A stretch of 64,000 nt of DNA from Entomortierella parvispora E1425 (Eukaryota > Fungi > Mortierellomycota), in NCBI GenBank assembly GCA_020891255.1, contig BQFW01000005.1, positions 310,001 through 374,000 of the forward strand, in the 5' to 3' direction. Of this stretch, positions 1 through 64,000 are shown piece after piece. The translations under genes were made by a program, and so were the position numbers. The notes beneath the pieces are model-generated. The model saw only the letters and a list, made by a program, of their open reading frames with translations, ran no database searches and was not told the DNA's origin. Within the stretch, counting starts at the first letter, position 1. The number at the start of each line of letters is the position of its first letter.

Positions 1-1841
1 GCCACACCGATCTTGTGCGCCGTATTGGAGACATCCAGGCTTCTCAATTTCTTAAGTCCCGCCAATTCATCCAGGCCAGATGCGAGCGAAAGGGAAATGC
101 ATTGAAGCTGTTCTGGCTGCGGAGCTGCAGAAGAGATTGCCCTGTTCCTCCCCGGCATACGGGTGATTGGGGACTCCTTACTGCGGGGACCATGTCCAAG
201 GCAGAGCTCCTTGAGCGAGGTGAGCTGCCCCAGTTGGCCGTATATCCTTTGGATCTCATCTGTCGCGTCATCCTCTTCGTGCGAGACCAAGGCGCTGACG
301 ACAGTCGAGCCACTTCTTAGGCGAGTAGTCCAACCAACGAGATCTGATCGCGGGATCCCTCCGATATTAATTGCAAGGGACTCGAGCTCCAAGCATGCCC
401 ATGACGACGGGGCACCAACATCAGAGTTCAAAGGCGCTGCAGCCTCGCTCTTGACTGGCGCAGCTTGGCCATCGCTCGCCTGGATTGTCTCTCCGGTCCC
501 CTGAGCCACGACAGCGCTCTCCACGATGGGATCAAACAATCCACCAAAGTCCATGGGCTGATACCGGATGTGATGAGCCGCGATTGACAAGTCGAACTCT
601 TGAACAAGCGGACGGGAGAAGGTCAAGCCGCTCAACATCTTGAGGTTCTCTGCAGCAACTAAAAAGTCCTGCAAGAACTCCCCATCGAAACCGGAGACTC
701 CCTCGACCACCAAACTCTCGAGCATTGGCGCGCCACTGAGAAGAAACGACCTTGTGCGGCCCCCAATCGTTCCTGACGGCGACAGGGAGAGGTGCTGCAA
801 CATCACCCCCTCCAGAAAAAGGCCGGCGATTTCGTCTGTCACTGCCGGGACGTCATAACAGAGTTCCTTGAGACTCTTCAGTTGAGTGCTGACAATCGAG
901 CTCATACGAGTTGGTGCCACTGACCAGGCAAGATTGCGATGGATCTCAAGCGTTTGGAGGTTTGGGCAGCGTTGTAGGAAGGCCACCAAAAGTTCCTCTG
1001 CGACCAAACCACTTACAGAAAAGTGCCCCAAAGACGGCAGAACAGGTACTGAGTCGTGAACACTAAACATCCAGTGTTGCACATTCGCTGACCAGTTGAC
1101 CACGTCGAAGTCCACGAAAAGGGACTGAAGTGCCCGTGACTGGATCCAGAACAAAGCACAGCTTAATCTAGGATCACTTGCCATAGCAGGGTGCAGCCTC
1201 CCAACGCCAGAGAGAGATAGGTGCCTTAGTCCACCTGCTCGACGAACGACCTCCAAGATGGTATCCAGCTCCGATGACACCAGAGGCTGAACTCGAGGAA
1301 AGGCTAAATGAACCGATTTCAACTTTTGCATCGCTCTTTCGGTTCGACCAGAGAGCAACATCTGGCCGTGGACCACTCCTTGCGAACTCTCGAACGATCT
1401 CAGTTGGTCCAAGGAGGCTTGGAAGGCTAACTGGGAAGAGGCTCGGAGGAAACGTCGGCATTGGACAGGCGAATACAGGCGAACGTCGCTCCAAAGTTCT
1501 CGAGTCCACATTCCGTTCCACTGCAGAGAGACCCTGCAACACCTGGCAATGCTCGCATGCCCAAGGTAGGTTGCAATCGTAGGGGTAATCTCTGGAGGCA
1601 AGTAGTTCCAGGAGGTGATGCGAGGCGCGGGGACGAGGGCGAAAGAAAGGACAGGAGAAGGCTCCTGTTGGACTGTGTGTTCAACGACAGTCTGAACTCG
1701 CTCGCGTGTGAGTTGCTGCTCCCAAACAGATCTCCATGTTCTCGACACCAATTTACAGTTGAGTTTATCCTCCTTGGAGAGATAAATGCAAATGAAAGAA
1801 ACAACCTCAGGCCAAAGAAGATCCCAAGAACTGTTGGTCAT
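1..1841 (-). CDS. Tandem F-box / LRR-like protein (copy A), 3' end runs off the window
   Basis: Manual translation from ATG at 1841 (MTNSSWDLLWPEVVSFICIYLSKEDKLNCKLVSRTW...WNYLPPEITPTIATYLGHASIARCCRVSLQW...) is open to base 1. It has two F-box-like motifs followed by LxxLxL repeats and is paralogous to 28620-30635. It is missing from the ORF track because there is no stop inside the window. Confidence 0.85.
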   Translation of the reverse strand, partial: MTNSSWDLLWPEVVSFICIYLSKEDKLNCKLVSRTWRSVWEQQLTRERVQTVVEHTVQQEPSPVLSFALVPAPRITSWNYLPPEITPTIATYLGHASIARCCRVSLQWNGMWTRELWSDVRLYSPVQCRRFLRASSQLAFQASLDQLRSFESSQGVVHGQMLLSGRTERAMQKLKSVHLAFPRVQPLVSSELDTILEVVRRAGGLRHLSLSGVGRLHPAMASDPRLSCALFWIQSRALQSLFVDFDVVNWSANVQHWMFSVHDSVPVLPSLGHFSVSGLVAEELLVAFLQRCPNLQTLEIHRNLAWSVAPTRMSSIVSTQLKSLKELCYDVPAVTDEIAGLFLEGVMLQHLSLSPSGTIGGRTRSFLLSGAPMLESLVVEGVSGFDGEFLQDFLVAAENLKMLSGLTFSRPLVQEFDLSIAAHHIRYQPMDFGGLFDPIVESAVVAQGTGETIQASDGQAAPVKSEAAAPLNSDVGAPSSWACLELESLAINIGGIPRSDLVGWTTRLRSGSTVVSALVSHEEDDATDEIQRIYGQLGQLTSLKELCLGHGPRSKESPITRMPGRNRAISSAAPQPEQLQCISLSLASGLDELAGLKKLRSLDVSNTAHKIGV

Positions 1842-2213
1842 AGCTGTAACGAGAGTGGTTGGTGGACGTTGTTATTATTGTCTTTAGAGAAGATACTATA
1901 GAGTAAGTTCACTTGGAGACTTGATCCAGGTCAGAGAAGACAGAGTGGGCCAGGCGGGAGAACAAGCGAGAGAAACGGGCGAAGCGCGGTGGCAAATTCA
2001 GAGCGGCAGAGACGGCGCGAGTCGTATCGAGGGGGGGTTCCTTCTCTTGAGGAATCAACAATCAGACAGACAGACAGACAAGCAATCAGACAAGCAATCA
2101 GACCAATCAGGCAATGAGTCTTCACGTTGATGCAAATGCACGCGTGCAATGAAGAAGAGAGATTGCTGATGAGTGAATCCCTTTTCCCAGCGGCACCCCT
2201 TTTATATTTTATA

Positions 2214-3080
2214 TTTACATACGGCCCGCACGCGTCAACGGACAATGGACGTTCTCAATGGACATTCCGCGCACATACCCCTTCAAAGAACAGTCACCTC
2301 TGGCGCAGCACTTGAGCCACCCATGTACCATAAAACACATGTCCTTCTGTCATTCCCTCTTGCTCATCAACCAAACCCTTCCGAATGAACTGCACTACTT
2401 TTGGACGCCTACAACGCAACGACTCCTTAGTACTTCGATCTGGCGGAAACCACTCTCACTTCGATCCCGATCCGGCAACACTACTATTATCACTCTCAAA
2501 GACATGCCTTTCTGCTGGTTTGCTTTTTTTTTTGCTGCTGTTTTTTGCTGTTTTTGCTGTTTTTGCTGTCGTTGCTTGTTGTTGGATGTTGGTTGGATGT
2601 TGGTTGGTGTTTATGGTCGGTGTGGGTTGTGGGTTGTGGGTTGTGGGTTGTGGGTTGTTGGCTGTTGGTTGTGGGTTGGTTGGTGTGTTGGTGTGTTGGT
2701 GTGTTGGTGTGTTGGTGCGTTGGTTGTTGGTTGTTATTTGTTCTTTCTTTCGTTTCTCCCCCATGTCTTGCTCTCAGGTCGACCGCTGCCCTCTTACACC
2801 CCCGCCCCCAGTCAGCGAAGGACGACCTGCGTCGTAGGTGCCCCCCTATCTGAATTTATTCTAGTCGCTGCTCGAAGAGGTGGGCGTGTAGGGGAACTAC
2901 TTCAGGCGTCGCTGGGTTAACTTATCGGGATGTGTCTTCGACCTGACCGGCACCCAAGGTAAGTCAAGGTAAGTGGGGTGCGATGGCCTGCCGCCTGCTC
3001 GTTGGCGTGCCCTGCACAACCTGTTCACCTCTCTTTATTCAAACAGAGGCGACAGTTGACTGAGAGCAGGCCCAAATAGA
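2214..3080 (+). repeat. Direct repeat A1 (LTR-like, ~0.87 kb) with GT-rich microsatellite core and 3' ribozyme-like end
   Basis: Near-identical to 6072-6887, 31009-31840 and 34827-35660. All four begin near TTTACA and end at GCAGGCCCA(G/A)ATAGA. Confidence 0.9.
2975..3072 (+). ncRNA. HDV-like self-cleaving ribozyme candidate (A1)
   Basis: P1 GGGGTGC/GTGCCCT with G1.U wobble; P2 GGCCTGC/GCAGGCC; P3 GCC/GGC; L3 TGCTCGTT; P1.1 GC/GC; P4 hairpin; J4/2 ACTGA with putative catalytic C3060. Confidence 0.7.
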
Positions 3081-3176
3081 AATTGTTTTTCTTATGGCGA
3101 ACCAAATAAATATGATATAACTCAACCATTCTCTCCCTCCCCCTCTCCCTCTCCCTGGGTACTGGCCCGCCATGAT

Positions 3177-3614
3177 GTGGTTGGCGTTCAATTTGCTGGA
3201 AATCTGGGGTGTCGGTCGGTTGCGAAATCGGGAACCCCTTCAACGACGAATTACAACGATTTGCCCTTGGATGATTTCTGCAAGGTTATCCAAGCAGAAG
3301 TCAAGTCGCTGGTGGCCACCCGTTTGCCTGTCCCATCTGACTGGATCTTTTCCTACAGCAACTACCCTCTTTCCAACTCGAGATTGCCGGCCAAGGAGCT
3401 CTTGGCCCTGTCACTGGAAAAAGTCCATGGGTTGATGGCACAGGAGAACCAGGGAATATCTTCAAAGATGCAGTACTCAAGACCTGTGCCTGGCAACAAC
3501 AGTGGATGCGTGGGCTATCTAGAGCCTGGTTCTCTCACCCACAGGGCCTCCCACATCGTCCAGTGCCTCGACCAAAGTCAACAGCAACAAGACCTTCGTC
3601 TAAAAAAACTGTGA
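3177..3614 (+). pseudogene. Decayed ORF of unknown function inside element A
   Basis: Coding-like stretch (NDLPLDDFCKVIQAEVKSLVATRLP...). The homologues at ~31990-32368 and ~28090-28240 differ by indels and stops. Confidence 0.35.
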
Positions 3615-3897
3615 TGAATGCCTTCTTTTATGATCGAGAGGCTGGTCCTTCCTTCTCTTTCCCGTCTGAACTCCAATAAATCGAGTCGACTCTACAAAAC
3701 AAACAAAGACCCCTCCCAGCATTCCAAAGATAATAATAAAAACGCCTGACATTCATCACCTCACTGCATCCTCGCTCTTCTATCGGAGGACTCAGTCCAG
3801 TCGAGTAGCCGTCGAGGATCGTTCAAGAGCTCATAATTGGTCTTTCATTGCCATTAAAGTCATGCTTGACAATTATATCACTTTATTGGCAGTAGCT

Positions 3898-3974
3898 GGG
3901 GTGAGATGGTCTGCCGCCTGATCGCTGGGGCGCCTTTCCCTTCGAGAAGAGAGAGGGTTGACTGAGAGCAGGCC
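3898..3974 (+). ncRNA. Divergent internal HDV-like ribozyme candidate (A-int)
   Basis: Same register as A1, with L3 TGATCGCT and P1.1 GA/TC (compensatory change), P2 GGTCTGC/GCAGGCC, a shorter P4, and J4/2 ACTGA. P3 and P1 each have a terminal mismatch. Confidence 0.5.
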
Positions 3975-6071
3975 CAAAGAGTCATAGATTCCTTTGTAGT
4001 AACATGAACAAAGAATGATCGAGCTTCAACAGCGTTTCCACTTTGTCATGTAAATCCGGGTTTCCTGACTTTGATCGCGATTCGTAGACAATCCTTTGAA
4101 CGACCAGCGCGGCTCATTTCGAATCCGTGAAAGTTTTTACTTTTGGTCTCTTGCCAAATGTGGATCGGCAAAATGGCTCACCAAATGCTCTGTGGAATGC
4201 CCAACGTGGAAGGATTTTGTGGCCATGGCGCTCAGGGACAAGGAGACGGTAGAGGATCGTTGGTTGGGTGCTGGCGCGGATTTCGAGGAACTCATTTCCG
4301 GGATTTGGTTGACGAGGTTTTCAGTGAATCTTCTTGTTTCAGCTTTGGCCGTCAAAAGGTCCTTGGTACGAGAAGGCCTATTAGTTGTCAATGAAAAAAA
4401 GGTGGATTTAGCCGCATTGACAACAACCCCAGCCCATGGAGGCTGGAGCAGGAGGGGGGGAGATGAAAGGAATAGACCGGATTGCTGACTGCTGGGAGTG
4501 ACTTGAGAGGCAGCGCAACACAAGATTCTCACCCCCGACACAAGAGCGTGCTCCTGTCCATCCCCGACAGAAACAAAACTCGAGCATCTTGACCCCAAAC
4601 ATATCCCAGATAACGCACTAACGACAAAGGTACTGCTCCCTACTCGCAAGCAAGTAGAGAAAAGAGGCTCAGCTACACGGCCTCACAGCACTCGCTTTGC
4701 CCTCATAGCCGGTCCGAACCACCTTCCTTCTTATCCAACGACGTGCCAAGAATAACAGACCCATCCTGCTCCGTGAACACGACAGAAGGACTCCAAACGA
4801 AAGCCGATGGAACTCCGTAAATGAGAATATGCCCAGAAGACAACGCTGGTCCACACACATCCTCACCGACTTGCGACCTCCCCAAACACCTTGCGGCAAG
4901 ATCACAACCCAGTGAGAGAAGAACGGGGGAACATGACATACGAACGAAACAAAATAAATAGAAACGCGTCTGCCGCTGACCGAAGGTTGAGTACCCCTCC
5001 AACACCTCCAAGCGGGAATCCTCAATGACGGGTTGCTGGTTAAAGCAACGCGTTGAAGTCAACTCTTCCCTAAAGCGGTACAAAGTCTCCTTGACCTCAA
5101 CTCCTCCTTTTCGCTGGTCTTGACAAGAACCAAGAGAATTCAATGGAGGCCCTTCATTCCATGTCCAGAGTCATGCAGGCAAGAAAATGTAAACAGTGTT
5201 CACATGGACCCGGGTGAGGAACGCCACCTGCACTCCCAAGCCCCGACACAGCCATTACTTCTGTTTTCCGCCTGCCAAAGAGACATTCAGGGGGCAATGC
5301 CTCTCATTCTGCGCTTGGAACGTCGTTGAAGCGGTTGAAATGACCAGTCCTTCCCTGTTACATACCCCTTCAATGGCGATTGCGCACAATACCGCAGCCG
5401 GTTTGCAGCTCCCCGGAGTAGCTGCCTCTCAGCAATAAACACGATACTTACCTGCCCGGGTATCCCACGGCGGCAACGTGGCGGAGTAGGTGGCCCATGG
5501 TGGGCGAAAGGCGAGGAGCAGTGGCCCTCGCGTGCGCGCGTCGTTTTGGGCCAACTTCAAGAATACAAGCCACCGAGAATGAAAGTGTCACGTGCGTCGT
5601 CCCTTTCGTTCGAATTTCTCTTCTGATGAGATGAAAGGACAGCATGGAGTCCGATGATGTCCTCGCTCGGAGCACTTCGCTCATGATTTTTTGCAACACG
5701 CACCGGGGAGCGAATCCCCGGCGAGCACGACCTAGAGACGCAGCAATTACGACTGATGAAGAATACTACCTGAAATCGCCTTTGCTACAGAATAATACCT
5801 GAAGTCGCATTTGCTACAGAGCAGCAAGTGCGATGAAGGTAGGTGTCAACTCGGGGCGAGAGGAGTCGTTTTTTCATTTCGCGAACAACGAGAATGGCGA
5901 CCAGAATGTGATGCCGCCCATCATGATGCCAAAAATCGCGTGTGGGGTATGTCAATTCGATCTGATACAGGATATTTGTCATGATCGAGGATTCCCCCCC
6001 GGTTTTGACTGGCGCGAATTGACTATCGCTGGCCTGGCTTGACTCCCCGATCTCCTGCTTCCACGACAGCC

Positions 6072-6887
6072 TTTACATGCACCCGACGCGTCAATGGACG
6101 TTCTCAATGGACATTCCGCGCACACGCCCCTTCAAAGAACAGTCACCTCTGGCGCAGCACTTGAGCCACCCATGTACCATAAAGCACATGTCCTTCCGTC
6201 ATTCTCTCTTGTTCATCAACCAAACCCTTCCGAATGAACTGCACTACTTTTGGACTCCTACAACGCAACGACTCCTTAGTACTTCGATCTGGCGGAAACC
6301 ACTCTCACTTCGATCCTGATCCGGCGACACTGAAATCTATTACTCTCAAAGACATGACTTTCTGCTAGTTTGCTTTTTCTTGCTGCTGTTTTTGATGTTT
6401 TTGCTGTCGTTGCTTGGTTGGATGTTGGTTGGTGTTTATGGTCGGTGTGGGTTGTGGGTTGTGGGTTGGTTGGTGTGTTGGTGTGTTGGTGTGTTGGTGC
6501 GTTGGTTTGTTGATTGTTGTTTTTGGTTGTTGTTGGTTGTTGGTTGTTGGTTGTTGTTTCTTTCGTTTCTCCCCCATGTCTTGCTCTCAGGTCGACCGCT
6601 GCCCTCTTACCCCCCCGCCCCCAGTCAGCGAAGGACGACCTGCGTCGTAGGTGGCCCCCTATCTGAATTTATTCTAGTCGCCGGAAGTGGGCGTGTAGGG
6701 AAACTACTTCAGGCGTCGCTGGGTTAACTTACCGGGATGTGTCTTCGACCTGACCGGCACCCAAGGTAAGTCAAGGTAAGTGGGGTGCGATGGCCTGCCG
6801 CCTGCTCGTTGGCGTGCCCTGCACAACTTGTCTACCTCTCTTTATTCAAAGAGAGGCGACAGTTGACTGAGAGCAGGCCCAGATAGA
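6072..6887 (+). repeat. Direct repeat A2
   Basis: Second repeat of element A. It ends at CCCAGATAGA, followed by unique sequence. Confidence 0.9.
6782..6879 (+). ncRNA. HDV-like ribozyme candidate (A2)
   Basis: Core identical to A1. P4 contains a perfect CCTCTCTTT-ATTC-AAAGAGAGG stem. Putative catalytic C6867. Confidence 0.72.
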
Positions 6888-7171
6888 GCTCGATTATATT
6901 GTCACCGAATCAGCCTTGCCTTCCTGTTGTCTTTTGTCCTTCTTCTAGATCTCTGTCGTATAAAACAACAACAAATGAATGGATATTTATTATGACTTGC
7001 ATGAAAAATAAAAGAGAGAAAGGAAAAAAACTAGTGAACAGAACAGGAGGGGGCAGACTTGTCTCTTATTCTTTTTAGAAACAGGTAGGCAGGCCTTGGG
7101 CCTGGGGGTATTCAAAGAAAAAAGACGGAAGAATGGAAAGAACAGGAAAGAAAGAGCACCATAAAGATCCC

Positions 7172-9436
7172 TTACAAATCATTGGCCTCGAGCCAAGACT
7201 TGCGTCCCATGGGTCGACGGACTGGTGGCAAAGGAGGTTGTTCCTCCCATTCGGAGGCAGAGTCCATTGCCATCTCTGAGGGACGAGCACGCTTATAGTA
7301 GCGCGACGAAGTTGAGAATGAACCGTTTTCCAGAGCTGGAGCGTCATTCACCAAATCTTGGGCCTGCTGATGGTGATCGAGCTTTTCGCGCAACATTTGG
7401 GACTCGTGTTGTTCCTGAATCTCTTGCAGCTTTTGTTCCAAAGAAATGGAGGTGGTGGAAGGGGGCGTGTAGGCTAGGTCCTTGGCGCGCTGACGTTCAA
7501 TCTCGGCCCGGACTCGGTTTTGTTGTTGAGAGCTGTGGTTATCAGATGAAGACGAAGCGATCTCACGAGAGATGCGGCGCATGGGCGCAGGCACGGCAAT
7601 AGGGCGTTTAGAAGGCGAGACCATGGTAAGGGCGATCGAGCTCTGGGTGGTGGTAGAGGTGGGTCGTTGGATGGATCGCCGTTGTTCAAAGTTGGCAAGT
7701 CGTTGTTGAGGCGTCAAAGGTTTTCTGGCGGACAAGGGTGCTGCAAGACGATGGTGTTGGGGCTCAATAGGATGACCATAGCCATCGACTTCATGATGAT
7801 CCTCCAGTCCGCTTTCTTCAGCCTCTGTGCGTGAGTCGTATGCAGAGTGATAGGATCTGGTACCGTAGCCCGCACCTTCCATGCGCTTGCGTTTCTCGCC
7901 AATGTTGGGCGAATGGGGTGTTGTGAGTGGTTTTGTTGATTTATGAATCTCAATCGGGCTGTAGTGTCTGATCGGCGTCAACTTGACTACGGTCTGTTGA
8001 CGCAGGCGTCTAATCTCCTGCAGTTCTCTCAACTAGATGAAAATAAAAAGATGGCAAAAAAGAGATTAATACTCATTTTCTTGCCCTTTCTCTTGTTCAT
8101 AAAGCCTTTTCATCCCAATGAACCCTCTCGGACGAAAGACGATCAGTACCCTCTGCGTAGCACTCTTCAGTGTTACCTCGTCCTCTCGTGCTTTGGCCGC
8201 TTTGATGTCCTCCAAAACGAGCTCCTTCTGTCTCCTTTCCTGTTCATAGTGTTCTCTTTCCTCTGCTCTTTTGTCTGTCTGCAACACAATCTGAGCTGAA
8301 CATGTCAAAGGTTTCGTTGACTTTTTCGGAACAAACAGCGGAGCGCGATGGGCAGGAAGAGGAAGGGCCTTGAATTGGTGCTCTTTCTCAATCTGTTTCC
8401 ACTTGACCAGCTTGTTCTTGAACTGTTCCTGGTGCCGTTCTCCTCGACTTTGTGTCCTGAGATTAAAAGGCTGAGGAACCGTCAATTTGGGCTTTGTGAC
8501 AGGGGCATGATGAACATGAGCATGGTGTTGCGGCCTCGCTGCCGCGGCTCGTTGAGATGAGGCGACAGTTGCGCCTGTGGCAGGTCGGATACGGATAGGG
8601 CCTGCACCACCTCTTGAAAGTTGTGTGGCCCTAGAGGACAAAGTACTTGCTGTCGTCGAGTGCAACGATGCCTTGTCTTTACTCAATCGCCTGGCCGACT
8701 CTGCTGAATTAATCAGTCCTCGCTCTGTAATCCCTGAGCGATAGCTCCTGTACTGTGTCTGTGGTTGCTGCGAAGGGATGCGGGGCCGAGCAATTGGGTG
8801 TGCGCCAAAAGATGTTCCTTTATATGGGTGATAACTGCTTGAATTTGAGGTGGTTGTGGGTCCAGAATGAATAGCGCGAATCCTGGGTTTGCTGAGTTGA
8901 GGTGACTTTGGTACTGTGAGGGGTCTCTTTGCCACCTTTGGGATCCCGGCAGCTCCAGCTCGTTCGACGACCTAAGAAATAATCATCCCATATGGTTTCA
9001 TATACTGGTTAGGATAACAAGACTACAGAAAGAGAAGTAAACATGACGACTCTGGGTGCGTTATTCCCACTGTCCTTACCCTGTGGTTGCCGATAGTGCC
9101 GTTCCTTCCGCGCTGGGTCATATCCTGCAAGATGCGAGTCTCGTATGAGTGAGCGCTGTTGTTGGCTTGTGGGTGCTTGCAGTTGCAGCTGGCAGAGAGG
9201 CCTTCGGTCGTTCCAGAGGGCACGGTCTGTTCCTGGGCAGCTTCGTCCGAGGTGTCGATGACGCTCTCGAGGTCGTGATTAGGGTGGCTGTTATGGGCTG
9301 GGTATTCGTCGTGCTCAAGGTGGTCGTGGTGATGATGGTGATGGAGAGGAGGAGGGAGAGGGGGATTGAGCTCGTGCTGGTCGTGGTGGAGCGGATGAGG
9401 ATCTGGATGGTAATGGGATGTGTGAGAGAGAATCAT
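7172..9436 (-). CDS. TPX2/WVD2-like microtubule-associated protein (spliced)
   Basis: KLTVPQPFNLRT, FKALPLP, KKSTKPLT and ELQEIRRLRQQTVVKLTPIRHY...KSTKPLTTPHSP match the TPX2 C-terminal motifs. GT-AG introns join the three ORFs in frame. Confidence 0.75.
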
Positions 9437-9892
9437 TGGGCTCAACTGCGGTAATGGGGGGAGAGCGAAAATGAGGATGTTGTTTATCAGAAAAACGCGC
9501 GTGTTTTTTTTTTTGTTTGTTTGATTGATGGTTGCTTGAAGGAATGGGTTCAGTGCGATGAAGGATGGGGTGGTTCAGGAGACAAGCTGAGCTGAAGAGC
9601 AGGAGAGATCAAGAGACGACAGTGAAGAGGAATAATACAAAGAAGGAGCGACTGTTGGCGGGAAGTGGGTGAATGAGTGCAGCCAGAAGAGGAAGAGTGA
9701 AGGGCACGTCTGAAGGAGAAGAAAAGCAAAGAAAGGAACGAACGGAGGGACGGACAAACGCGACTGACGTGGAAAGGGTCACGTGCGTCCTTTTTTTTTT
9801 TCTTTCTTTTTTTCTTTCCTTTTTCCTCTCTCTCGCACTCTCCTCACCTTCATTCATCCCTTCCTCTGTCCATTGACATTCATTCCTTCGCC

Positions 9893-12800
9893 ATGCACAG
9901 CGGGTTCGGCGCTGGCGACGACGACGACGACGACGACGACTTTGAGCCCGTGAGTCCGCACCCTATTCGTCGAAGACAGGACCTTCCGCGACCTTCGCTC
10001 AAGCGGCCCCGTCCCCCAGGGAAACCTTCGTTGACGTCCTCCGCCACCATTCCAGCATTGACCTCTTCCCTGCCTGCCAACAAAAAGTCTTTGCCCTGCC
10101 CACATGCAGGGACACAGGCCGGTAGCGTCAAGAGCAGTGTTACCACCACTACGACCGTTTCCTCAGCCACCACCACTTCCAAGGGACTGCAAAGGTCCGG
10201 ATCAGCATTGTCACTGAAGCGTGCCATTTCAAAAAATGCGATTCCAAAGTCCAGTGATTCCGCTTCTTCGAGGCAGGAAGACCCCCTCGAGATAGACCCT
10301 CCAGTAGTCAGCGTGCCAGCATCGACAGACCCCATTGTCATCATGGACGACTCAGATCGGACACAGCCCTCGACACAGGGACAGCCCTCACAGGAACAAC
10401 CGGTGCGCAAAGTCCCTCGAACACCTTCAAGGACACCGAAAAAGTTTAAATCCACCGAGACTGTGCGCCAGCAAGTCGTTTCCTTGACGGACACTCCGGA
10501 TGACAACTTTACCTCGGATGCCATTATCACGACCATCAACGTTCCAGTATCTACATTGGAAGAGCAAGAGCGCCTTGACAAGATACAGCGGTTAGAGGAC
10601 GATCAGGGGGATGACAGTCTACAGCTTGCCCTGGCTATTTCAAGGTCAATGGACCATTCGGAGGACGGATCGGCGGTGAACCAGACCTCGTGGTCGATGG
10701 CGCCTCTCAATATCCGAAAGGGTAAAGGCCGTCGGAAAGTAACAGAGCAGGAGAAGAACGAGACCTCCGTCTTGCCTCTTACAGAAGTCCAACATCTGAT
10801 TCAAGCCAATGTCAGCGCACTCTTGTTTCCCGAAGAACCAAGCTCTACTTCCCACACAAGCAGTGGAGAGCACCATGACTTCACAAAAAAAACACCACCT
10901 TGGCGACCATCCCGGTTTGCAGGAACCACGAAGGCTGATCTGGAGTTCAGTCTATCGCAGTCTTCAGAGACGGAGACGGAAACTTCAAAAACAACTCTAT
11001 GGGATCTTTCTCGCTTCAAGGACGAGCACACGATTGACAGGCTGCACCTGGATTCCAACCATATAGAGGAAGGTTCATCCCGTCTTGAGGGTGATGATAA
11101 TCAAGATCCGCAGCAGCAACGATCGTCCCCACCAGCAGTGACGGACAGAGATCTGTATATTACACGCTTTATGGCTCATTATCTTCATCGAGATAAAAGC
11201 ACATCCGCCACCGATACCCAACAAGAGCTAAGCTCTCTAGACCTCCTAGAGGGAGAGGACACTGCGAATGCGCAGGCTGGACCTTCATCTAAAGAGGGCG
11301 ATGATAAGGTAATGTAGAATACTGTAGACTAATAAACCTCCCCCAAAATGGTCCTTGTAGAGTTAACACAAGACCTTTTTGTCAACCCTTCATTTCAAAA
11401 GCCCATGTTCTCATCTCCGATTTGGTCCGCTCCTAGAGCACGCAGGATTTCTTTCAAGGATCAAACTAAAGCTCTAGATCGAGACTTTGCGATTTCATTG
11501 CAAAATGAAATCACTGGGCACCTTGCAGACATGGAGCGCACGATCCAAGAAGCAAAACTGGTAGCATACACGAAGGTAACTATTGTACTCTACGATGATT
11601 TATAAAGAAAAAAAAGGATGAGATTTTATCTGACGGTCTTAATGTTTTGTTTTCTGCTCCTAGATCCTGCAGTCCTTGAAGCGTCGCCCGATAACATCCA
11701 GACTGAGATCACCTGAGCCTATGGATTTGATAGCAGCAAACAGTCGCAATTTGCGCAACTTGAGCCTGGAGCTGGAACAGGAAATCATTATGGATGGTTA
11801 CCAGCCATCCTCATCACCACTCCTTCGCTACTCTAAAAACAAGGACAACGATCTTGGTCATGGAGCTGATTTGATCACTGATCTCTCATTGGAACGCAGT
11901 CCTCGCATTCCTGATAACTACAACGTCGATGATTATCAGGATGACTATACCGCCAGTTTTTTGGATGGTGATGACTATCAACCGGACTTTTCGTTTGAGC
12001 TGATTCCGGCCGACAGTACCAATGTCGAAGATCATCCAAGCATTCACAACATTCACCAAGAGACAATACATATTGCCTCCTCCCCATCTGTCTCTTTGTC
12101 AGCAGCAGGATCTCAAAGCCAACAGAGCGTCCACGCCGTGAACGCTGCATATACCAGTCCTATTGATCTCAATAAGACACCAGGCTATTCTGGCGCTCGC
12201 CTCAGTCAACAGCAGGATGCCTCGCCAAGTTTCTCCTCCCCAGTTCGATTACCTCCGCCCCTGGATTTTGTAAAACTGGGGTATCATGGTACTACTACTC
12301 AGTCTTCGACACCTCCACGGTCCATCTCACCATCTCCAGCACCAGTATCAGGCAATGATAGTCGTATTGATCCTCCGGCGTTTCCGTGGGTAACAACACC
12401 CAAGAGAACCAACAAGACAAGGCGACTTGATTTCGATCATGATGAAACAGAGAGGGGCCCAAGCCTCCAGGGACAAGATCCGGGAGATGGGCAGGATTTA
12501 TGGTCGCCGATATTGTCGGATTTGGATGATGACGAAAGTGATCCTCCCTTGCCGCGGATCCCAAGTCGCCCAAGGAGTATGTTCAAGGGGAAAATGGCAG
12601 TTCGACCAGTGCCATCTTTGACGTCGTACCAAGAACGACAACGGGCGCTCTCACTCTCGCCCTCACCGCCACCTTTACGGCCGTTATCACAGCGATCTAA
12701 AGCCAATCCATTGCAGGGACTGCCACTATTGAAAAGGTTCGCTGTGCCTGCTGTGGGAACGAGCCAACAACATGCAGAGGCAGCGGCGAGAGTTGGGACG

Positions 12801-14454
12801 TCGGCACCTTTGACGTCGGCTACCTCAACTCGCTCAAGAGCCCCTATTAGTGACATCGCAACAGATATTGTTGTGCCTAATCGCGGAACGAGCGACAAAA
12901 ACAGGAGCGTAAAGGATAGAATGAGCCCTGTACTGGATGGAGAGCACGCCATGAGTCCCATATTGTCTGAAGAGGAACTGAATCCAGGAGAATCTACTGC
13001 TCTCTCGCAACGATTGAACATGTCAATCTCGCCTCAAACCTTGAGCAATGCCATTGCTGCCTCTACTGCACCCAAACGAAGACGCGGCCCATCCAAGAAG
13101 AATGCCGATGCCACTACCGTCCAATCCACGATAGCCGATGGAGCCGAGCCAACGCCTCCGCAGACACCCACCAAGAGAAAGAGACTGGCAACTTTGAGAG
13201 CCGAGGCGTTATCAGCTCAGACTGCAAAATTTGTTGCTAACCTCAAGGCCCAAGGATCGCGACCAAAATACGAAGAAATGTCGATGGCGAGACTGAAGAC
13301 GCTGGCTATGACGTTTGGGCTGAAGCCCTCTAGTAAACCGGCCATGGTTGAGCAGTTGAATGCGATATGGCGCAATTTGAACCCGAACGCTGGCGATGGT
13401 CCTGAAGAGACAAGAGCTCGAGGAGAGACGATACCAGAGGTCATCGCAACATTGGAGGGAAGAGTTGGTGTTCGCGATGAAGGAGCTGTTGGGGTACTTC
13501 CCGAGGACGAGGATGATATTTTCGAGCTTGCAAGTGACTTTGGCGGCGGCTCTATCACTGCCTCTAACCGCCAAGCGGATGACTCGGTTGGCTACAATTT
13601 TGATCAGGAGTACGACCAGGACCACCAGAACGATTACTATTATGATCCATGGGAAGATGAACAGATGGATAATAGGGCTATCTCTCCTGTCCAGCGCTCG
13701 CCAATAAGGGCAGCCCGATGGAGCAGCCCAGAAGTGATCTATGACCTCAACGGCAATGGCAACGAGGATGTCGATCGAGGAGCAGCATTCGCAAGTCCAA
13801 AACTGAATGTAAATGGCGACGCTGCTGTGGGGCAGCGTTCGGACATGGGGAGTGTGATTCTCTCTGATACAGAACCGGTGGAAATCCTGGATGAGGAGGA
13901 CGTTCCTCTCATCCGAACACGGAACACGAGAGTCGATATTTTGAGCGAAAGGTCTTCCTCCCAGGGAGGATCCGAGTCTGATCTACTGAGCGACGAGGAT
14001 GACGAGGATGGCGAGAATGAAGGTGCAGGCGATGATGAACAGGATGGCTCAACAGATCAAGAATTAGATTTGGCTTTGGTACCTGAATTGGAAAATCTGG
14101 AACGTCGACTGGGCGAGTTTCTGAGCAACACGTCGCACTTGCGACAGCAGTATTTGACCTACAAGGTAAGGCGCCTTGGACGTAACACAGGAAGGGCTGC
14201 TTGTATGACTTGGTGTAATTGTTTTGGTTGCTAAACCCCTTCTTTTTTTTCCTCCATCTCCTCAGCCTTTGGATCTAGAGAGTCTTTGGGAAGAGTGTCA
14301 AAGAGCCGACATCCTTTGCACACGCGAACAGATACGCCAATTCTTGGATAAGCAAGGCATCATCTGTTTTGTGCCTGCCCATTCAAGTTTGAGCAGCTGG
14401 CGGAAGAAGCGTGCGACCAAAGTCGACAAGCGCAGGAAACGAGCAGATAAATAA
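9893..14454 (+). CDS. SLX4: Structure-specific endonuclease subunit SLX4-like (spliced)
   Basis: UIM-like DDSLQLALAISRS, SAP-like PKYEEMSMARLKTLAMTFGLKP, and C-terminal SLX1-binding region LTYK|PLDLESL...QIRQFLDKQGI. Confidence 0.75.
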
Positions 14455-14759
14455 AGTTGTCTGAAGGACAGACCTGCTTTTTGTTCATGCAAATGACCAC
14501 TAAACCACAGCACAGCCGTTTATTTACAACGCAGCGCGGTCAAAAAAAAAAAAAAAAAAAAATCACGCGTGTGAGCGACCCCCCGAAGACATAACAGCTT
14601 TGCCATTTGGAAGCTTTCTCCTCCCCCCCCCCCCCCCGAATATTTTCTCTCTCATCTTAACTTTGCATCCTCTTCTACTGCTCCTACCCCACCCATTGAA
14701 CGAAAAAAGTAAGACCACCTTTTCTTCCTTCATACCACTGTGATTTTCCTGTCCTTGAT

Positions 14760-15434
14760 ATGAGTTTTGCTCCTTACCGACGTCTTTCCCCTACGTTTGC
14801 TGCGCTTGTGTCTCGAAGGATGGCCGAGTTCCGCCGTTCCAGCCATTCCAGCCATTCCAGCCAGGCTTCGGTCTCGAGCATTGTCGATATAACAAAAGGT
14901 CTCCAGAAGACCACTCTCTCGGACGACGACCGTGGTCGCAAACCGTCTGCCCATACCACCTTGAACAAGACCAGCAGCAGTCCTACTCTCTATCCTTATC
15001 GCCCACAAAGCCCAGTGTCTCCTTCCGAGCATGAGATACAGTTCAATGTGCTCCCACCGGTACCCACCACCCCCAACATTCTGTCGCCTCTGACATCGCC
15101 CCTGACCGAAGACCTGCGCCCGGCCTGTGGAGGAATGAGCTGGGTCAAGAAAAGACAGCTTCCCTGCGTGCATCCAGGCGCTAAACCAGTGCGTGACCCC
15201 GACACCAAAGCGTTTCTAGGCTATTTTTGCTTTCAACATAGCCCCTTGAACAAAGTATGTTTGGCCAAAGTTCCCGCGCAAGACAAAGAACCCGCGCGTC
15301 AATGCAGAGTGAGGTGTTCTGATAAAAAAGGCGAGATCCGGTCCAATGGCGATCCCATTTGCAACACTCATTACAACTCAAAGTACAAACTTTTCCGCTC
15401 CTCCGCTTCTCGCACCCTGAGAGTACTTTCTTGA
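14760..15434 (+). CDS. Hypothetical protein, Ser-rich N-terminus and Cys/His-rich C-terminus
   Basis: 224-aa ATG-started ORF with CVH..CFQH..CLAK..CRVRC..CNTH; no family recognised. Confidence 0.5.
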   Translation: MSFAPYRRLSPTFAALVSRRMAEFRRSSHSSHSSQASVSSIVDITKGLQKTTLSDDDRGRKPSAHTTLNKTSSSPTLYPYRPQSPVSPSEHEIQFNVLPPVPTTPNILSPLTSPLTEDLRPACGGMSWVKKRQLPCVHPGAKPVRDPDTKAFLGYFCFQHSPLNKVCLAKVPAQDKEPARQCRVRCSDKKGEIRSNGDPICNTHYNSKYKLFRSSASRTLRVLS

Positions 15435-15695
15435 ACAATGGTATTCATTTTTGGCGATTTTTTTTTCTTGTTTGTCTCTAAATAAAATATGACAATGGTT
15501 TGAGGATGAATTGTAAAAAAAAAAAAATGGGCCAAGACGAAGAAAAAGACTGGTCGTAAGAGGAAAAGAGGAAATCGAAGATGTGATTTTTTGAGCAGGG
15601 AGTGTGTGTGTGCATGGGGTTGCGTGCATGAGAGGGAAGGGAGAGAAAATAAGCAAAATGGGGGGGTGGGAGCGAGATGAATATAAAAATGCAGT

Positions 15696-17844
15696 TTATG
15701 CGAGAGTCAAGCTGACAAGGTTGGCATGGGTATTGATGACCTAGATAGAAAAAAGCGCGTTCAAAAAAAAAAAAAAAAAAAAAAAAGTCAGCATTCGTCC
15801 TTTCAACAAATGGAACGCGTTGCAAATACGGAAGACTTGTCAAGAATAACTTACGTCAATGGCTTGTCCAACCTCCACTCTCCTGCGAGCAGCAACAATC
15901 CAGTCCTTGGCAAGACGCTTGCCCCAGCCCTTGAGCTGGTTCAATTCACGGACAGCCTGCTCCAGATCGCTCTCCAACAAGTAGTATTCCGTACGGGCCA
16001 AGATGGCCTCCACATCGTTTCCAGGAACCAAGCCGTGCTTCTTGAACATCAACTTTGACAACACCACGCTCATTCCGTGAGCCAAGACACCGCCGTTCTC
16101 GGGAACCAAGCTGGCCTGACGGACCTTGTCGGCCACATACTCGAAGCGGTCCATCAACTCTGGCACAGAGTCCACACCCTCAACAGCCACAGACTCGGGA
16201 ACAGCGGCCAAGACAGCCTTCAGCACCTCGGCATCCTTCTCTTCCTCTGCCAAACGCTTCAAGCGAGCCAACTCGCGGTCAAAGGGACGACGCTCTCCGG
16301 CCTGGTAAGTCTTCTCCAAGGCCTTGATGCCGCACCAAAGCTGATGTGTGCGAGCAGACTGGTCCAAGAACTCTGCATTGTCGGCGCCCTGGCGCTCCAA
16401 AGTCTTCAAGCGCAAGTTGATCTGGTCCAAACGGGCCAAGCGGCCGCCACGCTCGTTCTCGACACGGGCACGGACCTCACGGGCCCAACGACGCTGCATG
16501 TCCATGGCGTAGTTTTGCAACTCTTGCTTCTGCTCCTGACGCAAGTTCTCCTGCTGGATCTCGAGCTCGCGTAAGATCGCCTCGCGCTTCTCCTGCTCAT
16601 AGGTCTCGGCCAACTCCTTCTTGAGCTGAGAGACGTGACCCTCATGATCCTGCTCCTTCTCGTTCACGAGCTTTTGGTACTTTTCCGTCAACTCGGCCAT
16701 GACCGTGGCGGCCTGGGCCTCACCCTCGAGCTTCAAGGCCTCGACGCGCTCGCTCAAGTTCTTCAACTCCTCGTTGGCCTTCTCAAAGACCTGGTGGCCC
16801 TGCTCAGGGATGCCAGACTCGTTCAAGATCTCGACCAACTGGTGCAAGGTCTTGTTGAGATCGGCCATGACGGGCTCCTCCGAGACAATGGGGGCGACCT
16901 TGATCAACTTCTTGGGCTCAGGAACAGCCTCCACAATCTCTGCCTTCTTCTCCTCGACCTTATCCTGAATCTTTTCCTTGATCTCCACAGCCTTCTCCTT
17001 GACCTTCTCGACCTTGGCCGCGACCTTGGCCTCGACCTTGTGAGCAGTGTCCTTTGCCTTCTCCACAACCGACTCCTTGACCTTGGGAGCGCTTCCGGGA
17101 GCGGCAGCACCGAGGAAAACAGGGGTGGGGACCTCGGAGGGGATGTACTCTGCGCGCACAGCAGGGACGGCAGGGCGGGGCTGCTCCAATTCCTGGACCT
17201 TCTTGGCCAACTGACTGGCACCGGTCTGGACAGGGGCCGACTCTTTCTTGACAGGGGCAGGGGTGGTGGTGCCGTTGATCAAGTCCGAGGCCGATCTGTA
17301 AGCCGTCTTGCTCAACTCGACGACCTTCTCCGAGGCGTGGGAGGCGCCGGCGAGGACCTTCTCGAGATCCTCGCTGTCCTTGATCTGCTCCAGCTTGTCC
17401 ATCGAGTGGGCGAAATGAGGAATGTTGTTCTCCAAGAGCGAGCGGAATTCCTCGTCATCGAACGAGTGCTTGATCACACCCGCAACACCGGCACCGATCA
17501 ACGTCAAGGTGATCAGGGCCTTGGTCCTGAAGCGAAGTCCTGACTTTACTACTGGCGTCGCAGCTGCCTCGGCGACAGACTTTTTGGCGTCGGTGGTGTT
17601 GAATCTCTAGAAGGATGCATGGGAATGAGGGCTTGCCTTGTTAACATCATGGGCATGCACTCTACTGAGGAAAGAAAGCAGCAAGAAAGCAACAGGAAAG
17701 AATAACTGTTTGAATGAACAGCATATGCAATCATTCGTTCATCGGTACCTGGGCCATAGCACGGTATTGGGTAGCACGGATGGACGAGGCAGCCATGGCC
17801 GTGTGCTTTGAGCCGGCGGCGGCCAATCTATGGACGTTCATCAT
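15696..17844 (-). CDS. MIC60: MICOS complex subunit MIC60 (mitofilin), spliced
   Basis: Mitochondrial presequence-like exon 1, a TM segment, a coiled coil, and the mitofilin domain (ENERGGRLARL, VRQASLVPENGG, ILARTEYYL...AVRELNQLKGW). Last exon VINTHANLVSLTLA*. Confidence 0.92.
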
Positions 17845-18047
17845 TCTCTATAGAGTGTGTGTATATGAAAGAGGGGAAGAGAGGGAGGGCTGCTTCTTCA
17901 GAAGAAGAAAAGGAGAAGAGAAAAAGAGTCGCGAAAGGTGAGTTTTTGTCAATGGGATCAAGGGCGAGATCTATAGATCACTCGGAAGGGGAAGGTGGGT
18001 GGTACCTGAGAAAGGAGTCCTGAGGGAGAGCGAGTGAACGGTGAAAG

Positions 18048-18050
<3 letters not shown>

Positions 18051-18088
<38 letters not shown>
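18051..18088 (+). repeat. (GA)n microsatellite upstream of MIC60
   Basis: About 19 perfect AG/GA units. Confidence 0.95.
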
Positions 18089-18091
<3 letters not shown>

Positions 18092-18606
18092 AGAGGCCCT
18101 TGCACGAACGTAGTCCAAGGTCGACGGGGGAGGGAGAGAGTGAATGGATGAGTGAATGGATGGATGGATGGATGGGTCCTTTGTTACTGCCAGCCAGCCT
18201 GCCAGCCTGTCCGAGCGAATGCAATCTCTCGATCCCTTCTTCCCTTCTTTCCCGTCCGTCTGTTCCTTCGCACTTCGGGAACGGGCCGTTGATGCACGGT
18301 GCAAGGCCACATCGGGCGCGGAAATGATGGACACGTCACCGGATTCTATTATCGCAGAATGTTGCTTAAGGAGTGCTCACTTTGGATCGAAACGAACGCG
18401 ACCAACGCGGTGACATGTCACCTCGCGTCCCAAAGGTTCTCCAACGGCATGCTAACGCTTCCGGTATCTTGATATCATGCAAACACAACGTGGGAAATAT
18501 CTTACATCTTACATGAGTATTTTTAATAAATATCAGATTACGAGAGATGAGTGATGCCTCCTCTCAACTTTTTTTTTCTTTTCAAAAAAATTCTCTTTGA
18601 TCGTAT

Positions 18607-21600
18607 CTACTTATTGGATCTTGCTGAGGACGTAAAGTCCAGGATCCCATTCACAATGGCCCCAAATTTGTCAATGGCACCGCGCTGTACCAATAGCTTG
18701 CGATGGGCCAGTTTTAGACCAATGGCTCGAGTGATGTCAGCCTTCTTGGCCACCAGGCTGTTGGGAAACGACCCCCAGACCAGACAGAATCGGATCCTCT
18801 TGCCCTGTTCCTCTATCCTCCAAACAGAGACAGACCTCCCGACAGAGATTGCAACCTCCATGGGCGTGGTGGGACTCCATGCCACATACAATGCAGGGGT
18901 TGCTTCCACCGTGAGGAGCTTGAGCCCCCATTCTTTGGAGTCGGTCGCCCACAAGACAATGCTGTTTACAGAGCTACCAATGATCCGATGACCGCAGTTG
19001 GACCAAGCAATGCGACAAAAGTGAGTCTCTTCCTCCAGAGAGGTTCTCTCCCCTAGTGTCTTCACATTCACAAGACTGACCCCTGAGATATAAACAATGG
19101 CCAGAGTATTGCCACAGGGCGAGAATGCAATGTCTACAGGCAACCTATTCTTGCGGTATATTCTGGGGGAAAGGTTCACCTGCGCCATATCCCAAATCCA
19201 AACATCCCGATCGCTGATCGATGCAAGCCATCCCCCACTCTTAGAGAAGACCAGCTTTTGAGAACGCGTTGTTGGCCCTTTCAAAAGTTGTTGTTCGCCC
19301 CCTACATTCGGGAGGAGGTTGCGCAGTTTGATAGCGCCTTGGTCAGTGCCTAGAGCCATTCTTGAGCCGCACGGAGAATACTTGACGGGGTATTCTCCCT
19401 CCAATTCCTCCACAGGTCGCCATATCTCATCCGATGTGTCGTAGATCACGGTTCGCATTTCTTTCGTGATGGCCAACTTCTGCCCATCCGAAAAGTAAGA
19501 TACTTGTTGGACCAATCCCGAGGTTGTATTCAAAATTATTTGAGAAGTACCCGTCTCTGCATCCCACCTTCGAACACACCCGTCGTGTTCTGCGGTAACC
19601 AAATATCTGCCCGTCGGATGGTATGCGATTTTAGGAGCGTACAATCTCTTGATATGAGTGTCGCTCCGTTCCTTTGGACTTGATGCTGCCTCGGCGCTAA
19701 TCTGCCAAAAACGAACCATCACCTCCACCCGACACTAGCTCATGCTCATTTAGGAAATACACGCCGATGGCTCCATTGGAATGACCGTTCATGGTGGCAA
19801 TACAAGATCCGGACTGTCCATCCCAAAGGATCACAGAGCTATCAATTCCGCACGAGGCAATCCAGCGACCGTCTCTTGAGAACACGGCTGCAGTGGGATT
19901 GCCAGTGTGACCCTCCATGACAATTGCTTTGATAGCAGTTGGACATAGACGGCCCGTCCGTCGTACCTCCTTGATTGTTGACGGAGTAGACGATCAATGG
20001 CAAGCTCAACATCTGCATCCGTGTTGACCTTGTATAACAATGGAGAAGTCATGGGAAGAGGCAGGCGACTTGCCAGTGGATGAACGAGTTCGAAATGTTT
20101 GGTGCTTCTTGCTCTTAAGCTGAAGATTCCGCCCTTTTTTTTCTCCATGATAGCTGCACTGTGGATATTTCGCGTGTTGAAAGTGCCTGCGAATGTAACT
20201 GAGTTTTCCGAAATATGTCGAAGAATGGTCAGTGCCAATCTCCTAACTACAGGCTCGGATTTCACAGCTCCATTGCCCTTGGCGTACTCGTGCAAGAGTG
20301 CGAGCGACTGCTGGCGAGCACTATCATCCCAACTGAGATCCATTGAGATCTCTCCAAGAAGCTGACAGACGTGCCATTGAAAGTCAGTGTTGCCAATGCT
20401 GGGTCCCTCGCGGAGAAGCCTGTAAAAATCCGAGAAATGACGGCTCTGCAAAAATCCTTTTGCATTTTGAACATCTTGGACCCACTGCTTTTGGTTGTAC
20501 GACTCCAGGGAGATTCTTAGTAATTTAAGAAGGCCACGCGTCCCGCGAGTCGAGTTTGGTTCACAGTCCGCCGAATGTTGCCCAAAAGTTGAAAGTAGTA
20601 GCCGTTTTCCATATCTGGCCTGGAACTTGATGAGAGGATCCTTGTGCTTTTCCAGAGTTGACAGAACTTTGAGCAAAGGCACATATTCCACGCGGCCTTG
20701 ATTCCTTGGCAGATATGTAGCCAGAGTCGTAAGAATGATCGTGATGGCAAAAGTCAAATAGATCGTACCCTCCACATCTTTTCCAGCAGTTTCTTCCAGG
20801 CGCCTCCTGGCTGACTTCACGATGCGGATCAAATCATCGAATGAAAGAGAGCCGGGTGGCATATCCTGTATCAGTTGAGAGAGCCCGAGAAGAATGTTGA
20901 CGTCTAACATAGGGCACCGTTGAAGCTCCTGAAGAAATGCCATGACGAGTTTGCGGTGAAGATCTTTGTCCAACAGTGGGCCAATATGAACGACCTCTCG
21001 GATAAAGTCTGGATCCCTGGTCGGTTCTTCCATGAACTTGCTGGCCATCCGTCTCATCAGACTGTAGATATGTTCCTTCTCCAGTGGGTTATCTTGCACG
21101 AACTGGTTCCACTCCTCAGGATCAGAGCCGTGTGTTGTAGACGAAAGGTTTGTTGAGGACGCTAGTGGTAATGATGATATCGCCTCTAACAGCGCCTTAT
21201 CCAAGAGGCGAGCGCAGTACACAAGCTGAACCGTGTCCTCGATCAGCTCGTCTTCCACAGGCACAGGTATGGAGAACTGCTTCCTCTGCATGACCAAAGA
21301 ATCAGCCGCTGTCAGACTCGAAATTATCGTACCTCGATGAGGTGAATGTGCTGTAGCTGGCCTAGATTCGGTCGACATCCGATCCTGGACTCTGACAGCG
21401 GTCGAGAGTGAAGCGGCGTCATGATTCTGCTTCGGATTTACTGGTAGCTCTGTGTTTAGAAGGTTCGATTTAGAGCAGCAGGCTGTGGAGCTGGAAGCAT
21501 CTTTGGTAGGCTCTGTCTCTGCTGCTGCTGGTGGTGTGGAAAACTTTGTACTGCGTGCAGATACATCGATGGTCGAGCTGGCTCCGTTGTAACGTCCCTG

Positions 21601-21846
21601 TACTGTAACGGGGAAGACAACGGGCTGGAGGGATACTGAAGCAGATGCCTGTGCTGCGCCTGGTTTCCCCGATAGAAGCATCATTGCTGATTGGGGCAAC
21701 CCGCTCTGTCTCCTCTGGTATTTGCCTTTGTGTTGAAAGCCACCTTGGATTGAGTGAATTGACCTAGATAAGAAGCATGGGTTCTGGTGAGCGCGCCTTC
21801 GATTTCGAAAAGCATGGCGTAGCTTGCGACGCTGACGGCCATGCAT
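18607..21846 (-). pseudogene. Arm-like repeat + WD40 NLR-like (HET-E type) gene lacking NACHT, with frameshifts
   Basis: The helical domain (EDTVQLVYCARLL, LSTLEKHKDPLIKFQARYG, HPLASRLPLP) joins out of frame at ~19925 directly to WD40 repeats (MEGHTGNPTAAVFSRDGRWIASCGIDSSVILWD). A second frameshift lies at ~19715. No P-loop found. Confidence 0.75.
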
Positions 21847-23087
21847 TACCTTTAGTGATCGCCTCAGCTTTTTCGGGCGACGGTGGGTGCTTCAGCTACG
21901 CAATAGGCGCGTATCTGCGCTTCGTTGACAACAACGATAGTCCACTGAAGGTGTAGGGTCAGGGTCAACGATATCTCTGGTTCAAGTCCAGCTGCCTCCT
22001 TGCCCAGAATGAAGCAAAGACTAGGAATAACCCAATGAGGAAAAAAAAGGAGGCGGTTAGCACAGAAAGAACTGACAGAGGAGATATTGTCTACTGCATC
22101 GAGAAATGTCCAGGTCCAACACCGACGCGTGCACTGGCCGTGATGCTCAGAGGCATCCTACCTTAAAAGTCGAGAGAGGTGAGAGAAAAGGGTTATGATG
22201 CGCGAAGCAAGCGAAAAGCGGCGCATGCAATTCCTCCCAAGAAGCAAATAGACCATGCCATTTCGACTTTGCCACAGACCAATGCTCTGCTCTTTCCTCA
22301 TTCGACGGCGCGAGCAGATGCATTCTTCCATGCACTGGTCCATGGAAATGAAATGCGATTGCCGCTGTTCGCTCATTGGTTTGATAGCATGCCATTCTGC
22401 CTGCCATTCCATGATCCCGGGAGGGTGAGTGAATAGGCAGCCAACAGGGACATGTCAAGGGGCAGTCGTGCAGGATGACTAGAAAAGAACAAAAGGAATG
22501 AAGACGAGGGAGGAGAAAGCCACGGTGGACAGGGGAAATCCCTGTGATTGGTCTCTGGGACAAAATGTCCCAGCGGGAAATGTCTGTGCGAGCGCAATCT
22601 CGCGTTCCCACCCCCTTCTTTCTTTTACTTTGCCTTGTCGACTTTTGTTCCTGCCAACGTCCGTTCCTACAAATACTCAATCTTTTCCCCCTCTCCTCTT
22701 CTTCTCTAACCTTTCCATCATGCACTCTTTCTGACCCCACATTTCCCTGCCTGCCCTCTGAAGGGTAACCATTTCAATTTCCCCTTTCACCGCAAGTCTA
22801 TCAAGATGGCCCCCATCAATCGACTACGGTTCCAAGCGACTACGGTTCCAAGGTCTCGCGCGAGAAGAAAACGTTCCTCTGCCGTCGCCAAGATTTAGAG
22901 GACCTGACCTGCCGATGACCTGATGCGACCATGTCTTCGTCTCAAGACCCGTCTGCCTTATATGTGCCAGTCGTCGACTGTGACCCTGACCCCGAGTCCA
23001 TCTCCCGAACCAGCCTCTGCTGAATTCCGACAACATTGCCTCTATCGCGTCGAGCAAAGGCTCTGATGGAGGCGGACGAACACTGCT

Positions 23088-23778
23088 GCTCCCGTCCGGG
23101 TGTCCCGGAGCACGTACGTTGCAGTATAGCTGATCAGACGGGAGCAGCAAAGACGGAGGAACGTGTGGCGCGGAACTGTGCGGCGACCACGGCGACGGCA
23201 TTGTGGAAGAATGTTGCCTTAACTTGAACTGGCCGGCTGACCTAACTTTGGAGGTAGAGAGTTCCGGAAGAAAAAAATTAAGGAATCTCTATGAGAACTG
23301 AGCTTCATGAAGACTGTGAACTGTGATGAGAGAGAGATGGCTGGAAACCACTTCACTTCACCTCGACAAGAGAAGAAGCCGGCAAATCGTCCCCCGACCG
23401 GACTTTTTTTTTCTTTGCCGTCCCGACAGTATTGGTTTTCAAATTTCAAGTTCAAGACGCTGCTTCAAATAGCGAGAAAGAAGCAGAGGTGCTTTTTGGC
23501 CAAGCCCTCCAGCTCTTGGCCATGCCCCTCAGAGTCACAGCGCAAAGTCTCTGTATGATTATTTTTCATCCAGACTCCTTTTGCTCTCTACCCCCAGCAA
23601 GAGAAGCCAGCCGACCACTTCAAGGCAAGCCAACATTTTTACGAATCGACGGATTCACCAACAATGCCGTCGCCGTGGTCGCCGTCCCATTCCGTGCACC
23701 ACGTGCTCCAGCGCTTTGCTGCTCCCGTTAATCAGCTATACTGATAACGTACGTGCTCCGGGACACCCGGACGGGAGC
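23088..23778. repeat. Long imperfect inverted repeat (arms ~23088-23330 and ~23530-23778)
   Basis: The reverse complement of the left arm matches the right arm, including ACAATGCCGTCGCCGTGGTCGCCG and AACGTACGTGCTCCGGGACACCCGGACGGGAGC exactly. Confidence 0.85.
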
Positions 23779-24454
23779 TAGTAACTGATAGAGAAATAAA
23801 AACCATGATCATTGGAAGTATTAATGCCACTATTCACCTGCAGAAAGAAACAAGAGAATCGCGGAGAAAGGTAATGGAGAAAGTGACAAACACGCGTAAA
23901 ACGGAAGACGGACTGAAAACACGCCAAAGCTCATGGCTTTGAACGCGCCGCGTTATTCCCACAGGGACAACTCGAAAAAATAGAACCAACCAGTCATAAA
24001 TGTGAAGCCCGTCCAAACGCCGTTGACATGTCCAAAAGTTCCGATCGACTGTGCGCCCATGCTAAAACTACGACATTTGGAGCATGATACAGCCCCGCGT
24101 GAAGGCGGCGTTGAAAAGAGGTCTCGCAGTGGCAAGGAGACAGTTCTCAATGTGCGCGTTCTTTTTTTGGCCTACGGGAGCTGACAACAGAACCAGCAAA
24201 TGAAAAAGACGATTGGTATTTACTGACTCCCAATCCTTACTCTCAGTGGCAGTGTTACTCCACGCGAGCGTCAATCCTCGGAGAGTGGATATCCAAATAT
24301 TACCAAGGATCTTCAAAGTCCTCTTGGTTTCAGTAAGATGATCGTATTGGGAGAATCGGCCTCTGTCTGGCCTCAAATTTATTTCAGATCCGTCGGAGGC
24401 ACTGCCATCTTCCGTGATGGTGCTCGATACCGATCTTGTTCAAGTCTTCTTTTT

Positions 24455-24646
24455 TTATCCAAAGAGTTTGCAGCACGCTTGGTTGCTCTTGCTGCAGCTT
24501 CCTTCGTAGTTGAAAGAAGGTGGAGGGCATCGTCTGTCAGCTCCCACATCAATGCAGGTGCCTTCCCAGAGCCATCCACAGCTCTCGGCCAAGACGGCCG
24601 GGAGAAGGGACGAGAAAAGGAGCGCGGCGGCAGCGTAAATCTTCAT
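24455..24646 (-). CDS. Small secreted six-cysteine peptide, beta-defensin-like
   Basis: Signal peptide MKIYAAAALLFSSLLPAVLA; mature ESCGWLWEGTCIDVGADRRCPPPSFNYEGSCSKSNQACCKLFG (C-x7-C-x8-C-x10-C-x6-CC). CAAAATG start context, upstream TATA and a 5'UTR intron. Confidence 0.8.
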   Translation of the reverse strand: MKIYAAAALLFSSLLPAVLAESCGWLWEGTCIDVGADRRCPPPSFNYEGSCSKSNQACCKLFG

Positions 24647-24930
24647 TTTGTTTTCTTAGAGTTGAAAACGTAACCACCATGTTAATGGCAACTGTGAAGA
24701 AAATGGATAGATATTTACTGGGCACAGAGGATACAGCAAACCATTCTTACTTGTTTTCGGTGGTTGTACGAATTCAAGGAAACCCAGTTAGGAAGTGGAA
24801 GGCTCTTGCAGGCTGTGAACTTTGATCCTTGATGGCTGTCTGGAAGTGTGGGGGTTCTTGAGGGGACTTGCTTTGTCTTGAAAGGGGTTGGATGAGATGT
24901 GAGGTGAACCGTCTGGAGACGCGACTCTCC

Positions 24931-24938
24931 TTTATATA
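24931..24938 (-). promoter_or_regulatory. TATA box (TATATAAA) upstream of the defensin-like gene
   Basis: TATATAAA on the minus strand ~285 bp upstream of the ATG, with a GTAAGA...TTCACAG intron between them. Confidence 0.45.
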
Positions 24939-26270
24939 GTCCACAGGCTCTTCGTCCTCCATACTAGGGCTACGGGCTGTTGTCATTCCAGGTCAAGATA
25001 ATGTAGGCGCCAAGCTATTCCGGGATATTGCAAAGGGAGGAGTACTGAAAAAAATCAAGAGATACTAAAACCGGGATGCTGGTAGTCTGGTGGCACTGCC
25101 TGCCAAGGGATAGCAGCCGCGAAGTGGCCAAGATGTGTTCTTCGAGATGCGTTCCTGCACCGTCTTTCACGCCGCTTTTTGGCTACATGTTTCCTCTATC
25201 CTTCCAATTTTGTTTTCTTGAAAGATCCCTTCCATCAGTTTACGAAAAGGTGAAGTGCTTTCGACTGTCAAGTGAGTTTAGCACCTCACCTCGAACTCCG
25301 TTCAGCAGGTCGTTGGCTGTTTGTGAACTCTTGTCATTATAGCTTGGACGCGGCGCGCGGCGTGGGCGTTGGGCTGTCTATATCCCCACTTGATCCCGTC
25401 GACAAGATTTTGATTTTTTCTTATAGATTGCCTCCAAAAATAAAAGAACAGAAAGCTGCAACATGTCGGCGACTTCAAGAACGACTTGAGGCTGAAGATA
25501 ATGAGGACATGAACTCTTTCAAGGGTGGAGCAGCTCCGTTTACGATGGTTATCATTTGAAAGCTGTGGCTGCGACCATCAAAAAAAAAAAAAAAAAAAGG
25601 GGGGTGGGACACTTTCGCCTATTTATTTGATGGTGGGTAGATGGTGGGTAGATGGTGCATAGTACATTTGGGTGAAAGACCATCTGAGGACTTCTGAAAT
25701 AACAATGGATGGTCTGTTTGCCAATGGTGTTTGAACGGCGGAACAGAATTCGGGTCGATCGCCGCTCTGCGCTTGAGAGTCGCCCACTGTCTTGAAAATA
25801 GGAAAACGCTAACAAGCAAGCCAACCCCAGCCCCCCAGCCCTACTCTTAAATCACCTTGAGAACAAACGACTACAGCGTCTCGAAGTTTGTGGGTAGTCA
25901 TGTTGCTGGCAGTCACTCAAAGTTTAATACCATATGGGAAGATATTGTATAACACGACATAATACTCTAGACACTACACTATGAACCCGTGAGTTGGCCC
26001 TTAACCCTGCGGGTAGCGACAAAGATTGGTACTCAAACTGATGGCTCCATACAGGGAGGGAGTTGCCTTTTGCATTGATGGGCCAGCTAAGACCATGGCA
26101 ACTTAATTGCTCTTCTCGGCCTCATTTTCCGCCTCTGTTGTTTGAACAGAGTCCTTAGAGGCGAGTCCTTCCTACACTTTTTCTTGCACTTTTTGAATAG
26201 ACCGATGGCGTTCTGGTCATCTTTGAAAGTACTTTTTTTTTTCCTTCACATGCAGTCAAGGCCCATCATT

Positions 26271-27460
26271 CTAACAATAGGCCTCCTGCAATTTGGTGCA
26301 TTCCCTCCGCCAGGGTGTTACGACTTGGCCATTCATAGTCTTGGATGGCTTCAGAATGAAGTAGTAGAGCCTGCGGCCTATATTGACCGGTGAACCCAGC
26401 CTTTTGCCAGTCATCAGGCCAGTTTCTCGGCGGAAAGGGACGGACCATGTAACGAACTCGAGTGTAGGCCACCGATTGACAAGCCGATAGTGCAAGTCTA
26501 CGCGGTAGTACTCACTTACGAGCGAGCTCCAGACTAGAGCCCGGGTTCTGAGGCAGCCATTGTGATTGTTGTTGCTGCTGCTGTCGTTGTCACTGTCACT
26601 GCGGCTGCAGTTACTGCTGTTGAAATAGTGGCTATTGTTGACGTGGCTGTTGCTCTGGTTGTTGCCGCTGATTCTGACGTCTCTGTTACTGCTTCCCGAA
26701 CCCAGAGACAGTGAGAGTCTATGGATAAGTGAAGGCGTCTATTCTTGCTCTCTGGATCTCAAACGTTTGAAGATTTGTTTGCGAGGAGGCCCGCTGAAAA
26801 CGTCGGCACTTGTGAGTCGAATAAAGGCGGGAGGGTGCAGCCTCCCAATGTCAGAGAGAGATAGGTGCCTTAGTCCACCTCCCCGACGAACGACCTGCAA
26901 GATGGTATGCAGCTCCGATGACACCAGAGGCTGAACTCGAGGAAAGGTGAAATGAACCGATTCCAACTTTTGCCTCGCTCTTTCGGTTCGACCGGCGAGC
27001 AACATCTGGCTGTGGACCACTCCTTGCGAACTCTCGAACGATCTCAGTCCCTCCAGGGAGGCTTGGAAGGCTAACTGGGAAGAGGCTCGGAGGAAACGTC
27101 TGCATTGGTCAGCGTCGAATACAGGCGAACGTCGCTCCAGCGTTCCCGAGACCACATTCCGTTCCACTGAAAAGACACCTTGCAACACCTGGCAATGCTT
27201 GCATGCCCAAGGTATGTTACGATCGCTGTGGCAATCTTTGGAGGCAAGTAATTTCAGGATGTGATTCGAGGGGCTGGGACGGGGGCGAGGAATATGGTAG
27301 GAGAAGGCACCTGTTGGACTGTATTTGCAGTGACGGTCTGCGCTCGTTCACGCGTTAGCGGTCCCAAACCGACCTCAAGGCCCTTGACACCACTGTACTG
27401 TACATATGAGTTTATCTTTCCTTAGAGAGATGAACACAAATCAACTGAATTGACTTCCAG
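26271..27460 (-). pseudogene. Truncated, frameshifted third F-box/LRR paralogue fused to unrelated sequence
   Basis: 27460-26835 is homologous to the 5' part of copies A and B, with a +2 nt frameshift at ~27110. Homology stops after LRHLSLSDIGRLHP. An in-frame TAG lies at 26739. Confidence 0.75.
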
Positions 27461-28030
27461 CTTTGGCAACTGTTTGTCTGTGTATCAGCCCTCAAGGACT
27501 TCCAACGTATAGGAGAGAAGCTCAACAGTGATACTAGAGCGTCTGTGCCAATTCTTGCAGCGACCGTGAAGAATCCGTCCAGTTGAAATTGAGTTTATGA
27601 GCTGGTTGCAAAGACTATCTTAACGGCCAGTGGAGTGAACAAGGATCGAAACTGACGGCGGCAGTCGAGGAATAATATGAAGGTCGGTCTTCTCGATTGA
27701 GTTGTTCATATTTGCAGGAACGGTTTGGATAGGTTTGACCATGCGGGATATGTGGGTGAAGCGGGAGGGTAGAATGGCTACGTTTAATGTAATTGGAGAG
27801 AACAAGAAGCACACAGATACGCTTCGTGCGCTTTTTTGCCTACTGATTCAATATTTCAAACTTTTTTCTCTTAAATACGTTCGTCTGGTACTGATGACCA
27901 TGCAGGTTGTCGACTACGTCCAGCCCATGCTACGCGTCATTACTGATTAAACAGGAGCAGAGGCGATACGAAGATGTGGAGTCCCATCTTGTGCCGAATC
28001 ACACGTCTCTTTGCAGAGCGCCGCAAAGCG

Positions 28031-28399
28031 GCAGGCGCACCCAAGATAGACGCGTGCCCTGCACAATTTGTCCATTCCATTCCATTTCTCAAGGAAGATC
28101 TTAAACGTGCAATACTATCTGGAGTCAGGTTCGTCCACAAGGCCAGTTCGACAGCGGCGTGCCCTTGGTTGTCATTGTTGTTCCTCTCAGTTTGCCCAGT
28201 GGATTGATAAAGTCAATAGCAACAAGCCCTTAGTCTAAGAAAAATAGTCGATGAATGACTTCTTTCTCATGAACGAGAGGCTGGTCCTTCCTTCTGCTTG
28301 TTATCTGAACTTCAAGGAATCGAGTCGACTCGACAAAACAAAACAAAGACACCCCTCCCCCTCCCAGCATTCCTAAAAAAAAAAAAAAAAAAAAAAAAA
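28031..28399 (+). mobile_element. Degenerate relic of the direct-repeat element ending in a 25-nt poly(A)
   Basis: GCGTGCCCTGCACAATTTGTC matches the ribozyme core. 28090-28374 is homologous to ~3450-3725, followed by A25. Confidence 0.55.
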
Positions 28400-28619
28400 C
28401 CACTAGAAACTCAAACTCATGACATAGTTTGATCAACAGGCAACCCTCCCAGGCATGGTCACTTTTGATGATGATGACAAACAACTGCGAGGTTTTTTAC
28501 TAATTAGTCCTGATGCAGGACAATACAACTGCAAGATAATATACAATATAATGTAATGTACAAGATACATCAATGGCCGCACCACCTGCATCTCCTCAAC
28601 CTGAGAGAGTTCACGGGAC

Positions 28620-30635
28620 TCATGGGAGAGAGGGAAACGCCGAGCCGACTCCATGAGGATGCCTGGCCATCCATGCCTTGACCTCGTGAAGGATCTCTCC
28701 TTGCCACTTGTCCGGCACTGAAAATCCGACGCGATCGTAAAGGCCCACGATGGTGCGTAACACCGGCCAGTTCTCCCGCATCCATTCGAGTTCCAGCACA
28801 CCAATCTTGTGGGCCATCTTAGAGACATCTAAGACCCTCAGCCTCTTCAAGCCTGCCAGTTCATCTAGACCAGACGAGAGAGACATCGAGATGCAGTGGA
28901 GTTGTTCAGGCTGTGGAGCTCCAGAAGAAATCGACCTGTTGTCTCGTGGCATGCGAGTTATGGTAGACACCCTGCTGGAGGGGCCATATCCAAGGCAAAG
29001 CTCTTTGAGCGAAGTAAGTTGCCCCAATTGACCGTAAACCCTTTGTATCTCGTTTGTTGCCTCGTCTTCTTGGTGTGAGACAAGGGAATTGGTGCTGTCT
29101 GAACCATTGCTTGGGCTAGCGATCCAATCGATAAGGTCTGAGCGCGGGATCCCCCCGATATTGATTGCAAGAGACTCGAGTCCCAAGCATGACCAAGACG
29201 ACGGGGCATCATCACCGGGGTTCAAAGGCGCTTCAGGTTCGGTCTTGACTGGCGCAACTTGACCGTCGCTCGCTTGGCTTGTCTCCCCGATCTCCTGCTC
29301 TACGACAGCGCTCTCCACTACGGGATCAAACAATCCACCAAAATCCATCGGCTCATATTGGATATGATGAGCAGCTATTTCCAGGTCGAACTGTTGAACA
29401 AGCGGACGAGAGAAGGTCAGGCCGCTCAACACCTTAAGATTTTCTGCCGCAACTAGAAGCTCCTGGAGGAACTCTCCGCTAAAACCGACGATGCCCTCCA
29501 CCACCAAGGCCTCCAATATCGACGCGCCACCAAGAAGAAGGGATCGCGTGAGGTTACCAATAGATCCAGACGGTGACAGAGAGAGGTGCTGAAACTTCAC
29601 TCCTTCTAGGAAAAGGCCCAAGATGTTGTCGGTGACCCTCGGGACGTCGTAAGTAAAACTTTTGAGACTTGGTAACTGGGTGCGGACAACCGAGCTCAGG
29701 CGAGTTGGTGCCATTGACCAGGCACGATGCCGATGGATCTCAAGCACTTTAAGGTTTGGGCAGCGTTGTAGGAAGGCCACCAAAAGTTCCTCGGGAACCA
29801 GCCCACTCACGGAGAAATGCTCCAGTACTGGCAGAGTAGGCAACACATCGTTGGGCACAGATCCCCAGCCCCGTCCGTTCTCAACATAGCCGAGTACATC
29901 GAAGTCCACAAATAAGGACCGGAGAACACCAGATTCAATCCAAAAGATGGTGCAAGTGGATCTAGGGTCGTTACCCTGCATAGGACTCAGTCTCCTAATT
30001 CCAGACAGAGACAGATGCCTGAGTGCACCAGCCCGACGCACGACCTCCAAGATAGTCTCCAGTTCGGATGCCACCAGAACTTGGACTTGAGGAAAGGCCA
30101 AATGAACCGATTCCAACATTCGCATCGTTCCTTCGGCTCGACCAGAGAGCAGGATCTGACCGTGGGCCAGCCCTTGAGAACTCTCAAGAGATTTCAGTTG
30201 GTCCAAGGAGGCTTGGAAGATTAGCTGGGAAGACGCGCGGAGGAAACGTCGGCACTGGACAGGCGAATACAGACGTACGTTTCTCCAAAGTTCTCGGGAC
30301 CATACTCCGCTCCACTGCAGAGAGACCCTGCAACACCTGGCTATACTTGCATGGCCAAGATATCCTGCTATCGTCGGGGCAATCTCCGGAGGCAAGTAGT
30401 TCCAAGACGTGATACGAGGGGCGGGGACGAGGGCGAAAGAAAGCACAGGAGAAGGCTCCTGTTGGACTGTGTGTTCAACGACAGTCTGAACTCGCTCGCG
30501 TGTGAGTTGCTGCTCCCAAACAGATCTCCATGTTCTCGACACCAATTTGCAGTTCAGTTTGTCTTCCCTGGAGAGATAAACACAAATGAGAGAAGCAACT
30601 TCAGGCCAAAGTAGATCCCAAGAACTGTTGGTCAT
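28620..30635 (-). CDS. Tandem F-box / LRR-like protein (copy B), intronless
   Basis: Long ORF with two F-box-like motifs (WDLLWPEVASLICVYLSREDKLNCKLVSRTW; WNYLPPEIAPTIAGYL..ARCCRVSLQW) and LRR-like repeats. First ATG at 30635; the ORF track starts at a GTG. Confidence 0.9.
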   Translation of the reverse strand: MTNSSWDLLWPEVASLICVYLSREDKLNCKLVSRTWRSVWEQQLTRERVQTVVEHTVQQEPSPVLSFALVPAPRITSWNYLPPEIAPTIAGYLGHASIARCCRVSLQWSGVWSRELWRNVRLYSPVQCRRFLRASSQLIFQASLDQLKSLESSQGLAHGQILLSGRAEGTMRMLESVHLAFPQVQVLVASELETILEVVRRAGALRHLSLSGIRRLSPMQGNDPRSTCTIFWIESGVLRSLFVDFDVLGYVENGRGWGSVPNDVLPTLPVLEHFSVSGLVPEELLVAFLQRCPNLKVLEIHRHRAWSMAPTRLSSVVRTQLPSLKSFTYDVPRVTDNILGLFLEGVKFQHLSLSPSGSIGNLTRSLLLGGASILEALVVEGIVGFSGEFLQELLVAAENLKVLSGLTFSRPLVQQFDLEIAAHHIQYEPMDFGGLFDPVVESAVVEQEIGETSQASDGQVAPVKTEPEAPLNPGDDAPSSWSCLGLESLAINIGGIPRSDLIDWIASPSNGSDSTNSLVSHQEDEATNEIQRVYGQLGQLTSLKELCLGYGPSSRVSTITRMPRDNRSISSGAPQPEQLHCISMSLSSGLDELAGLKRLRVLDVSKMAHKIGVLELEWMRENWPVLRTIVGLYDRVGFSVPDKWQGEILHEVKAWMARHPHGVGSAFPSLP

Positions 30636-31008
30636 AGCTGTAACGAGAGGTGGTTGGTGGACGTTGTTATTATTGTCTTTAGAGAAGATACTATAGAGTA
30701 GGTTCACTTGGAGACTTGATCCGGGTCAGAGAGGACAAAGTGGGCCAGGCGGGAGAACAAGCGAGAGAAACGGGCGAAGCCCGGTGGCAAATTCAGAGCG
30801 GCAGAGACGGCGCGAGTCGTATCGAGGGGGGGTTCCTTCTCTTGAGGAATCAACAATCAGACAGACAGACAGACAAGCAATCAGACAAGCAATCAGACCA
30901 ATCAGGCAATGAGTCTTCACGTTGATGCAATGCACGCGTGCAATGAAGAAGAGAGATTGCTGATGAGTGAATCCCCTTTCCCAGCGGCACCCCTTTTATA
31001 TTTTATAT

Positions 31009-31840
31009 TTTACATGCACCCCGCACGCGTCAACGGACAATGGACGTTCTCAATATTGTCGCGCACATACCCCTTCAAAAAACAGTCACCTCTGCCGCAG
31101 CACTTGAGCCACCCATGTACCATAAAGCACATGTCCTTCCGTCATTCCCTCTTGCTCATCAACCAAACCCTTCCGAATGAACTGCACTACTTTTGGACGC
31201 CTACAACGCAACGACTCCTTAGTACTTCGATCTGGCGGAAACCACTCTCACTTCGATCCCGATCCGGCAACACTACTATCTATTACTCTCAAAGACATGC
31301 CTTTCTGCTGGCTTGCTTTTTCTTGCTGCTGTTTTTGCTGTTTTTGCTGGTTTTTGCTTGTTGTTGGATGTTGGTTGGTGTTTATGGTCGGTGTGGGTTG
31401 TGGGTTGTGGGTTGTGGGTGGCGGGTTGTGGGTTGTGGGTTGTTGGTTGTTGGTTGTGGGTTGGTTGTGGGTTGGTTGTGGGTTGGTTGTTGGTTGTTAT
31501 TTGTTGTTTCTTTCGTTTCTCCCCCATGTCTTGCTCTCAGGTCGACCGCTGCCCTCTTACAACCCCGCCCCCAGTTAGCGAAGGACGACCTGTGTGTGGG
31601 TGAGCCCCTATCTGAATTTATTCTAGTCGCTGCTCGAAGAGGGGGGTGAGTAGGGGAACCACAGAGGCGTCGCTGGGTTAACTTATCGGGAATGTGTCTT
31701 CGACCTGACCGGCACCCAAGGTAAGTCAAGGTAAGTGGGGTGCGATGGCCTGCCGCCTGCTCGTTGGCGTCCCCTGCACAACTCGCTTATTTCTCTTTTC
31801 GAAGAGAGATGACAGTTGACTGAGAGCAGGCCCAGATAGA
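31009..31840 (+). repeat. Direct repeat B1
   Basis: Same repeat family as A1 and A2. Confidence 0.9.
31737..31832 (+). ncRNA. HDV-like ribozyme candidate (B1)
   Basis: Same core. P1 3' strand GTCCCCT gives one mismatch. P4 variant with a TTCG loop. Putative catalytic C31820. Confidence 0.62.
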
Positions 31841-32651
31841 AACTGGGTTTTTTTATGGCGAACCAAATAAATATGATGTAACTCAACCATTCTCTCCCTC
31901 CCCCTCTCCCTCTCCCTGGGTACTGGCCCGCCATGATGTAGTTGGCGTTCAATTTGCTGGGAATCTTGGGTTTCGGTCGGTTGCGAAATCGGGAACCCCT
32001 TCAACGACGAATTGCAACGATTTGCCCTTGGATGATTTCTGCAAGGTTATCCAAGCAGAAGTCAAGTCGCTGGTAGCCACCCGTTTGCCTGTCCCATCTG
32101 ACTGGATCTTTTCCTGTAGCAACTACCCTCTTTCCAGCCGAGATTGCCAGCCAAGGAGCTCTTGGCCCTGTCACTGGAAAAAGCCCACGAGTTGATGGCT
32201 CAGGATAGCCAGGGAATATCTTCAAGATGCTCAAGACCTGTGCCTGGCAACAACAGTGGATGCGTGGGCTATCTGGTGCCTGGTTCCATCACCCACAGGG
32301 CCTTCCACGTCGTACAGTGCATTGACCAAGGTCAACAGCAGCAAGACCTTCGTCTAAAAAAACTGTGATGAATGCATTCTTTTATGATCAACAGGCTTTG
32401 GTCCTTCCTTCTCTTCCATCTGAACTTCAAGAAATCGAGTCGACTCTACAAAACAAGCAAAGACCCCTCCCAGCATTCCAAAGATAATAATAAAAACGCC
32501 TGACATTCATCACCTCACTGCATCCTCGCTCTTCCATCGGAGGACTCAGTCCAGTCGGGTAGCCGTCGAGGATCGTTCAAGAGCTCATAATTGGTCTTTC
32601 ATTGCCATTAAAGTCATGCTTGACAACTATATCACTTTATTGGCAGTAGCT

Positions 32652-32728
32652 GGGGTGAGATGGTCTGCCGCCTGATCGCTGGGGCGCCTTTCCCTTTGAG
32701 AAGAGAGAGGGTTGACTGAGAGCAGGCC
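32652..32728 (+). ncRNA. Divergent internal HDV-like ribozyme candidate (B-int)
   Basis: Counterpart of 3898-3974 with the GA/TC P1.1 variant. Confidence 0.5.
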
Positions 32729-34826
32729 CAAAGAGTCATAGATTCCTTTGTAGTAACATGAACAAAGAATGATCGAGCTTCAACAGCGTTTCCACTTTGT
32801 CATGTAAATCCGGGTTTCCTGACTTTGATCGCGATTCGTAGACAATCCTTTGAACGACCAGCGCGGCTCATTTCGAATCCGTGAAACTTCTTACTTTTGG
32901 TCTCTTGCCAAATGTTGATCGGCAAAATGGCTCACTAAATGCTCTGTGGAATGCCCAACTTGGAAGGATTTTGTGGCCATGGCGCTCAGGGACAAGGAGA
33001 CGGTAGAGGATCGTTGGTTGGGTGCTGGCGCGGATTTCGAGGAACTCATTTCCGGGATTTGGTTGACGAGATTTTCAGTGAATCTTCTTGTTTCAGCTTT
33101 GGCCGTCAAAAGGTCCTTGGTACGAGAAGGCCTATTAGTTGTCAATGAAAAAAAGGTGGATTTAGCCGCATTGACAACAACCCCAGCCCATGGAGGCTGG
33201 AGCAGGAGGGGGGGAGATGAAAGGAATAGACCGGATTGCTGACTGCTGGGAGTGACTTGAGAGGCAGCGCAACACAAGATTCTCACCCCCGACACAAGAG
33301 CGTGCTCCTGTCCATCCCCGACAGAAACAAAACTCGAGCATCTCGACCCCAAACATATCCCAGATAACGTACTAACGACAAAGGTACTGCTCCCTACTCG
33401 CAAGCAAGTAGAGAAAAGAGGCTCAGCTACACGGCCTCACAGCACTCGCTTTGCCCTCATAGCCGGTCCGAACCACCTTCCTTCTTATCCAACGACGTGC
33501 CAAGAATAACAGACCCATCCTGCTCCGTGAACACGACAGAAGGACTCCAAACGAAAGCCGATGGAACTCCGTAAATGAGAATATGCCCAGAAGACAACGC
33601 TGGTCCACACACATCCTCACCGACTTGCGACCTCCCCAAACACCTTGCGGCAAGATCACAACCCAGTGAGAGAAGAACGGGGGAACATGGCATACAAAAG
33701 AAACAAAAATAAATAGAAACGCGTCTGCCGCTGACCGAAGGTTGAGTACCCCTCCAACACCTCCAAGCGGGAATCCTCAATGACGGGTTGCTGGTTAAAG
33801 CAACGCGTTGAAGTCAACTCTTCCCTAAAGCGGTACAAAGTCTCCTTGACCTCAACTCCTCCTTTTCGCTGGTCTTGACAAGAACCAAGAGAATTCAATG
33901 GAGGCCCTTCATTCCATGTCCAGAGTCATGCAAGCAAGAAAATGTAAACAGAGTTCACATGGACCCGGGTGAGGAACGCCACCTGCACTCCCAAGCCCCG
34001 ACACAGCCATTACTTCTGTTTTCCGCCTGCCAAAGAGACATTCAGGGGGCAATGCCTCTCATTCTGCGCTTGGAACGTCGTTGAAGCGGTTGAAATGACC
34101 AGTCCTTCCCTGTTACATACCCCTTCAATGGCGATTGCGCACAATACCGCAGCCGGTTTGCAGCTCCCCGGAGTAGCTGCCTCTCAGCAATAAACACGAT
34201 ACTTACCTGCCCGGGTATCCCACGGCGGCAAAGTGGCGGAGTAGGTGGCCCATGGTGGGCGAAAGGGGAGGAGCAGTGGCCCTCGCGTGGGCGCGTCGTT
34301 TTGGGCCAACTTCAAGAATACAAGCCATCGAGAATGAAATTGTCACGTGCGTCGTCCCTTTTTCGTTTTCTCTTCTGATGAAATGATGAAAGGACAGCAT
34401 GGAGTCCGATGATGTCCTCGCTCGGAGCACTTCGCTCATGATTTTTTGCAACGCGCACCGGGGAGCGAGTCCCCGGCGAGCACGACCTGGAGACGCAGCA
34501 ATTACGACTGATGAAGAATACTACCTGAAATCGCCTTTGCTACAGAATAATACCTGAAGTCGCATTTGCTACAGAGCAGCAAGTGCGATCAAGGTAGGTG
34601 TCAACTCGTGGCGAGAGGAGTCTTTTTTTCATTTCGCGAACAACGAGAATGGCGACCAGAATGTGATGCCGCCCATCATGATGCCAAAAATCGCGTGTGG
34701 GGTATGTCAATTCGATCTGATACAGGATATTTGTCATGATCGAGGATTCCCCCCCGGTTTTGACTGGCGCGACTTGACTATCGCTGGCCTGCCTTGTCTC
34801 CCCGATCTCCTGCTTCCACGACAGCC

Positions 34827-35660
34827 TTTACAAACACCCGACGCGTCAATGGACGTTCTCAATGGACATTCCGCGCACACGCCCCTTCAAAGAACAGTCA
34901 CCTCTGGCGCAGCACTTGAGCCACCCATGTACCATAAAGCACATGTCCTTCTGTCATTCCCTCTTGCTCATCAACCAAACCCTTCCGAATGAACTGCACT
35001 ACTTTTGGACGCCTACAACGCAACGACTCCTTAGTACTTCGATCTGGCGGAAACCACTCTCACTTCGATCCTGATCCAGCGACACTACTATCTATTACTC
35101 TCAAAGACATGCCTTTCTGCTGGTTTGCTTTTTCTTGCTGCTGTTTTTGCTGTTTTTGCTGTCGTTGCTTGGTTGGATGTTGGTTGGTGTTTATGGTCGG
35201 TGTGGGTTGTGGGTTGTGGGTTGTGGGTTGGTTGGTGTGTTGGTGTGTTGGTGTGTTGGTTTGTTGGCTGTTGTTTTTGGTCGTTGGTTGTGTTGGTTGT
35301 TGGTTGTTGGTTGTTGGTTGTTGGTTGTTTCTTTCGTTTCTCCCCCATGTCTTGCTCTCAGGTCGACCGCTGCCCTCTTACCCCCCCGCCCCCAGTTAGC
35401 GAAGGACGACCTGTGTGTGGGTGAGCCCCTATCTGAATTTATTCTAGTCGCTGCACGAAGAAGTGGGTGAGTAGGGGAACCACAGAGGCGTCGCTGGGTT
35501 AACTTATCGGGATGTGTCTTCGACCTGACCGGCACTCAAGGTAAGTCAAGGTAAGTGGGGTGCGATGGCCTGCCGCCTGCTCGTTGGCGTGCCCTGCACA
35601 ACTTGTCTATTTCTCTTTTCGAAGAGAGATGACAGTTGACTGAGAGCAGGCCCAGATAGA
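34827..35660 (+). repeat. Direct repeat B2
   Basis: Ends at CCCAGATAGA, followed by unique sequence. Confidence 0.9.
35557..35652 (+). ncRNA. HDV-like ribozyme candidate (B2)
   Basis: Full core as in A2. P4 is TGTC-T-ATTTCTCTT-TTCG-AAGAGAGAT-GACA. Putative catalytic C35640. Confidence 0.72.
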
Positions 35661-35774
35661 TGACCAATGTTGACCCCAATAAATCACACACACGTTCATT
35701 GTCCGTTTTTCTCAAAGAGGACTTCATTGGATTTTTTTTTGGTATTTGCTATTTGATTAGTTCTCCCCTACATT

Positions 35775-38246
<2,472 letters not shown>

Positions 38247-39650
38247 GATGGAATATACAGATGGAGGTGAAGGGAGAGAGAAGGATACTGTAGAGGTAGA
38301 GAGGGGGGGAGGATGTGGAGAAAACAAAAAAGAAGAGAAGAGAGAAAAGAAAGGAGGCGACAAAGCAAAAAAGGGAGATGAGAACAGAACAACAGAACAG
38401 GCCAGGGGACTCGGACCCTTCCTTCCTGTCCTGTTTGCATTGCCCTCGAATCATCCACACCCACGCACGCGCACCTCACTCACTCACTCACATCGCAGTC
38501 GTCCGTGGGCACAAAGACATTCTGGATCCGTTGCTCTTTTGCTTCCCTCTCTCCGCACCTTGGCTCATCATTGCCTGGTCAGATCCCGCTCTTTCTGTCG
38601 CTCTTTCTGTCTGCGGACGACAGCCGGATGTCTCGGGGATCGGGGTCCCTCCTTGGTTTCTGCTGTCAGCATACAGCATGCTTCGGACATTCACCTGTGA
38701 TCGAAGGTGCGTCCTGCAGGCGCCCGATTTCGGAAACCCATTTCAAGGCTCATGGGTACTGTCCTGCCTTTGCTCCATCGCCCCTCATCTACCCCTTGTC
38801 TTCCAGGTTCTTCTTCCCACAGTCTGAGGGCAGGACAAGCAGGGTCCCAGGTCCAACCATACGATCCCAATCGCTGCTGCCTCCTTCACCCCTATTCCAA
38901 CGAGGATCCGCTGTCTTTTTTTTTTTGTTCTCATCTCCCAAATAACCGCATTCACATGCTCCTGCGGTTGTTTAGTGCAATGCAAAACAACACTCCACCT
39001 CTCCCAAAGCTCAGTTTTTGTGTTCCAGTGTTCCACCGCTCGCTTGTCCTCTATCCACTCTTCCCTCCCGTTGCCCATCGTTCGTGTAACAAACATGCAA
39101 TGGGTGTCTTACATCTCGGACTTCATTATCATATGTCCGGACTGCAACTTCCTTCTTTTTCTTGGCCCTCAATTGAGTGCCAAAACTCTCCCAATGGAAT
39201 TTATTTTCCGTGCAACATCCAACATCCAATCGTCCGTTGTCAGCAGTTTGTTTGTCCCTATCATCTTTTTTCTCTCTCCACAATATTCTGACCATTCATG
39301 AACCTAGAATTGGTGTCTATGGTAGTGCGGGAGATGGCGCGCTCACTCCTTTTCTCTTTAAGACGACAATAAAGCCGCCTAAACGTATTTTGATGACTAA
39401 CAGAGATTCCCTCATCTCCATTGCTGCTTTCTGCTCTATGGAGACAAAGGGAGGGCTTGACACTCTTGCCTTGTTCAACCACTTGACCTCTAGAATTCGG
39501 ATTCGACTCTAAAGTGCAAGCGCGTTCTGTCGACGACTCAACGACGCGTTGCTTCAGCTCGCATGTCTTTTTCAGCTGCATGAAGGAACTGCTCGATTCT
39601 TCTCTAAAGCAATTGAGTTCAAGAGACTCCAAACCATCACATTTATTTTT

Positions 39651-42393
39651 TCAGAGCCGATCCAAGAAACGGTCGAGTGCCGGGAGGGCCTCGTTGAACC
39701 CTTTGCGCCTTCGAATAGAGGAAATGAGCTCAATCAGTTGGGGGTCTTCATTACTGACTCCAGGCATCAGCTTCCAGTGGTTAAATGCCATCCTGATCAC
39801 AGTCGCTTGGTCCCCAGTCGCCATCGAGAGTTTGCTCTGGATCCCAAAGGACTCGGCGACTGGCAACACTGCCTTCACCATCAGCAGATTGTCTCCAGTA
39901 CGTTGCGGGAAATAAAATTCCTCGTTCACAACTTCGCCTCGGTGCTTGACCAGCGTCTTGATGACATTGGCCATGACCCTCTCAGGGCAACTAATCGCGA
40001 TGTCAAAAACAGGCTCCATGATCCCAGGCCGTGCCATCATGGTTGAAGCATAGATGGCGGATCGCGCAGTGGGGATGATCTGTCCCCCGCCACGATGAAT
40101 TGCATCTGACGACATGACCACATCTAGGATATTTAGCCGACATCCACGCATGGGCTCTTCCGTGAAAACTGCTTCGCGGGTCGTCCATTGAAAGCCGGCC
40201 ACGATAGACTCCTTGACTTCATTCAGATACGCCACACCTCTCGTACAATTCACGAGTAGGTTGGGGCCCACACTGTCGGGACCGAAACTCCAGATCTTCC
40301 TTGCCTCTTGGTTATCCCACTCGTAATCGTCGCTCATAATACGCGCTCGGGACTTGAGATCAAAGTTGGGACTGATATCCCCCCTTTCGATCGCATGCGT
40401 AACGTCGTCGCCGAGCGGCATAGCCTTCATGAAGAGACGGTTATGCTTGTTTGGAGACTTGGCGAGAGCAGGTCGAGACTCTGCTTGCACCGTTTCTCTG
40501 TATTGAGTGAAGGGATCAGACTTTACAATTTGGACCTCACCCAGTTCTCCTTCTAGATCCTGGAAGAGGTGCCAGAGCTGTCTCTCTCCCTCAGCGGCCA
40601 CAACATGTTCCCCTGTCTCAAGGATGAGGGTAGTGACTAAAGGATCCATCCTTGAAAGGTTCTTGAGACTCTCGAGGAGCTTGGGTAGATCTTTTGAATC
40701 CTTGGCATCGACCTTTACCTGAACGAGAGGTGTGATCGAGTAGTGGATGTCTTTTATAGTGTCCGCGCAATCAGAGGACGAGATTGTACCAGACTGGAGC
40801 AAGAACTGATCAATTCCAACCACACCGACAACATTACCGGCCGAGCATTCCCCAACGGGCTCTGCTGTGCTGGACATTAACAGAACCAGACGTTGAATGT
40901 GATGTATATACAAATCCCTGGAGGACCCGGACTTGAAACAAGGACCCATGATGCGTACTCTTGCGCCTGCTCGAATAGTGCCTGAGAAAATGCGACCGAG
41001 CCCGTAGAAGCGATCTTTATCTGCAGTTCGTATCATCTTGGAGATATGCATCATGAGCGGGCCTTCGGGGTCGCAATTGCGGATGCCTACCGCGCATTCA
41101 TCATTCATAGGACCTCCATACAATGTATCCACTCGGTACTTTTGGGCTGTGACGGGAGAAGGCAGATGTAGAACGGCCGTCCTTAGGAGCGTATCGCTGG
41201 CTGGCAAGAACTTTTGCAGCACCACCCTCAACAATGGTTTTCCGCTCAGTTCCTTTTCGCTCTCACTCAAATGAATCTCGAGCCTTCGCAAAAGCTCTTC
41301 ATATGTGTCGGTCTTGAAGTGTAGGATGGCATCAAAGAGCTTGAGGATAGGGTCCAAGACAAACAAGTTGAAGCCGCGTGCCAGAGGCTGACCGTCGGCA
41401 TCTACAGTCCTCTCTGTCCAACTCTTGGTTGTCACGTCGAAATGATAATTGCCCCAGAGTCTCTTGACCAGCTTGGCTCGATTCACCGGGAACTTTTGGG
41501 CGTAACGGTCTGCGAATTGTTGAAGGGTAAAAGCCCATCCATGAAGACCTGACGCAAAGACCACCGTCCCCTGCACAGGATCAAAAATAACTCTCTCAAA
41601 AATATCCTTGCTGGGGTTGCAGGACGCAGTGACATTGTTGGCAGATTGGATGGTCCAAGCGAAACCTTGGTAAAGATCCTCTTGGGAGAGCGATAACTCC
41701 TCAAATACTCTGTCGATCTGGTTCAAGACGAGGACAGGCTTTACACGTTCATCGACGACTCGCCGAAGGGCACTCATTGTCGAGGAGGGTATAGGATCAA
41801 GGCAATTCGTAAGGATAAGTGCTCCGTCTGTGGCAAGTAAATTTCGAATGACTCCAGAGGTGAGGTCGATGTGCCGTGGAGGATAGAAAAGATTGATCAG
41901 GAACTCAGGACCTATTTGAGCAAGCAAAACAATGAAATGAGAAGAAAGTATAATATCCATGAAGGCAGCGTGGGCATATATGGGGTTGACGTGTAGTATG
42001 CGAAGGTTCTGTAAATTTTTACCATTGGCCTCTTGTTTGATGTTCAAAAGGTCCTCCTCAGTCAACTTGAGGTGCAATGGCAGGATTGTGGGCTGAACGG
42101 TCACTGGGTGATCCATATCCGCCTTTTGTTTGTTAGGAGGGGGAGGGTATAGACAGGTATGAGGTTCGCGTAGGCAGCGAATATGGGCCTCGGAAACGGA
42201 AAGAGTGTCCATCAGTTCAGTCGCTCCATGACCTTTTTGTGCAAATACAGCCACGTTGCGAATGTTCGTTGGCTTTCTCATCTATAAGGACCACGTCGAA
42301 CGGGTTAGCTCCAACTGGTTATCGCGGCAAAATGATACTGGGGATATGTACACGTACCAGCTCGAGTATCCGTTCGAGTGAGAGGGCCACCAT
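39651..42393 (-). CDS. Divergent elongation factor 2 paralogue with degenerate GTPase motifs
   Basis: Exon 1 MVALSLERILEL (42393-42358), intron 42357-42282, then MRKPTNIRNV..., and in-frame intron 42022-41912. EF2 hallmarks present (FGSGLHGWAF-like, YRETV, KSPNKHNRL, DAIHRGGGQIIPT). G1 AQKGHGAT, G3 YPPRH, G4 NQID. Confidence 0.88.
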
Positions 42394-42816
42394 TGTGATG
42401 TGATGTGATGTTGGATGAAAGGGTGGTGCTGTTCGACACAGGATGCTTTTTTTGAGAAGAAAAAAAAGGAAAAAAAAGGTGAGCAACCATATGTTTTTGT
42501 AGACTGCGGAACAAAACAACAAAACGACAGGAGTGAGAAGACTGCGATCGAGAACTGATGCCGCAGACGAACATGACACAATACCGAGTGAAATCCGTGG
42601 CTGGTCCGATAATATTTGTTCGATGTGAAGTGGAGTTGGAAAGGAGTGAAGAGGTGCGAAACCATTGGAGAAGCTCACTTATACCTCTCAGTTGCACTGC
42701 CACATCCACAAACTACAGGCAGAAGGCCTATTTTCGCACTACAGTTCCTTGTCGCGTAAAAAGATCTTTAATTACATGCCTCGGGGGTATCACTATCCTG
42801 CTAGAGGTAAGATTGT

Positions 42817-45800
42817 CTATAGCAAGCCGCGATCATCATCTTCCTGTTGTTCGCTGTCTGTTCCCTGTTCTCCATCTGTTTCCTGTTCACCTTCGTCTCC
42901 ATTATCTTCCTCAGATGGTTCACCATCCTCCTCATCGCCTTCTGGGGGCTCTTCTTCATCATCCTCCTCTTCTCCCTGTTCAAGTCCACCTTCTGCAGTG
43001 CCTTCTTCGAAATCGACCTCCACCTCATCTTCACCACCATCGACAGCAATGTCCTCTAAACCCTGATCAACCTCATCTGCGAGTGAGCCAGGTTCCTCTG
43101 TATTCGGAGTGGATGGCGACGACGAAGCGTCTTCCTGTTGACCTTCAACAGTTGGCTGCTGTTGCTCCTTGTCATTTTCACCGTCTTCTTCCAAGATGCT
43201 ATCGTCTGCTCCAACAACATCGTCATCCTCATTGTCCTCAGAAAGAGCAATTTCCTCAATCGATTCAACTGGTGTCTCCTCTTCCTCAACGTGCGACACC
43301 ACCTTTCGAGAAAGGGGTGCCGTCCTGGTCAAGAATTTCTCGGGTGGGGTGAAGACAGGCAGAGGATGTGCCTCTGTGTTGAAGACGTACTTGTCCAAGG
43401 GCAAGATGTCTGTCGATCCAAAGAGCAGGTAGAAATACTTCAATGTCTCGGCCAAGAAGAAGGTTTCCATCTTGTCCGAAAAGTGAATGTTGTTGGCGCG
43501 ACGAATATCGTGGATGGAACTGAAGCCTCCAGAAGAAACCTTGCTGTACTTTTCCATTGCCTCAAAGATATTCCAGCCCCAATGTCTATGGTATCAATAG
43601 TTGGCCATTGTTAGTTTTGAATACAGCTTCCAGCATTGAAATATTAAAGAAATCATTGAATCAGCAAATGCAATAAAATAAGATAATCTTACCTGTACTT
43701 GTCGTCGCCAGTCAGACGCCACATGTAGAACAGACTCTCAACTGTTTCAGGGCGAAGCCAGTTATGACCATCGCGATCGTTGATAATAAAGTCGGAGCCA
43801 GGGGTATGTTGCAGCTGGGATTTGCCCCGAATCTGTTCCTGGTTCTGGACCCAATACACAATCTCCGGAGCCAATCCTGTCTCAGTCTGACGGTACATCT
43901 CGTAACAGGCCTCAGTCAATTCCTCTCCGATCCTGAATTCCTCTTGTTGAACACGGTCCAGCCGTGATCGAGGGAACGAGGTTGGGTTCAGACACTTGCC
44001 CTCTGTTGTGGCCAAGGCCATCGTGCCTCCCAAGAAGCAAACCAAATGGTCCATCTTAGGGGACAAGTTTGAAGGTTCGTATTTACTGATCTCTCCCACA
44101 AACAACAAGTGATGAGGGATGGTGCGGCCCAAAAGATGCTTCTTGACGCCACCAATCGCATGATCATACATGTCCTTGTAGACCGATTCTTTCTTTCCAG
44201 TCTGCAAGTACTGCTTGATCAAGTACTCTGCAAGCGTTCAAAAAAAAAAAAAAAAGATAAAAAGGAGGTTAGATCGGCCTACATATGTGCGCAAGGATGG
44301 TCCACCATAGTTCATCAATTTCGCATTCATCTTTACCATAGTAGCTGTCGCCACGAGATCCAAGGCGAATCTCACCGCCCTGGAAGGTTCCGGTGTAAGG
44401 GTTGATGTAGATTGAAACCAGCCCATCCAAGTCGTCAAGGTCCTTCATCTTCAAGATCACATTCTCTGCTGCTTTCCAGTACTTGTCATCGCCAGTGAGA
44501 TACGACAAGTACTTGAACTCGAGTTGCAGGGTCGCTACCTCGGATGTAGAGCTGATACCACGTTCATGACTTGGCACGCCCCTTCTATCCCGAAGATGAA
44601 CGCTGGCGTAGGGGATGCCACTTGCGGTCTTGAACGCACCCATGAGTCTGTCGGCAAGGTCGACAGCCTTAGTCAAGAACACAGAATCGTGTCCCGACTG
44701 GTCATAAGCACTGAGAAGTCCTCCGAGCACGCGAATGGTCGTTTCGAACAGATTGACCTCTCCGTCCTGATCAAAGTCGAGCTCATCCCTGACCCATGCC
44801 TTCGCCTCCTGGAACTCCTTGTCGAGTCCCATCAACAAAATAGTATCCAGAGAGTCGACAATCGTGAATCCTTGTCCTTTGCGGATCATGTTGGTACCAT
44901 ATTTGGCGATCGGATGGTACTCGTCCTTGCCCCAAGCATCGCGACGGTAAGCATTCCAGGAATGGAGGAAAGCGTCCTTGACCTTGTTCTTGCGCTCTTC
45001 CCAGAGAGGAATATTGGTCTTGGACCGAGATGGTCGGCTCTCTGCATCGACACTAGGGAGACGGTTTCGGCCTGCAGGTGGAAAAAGAGCAGCGTCGTCA
45101 ACGACATCGACATCGACATAGTCGTGGTCATTGTTGTCATCGGTATCAGAAAGAGATGAGTCAATGTCTGGACCAACTTCAGAATCTTTGCCAGCGTTGT
45201 TCAAGTCAGTGCTATCACTCCAGTCGTGTTGTCCTCCATGGGCTGGGGCTGGGGCTGGGGCGACAACCTCAACGTTGGGTTTTGGTGGCGTGGGGGCCTT
45301 TGGTTTTGAAGACTTCTTTGAACCGCCGTTGTTATTGTTGCTGCCTTTGGGTTTACGAGGAGGATCGACACCATCGAACTCGAACAAGGTGGGAGGCGCC
45401 TTTTTCTTCTTTTTCTTTTTATCCGCGGCCGCCTTCTTTGCAGCTGCGTCGTCGACCTTGTTGACCACAACTTCCTTGACTCCTTGCGGAGTTCCTGTGC
45501 CACCGCCAGCATCGTTTCCTCTAGGGATATCCGCTGCTTTGTGTAATTCGGGGATAACAAATTTCTGTTCTGCCTGACCTTTTCCAGGACCGGCCTTGTC
45601 GAGTTCAGGGACCAGAGCATCCTTGTTCTTGTCCAGGTTCAAGTGGGAGTTTGCGTTTGAGGACGCCGAGGAACTCGACGGAAGAGAGATTGTTCCTGTG
45701 GGTGATTTGAAGAAGATGAAGGTCGCTGCAAAAACACACAGGACCAGGACCGCATGTCGCTTTCGAAGACGCAACCTGGATGGTGCCTAGGGACACAAAC

Positions 45801-46024
45801 GCACATAGAGATGAAGAAAGATTGAGCATCCCGGGAATACATGCTTATTTTTGGCTATGTAGTCGTCGGATCATTTCATAAAACATCCCGAGCGGCGTTT
45901 GGTTGGACAGTTGATCATTCCTTGTCAGGTGTGTTACCTTGGTGTGGATACCCATCGGCGTCTTTGCATACTTGTTGTCATCGTGGAAGGGGATCCCGCT
46001 TCCTCGGTCACTTCGCTTGAACAT
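42817..46024 (-). CDS. MNS1: Class I alpha-1,2-mannosidase (GH47), type II membrane protein with acidic tail, spliced
   Basis: WGKDEYHP, NLFETTIRVLGGLLSAY, GSRGDSYY, MDHLVCFLGG, LRPETVESLFY, METFFLAETLKY, NTEAHPLP. Confidence 0.93.
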
Positions 46025-46822
46025 GATGATCGTCTCCTTGTTGTTTCCTTGTTGTTGATGCTCTTCTGTCTGTTGTGCCGCTGGGTCCTGCCAGCGGTTC
46101 CTGAAAAAAAAAGAACGAAGAAAAGTACCTGACGCAACAGCTGAGAACAAATAGAAGCAAGTTTTTAAAAAAAGGCTTCTAAGGTCAAGACCAGGAAGCA
46201 AAGACAAGCGGCTGGGATGTCGAGATGCTGAGATGAAGATGGAGGAAGCAATGAGAGAGGATTTACCTTTGGTTGATCAGATGCTACGGTTGGACACGAG
46301 TCAAGAATAGAAGCCTAACTGTCCGGGTGAAATGCAGGCCCGCTGAAGATGCACAGCCGGAGGGAGAGATGGATGAAGAGATGGAGGGATGGAAGGAAGG
46401 ATGAAGAACGAGTCGACGGAGGGAAGGGGATCGGTTGGGGATGGGGATGGGAAAGAAAAGAAGAGGCGAGCGGAGGGATGCACTGGTACGACCGTTGTGT
46501 CAGAAGGTCAAACCCAACAGCTCTCCACAGCCTGTCCTTTTTTTTTTTTTTGTTCGTTCCTTTTGTTCTTCCACCGATCTCATTTAAGCAGGAAACCAAA
46601 CCTTCGTCGCGTCGCTGGCTTTCTGTCTCCTTGAGCCAGCCCAGACCTTCAATTGCTCTCATCCACTTTTCCGCTCGCTGGATACAGCTTGCATATTGCT
46701 GGGAAACATATTGAGTTAATCATCGTATCAGCAACCACTTTGCAGCGATTCCTGGGTTGGGTTATTATCATCAGGTTCAATCCCTCGTATTATTATTGAC
46801 GAAACAAGGCGCGGAGCTACTT

Positions 46823-48723
46823 TTAGCAGGACTCAATCACAGCAACAAGCCCTGGTACCTCCTGTTCAATGCCCTCTTCCTTCAAGAGTGCCTGTGCAAG
46901 CACCTCACCAATAGCAACTGCTAGAGGCTCCTTGACATCCTCTATCGTTGCCGCTGCTTCGTCTGCGTTGGCCGCCTTGGCCTTATCTGATTCGCTCTTG
47001 ACCAAGGCTCGAAGTCCAATCTGGTGGGTAAATCAGAAAACAAAGAATCACCGGTTAAATCTTCGTCTAGCGTTTAAATATTTGGGGAGTAAACTACTAA
47101 CAAACACCAGCAAATCACTTACCAACAGAGCGTCCCGGCAATGGGCAGCCCCACTCTTCAAAGCCGGCATTTCTGTGCCATCCGCATCAATCTCCATCAT
47201 GTTCTCGTCTTCCAGTTCCGGTTCGAGCACAACCGAATAAGTCTTCAGGTTGGGAACGACAAGCGTCCTGAATGCCTCAGTTCCCATCCTGGACAGACCC
47301 AAGATCGCTCCGTAGTGTGTCGTAAATGGCTTTTCTGGGTCCATAAAAGCCCTCAGCAGCGTCCTCGTCACACGAGGCTGCAATGTATGATAGGATGCAC
47401 CGTATTTTCGGCAAATCAAAAGGACGATATCTGTAGCAGTTGACCGCAATGCCCAATGATCCTCTTGCGGTGATTCTCCGAGCCGTTTTCCGACAATGCA
47501 GGTCAAAATCGTGGGCATCAATTGGTGAAGCTGTGGTGATAATAAGATAATTAGTCAATGCTCTTCTTCCCAAATGAAGGCAAAGTTGATCAACTGACAC
47601 AACTTACATATGGCTCGACAAAGAGATTATCATTGTTCAACAAGGCGCGCACCATGGCCATCATTGATTCCAGGACAGCCAGGTTTCTTGTGTTTTGCGT
47701 GACCTTTTCTGCCACCAGTTGGACAAAGTATGGCAAGAGCTGATGAAGACCAGGGTCGTTTTGCAAACTGCTGATTCCTGTTGCCCGCAAGACCTCTTCC
47801 TGACTCAATACTGCACTTGTGATCCTTTCGTAGTACATTTGCAGTTCCTTGGACAAAACATGTTTGACCAATGGCTTGATCTCCGCTCCGTTAGAGCTAC
47901 TGTTGGCATTAGCGTTTGATGCAGCTGAGGCAGGTTTGATACCAGGAACCACAGGTTGCGATCCAGAGTCCAATTTGATTCGCTTGTGCAAGAGGTCTGC
48001 TTTGGCGTCGACAGGTGTGGGATTCTGGGCAATGGCGGGCTGAACTCCTTCGATCGCGAGCCAGTGAGCTAAGATGTAACGGTTAGATATAGTGGCAAGA
48101 ACGACACTCTGACCTCCATGATATATTGGCTAGGAATTATTACCAGTATAAGTAACATCGAGCGGCACCTTGGGAAGAGGAGCGCTCAAAATGGTCTCAA
48201 AATCCAGCTCCTCGTCCTCAACAAAGAAAATCTCGTTTGTTCCTGTTGCACTCGATCCTGCCACTGTCCTCCTAAATCGTGTTGGGTCTGCGGAGCTGAA
48301 TCCATAGAGAGGCTAGAAAGGTGACATCTTGTCAGCAACCTGATTGCAACGACAAACAACAGATCACGACAAATCAACAATTTCTTGTTATCGGTACCTC
48401 GACGTTGCGAACATGCAGAGCGTGGTTAATGTCATCAACGGTCAATTTGGTCCGCTTGCCATGGCGCATGAACTTCATGGCCTCCTGAACAATTTCGTGA
48501 ATGCGATATTCGACATCCTGTGCCAACGACACCGCAACATCATCCTTGAGGTTGGGGATTCCAACGGACTCGGCAATGTCCTAGATTGAGTCGAATCATT
48601 TCGTTATTATGAATCCATTTCAAGGTACGCGTCCAAGATTCTTTGCTTGAATGCAGTCTGCTTTTTCAGTGATGGCACTGCAGGTCGACATGCCTTAATG
48701 GTCGAGGATGGGAAGGTGCTCAT
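46823..48723 (-). CDS. TAF6: Transcription initiation factor TFIID subunit 6, spliced
   Basis: MSTFPSSTIK|DIAESVG...DVEYRIHEIVQEAMKFMRH (histone fold), KHVLSKELQMYYE, DPGLHQLLPYF, HWALRSTA, HYGAILGL. Confidence 0.95.
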
Positions 48724-49526
48724 CCTTGTTCTTCTTTGCTGTGGTGAATGTGATAAAGGAAACAAAAAGCGCTGCTCCATTCTCTTTGCCACGAAAGGTT
48801 TCGGTGAACCTAGAAGCTGACAAAGTGGCTTAGTTTTCATCAATGGTACCGTGGTTGACGAGATAACCAGTCACAAATAGATTTACCTGTGGTTCAGGAT
48901 CACCTAGAAGAGTAGCATAGAAAAAAAAAAACGTGTCAGATTTGCCTAACGAAGTGTCATTTCCTTTCAGTTGTAGAAGGGCAGCCTATCCTTACCGAAT
49001 TATCATATAATGACAAGATGTCATCAAGACATTACGCGAGTTTGTTAATATCGCTGACGGGAGTGTCGGATCTATCATTGCAAGCAAAGCGATCAATGCT
49101 TAGAAAGGGGTTGGAACGCGTTCGACGCACTAGACGTGTCTCTACTCAAAATACTGTATTACCTTGCTACTGCCTTGGCCGGGGCCCTGAAGAGGCTGAG
49201 GCTGGGGCAGATGAAGTGGATCCAGAGGCTGGAGCTGAGCCAGAGGCTGAGGCTGGGGCAAGCGAAGTGGAGCCAGAGGCTGGAGCTGAGCCAGAGGCTG
49301 GGGCTGGGGTTGAGGCAGAGGGAGCTGAACCTGATAAGAATAGAGTGGACATACACACTGTGAGAAAAATGAACCTTTTCACTTCAAATATCGAGTCATC
49401 CCAACTTACTGGTCTGCTGCCTTGCTTCAGAGTGAGCCAAAGGATGGCGAGGGCGAACTGTCAAGAAGAAAAGGTTGAATAGGCAATCGACACTGGTGTA
49501 AGTTCATGACGTGGTGGTGGTGGTGG

Positions 49527-49563
<37 letters not shown>

Positions 49564-49576
49564 GTTGCTGCACACT

Positions 49577-50397
49577 TTACTCACCTGATCTGAACGACAG
49601 TGCGGACGACGGCGTTCCTGACAACAGAGGCTGTGTCTGTGTGTGTCTCCGAGCCTGTACTGGGTTCTCGACGATATAGTCTGCGAGAGCCGATGGTTGA
49701 CGTGAAACCCGTCGTTCTCGATGCTGTTGGCTCTGCGCCAGCGTCTGCGACTGTGTCTGCGATCTTGTCTGCGATCGTGTCTTCATCAGCCGAGGCGGGA
49801 GAGTTTGTGAACTTGATGCCGATGCCTGCGCCGTCTGCGATCTTGTCTGTGATCGTGTCTTCATCAGTCGAGGCGGGAGAGTTGATGAACTGGATCCCAA
49901 TCCCTGTGGCGCCTGCATCTGTGGAGGTGGGACTGCTTGAGAACTTGATCCCAATCCCCGCGGTGCCTGCATCTGTGGAGGCGGGAGAGTTGGTGAACTT
50001 GATCCCAATCCCTGTGGCGCCAGCATCTGTGAAGGTGGGACTGCTTGAGAGCTTGATCCCAATCCCCACGGTGCCTGCATCTGTGGAGGCGGGAGCGGCG
50101 CCGGCTTTGATACATCAGCAGAGGGTCGCAGCTTTTTTGGTGACAAGGTCTGTGCTTGTGATTGTGCCTGTCGTGCCCGATGATCTGCTATAGATTGGGC
50201 AAAGTTCCGTTTTTGTCCTGGCCGCGTCTGTGTCTGCGATCGCGTTGGCCCTGAGCCTGAGCCTGGGCCTGAGCCTGAGCCAAAACCTGAACCAGGACCG
50301 GAGCCTGCGCCAAAACCTGAAAACCCCGAGTCAGAACCGGAACCTGATCCAAAACCTGAAAAACCTGAGCCAGAACCTGAGCCAGAACCTGAGCCAA

Positions 50398-50456
<59 letters not shown>

Positions 50457-53400
50457 AAGCCTAAGCCTAAGCCTAAGCCAAAACCTAAGCCAAAACCGAA
50501 GCCAAAACCTGAGCCAAAACCTGAGCCTGAGCCTGAGCCTGACCCCGATTCTTGGCGTGAATGCAGTTGTGTCTTTGTATGCACGCTGGTCTGCACTCGG
50601 CCCTTCTTAAACGGTGATCCTGTGAAAAAAATATTACGATAAAAGCGAGGATGAGTGATATATTCCTTGACAACTTGTGCTGTACATGTACATGTTGCAA
50701 TGCATGAGGGGGATAAAGTTGCCTTACCTGGCGGTGGCGCCGGCGCACTTGAACTGCTCGCGCTGGCACTGTCAGGCTGATCACCTCGGTTGATTTTATC
50801 GGCCGGCACACTGAATGGAAGATTGGGGCCGTACTTTGACAAAAAGACAAACTTGTCCTGCTTGTCAATTGGCAAAAGGTATGCCGGACGTGATAGGTTC
50901 TCTATGTAGTACTTTGTTGCCACTACCATATTGGACGCCGCAAGAAGGTCCCGGTGGAACCATACCCCACAGCGGGCGCAATGAGCTCGTCGCATGCCAA
51001 CGTAGCCCACAAAGTCGCCCTCCGTTTTACCGGTCCTCTTGCATATAGGGCAGCGACGGGAGGTGTAGTACTCTGGTATCCCAACAACAATGTAACCAAG
51101 ACTTCGTGCCTATCCACATTACATGAGAAAAGGAAATGAACCCCGTTAGTCTCGCGTCCCAGAACGAATATCGGAGGCAGAGGAAGAAAGAACTTACCCG
51201 AGGCAAAAAATGCTTCAGAAAGGTGCCATGAAGGGACGTTTGGTGGCCCTTTGATACCACAGAGAACCCCCCTCTTCCGTCATATCCAATAGCGATGATT
51301 CCTATCCGCTTTGGCTCGCCCTTGCGCAACTTTTTGTTACGAATGTGCGTCCCCATCGCCGTTAGGATGTGATTGGTCAGGATGTCCATCTCTGCGACTG
51401 TCGCCCTCTTGGAGTGAACCATTCTCTTTTGATGACGACTGCCATTGTTGTAGAATGCAGAGAGCAGACGGTATTCCGGCGTTGATGTTTCGGCTATTCG
51501 CTCCTGTGGGCTATTGTCCATCGATGTCAGCTTGGTCTCGTACATTGCTACTGTTTGACCAGTGGTGGTCATTTCCGGCGTGAATTTGCTTGGTGAGATC
51601 AAGTTCTTGAGTTTGAGTGGCGGGGTCGATTGGTCTCCTCCTCCAGCTGGGCTGTTGATGACGGTGTTTCGTTTAAGTCCGTGGGCCTCCCCTCGGTGTC
51701 GGTTGGAAGGTTGGTATACAGCTCTTGTCTTGGCACGTATAGTGTACATGAATTCTGGATCCTTGTCGGCAGAGCGCACGCAAGCAAAGCCAACCATAAA
51801 CTCTTTGCCAGTGTCGATGGCGCCAATATCAACCTCTGCGCCAATGGGAATGAGAGCCCTCAACGCGCTCACGTCCGGGATGGCTGTTGATATGTATGGC
51901 AGAAGGCGTCGGCAGTCGGGAGCAAGAACGTGTCTCTTTGTTCTCTCAATGATCTTTCCCTCAGCGTTTCTTACATGATCAATCTCTGTGATATACCGCT
52001 TTTGCTTTCGAATTCTGAGGTCAATGGCTGACAGGTAGACATGGGATCCATTGGTAACGATCGACCCTCTGTGCATATACGACGGCAAGAAGTTCTGCTT
52101 CGGTCCCCCGGCTGGTTCACCAGGGACAGAGGAAACAGAGGTGTATGTCGGTGTTCGTTGCTCCATCAAGTACTGGCTCGAACTGCAGCTCTCAGGCAGG
52201 GTGTCAAGATTCTCTCGTAGATCAGCCATTTCCTTCATCAAGACTGTCGTTATCTTGCCATCGGCCCCATTGCCGAGCGGGGTGATCAGCCTCGTGAGAA
52301 GCCAGCCTGGCTCTTTGCGGCTGAGCTCAGAAGAGATCAGATTGCCTCCTCCTATCAGCTTGATGTAGGCCGCGATGGATTTAACACGATAAAGGTGCTC
52401 CCAGAGGTCTCTCTCGCTCAGTCTGATATAGCCGTACCGAACAGGAGACTGCGGTAGAGTAATCGGGATCCCGGCTTCCTTGTCGATAAAGTATCTCCTC
52501 ATCTGACATGCTAGACGCACGCCCAGCTGCTTGATGTATACCCCGTCTAGAACTAGATCCGTAGTGCCCGAGAGTAGGTTTCCCTTTGCTATGAGGCGCA
52601 GGTTGGACTCTTGGAGCTTGACCATATCGATATATAGGTCGTAGATTTTCTTGACAAGTGTGTGGTTGTAGTTGGTGGTTTTCGAAGGTGACTTCTGGCG
52701 GATTTGCTGGAGAATAGAGGTGATAAAAGAATCATTGTCTCCTTTGACCCCAGATTCGTCCTTGGTCTCGTCTTCTCTTCCATCATTGCCATCTTTGTCT
52801 TCGTCCCCATCTTCACCACCGTCGTCAGAAGAGGCGTCATCCTCCTCCTCATCATCACCACCATCATCATCATCTGATTCCTCGACATCCAAGGACCCTT
52901 CCGTATCAGAGATGATGGAGCCTTCATCTTCGGGATATTGGATAGGTTGATCGATATCCATGTCGGTAGAGCCTTGGGCCGGTTGATCAACATCCATGGC
53001 TGAAGGACCTTGGATAGATGTTGGCATATCAGACTGACTAGACGTAGGGGCGCTCAGACTTGTCTTCTTTTTGCCCTTGTTCTTTTTCATTTTTGCTAGT
53101 CGTTTCTGGCTTGCACTGCCGAGGACGTCCTTGAGGAGACCGTCTATTTTGGCCTTGAATTCTTGGTCGGAAAGTCCAGTTTTGGCTGCAGACACGATCT
53201 TCTTTGAAATGAATAGGGCTGCCTTCAAGTCACGTAGGTCGTCAGCGCTCGCGCTGTTGACGAACAACGACATTGCAGCTTGGCCATGGCGCTCCAACTC
53301 GTTGCTCACTCGGACAATACGGCGGATCGTCTTGATCGTAGCCAACTTGGCCGCTTTTATCGTTTCGGGTGCCTTCTTGGTTTCGTCCTCACCTGCCGTC

Positions 53401-55625
53401 GGATCAAAACGGTTTGGAACCTGGATTGCTTCTGCGATATTCTTTCCGAGCTGGCCAATGTTGAGGGTCGTGTGTGCATGACGTGCAGTGAGACTCTTAA
53501 CGAGACTGGTTTTGGTTCTTGGATTCTCCAAGTCGGGCTGCTTGAACGGTTTGGGCTTTGATGTGGGCTTGGCCGCAGGCTTGGCCTTCTTGGACTCTTC
53601 CGACGCGAAAACTGTGTACGGTTTGAATGGCTTGAAGACGACCTCTTCTGGTGCTGTTGTCATCTCTTCCATCTCTGTGTCACCATCTTCAGCGTTCACA
53701 ACGTTGATGCTCTTGATCTTGTGTACATGGATCCCATATTGCTTGGAGGGCATCTCGTGGAATTTTCGGTCCTGGTGCTCTTTTTTGCACTCCTCCGCTC
53801 GGAGACTGACTTGCTCATCTCGTTTGGCCCGCCGAGCTTTCACGCTGTCGATATGACGCTTTTGACGTGCGGCAGGATCATTCTCGTTAACAGTCGCGCT
53901 AGCCAGATCGGTATCAGCGTCTTGCATGACTGTATCAGAGATATCAGACGAGCCTTGAGCAGAAAGATGTGCCTGTGAGGACTGGGCAATTGGACGACCT
54001 TGACTCTGGCCTGGAATGGGAAGGAGGGGTGAGAACCCAAAGCCTTGAGCTGGTGAAGTAATCGAGAGATCTTGAATCCCTGCAGATAGTGGGCCGGTCA
54101 GCACAGTTGCTGGAGGAACTACAAGACCTTGGCCCTGGCTCTGAACGACTTGTAGCATTGAACTCTCGTCTTCTTTGACTGGATCTGCGCGAGGGTCTCG
54201 TTGCACAGTCTTGAAAGCATTGTAAAACTTGCCCTTGTACCGCCTGGGTGGCTTACCACCCTCACTGAATATGAGAAGGAAGAGTATTGAAAAGACAATA
54301 TCACGTTAGAACATAGAGTCGAGACAGCGCCAAAAGGGAGCAGCGAGAAACGATGGAACGGTGGAGAAGCAATTGCCTACCTTGATTTCGCTTGCTTTTG
54401 TGACTTGAGTACTTCTCGGCGAAGGATACCTGCATCGAGCATACCTTTCTTCAGGAGGACAGCTTTTGCTTGTACAGCCATCTCAACCGTCGTCTTCTCG
54501 TTCTTTTGTTCTTCATTGAGAATTGTCTCTTTACCATCAACAAAGATCCTCCGTGATGCAGCCATGTCCACCTTCTTTGAAGCAGAAGCATCCAAAGCAA
54601 TTGCGGTCACGGCCGCTATCACCATGACGTCCATGCTATACCCCATGAGGATCGCAGACACATCGTCCTCTAAATGGAGACAAAGGGACGTAGGCGTACA
54701 AGTCAGCATTCACGCAGCGAGGTGCAGAAGGTCTGCGATCGTATTTAATGTAAAATTGAGAACTTACTCTCAGGAATGGACTTGATAATACGCGAGTTCT
54801 TTCCAATACCAAGGCCAGGCAGGTTCGAACTGTAGTCAGTATTGGATACACAGCCCAGCGCTGTATACTGAGCCCGAGTCCACCCAGATTTCGCCAAGAG
54901 CTCATCGATTTTGTACTGGATGTACTTCTTGCCAGAGGGTCGCAGAAGGGTCGGAATCGACGGGTGGATGCGTAGTCACAGTCGTTGCCGACTACAACAA
55001 ACTCGGTCTTTGTGGATACCAACTGCTTGGCCCGATGAACAATCGCCAGATCAGCCTCGCCCTCTACAAGGTAGACTTTTTCAGAGGGGCATTGGGGGTA
55101 TCGTTCTCCCAGAAAAGCACGGAGTCGGTCCGCATCTGAGGGTGCAGAAATGTTGGTCGCGGAGCGCTTGGTAAAGCGAGCAAGAAGTTGTTTCTCTAGT
55201 TCAACGGAAAGCCTTTTCTTGAATTCATAGGTGACCGGCGTACATGACTTGAGGAGTTTCGAGCACTTTTTGTAGTCGGCCTTCTTGATAGATCGACCGA
55301 GCTTTGCATTCTCCATCATTTGTTCGACAATCTTTTCCGCCATGTCAAGATTGGACGTCTTGTCGCGCCGTGCCATACTGGTAGCATGCTTCTCTTTGTT
55401 GCCGAGACCATCGAGATAGAACTCCACATCGCCGCCCTCTGGGAACCGATTTAAGATGATTCTGGCAACATATTCCTCCGGCTTGCCCGTCTTGCAGTTG
55501 TAGACAGCTCGAACCATGTCTGGGTGGAACGATTCCACGTCCACGAGAATATGGCAGTTTGGCAGATGAACTTTTGGAAGCTCCTTGGCCGTACCTACAA
55601 CGGCCATAAGGCCAGCGCCGCCCAT
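49577..55625 (-). CDS. PIN (XPG/FEN1-like) nuclease - Fanzor (TnpB-like RuvC) fusion gene, 5 exons, one 1-nt frameshift
   Basis: Exons 55625-54768, 54669-54381, 54264-51198, 51109-50728 and 50619-49577 are joined by GT-AG introns. PIN motifs: MGxxGL, VDVES, LDG, EGEAD, NDCD, NTDY. RuvC motifs: [18 protein letters not shown]...[14 protein letters not shown]. Confidence 0.85.
49780..50105 (-). repeat. 54-bp coding tandem repeat (~4 units, alternating variants) plus a ~78-bp duplication
   Basis: Encodes [18 protein letters not shown] repeats in the Fanzor C-terminal tail. Confidence 0.9.
50240..50545 (-). repeat. Hexamer repeat (GCTCAG and variants) encoding (SG/FG/LG)n
   Basis: Directly visible CTGAGC arrays on the + strand. 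Confidence 0.9.
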
Positions 55626-56933
55626 TGTATCAGCAGAGTTCCAGCAATGGACGGTCGAATCAAGAGACTACGAGAGGGTTGATGTTCCTAGCAGGAAATG
55701 GGTTCCACTGGATAGAAACCACTCTTTTTTTTTTTTTTTTTTTTTTTTTGGTCAGCCTCTTTCTACGTGAACAACATCAATGGAAAACTTGGCTGCACTT
55801 GCTGTACTATACCTGTTGTCGGCCGTGGACAGAGGGTTATTTATTGGAGTTGGCTTTTGAGGAGAGCTGCCATTAGAGAAAGAAGCATGAGGGTACTGCC
55901 CATTGTGTCTCATTGACAGCGGGCGAAACAACGCAAGCAAGACATACCTCAAGTACGGTGAAGCAAAGAGTGTTGAGAGTGAGGTAGTTGGAGAGATGAG
56001 GAAGCAAGAGTATCAGGGAGTGGGTTTGACGAGCGGCGGAGCGAGAGGGGGAAAAGGCGACAGGAAGGAAAGAAACAAAACAGATGCGGGGCGAGGGATC
56101 AGCAGCTTTTTTTTTTTTTTTTCGTTTGCCATCACAGACAAACACCGCGCGCGCCCCTTGTTTCCACAGGCCGTGGTATCTGTCGCGACAAAATAACTCA
56201 GTTCGCGGTGTCCTCGGGACAGTTTGGGGGTGCTGCTCGCATGAGGAAACTCACGCTCGGTCTCCAATTGAGCCCCCCTGTCTCTTTGACGGCCCGATTT
56301 GGACAGGGCCATCGCAAACAAGTGCTCCGCCTCTCTCTCAAAACTGTTTGTGCTACCACGGGAGCGTGCCGAAACAATAGAATCTGTTTGTGGAATATAT
56401 TTTCTTGTCAACACAGAAAGAAAAAAAAGATGGGCGCGGCCTACGACAGAGCTCTTCTCTGCTTGCACTTTGCCAAATGCAAGGCGTCTTCCTCAAAGGT
56501 CCTTTCATTGGTGGATTCTGCACTTGAGCATGGAAAAAGAAACGCGAGGATGGTTCATGCACTTTGCCAAATGCCTTGCATTTGGCATTTTCCTTTTCTC
56601 TGTCGACTTTGCGCTGATGGTCGCCCCCTATTTTCACGGTTGATAGATAGGACACGCGCAACAAATCGGACGCGGGTCCTGGTGGAAAAGGATGGTGCAA
56701 GGCTACAAGGATACCCCAACGTTCAGAATTGGACTTACCCGAATCTATCCCAACAAACAGCTTTGGTGTTGGGGCATCCGCAACAATTATTATTCAGCAA
56801 TCGGCATGCCTGAAAAGTTTTCTTTTATCATGGGAGGTAAGCAACTGAAGACGCTCTATGTGACTGACGAGGGCAACTGTGCAGTGGTTCTCCACTCAAC
56901 AAAGCGGCTGTAAATAACTTATTGCAAGGTCTT

Positions 56934-59070
56934 TTATTTCTTGGCAGGCTGCTGCCTTTTCCGCTTCCTGCTCTGATCCTCAGCAACCCCCATAGACCCA
57001 ATTTTGTTGTATAGCGCCTGAATAGAGTCTAAGAGGTCCTTATCCTCATCTGATATCTGGGTCTTTGAGTGTATCTCCTTTAATTCGGCCAATATACCAT
57101 TTGTATGCCGCCGGATCTTGTTTTTGGATGATGAAGCTATTTTTACCACAATGTTGGTTGAGGCTATCTCATTGTCTCTGACAGGCGTCTCCAAAGCTGT
57201 ATTCCAAGCTGCTGCTACTCGTTTGAACTTGATAGGGTTCTTGTCTTTAACCACAAGCGCAATATGCTTGCAACATCCTTGCGTCCGCCGGAATTGAGGA
57301 CATGAGCAGCTAACAATGTCACCAAGTAGTTGATCTTTGCCAAAATCAAGAGTAATGTTGTAGAAGGACATTGCCGTATCCTCAGCATCAGTGAGGAGGT
57401 TATCCTGGAACGACCGTACCCGAAGTTTTGAATGGTCGTCTGAACCGAAAACAAAATCACCAGAGTATCCCAAAGCTCGTACCTTTGCCATATATGTCTC
57501 TGCCCTGATCCTTGCTTCCATCTCACCCCTTTGGACAGCATGCATTCGACCAATGTTTAACGAGCCATGGTAAAGCTTACGCTGATAGTGCGGTATCACA
57601 GCCTTGGTCATGATAAAGATAACCATGTCAGGACGCCTTTTCCGCCTGTCCTTAAAAAAGTGTGTCTTCAGTGAGTTGTGCCATGATTCGACATGATTGT
57701 TGGTGTCAATTGTTGGAACACCGATACCCTGTCGATAACAAAGCATCCATCGTTCAGGCTTCCCATCCTTCAAATAATTGTCTTCCATGGCCCGTTTGCT
57801 TCCTGTCCTTTGGAATGTCCGGATCGCTATACTTTGTCCTAAATTATTGACCAACGCCAATGCTCTATCCATCTGTGGCTCATACATCATTGTCTTGAGC
57901 AAGACCAGTATCTACATGTAGAATGAGCAAAAAAATATTATCAGACCCTTATGATTGATTGCGTAGAGCTGTGAGAGTTTCGTACCTGTTCATGGGGATC
58001 AGCGCGCTCTGCAAAAGTGAAATGCACTTCATCTCTGAAAGGCAGCCTGTCTTGATCGTCTCCCTAAGGATCTTCCGGTTACGTTTGCGTACCACGGCCT
58101 GTTCAGTGCCAGTCATAGCCGTATCATTACCATCAGTCGTTTTCGTCTTTTTCAGGTGTCCTGATCGGTTACACTTGAACACCATGATGTCCAAGAGTAG
58201 TTCGGCTGGAGCCATGGTACGTGTATTGTCCTCGCCCTGTCCTGAACTCAACTCCAAGAAAATTCGCATGGCTTGTCTTCCATTCCTCGAAGTCCTTCTT
58301 CAAGACAAAAAAACAAAGCTGAGGTGCTCTCGCCTGGCCAGCCCAGCCTAAACGCTCAGTGATGCGATGGTCAAGGTCAATACCCAGCGATTTGGCGGCA
58401 ACCTCAATGAATCGATCGGCAAAAGCATATCCTTTAGTTGATTCAGAGGCCGTGCGAAGTTGTTGTGCTTTAACAAGCATGCGGCTCCGTTCTAACGCCT
58501 GTAAATGAGATCAGCATCAATATGAAAAAAAGCATAAAAAAAGCATAAAAAACATATAGTTCTCCTACCTCCAGACTGTCTATAGGCGATACTTGTTTTG
58601 CAACTAGTTGGTCTTCGTCTTCATCGCAGTCATCATCAGGCAGAGTGGGTGAGTCTGATAATAATAGCTCTTCTATCTTGGAAAAGGCGCCGACGATTGA
58701 CTCCAAGGCGTCTGGTGGTTCAGCGCCACGAGCATCACCGATATCTAAATTCAGTGTCTTGAAACAACGAGAAATGAAGCGTTGTCTTCAATAACCAGCT
58801 GAAGTAATCACAGGTACCACGGGACAGCAGAGATCACTTACTTTGGGACCAAAGCTATCACTGAGAAGGAAATCGCTCTGAGAGTTGAGGATCTGAGGGG
58901 CGGGGATCTGAGAGGCGGGGATCAAAGTTGATAACTGGACAATTAGACAAGTTTCGAAGCTGTGGTATGCTTGATGTCATCGGCAAAAGCAGCATACATA
59001 GACTCCATCTCCCGCCGAGTCCGAGTCATCGTCTGAATTCATGGTTGGCAGTGGTACTGTATATGAATCC
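56934..59070 (-). mobile_element. Defective Mutator-like (MULE) transposase gene with SWIM zinc finger
   Basis: FKCNRSG...KTGC DNA-binding-like motif, DTNNHVESWHNSLK, and SWIM CSCPQFRRTQGCCKH. The central DDE region is absent, there is a frameshift near 58240, and the splice phase at 57984/57912 does not match. Confidence 0.8.
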
Positions 59071-59412
59071 ATTTGTGTGATGGCGCAAGATGGTGTTTGT
59101 GGACTCGAAAGGTTTTGTGACTGCGATAAATCCTCACATCCACTCGGTCTGCGCTCGTGGCGTGCCTCTTTGCACATGGTAAAAGATACACTCGCGCCAT
59201 CAATGACAAACAACATTTCCATGGACCCAGCCAAGAGAAAGAGAGACAGTAACAGTCTGGAGCCAGTCATCTCGACGCCCAAGAACGATGCAGGACCAGG
59301 AATTGCCCCTGAGATGTAAACAACTAGTCACCATTAGCAGGACAAAACCTATGGACTCGAAAAGAGGTGCTGACCTTTGATCCTGTGTCTTCCTCGTCTA
59401 TATAGGTCTACC

Positions 59413-60520
59413 ATGGTGAACCTCCTAGCTTCCAGTGTTCAGGGCATGCAGGGATCACTTGGAAATGCATATCAGGTGTGCCTATGTTTTCTCAATATTT
59501 CAGATGTATTTATCAAGGCAGCAGGCTAATCATTCAGTCTCGTCTTAGTCTATGGCAAACCAACTCAAGCAAAGCATGGAGATGACACACACTATGAGCA
59601 ACATGATGGAGATGTTCCTCGTATCAAGCCTTAGCGTCTGTAAGCTGCCTACCGTGACCAAGATTGTCATAATTTTATCATCTCTCAAGGTTTCTGACTG
59701 CTGCATTTGTTCTTAGGTTCTCGTATTGAACGCGATGGACGATCAGAAAAGCCACTGTTGATTATCACCACAGAGAACAAAAGCCAATTTCCAATTCCTA
59801 ATGTCTCTGGAACCTTGAGGATGGGAAGAATTGACGAGGAAGATAACACATTTACTCAAAGCTTCGATTCGAACGCGAATCTGAAATCCAGCACCCTCAT
59901 CCCCGCCAAAAAGTAACATAACTGACCAGCAGTCTTCAAAAACATCCGGTTTCATGAATTGAGGTCGTCTAATTCAATCTTGTCGTAAATTTAGAGGCGT
60001 AAAAGACACAACAAAGAGAGAACATTCGATTTATTGGGCAGAAGAAGACTCTCCACCAAAAGATATCAGTCTGGATGTACTACTGCCTGGGTCAAAGCTA
60101 GTGGATGTCTTCAGCCTGGATCTGGATAGTTTTGACGAATGGGTGATTCTTATTGAAGCCAGTTTTAAAAGTCCCGGGACAGGAAAGAAACTTTTCAAGA
60201 AGCATGAATGCTGCGTCTACTTGATTGATCAGGTATGCTTGGGTCGTACCTGGTTGCGTTGCTTATCACACATCTACTAATGATTCGGTTGTTGAAATTA
60301 GTGCAAAATCGAGTTGTACTGGTCATTGGACACAATACCGAGAGACGAATATCAACAAAGTGTTCAACCCAGGATGATGATCAAGTCATTTCGCGAAGTT
60401 TTTCATGTACCGGTCGTAGATGGGGTTAAGGTCGGCATGCGTTTTGTGCTGAGTCCATCTGGGGTAAGAGGAGTTATAGATCAAGATCTTGTCATGATTA
60501 GAATCCCTCAAGTGATCTGA
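59413..60520 (+). CDS. Possible multi-exon hypothetical gene
   Basis: Coding-like segments (YWAEEDSPPKDISLDVLLPGSKLVDVF...; CKIELYWSLDTIPRDEY...IRIPQVI*) are separated by GT..AG sites. The full model is not resolved. Confidence 0.3.
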
Positions 60521-61063
60521 CCCTCTCTTCTCTTGCACGCGGTAGATGTACGCCAGTGTTATTGGCAAGGTAATAGATATTTTGGAAGATGATCAAGTTC
60601 TTCAGCTGGACCTTTGGTTGGATGAAAATGACGACGACATCGATCTGGACCGAATTGGGAGTGAGCTGATGGTCCTTGGGGGCGCGTACCCATCGTTGAA
60701 GCAATAAAGATGCGACATAGAAGTCTAGGTGCTGTGAGAGAAAAAGAAGTGAAAATTGCCAAGGCGCCCATACTCGCATGCAATTCAGGAAATTCCCACA
60801 AAATCCTATTGGCCTCGAACGGACAGGCAAAAAGACGTGTGGTTGCGCGAAAAGAGAGAGACCCTCTGTCCACTTTTTTTCGACTTTCTTTCAACAACCT
60901 CATTATCCCTTTTTTCTTTCATGCACATCGGCATCCATCCCTCACTTCAGGAGCCGACATTTTTCAGATCCTCATTGGCAGTCTGAAGAGAACGAAAGCT
61001 GCACGCGCAATTGCCATCTCATTCAAACCGCTTGGCTGGCATTCAAATACTTGACATTGGACA

Positions 61064-64000
61064 ATGCAACAGCAATCAGGGAACCAAGACGGTATCCTCG
61101 GGCCAATTAGGTACATGGCGATGCTCATCTCCATCTTCGCGATTGTCATCTGCCGTTGTTCTCGAGAAGGCACACTAACACCCCTTGTGCTCTCTTACAA
61201 CGTCCTGTAGTTTTCAGAGCTTTCTCGATCGATTCCCAGCACCGTTGAACCCGGATTTATTCAATGAACCTACAGGATACGAGAAGGCGCTACAGGAAGT
61301 CAAGCAATACGAGGACTTTACGACAATAGGTAAAAGTGTTTTCAGCCGTAGTGGACTTGCAGGGAAGCACGCACAGTGTCGCTAAGCAAGAGTTCTGATG
61401 CCACTATTCTTTGTAGACTGGGTGCAGGATGCAGTACGGGAGCGATATAGACAGACATCCAAGACTGCAGAGGCAAATCATTCATGGGCCTCTTATCTTT
61501 GGGAGTCATATGAAGCAGGACAGGCATGGTTGGTGGTTTCGCTGGTCGGGATCGTCATCGGCATCAACGCTGCGTTTATTGCCATCTGTACAGAGTGGTT
61601 GTCGGATATCAAACTTGGTCATTGTTCCTATGCTTGGTGGCTCAACCAAAAGTTTTGTTGTTGGGGTGTTGAGTCTGAAGGTAAGCCGGTGGACATGGAA
61701 AGCTCAAAGCGGGAAGGCGACTTGCGCACGGAGATTGGACGCTGACCGTTGGGAGACAACCCTGCTCTTTTCTCTAGATGGATACTGTGATGAGTGGAGT
61801 CCCTGGAGTGGCTTCGCTATTATCGACTATGTTTTCTACTTAGTCTTTGCAGTAAGTACCATCGACTTGCGCCTTAAACAACAGATCGAGTCAAACGGCG
61901 ATGGACAGCTCACAAACTGTTTGAATTTGCGAACAGACCTCATTTGCAGCATCTGCTGCATTTATCGTCAAGCGATATGCACGATATGCTGCTGGATCAG
62001 GAATTTCTGAAATCAAGTGTATTTTAGGTAAATTCGCATACAGTGACCAACATTGAGTAAATGAAAGACCAAGGGCATGCCTGCTAACAGCTCTAATTAT
62101 TACCTCCGCAACCCACTTCTAGCCGGTTTCATTATGAAGGGATATCTCGGAGGATGGACGCTTGTCATCAAAAGTCTAGGACTCGCCATGTCTGTGGCCG
62201 CCAACCTGAGTGTCGGAAAGGAGGGACCTTCGATCCATATTGCCTGCTGTGCTGGTCATGTCGTCTCGAGATTGTTCCCCAAATACCAAAGGAGTAGAGC
62301 CAAATCAAGAGAAATCATTTCTGCTTCAGCTGCTGCAGGTGTGGCTGTTGCTTTCGGCGCACCGATTGGTGGTGTTCTCTTCTCATTTGAGGAAATGAGC
62401 AACCATTTCCCAGCAAAGACTATGTGGAGAAGTTTCTTTTGTGCTTTGGTTGCGACCGTCACGCTGCAGACCATGAACCCTTACCGAACCGGAAAGTTGG
62501 TCATGTTCCAAGTCTCTTATGATCGCGACTGGCACTTTTTCGAGATGATTTTTTTCGTGCTCCTCGGAATCTTTGGGGTAAGCAGACGGCTTTTCAATGG
62601 GCACTATGATCGACTCCACTCATAACTTCCCTTCCCTTCTAACTTGTCCATATATCACAATGTAACCGTTGATAGGGTCTCTATGGTGCTCTGATCATCA
62701 AATACAACGTCAAAGTGCAGCATGTCAGGAAAAAGTACCTTGCAGACTATGGCGTGATCGAGGCTGCGACTCTGGCGTTCTTGACATGCACATTCGCCTA
62801 CTGGAACATTTTCATGAAGATTGACATGGCGGAAAGCATGAATATTTTGTTCCGCGAGTGCGAGGGATCAGAGGATTACATGGGGCTCTGTAAGCCAGAG
62901 AACACTTGGAAGATGGTGGCGCTGCTCTTCTTTGCGCTTATCATGCGAATCTTGACTTGTACCATTTCATACGGTGCCAAGGTCCCTGCTGGTATTTTCG
63001 TACCCTCCATGGCCATCGGAGCGTTGTTTGGACGGATGGTTGGTTTGATCGTACGAGCCACCCAGGTAGCCTACCCAGGATTTGTTCTCTTCTCGAGCTG
63101 CAAACCAGATGTACCCTGTATTACTCCCGGGACCTATGCTTTTCTGGGCGCAGCAGCAGCCCTCGGAGGCGTCATGCGACTGACGGTGTGTGTCGTGGTC
63201 ATCATGTTTGAGCTGACGGGAGCGCTCAACTATATCCTTCCAACAATGATCACATTGATGGTGACCAAGACTGTAGGCGATTATTTCGGACGTGGCGGCA
63301 TTGCGGATCGATACATTCGACTGAACGGATACCCCTTCTTGGACAAGGAAGAGCACAGTTTCGGCATTGCAGTCTCACAAGTGATGCAAAAGGACGTCAC
63401 GATCTTGCCGGCATCCGGGACACGGTTGGATCGCGTGGAGAGACTGTTGGCCGACACCAATTACCAAGGATTCCCAATCGTCGAAGATTCGACTTCAAGG
63501 ACCCTGATTGGATACATTGGTCGGCAAGAGTTGCGCTATGTGATTGACAAGGCAAAGAGGACTCGGCAGGTATCTCCAATGGCGCATTGCTTCTTTAGGC
63601 CGGGAAGCATGGAATCGAGGCAACATATGGATCAAGGCGCTCCTGGGTCAATGGGTGGCATGGACCACACAAGCACATCGGACGCCAGAAGACGTGGATC
63701 GATCCATGAGGCTGGTACCTCAAGTGAGCACTTTGAACACGAAACCAACTATGTCGACTTTGGACCATTCATTGATCAGGTATGAGAGTGGAGTTACTTG
63801 AAGCAAGATGTATGTTAAATAGATGAAAAACTAAAACCATTTCTTTCACTCTGATAGACGCCTATTGCTGTGCATCCCAAGTTACCATTGGAGACTGTGA
63901 TGGAATTTTTCAAAAAGATGGGCCCGCGTGTTATCTTGGTGGAGCACCAAGGAAAACTTGTTGGACTGATCACCATCAAGGATCTGTTGAAATATATCAC
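61064..64000 (+). CDS. CLC chloride channel / Cl-H+ antiporter (GEF1/ClC-3 type) with CBS domains, spliced, 3' end beyond window
   Basis: YEDFTTIDWVQD, GSGISEIKCIL, GKEGPSIH, GVAVAFGAPIGGVLF, KVPAGIFVPS, PGTYAFLGAAA, and CBS motifs (YQGFPIV). Confidence 0.95.

Follow-up and report, generated by a model that had tools for sequence, protein, structure and literature searches.

The window, by which we mean the whole 64-kb stretch of DNA that was analysed, opens with a degenerate gene copy of the F-box/LRR family, followed by two non-coding direct repeats and the 3-kb spacer that lies between them (Table 1). The gene copy was recognized by tblastn, in which an F-box-like ORF (L065; Pfam PF12937, E 3e-6) aligned with positions 1688 to 1167 (E 8e-28) and an LRR-like ORF (L078) with positions 428 to 6. 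A preliminary description had read the segment 2214-6887 as a retrozyme-like element, and the layout that it reported was confirmed. Self-BLAST recovered the two repeats as about 90% alike (2243-3080 against 6092-6887, 89.9% identity), and alignment of their starts placed a common left boundary at about 2214/6063, at TTTACAT. The unit indeed recurs at 31009-35660, within a longer match of 3-6887 to 28797-35660 (90.8%); we refer to the two as copies A and B, and the repeats of copy B (31038-31840 and 34847-35660) are 93.2% identical. Each repeat carries a same-strand ribozyme that ends 8 nt short of the end of the repeat (3080 and 6887 in copy A), and the distance from one G1 to the next is 3807 nt in copy A (2975 to 6782) and 3820 nt in copy B (31737 to 35557). 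Reverse transcriptase (RT), integrase and gag are absent, with zero Pfam matches among the ORFs of the unit, including a 220-aa ORF in the left repeat and those of the spacer.

Table 1. Features of the window, with positions counted from its first nucleotide.
Feature	Position	Strand	Description
Degenerate F-box/LRR-family paralogue	1..1865	-	flank to the left of the left repeat
Left direct repeat	2214..3080	+	non-coding T/G-rich body with GTTGG-type microsatellite, then tandem 5'-splice-site-like leader, then ribozyme
HDV-like ribozyme 1	2975..3072	+	95 bits; predicted cleavage 5' of G2975; candidate catalytic C, C3060
Spacer, 3 kb	3081..6062	.	mosaic of repeated pieces, not a single unit
AATAAA poly(A) signal	3105..3110	+	33 nt past ribozyme 1
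HDV-like ribozyme 2	3898..3974	+	internal, divergent, short P4; 65.5 bits
LRR-family pseudogene fragment in spacer	4195..4383	+	tblastn match to residues 316-378 of a 457-aa ORF (L034), 38% identity, E 4e-7
Right direct repeat	6063..6887	+	unit of the left repeat, 5'-shortened, without F-box flank
HDV-like ribozyme 3	6782..6879	+	101 bits; candidate catalytic C, C6867
Third, partial F-box paralogue	26832..27441	-	upstream of copy B
Copy B, entire 6.9-kb block	28797..35660	+	F-box paralogue, repeat, spacer, repeat
Copy B ribozymes	31737-31832, 32652-32728, 35557-35652	+	
Copy B AATAAA	35678-35683		

The spacer is composite. It matches piecewise to contigs C14, C1, C7, C12 and C5, its first 240-680 nt or so are common to other copies on C5, and within it lie another repeat family that brings a ribozyme of its own, part of a pseudogene and, at about 5796-5900, a dispersed repeat of about 100 nt.

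Ribozymes of the HDV-like class are nested double pseudoknots made of P1, P2, P4, a 3-bp P3 and a P1.1 of 1-2 bp, and they cleave at the base of P1 (PMC3185411, PMC5640933). A covariance model built on 33 genome copies returned exactly six matches in the window, every one of them on the + strand, with E values from 1e-13 to 4e-21. When 24 pairs of P1, P2, P3, P1.1 and the base of P4 were scored in 33 distinct copies, 97.6% of cells (copy x pair) were paired, against only 31-42% in slid-partner controls. Compensatory changes were found at five pairs (P2 C-G to U-A in 4 copies, P1.1 C-G to A-U, and three in P4), and none of 500 shuffles reached the observed values. Furthermore, P4 forms a single hairpin in 33/33 copies even though its sequences are unrelated (mean z -3.9), and the 33-copy alignment shows little or no variation in loop L3 and in the J4/2 stretch TGAC.GAGAG. 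The first pair is G1-U in all 33 copies, and the G-U pairs in P1 fix the strand of the ribozyme. In HDV-like ribozymes a conserved cytosine of J4/2 acts as general acid, and many have a G-U wobble at the cleavage site. The cytosine of the TGAC stretch is invariant (33/33) and is, by its position, the presumed catalytic residue. The internal ribozyme (3898-3974), which has degenerate relatives on contigs C1 and C14, shows a compensatory A-U in P1.1 together with mismatches at the ends of P3 and P1. At the level of sequence, a genuine HDV-like (delta-type) fold is well supported. Since this fold lies on the same strand in both repeats, a transcript crossing the locus is predicted to break into fragments bearing 5'-OH and 2',3'-cyclic-phosphate ends.

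The HDV-type models of Rfam (HDV_ribozyme, CPEB3 and the drz- models) found nothing at the gathering threshold in the window and 20 loci, and gave no HDV-type match at E<=10 in window positions 1-8000. Rfam covariance models are unable to represent pseudoknots, and those of HDV type are, we presume, lineage-specific; the blank result therefore does not rule out the fold. Variant HDV ribozymes of Ascomycota, for which self-cleavage has been demonstrated (Li and Breaker 2017, PMC5640933), were likewise missed by standard searches. Common to both groups are the nested double pseudoknot, one additional nucleotide separating P2 from P3 (here an unpaired C in alignment column 19, 33/33 copies), a long J4/2 whose presumed catalytic C precedes U-R-A-G-A and then P2', and numerous genomic copies whose gene neighbours vary. 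They differ at the cleavage site, where the present copies have a G1-U wobble and the Ascomycota variants typically C-G, and in P4, which in the latter is partly of loop-E type and here has a regular, covarying base without the AGUA/GAA pattern. They also belong to different phyla, the species list consulted for that class in PMC5640933 naming Ascomycota, with Mortierella only under group I introns. Cleavage has been observed in the Ascomycota variants and is predicted for the present ribozymes.

The ribozyme is widespread in the genome. A 24-nt core pattern allowing up to 2 mismatches matched 58 times, with no match in the reversed control, and 58 plus 13 pattern matches were distributed across 16 contigs (reversed control again 0), which gives at least 71 ribozyme copies in at least eight families defined by their flanks. 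The same ribozyme, leaders and tails were present on 13 contigs from two related metagenome samples, with bodies 63-80% alike. Conservation between families begins at G1. Within families, homology extends 0.5-1.8 kb upstream of the ribozyme and just 0-430 nt downstream. The ribozymes sit at the 3' end of non-coding repeats of 0.6-3 kb, before an AATAAA. These units are mostly solitary or inverted, and neighbouring pairs of ribozymes are inverted as frequently as they are tandem. A same-strand tandem pair with a spacing of 3.9 kb occurs on C14 (308158/312081), and one metagenome contig (L086) carries a tandem dimer with a period of 1192 nt; because of such pairs a unit-length product may be possible.

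The copies define a cassette with a fixed order: a conserved leader, the ribozyme, a YAG 8-12 nt further on, and AATAAA 20-45 nt past the ribozyme. Of 45 distinct copies, 41 have the poly(A) signal no more than 70 nt downstream (background 2.5%), and 37 have TAG within 17 nt. The leaders, which are 9-30 nt long and lie upstream of the predicted cleavage site, are conserved. GT[AC][AG]G[TC] directly abuts G1 in 26 of the 45 copies, often after AAG, and in one clade the leader includes a perfectly U1-complementary AAGGTAAGT abutting the predicted cleavage site; clade II has instead an ATTATT leader and lacks an upstream 5' splice site. Neither the tight AATAAA coupling nor the conserved leaders are described in PMC5640933. 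The HDV-like ribozymes at the 5' ends of non-LTR retrotransposons such as R2, L1Tc and RTE belong to the same class, also reside in repeated DNA and are co-transcribed with upstream sequence, which may modulate their cleavage (PMC3185411, PMC7761336). Those ribozymes head an RT-encoding element, with homology extending downstream, whereas here RT is not within reach, homology lies upstream, and the ribozyme is found near the 3' end before a poly(A) signal.

One family (family b) is a sharp 1.3-kb unit with a terminal poly(A) tract, of at least 20 A in four copies, and its 3' half was found only in its seven copies, in which no target-site duplications (TSDs) were detected. Clear poly(A) tails are limited to this family, a metagenome clade II family and one copy on contig C11. 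Most families are restricted to a single contig, and DNA-level duplication therefore fits better than retroposition. The neighbours of the ribozymes are assorted host genes, without RT or transposase: ORFs flanking 39 genome and 13 metagenome copies gave no Pfam RT, and a single one of the genome's 150 RT places falls within 6 kb of a ribozyme. Translated matches between species are spread over all frames, and decayed copies with a mutated core are present. In this lineage, non-autonomous ribozyme-bearing repeats across the genome are plausible.

At the locus itself, the segment 1-2242 is present four times, always on contig C5 and always followed by the repeat, so the left edge of the repeat is not an insertion edge, since the same F-box/LRR flank precedes it in 4/4 places. 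All seven copies of the repeat are on C5, four of them joined to this flank. The partial F-box paralogue that precedes copy B, the third in the window, marks the area as a tandem or segmental gene-family cluster. Homology between copies A and B reaches about 2.2 kb leftward of the left repeat, with identity of 70-85% over 1-1600 and 92-100% over 1600-6880; the high-identity tract thus begins at about position 1600, some 600 bp before the repeat and at neither a repeat edge nor G1. The two copies are a single duplication or gene-conversion tract. On the right, both the A/B homology and the repeat end exactly 8 nt past the ribozyme. Plain segmental duplication leaves this shared stop unexplained; it may reflect copying that is coupled to the 3' end of the ribozyme.

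These patterns bear directly on the retrozyme proposal, in which double cleavage of 2214-6887 would release a unit RNA for a host ligase to circularise and a helper RT to copy. Plant LTR retrozymes (Cervera et al. 2016, PMC4918200) likewise have ribozyme-bearing direct repeats around a non-coding interior, from which double cleavage can be predicted. They are built on hammerheads; their LTRs measure 300-400 bp and their interiors 300-600 bp, they have 4-bp TSDs, a tRNA-Met primer binding site and a polypurine tract (PPT), and they occur as tens of dispersed copies and solo LTRs with abundant circular RNAs of 600-1000 nt (PMC4918200). Of the preliminary description, the HDV-type ribozymes on the same strand of both LTR-like repeats stand; a discrete element releasing a circularisable 3.8-kb RNA is not supported, given the lack of TSD and PPT, the shared flank and the third ribozyme. 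A search for TSDs revealed none at 2214/6887 or 31009/35660, the flanks being TATTTTATA and GCTCGATT in copy A and TTTTATAT and TGACCAAT in copy B, without a 4-bp duplication. Pyrimidine-rich sequence, with no PPT, precedes the right repeat at 6063, and the sequence past 3080 offers just a TGGCGAACC stretch and no clear tRNA-type primer site (judged without a genome tRNA set). Instead of dispersed copies and solo LTRs there are just two full units, both within the one duplication or conversion tract, an outcome that the preliminary description had itself named, together with a lack of unit-length or circular RNA, as refuting it. The mosaic 3-kb spacer with its gene fragment far exceeds the interiors of known retrozymes, and the ribozyme at 3898 is predicted to split the G1-to-G1 RNA into 923 and 2884 nt. 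The non-coding interior, the coincidence of repeat and A/B edges at the ribozyme end, the similarly spaced pair on C14 and the metagenome dimer do speak for a retrozyme, and homologous recombination might insert a DNA copy of the circle at a solo repeat, an event that would account for the missing TSD. Against this stand the shared 2.2-kb left flank, the high-identity tract from about 1600 and the inverted pairs genome-wide. The retrozyme reading of 2214-6887 mostly fails, and we hold it to be very unlikely. Animal non-LTR retrozymes are also non-autonomous, non-coding and ribozyme-bearing without LTR hallmarks, and share an occasional tandem arrangement with contig L086 (Cervera and de la Pena 2020, PMC7229834); they form short tandem arrays of type I hammerheads in units of about 150-400 bp (PMC4918200), in contrast to the mostly solitary or inverted HDV-type units of 0.6-3 kb with poly(A) signals described here.

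The cassettes could alternatively be host features that form the 3' end of non-polyadenylated ncRNAs, or terminators of divergent or intergenic transcription near fast-evolving genes, spread only by segmental duplication and analogous to the way in which RNase P cuts MALAT1-type RNAs ahead of their poly(A) site. A core that is near-invariant at many loci while P4 and flanks have diverged past recognition, within and between species, is a signature of purifying selection, and the strict AATAAA coupling, the clustering of families on single contigs beside F-box/LRR paralogues and the absence of nearby RT agree with such a role; the conserved leaders suggest that the released 3' end may matter. 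The poly(A)-tract ends with unrelated flanks in family b and the metagenome clade II family, the variable 5' extents with shared 3' ends, typical of retroposed copies, and the decayed copies argue otherwise, as does the finding that metagenome contigs and the genome loci examined have no neighbouring genes in common. We regard this explanation as rather unlikely. The least likely of the readings weighed here places the clade I ribozyme within a short spliceosomal intron (an introner-like unit), with GTAAGT right before G1, a branch-point-like CTGAC/TTGAC stretch in J4/2 and the YAG past the ribozyme, such that splicing and self-cleavage would compete. The frequencies of the splice-site-like leader and the downstream TAG fit this arrangement, and the span of about 105-115 nt falls within the range of fungal intron sizes. 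Yet clade II offers only its ATTATT leader, the units lack flanking exons or ORFs, their flanks are homologous within families, unlike those of solitary introners, and the branch-point-like letters sit in the invariant catalytic strand, where a second explanation is unneeded.

On balance the evidence leans, if modestly, towards a duplication-prone F-box/LRR cluster that harbours three members of a genome-wide non-coding ribozyme-repeat family, rather than one mobile element. Under this preferred reading, the left repeat would represent the 3' portion of a unit that neighbours the F-box paralogue in divergent orientation, the right repeat a second, 5'-shortened copy of that unit, and the spacer a ribozyme unit from another family together with gene debris. 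Segmental duplication or gene conversion would have produced copy B from copy A, or copy A from copy B. Each unit would be transcribed by RNA polymerase II, and the ribozyme would fold as a nested double pseudoknot and cut just 5' of G1. RNA upstream of the cut would be released with a 2',3'-cyclic phosphate, and what remains, as far as the poly(A) site, would be a 5'-OH tail of about 130-150 nt with the ribozyme at its head. If transcription read through copy A, cleavage at 2975, 3898 and 6782 would yield fragments of 923 and 2884 nt and not a 3.8-kb RNA. The family probably spread both by retroposition of uncleaved polyadenylated transcripts, as the poly(A) end of one family suggests, and by local DNA duplication, as at the A/B locus. 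Efficient cleavage between body and poly(A) tail would ruin the template of poly(A)-dependent retroposition.

We tentatively raise a further possibility, that the Mortierellaceae cassette of leader, variant HDV-type ribozyme and poly(A) signal, so far undescribed, represents a new class of non-autonomous retroposon or a self-cleaving 3'-end or termination module, and that fragments of tandem cassettes (at the A/B locus, C14 and L086) may ligate into circular RNAs, as in retrozymes. HDV-like ribozymes are familiar from the 5' ends of autonomous retrotransposons and from scattered Ascomycota variants of unexplained biology. In this early-diverging fungus, at least 70 well-conserved copies occupy a fixed context of another kind: they lie at the 3' end of non-coding repeats, directly ahead of a poly(A) signal, and often directly follow a consensus 5' splice site. 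The significance of the locus itself is chiefly corrective: duplication of a gene cluster can mimic a convincing 'LTR - interior - LTR' ribozyme layout without a retrozyme. The layout of the family makes the role of genomic HDV-type ribozymes directly testable, with 3'-end formation, termination, competition with U1 and the spliceosome, and retroposition as candidate roles.

A stretch of about 100 nt starting at G2975 is dispersed through the genome, with more than 35 short BLAST matches of the repeat confined to it. A 24-nt core pattern matched the genome at 58 places, against none for its reversed control, and a variant of this pattern with AAAGG in J1/2 gave 13 further matches. Conservation across copies begins exactly at GGGG (G1, just 5' of which cleavage is predicted), regardless of the upstream sequence, and the conserved core is followed by a variable hairpin and then by the invariant TGAC.GAGAG, after which comes CAGGCC. 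We mapped an HDV-type fold onto an alignment of 33 distinct copies, with a P1 of 7 bp that includes a G1-U pair, GAU as J1/2, a P2 of 7 bp, then a single unpaired C, a P3 of 3 bp with an L3 of 8 nt, a P1.1 of 2 bp, and a variable P4 followed by J4/2. Standard pairs filled 97.6% of the cells (one copy at one pair) in these 33 copies, as opposed to 31-42% when the 3' partners were slid by 1-3 columns. Compensatory double changes occurred at five pairs, namely C-G to U-A in P2 (4 copies), C-G to A-U in P1.1 (internal copies), and three at the base of P4; the observed pairing and compensation values were reached by none of 500 shuffles. P4 formed a single hairpin in 33/33 copies even though its sequences are unrelated (mean z -3.9). 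Given the G-U pairs in P1, the fold is possible on the plus strand only.

Rfam returned no HDV-type match at the gathering threshold in the window and 20 loci, nor at E<=10 in window 1-8000. In its place we used a covariance model of our own, built from the ribozyme copies of the genome, which found exactly six sites in the window. These sites show that the preliminary description was right in its ribozyme coordinates, in the 8 nt given between ribozyme and repeat end, and in the spacings of 3807 and 3820 nt. Self-cleavage of the window ribozymes is predicted.

Features of the window placed by position, with the basis of each call
Feature	Position	Strand	Basis
Ribozyme sites, copy A	2975-3072, 3898-3974, 6782-6879	+	covariance model
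Ribozyme sites, copy B	31737-31832, 32652-32728, 35557-35652	+	covariance model
Direct repeat pair, copy A	2243-3080 and 6092-6887		window self-comparison, 89.9%
Direct repeat pair, copy B	31038-31840 and 34847-35660		window self-comparison, 93.2%
F-box/LRR-like places	1-1865, 26832-27441, 28755-30605
F-box/LRR paralogue match, copy A flank	1688->1167 (E 8e-28), 428->6	-	tblastn
LRR-family pseudogene fragment, inside spacer	4195-4383

Variant HDV ribozymes, 230 in 26 fungal species, have been described and shown to self-cleave (Li and Breaker 2017; PMC5640933). Our copies resemble these variants in two unusual traits, namely in the nucleotide inserted between P2 and P3 and in a long J4/2 with a conserved C and then U-R-A-G-A before P2'. 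They differ in two respects: a loop-E motif takes the place of part of P4 in the published variants and is absent here, and the cleavage site is usually C-G in theirs but G-U in all copies here (PMC5640933). The species given there for the variant class appear to be Ascomycota, and Mortierella appears only under group I introns (PMC5640933). The literature searched on Mucoromycota and Mortierella yielded no paper that connects these fungi with self-cleaving ribozymes.

The two direct repeats, and the recurrence of their unit as copy B, were borne out by self-comparison of the window, though the recurrence lies inside a longer match: 3-6887 matches 28797-35660 at 90.8% across 6.9 kb, exceeding the repeat-spacer-repeat unit. 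Alignment of the repeat starts places the common left edge of the copy A repeats at ~2214/6063. Sliding identity between copies A and B is 70-85% over 1-1600 and 92-100% from ~1600 to 6880, and it collapses 8 nt past the right ribozyme. This profile indicates that a recent duplication or conversion tract begins ~600 bp ahead of the repeat, not at the repeat edge or at G1. Since the high-identity tract begins at ~1600, transfer of a ribozyme-delimited unit between A and B was rejected. The end of the repeat and the end of A/B homology coincide exactly 8 nt past the ribozyme, at a YAG. Next to the left repeat, on its left side, lies a 2.2-kb segment that is a degenerate minus-strand F-box/LRR paralogue; the genome has four occurrences of this segment, always on contig C5 and always with the repeat directly after it. 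The same tblastn matches recur in copy B; a third copy, partial, lies at 27367->26832. Each repeat holds a long T/G-rich, microsatellite-like tract (2520-2740 and 6380-6560) made up of GCTGTTTTT followed by GTTGG/GTGGGTT units; this tract accounts for most length differences between repeat copies and for the long spurious plus-strand ORFs.

The 3-kb spacer is a mosaic that includes pieces common to other C5 copies. It also harbours sequence of a second repeat family, whose ribozyme is the middle site of the unit and whose decayed relatives are found on C1 and C14. Separate from the ribozyme, a small dispersed repeat of ~100 nt occupies window 5796-5900 (positions 2716-2820 of the spacer); it matches C1, C3, C7 and C13 at 79-84% identity, with at least 7 matches in all.

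Plant retrozymes have ribozyme-bearing LTRs of 300-400 bp around a non-coding interior of 300-600 bp, with 4-bp target-site duplications (TSDs), a tRNA-Met primer-binding site and a polypurine tract, and they occur as tens of copies plus solo LTRs with abundant circular RNA (PMC4918200). The claim that the unit lacks RT, integrase and gag ORFs stood, as no ORF of the unit had a Pfam match. The proposal of a discrete LTR-like retrozyme at 2214-6887 was not supported: a search of the unit for TG..CA ends, TSDs and a polypurine tract recovered none of these hallmarks and no duplication in the outer flanks, the F-box flank is always attached, the interior is a mosaic, and there is a third ribozyme. 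Pyrimidines dominate ahead of the right repeat, and no tRNA primer site could be recognised past the left one. All seven copies of the repeat are on C5 and only A and B, products of one local duplication, have the 3-kb interior, a finding that matches the DNA side of what the preliminary description had itself named, together with a lack of unit-length or circular RNA, as speaking against such an element. If active, the ribozyme at 3898 would cut a read-through RNA into pieces of 923 and 2884 nt and not into one of 3807 nt. A retrozyme-like fate of the excised fragments is a less likely possibility.

The repeat bodies had no Pfam match, and their cross-species translated matches were spread over all six frames; their long plus-strand open frames follow from the T-rich composition of that strand. 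They contained no tRNA heads, tRNAs, Rfam families or other known RNAs. Around the 39 genome and 13 metagenome copies covered, the adjoining ORFs belong to various host genes (hydrolases, WD40, GH85, FAA hydrolase, F-box); neither an RT nor a transposase is among them, and of the 150 RT places genome-wide just one is within 6 kb of a ribozyme. One fast-evolving gene family, F-box/LRR-like, recurs beside ribozyme units, the two lying divergently, convergently or in tandem. Outside the window this family is found at loci L034, L065, L078 and L012, with intact members of 391-457 aa on C1, C7 and C12; its Pfam support is weak (F-box-like, E 3e-6; LRR family, E 1e-4).

Among ribozyme copies of one flank family, homology upstream of G1 spans 0.5-1.8 kb, and past the ribozyme only 0-430 nt; the 5' extent varies and the 3' end is shared. 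AATAAA lies within 70 nt downstream in 41 of 45 distinct copies, metagenome ones included, mostly at +17 to +43, compared with 2.5% of random 70-nt windows from the same loci, and TAG lies within 17 nt downstream in 37 of the 45. Relatedness among the copies of one family makes these counts partly non-independent, but at least 10 families with unrelated flanks show the feature. Immediately upstream, 26/45 copies carry AAGGTAAGT or AAGGTAGGT abutting G1, often doubled; a second leader type is ATTATT. Pairing between leader and tail was no better than in shuffled sequences. In one family, whose seven copies lie on C2 and C4, the unit has sharp boundaries, is 1.3 kb long (-555 to +740 relative to G1) and ends in a poly(A) tract, of at least 20 A in 4 copies, beyond which the flanks are unrelated. 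Its 3' half is found nowhere else, and it showed no TSDs of 8 nt or more.

Several other arrangements were observed. In the L078/L079 flank family, two copies that are inverted relative to each other and separated by 40 kb (G000:C7:2608578 and 2649143) have a run of 20-21 T between ribozyme and AATAAA, ~20 nt past the ribozyme. The 13 copies with AAAGG in place of GATGG before P2 are more widely dispersed than other ribozymes; three lie on the minus strand of C13 at 6.9-kb spacing (G000:C13:1768276, 1775219 and 1782061), and the other ten on C2, C6, C7, C9, C10 and C15. A second same-strand pair, 3.9 kb apart on the plus strand (G000:C14:308158 and 312081), has a spacing like that of the window and belongs to a different flank family.

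The same ribozyme was recovered on 13 contigs from two related metagenome samples, with leader classes and tails alike and bodies 63-80% alike. One metagenome family ends in A-runs of 4-14 just past AATAAA. On contig L086 (Ga0302182_10008755, from a related organism), two ribozyme-bearing units of ~1.2 kb form a head-to-tail dimer at 1532-3892, with a period of 1192-1247 nt and units ~84% alike. Among the loci compared, metagenome contigs and the E. parvispora genome had no neighbouring genes in common.

Two accounts of how the family multiplies may be considered. It may spread as a LINE-dependent retroposon; its poly(A) ends, its 5' truncations and the absence of neighbours in common speak for this. 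Alternatively, it may be a host device for 3'-end formation and termination that multiplies by DNA duplication only; this is favoured by the strong purifying selection that acts on the core across many diverged loci, by the conservation of leaders and by clustering on single contigs. As for the window itself, the best-supported reading is that it contains three members, or six when copy B is counted, of a non-coding repeat family found genome-wide, each repeat ending in a cassette of ribozyme and poly(A) signal, and that these members sit in a locally duplicated and converted F-box/LRR gene cluster. By cutting 5' of G1, the ribozyme should release upstream RNA whose end bears a cyclic phosphate, leaving behind a short ribozyme-headed tail that reaches the poly(A) site.
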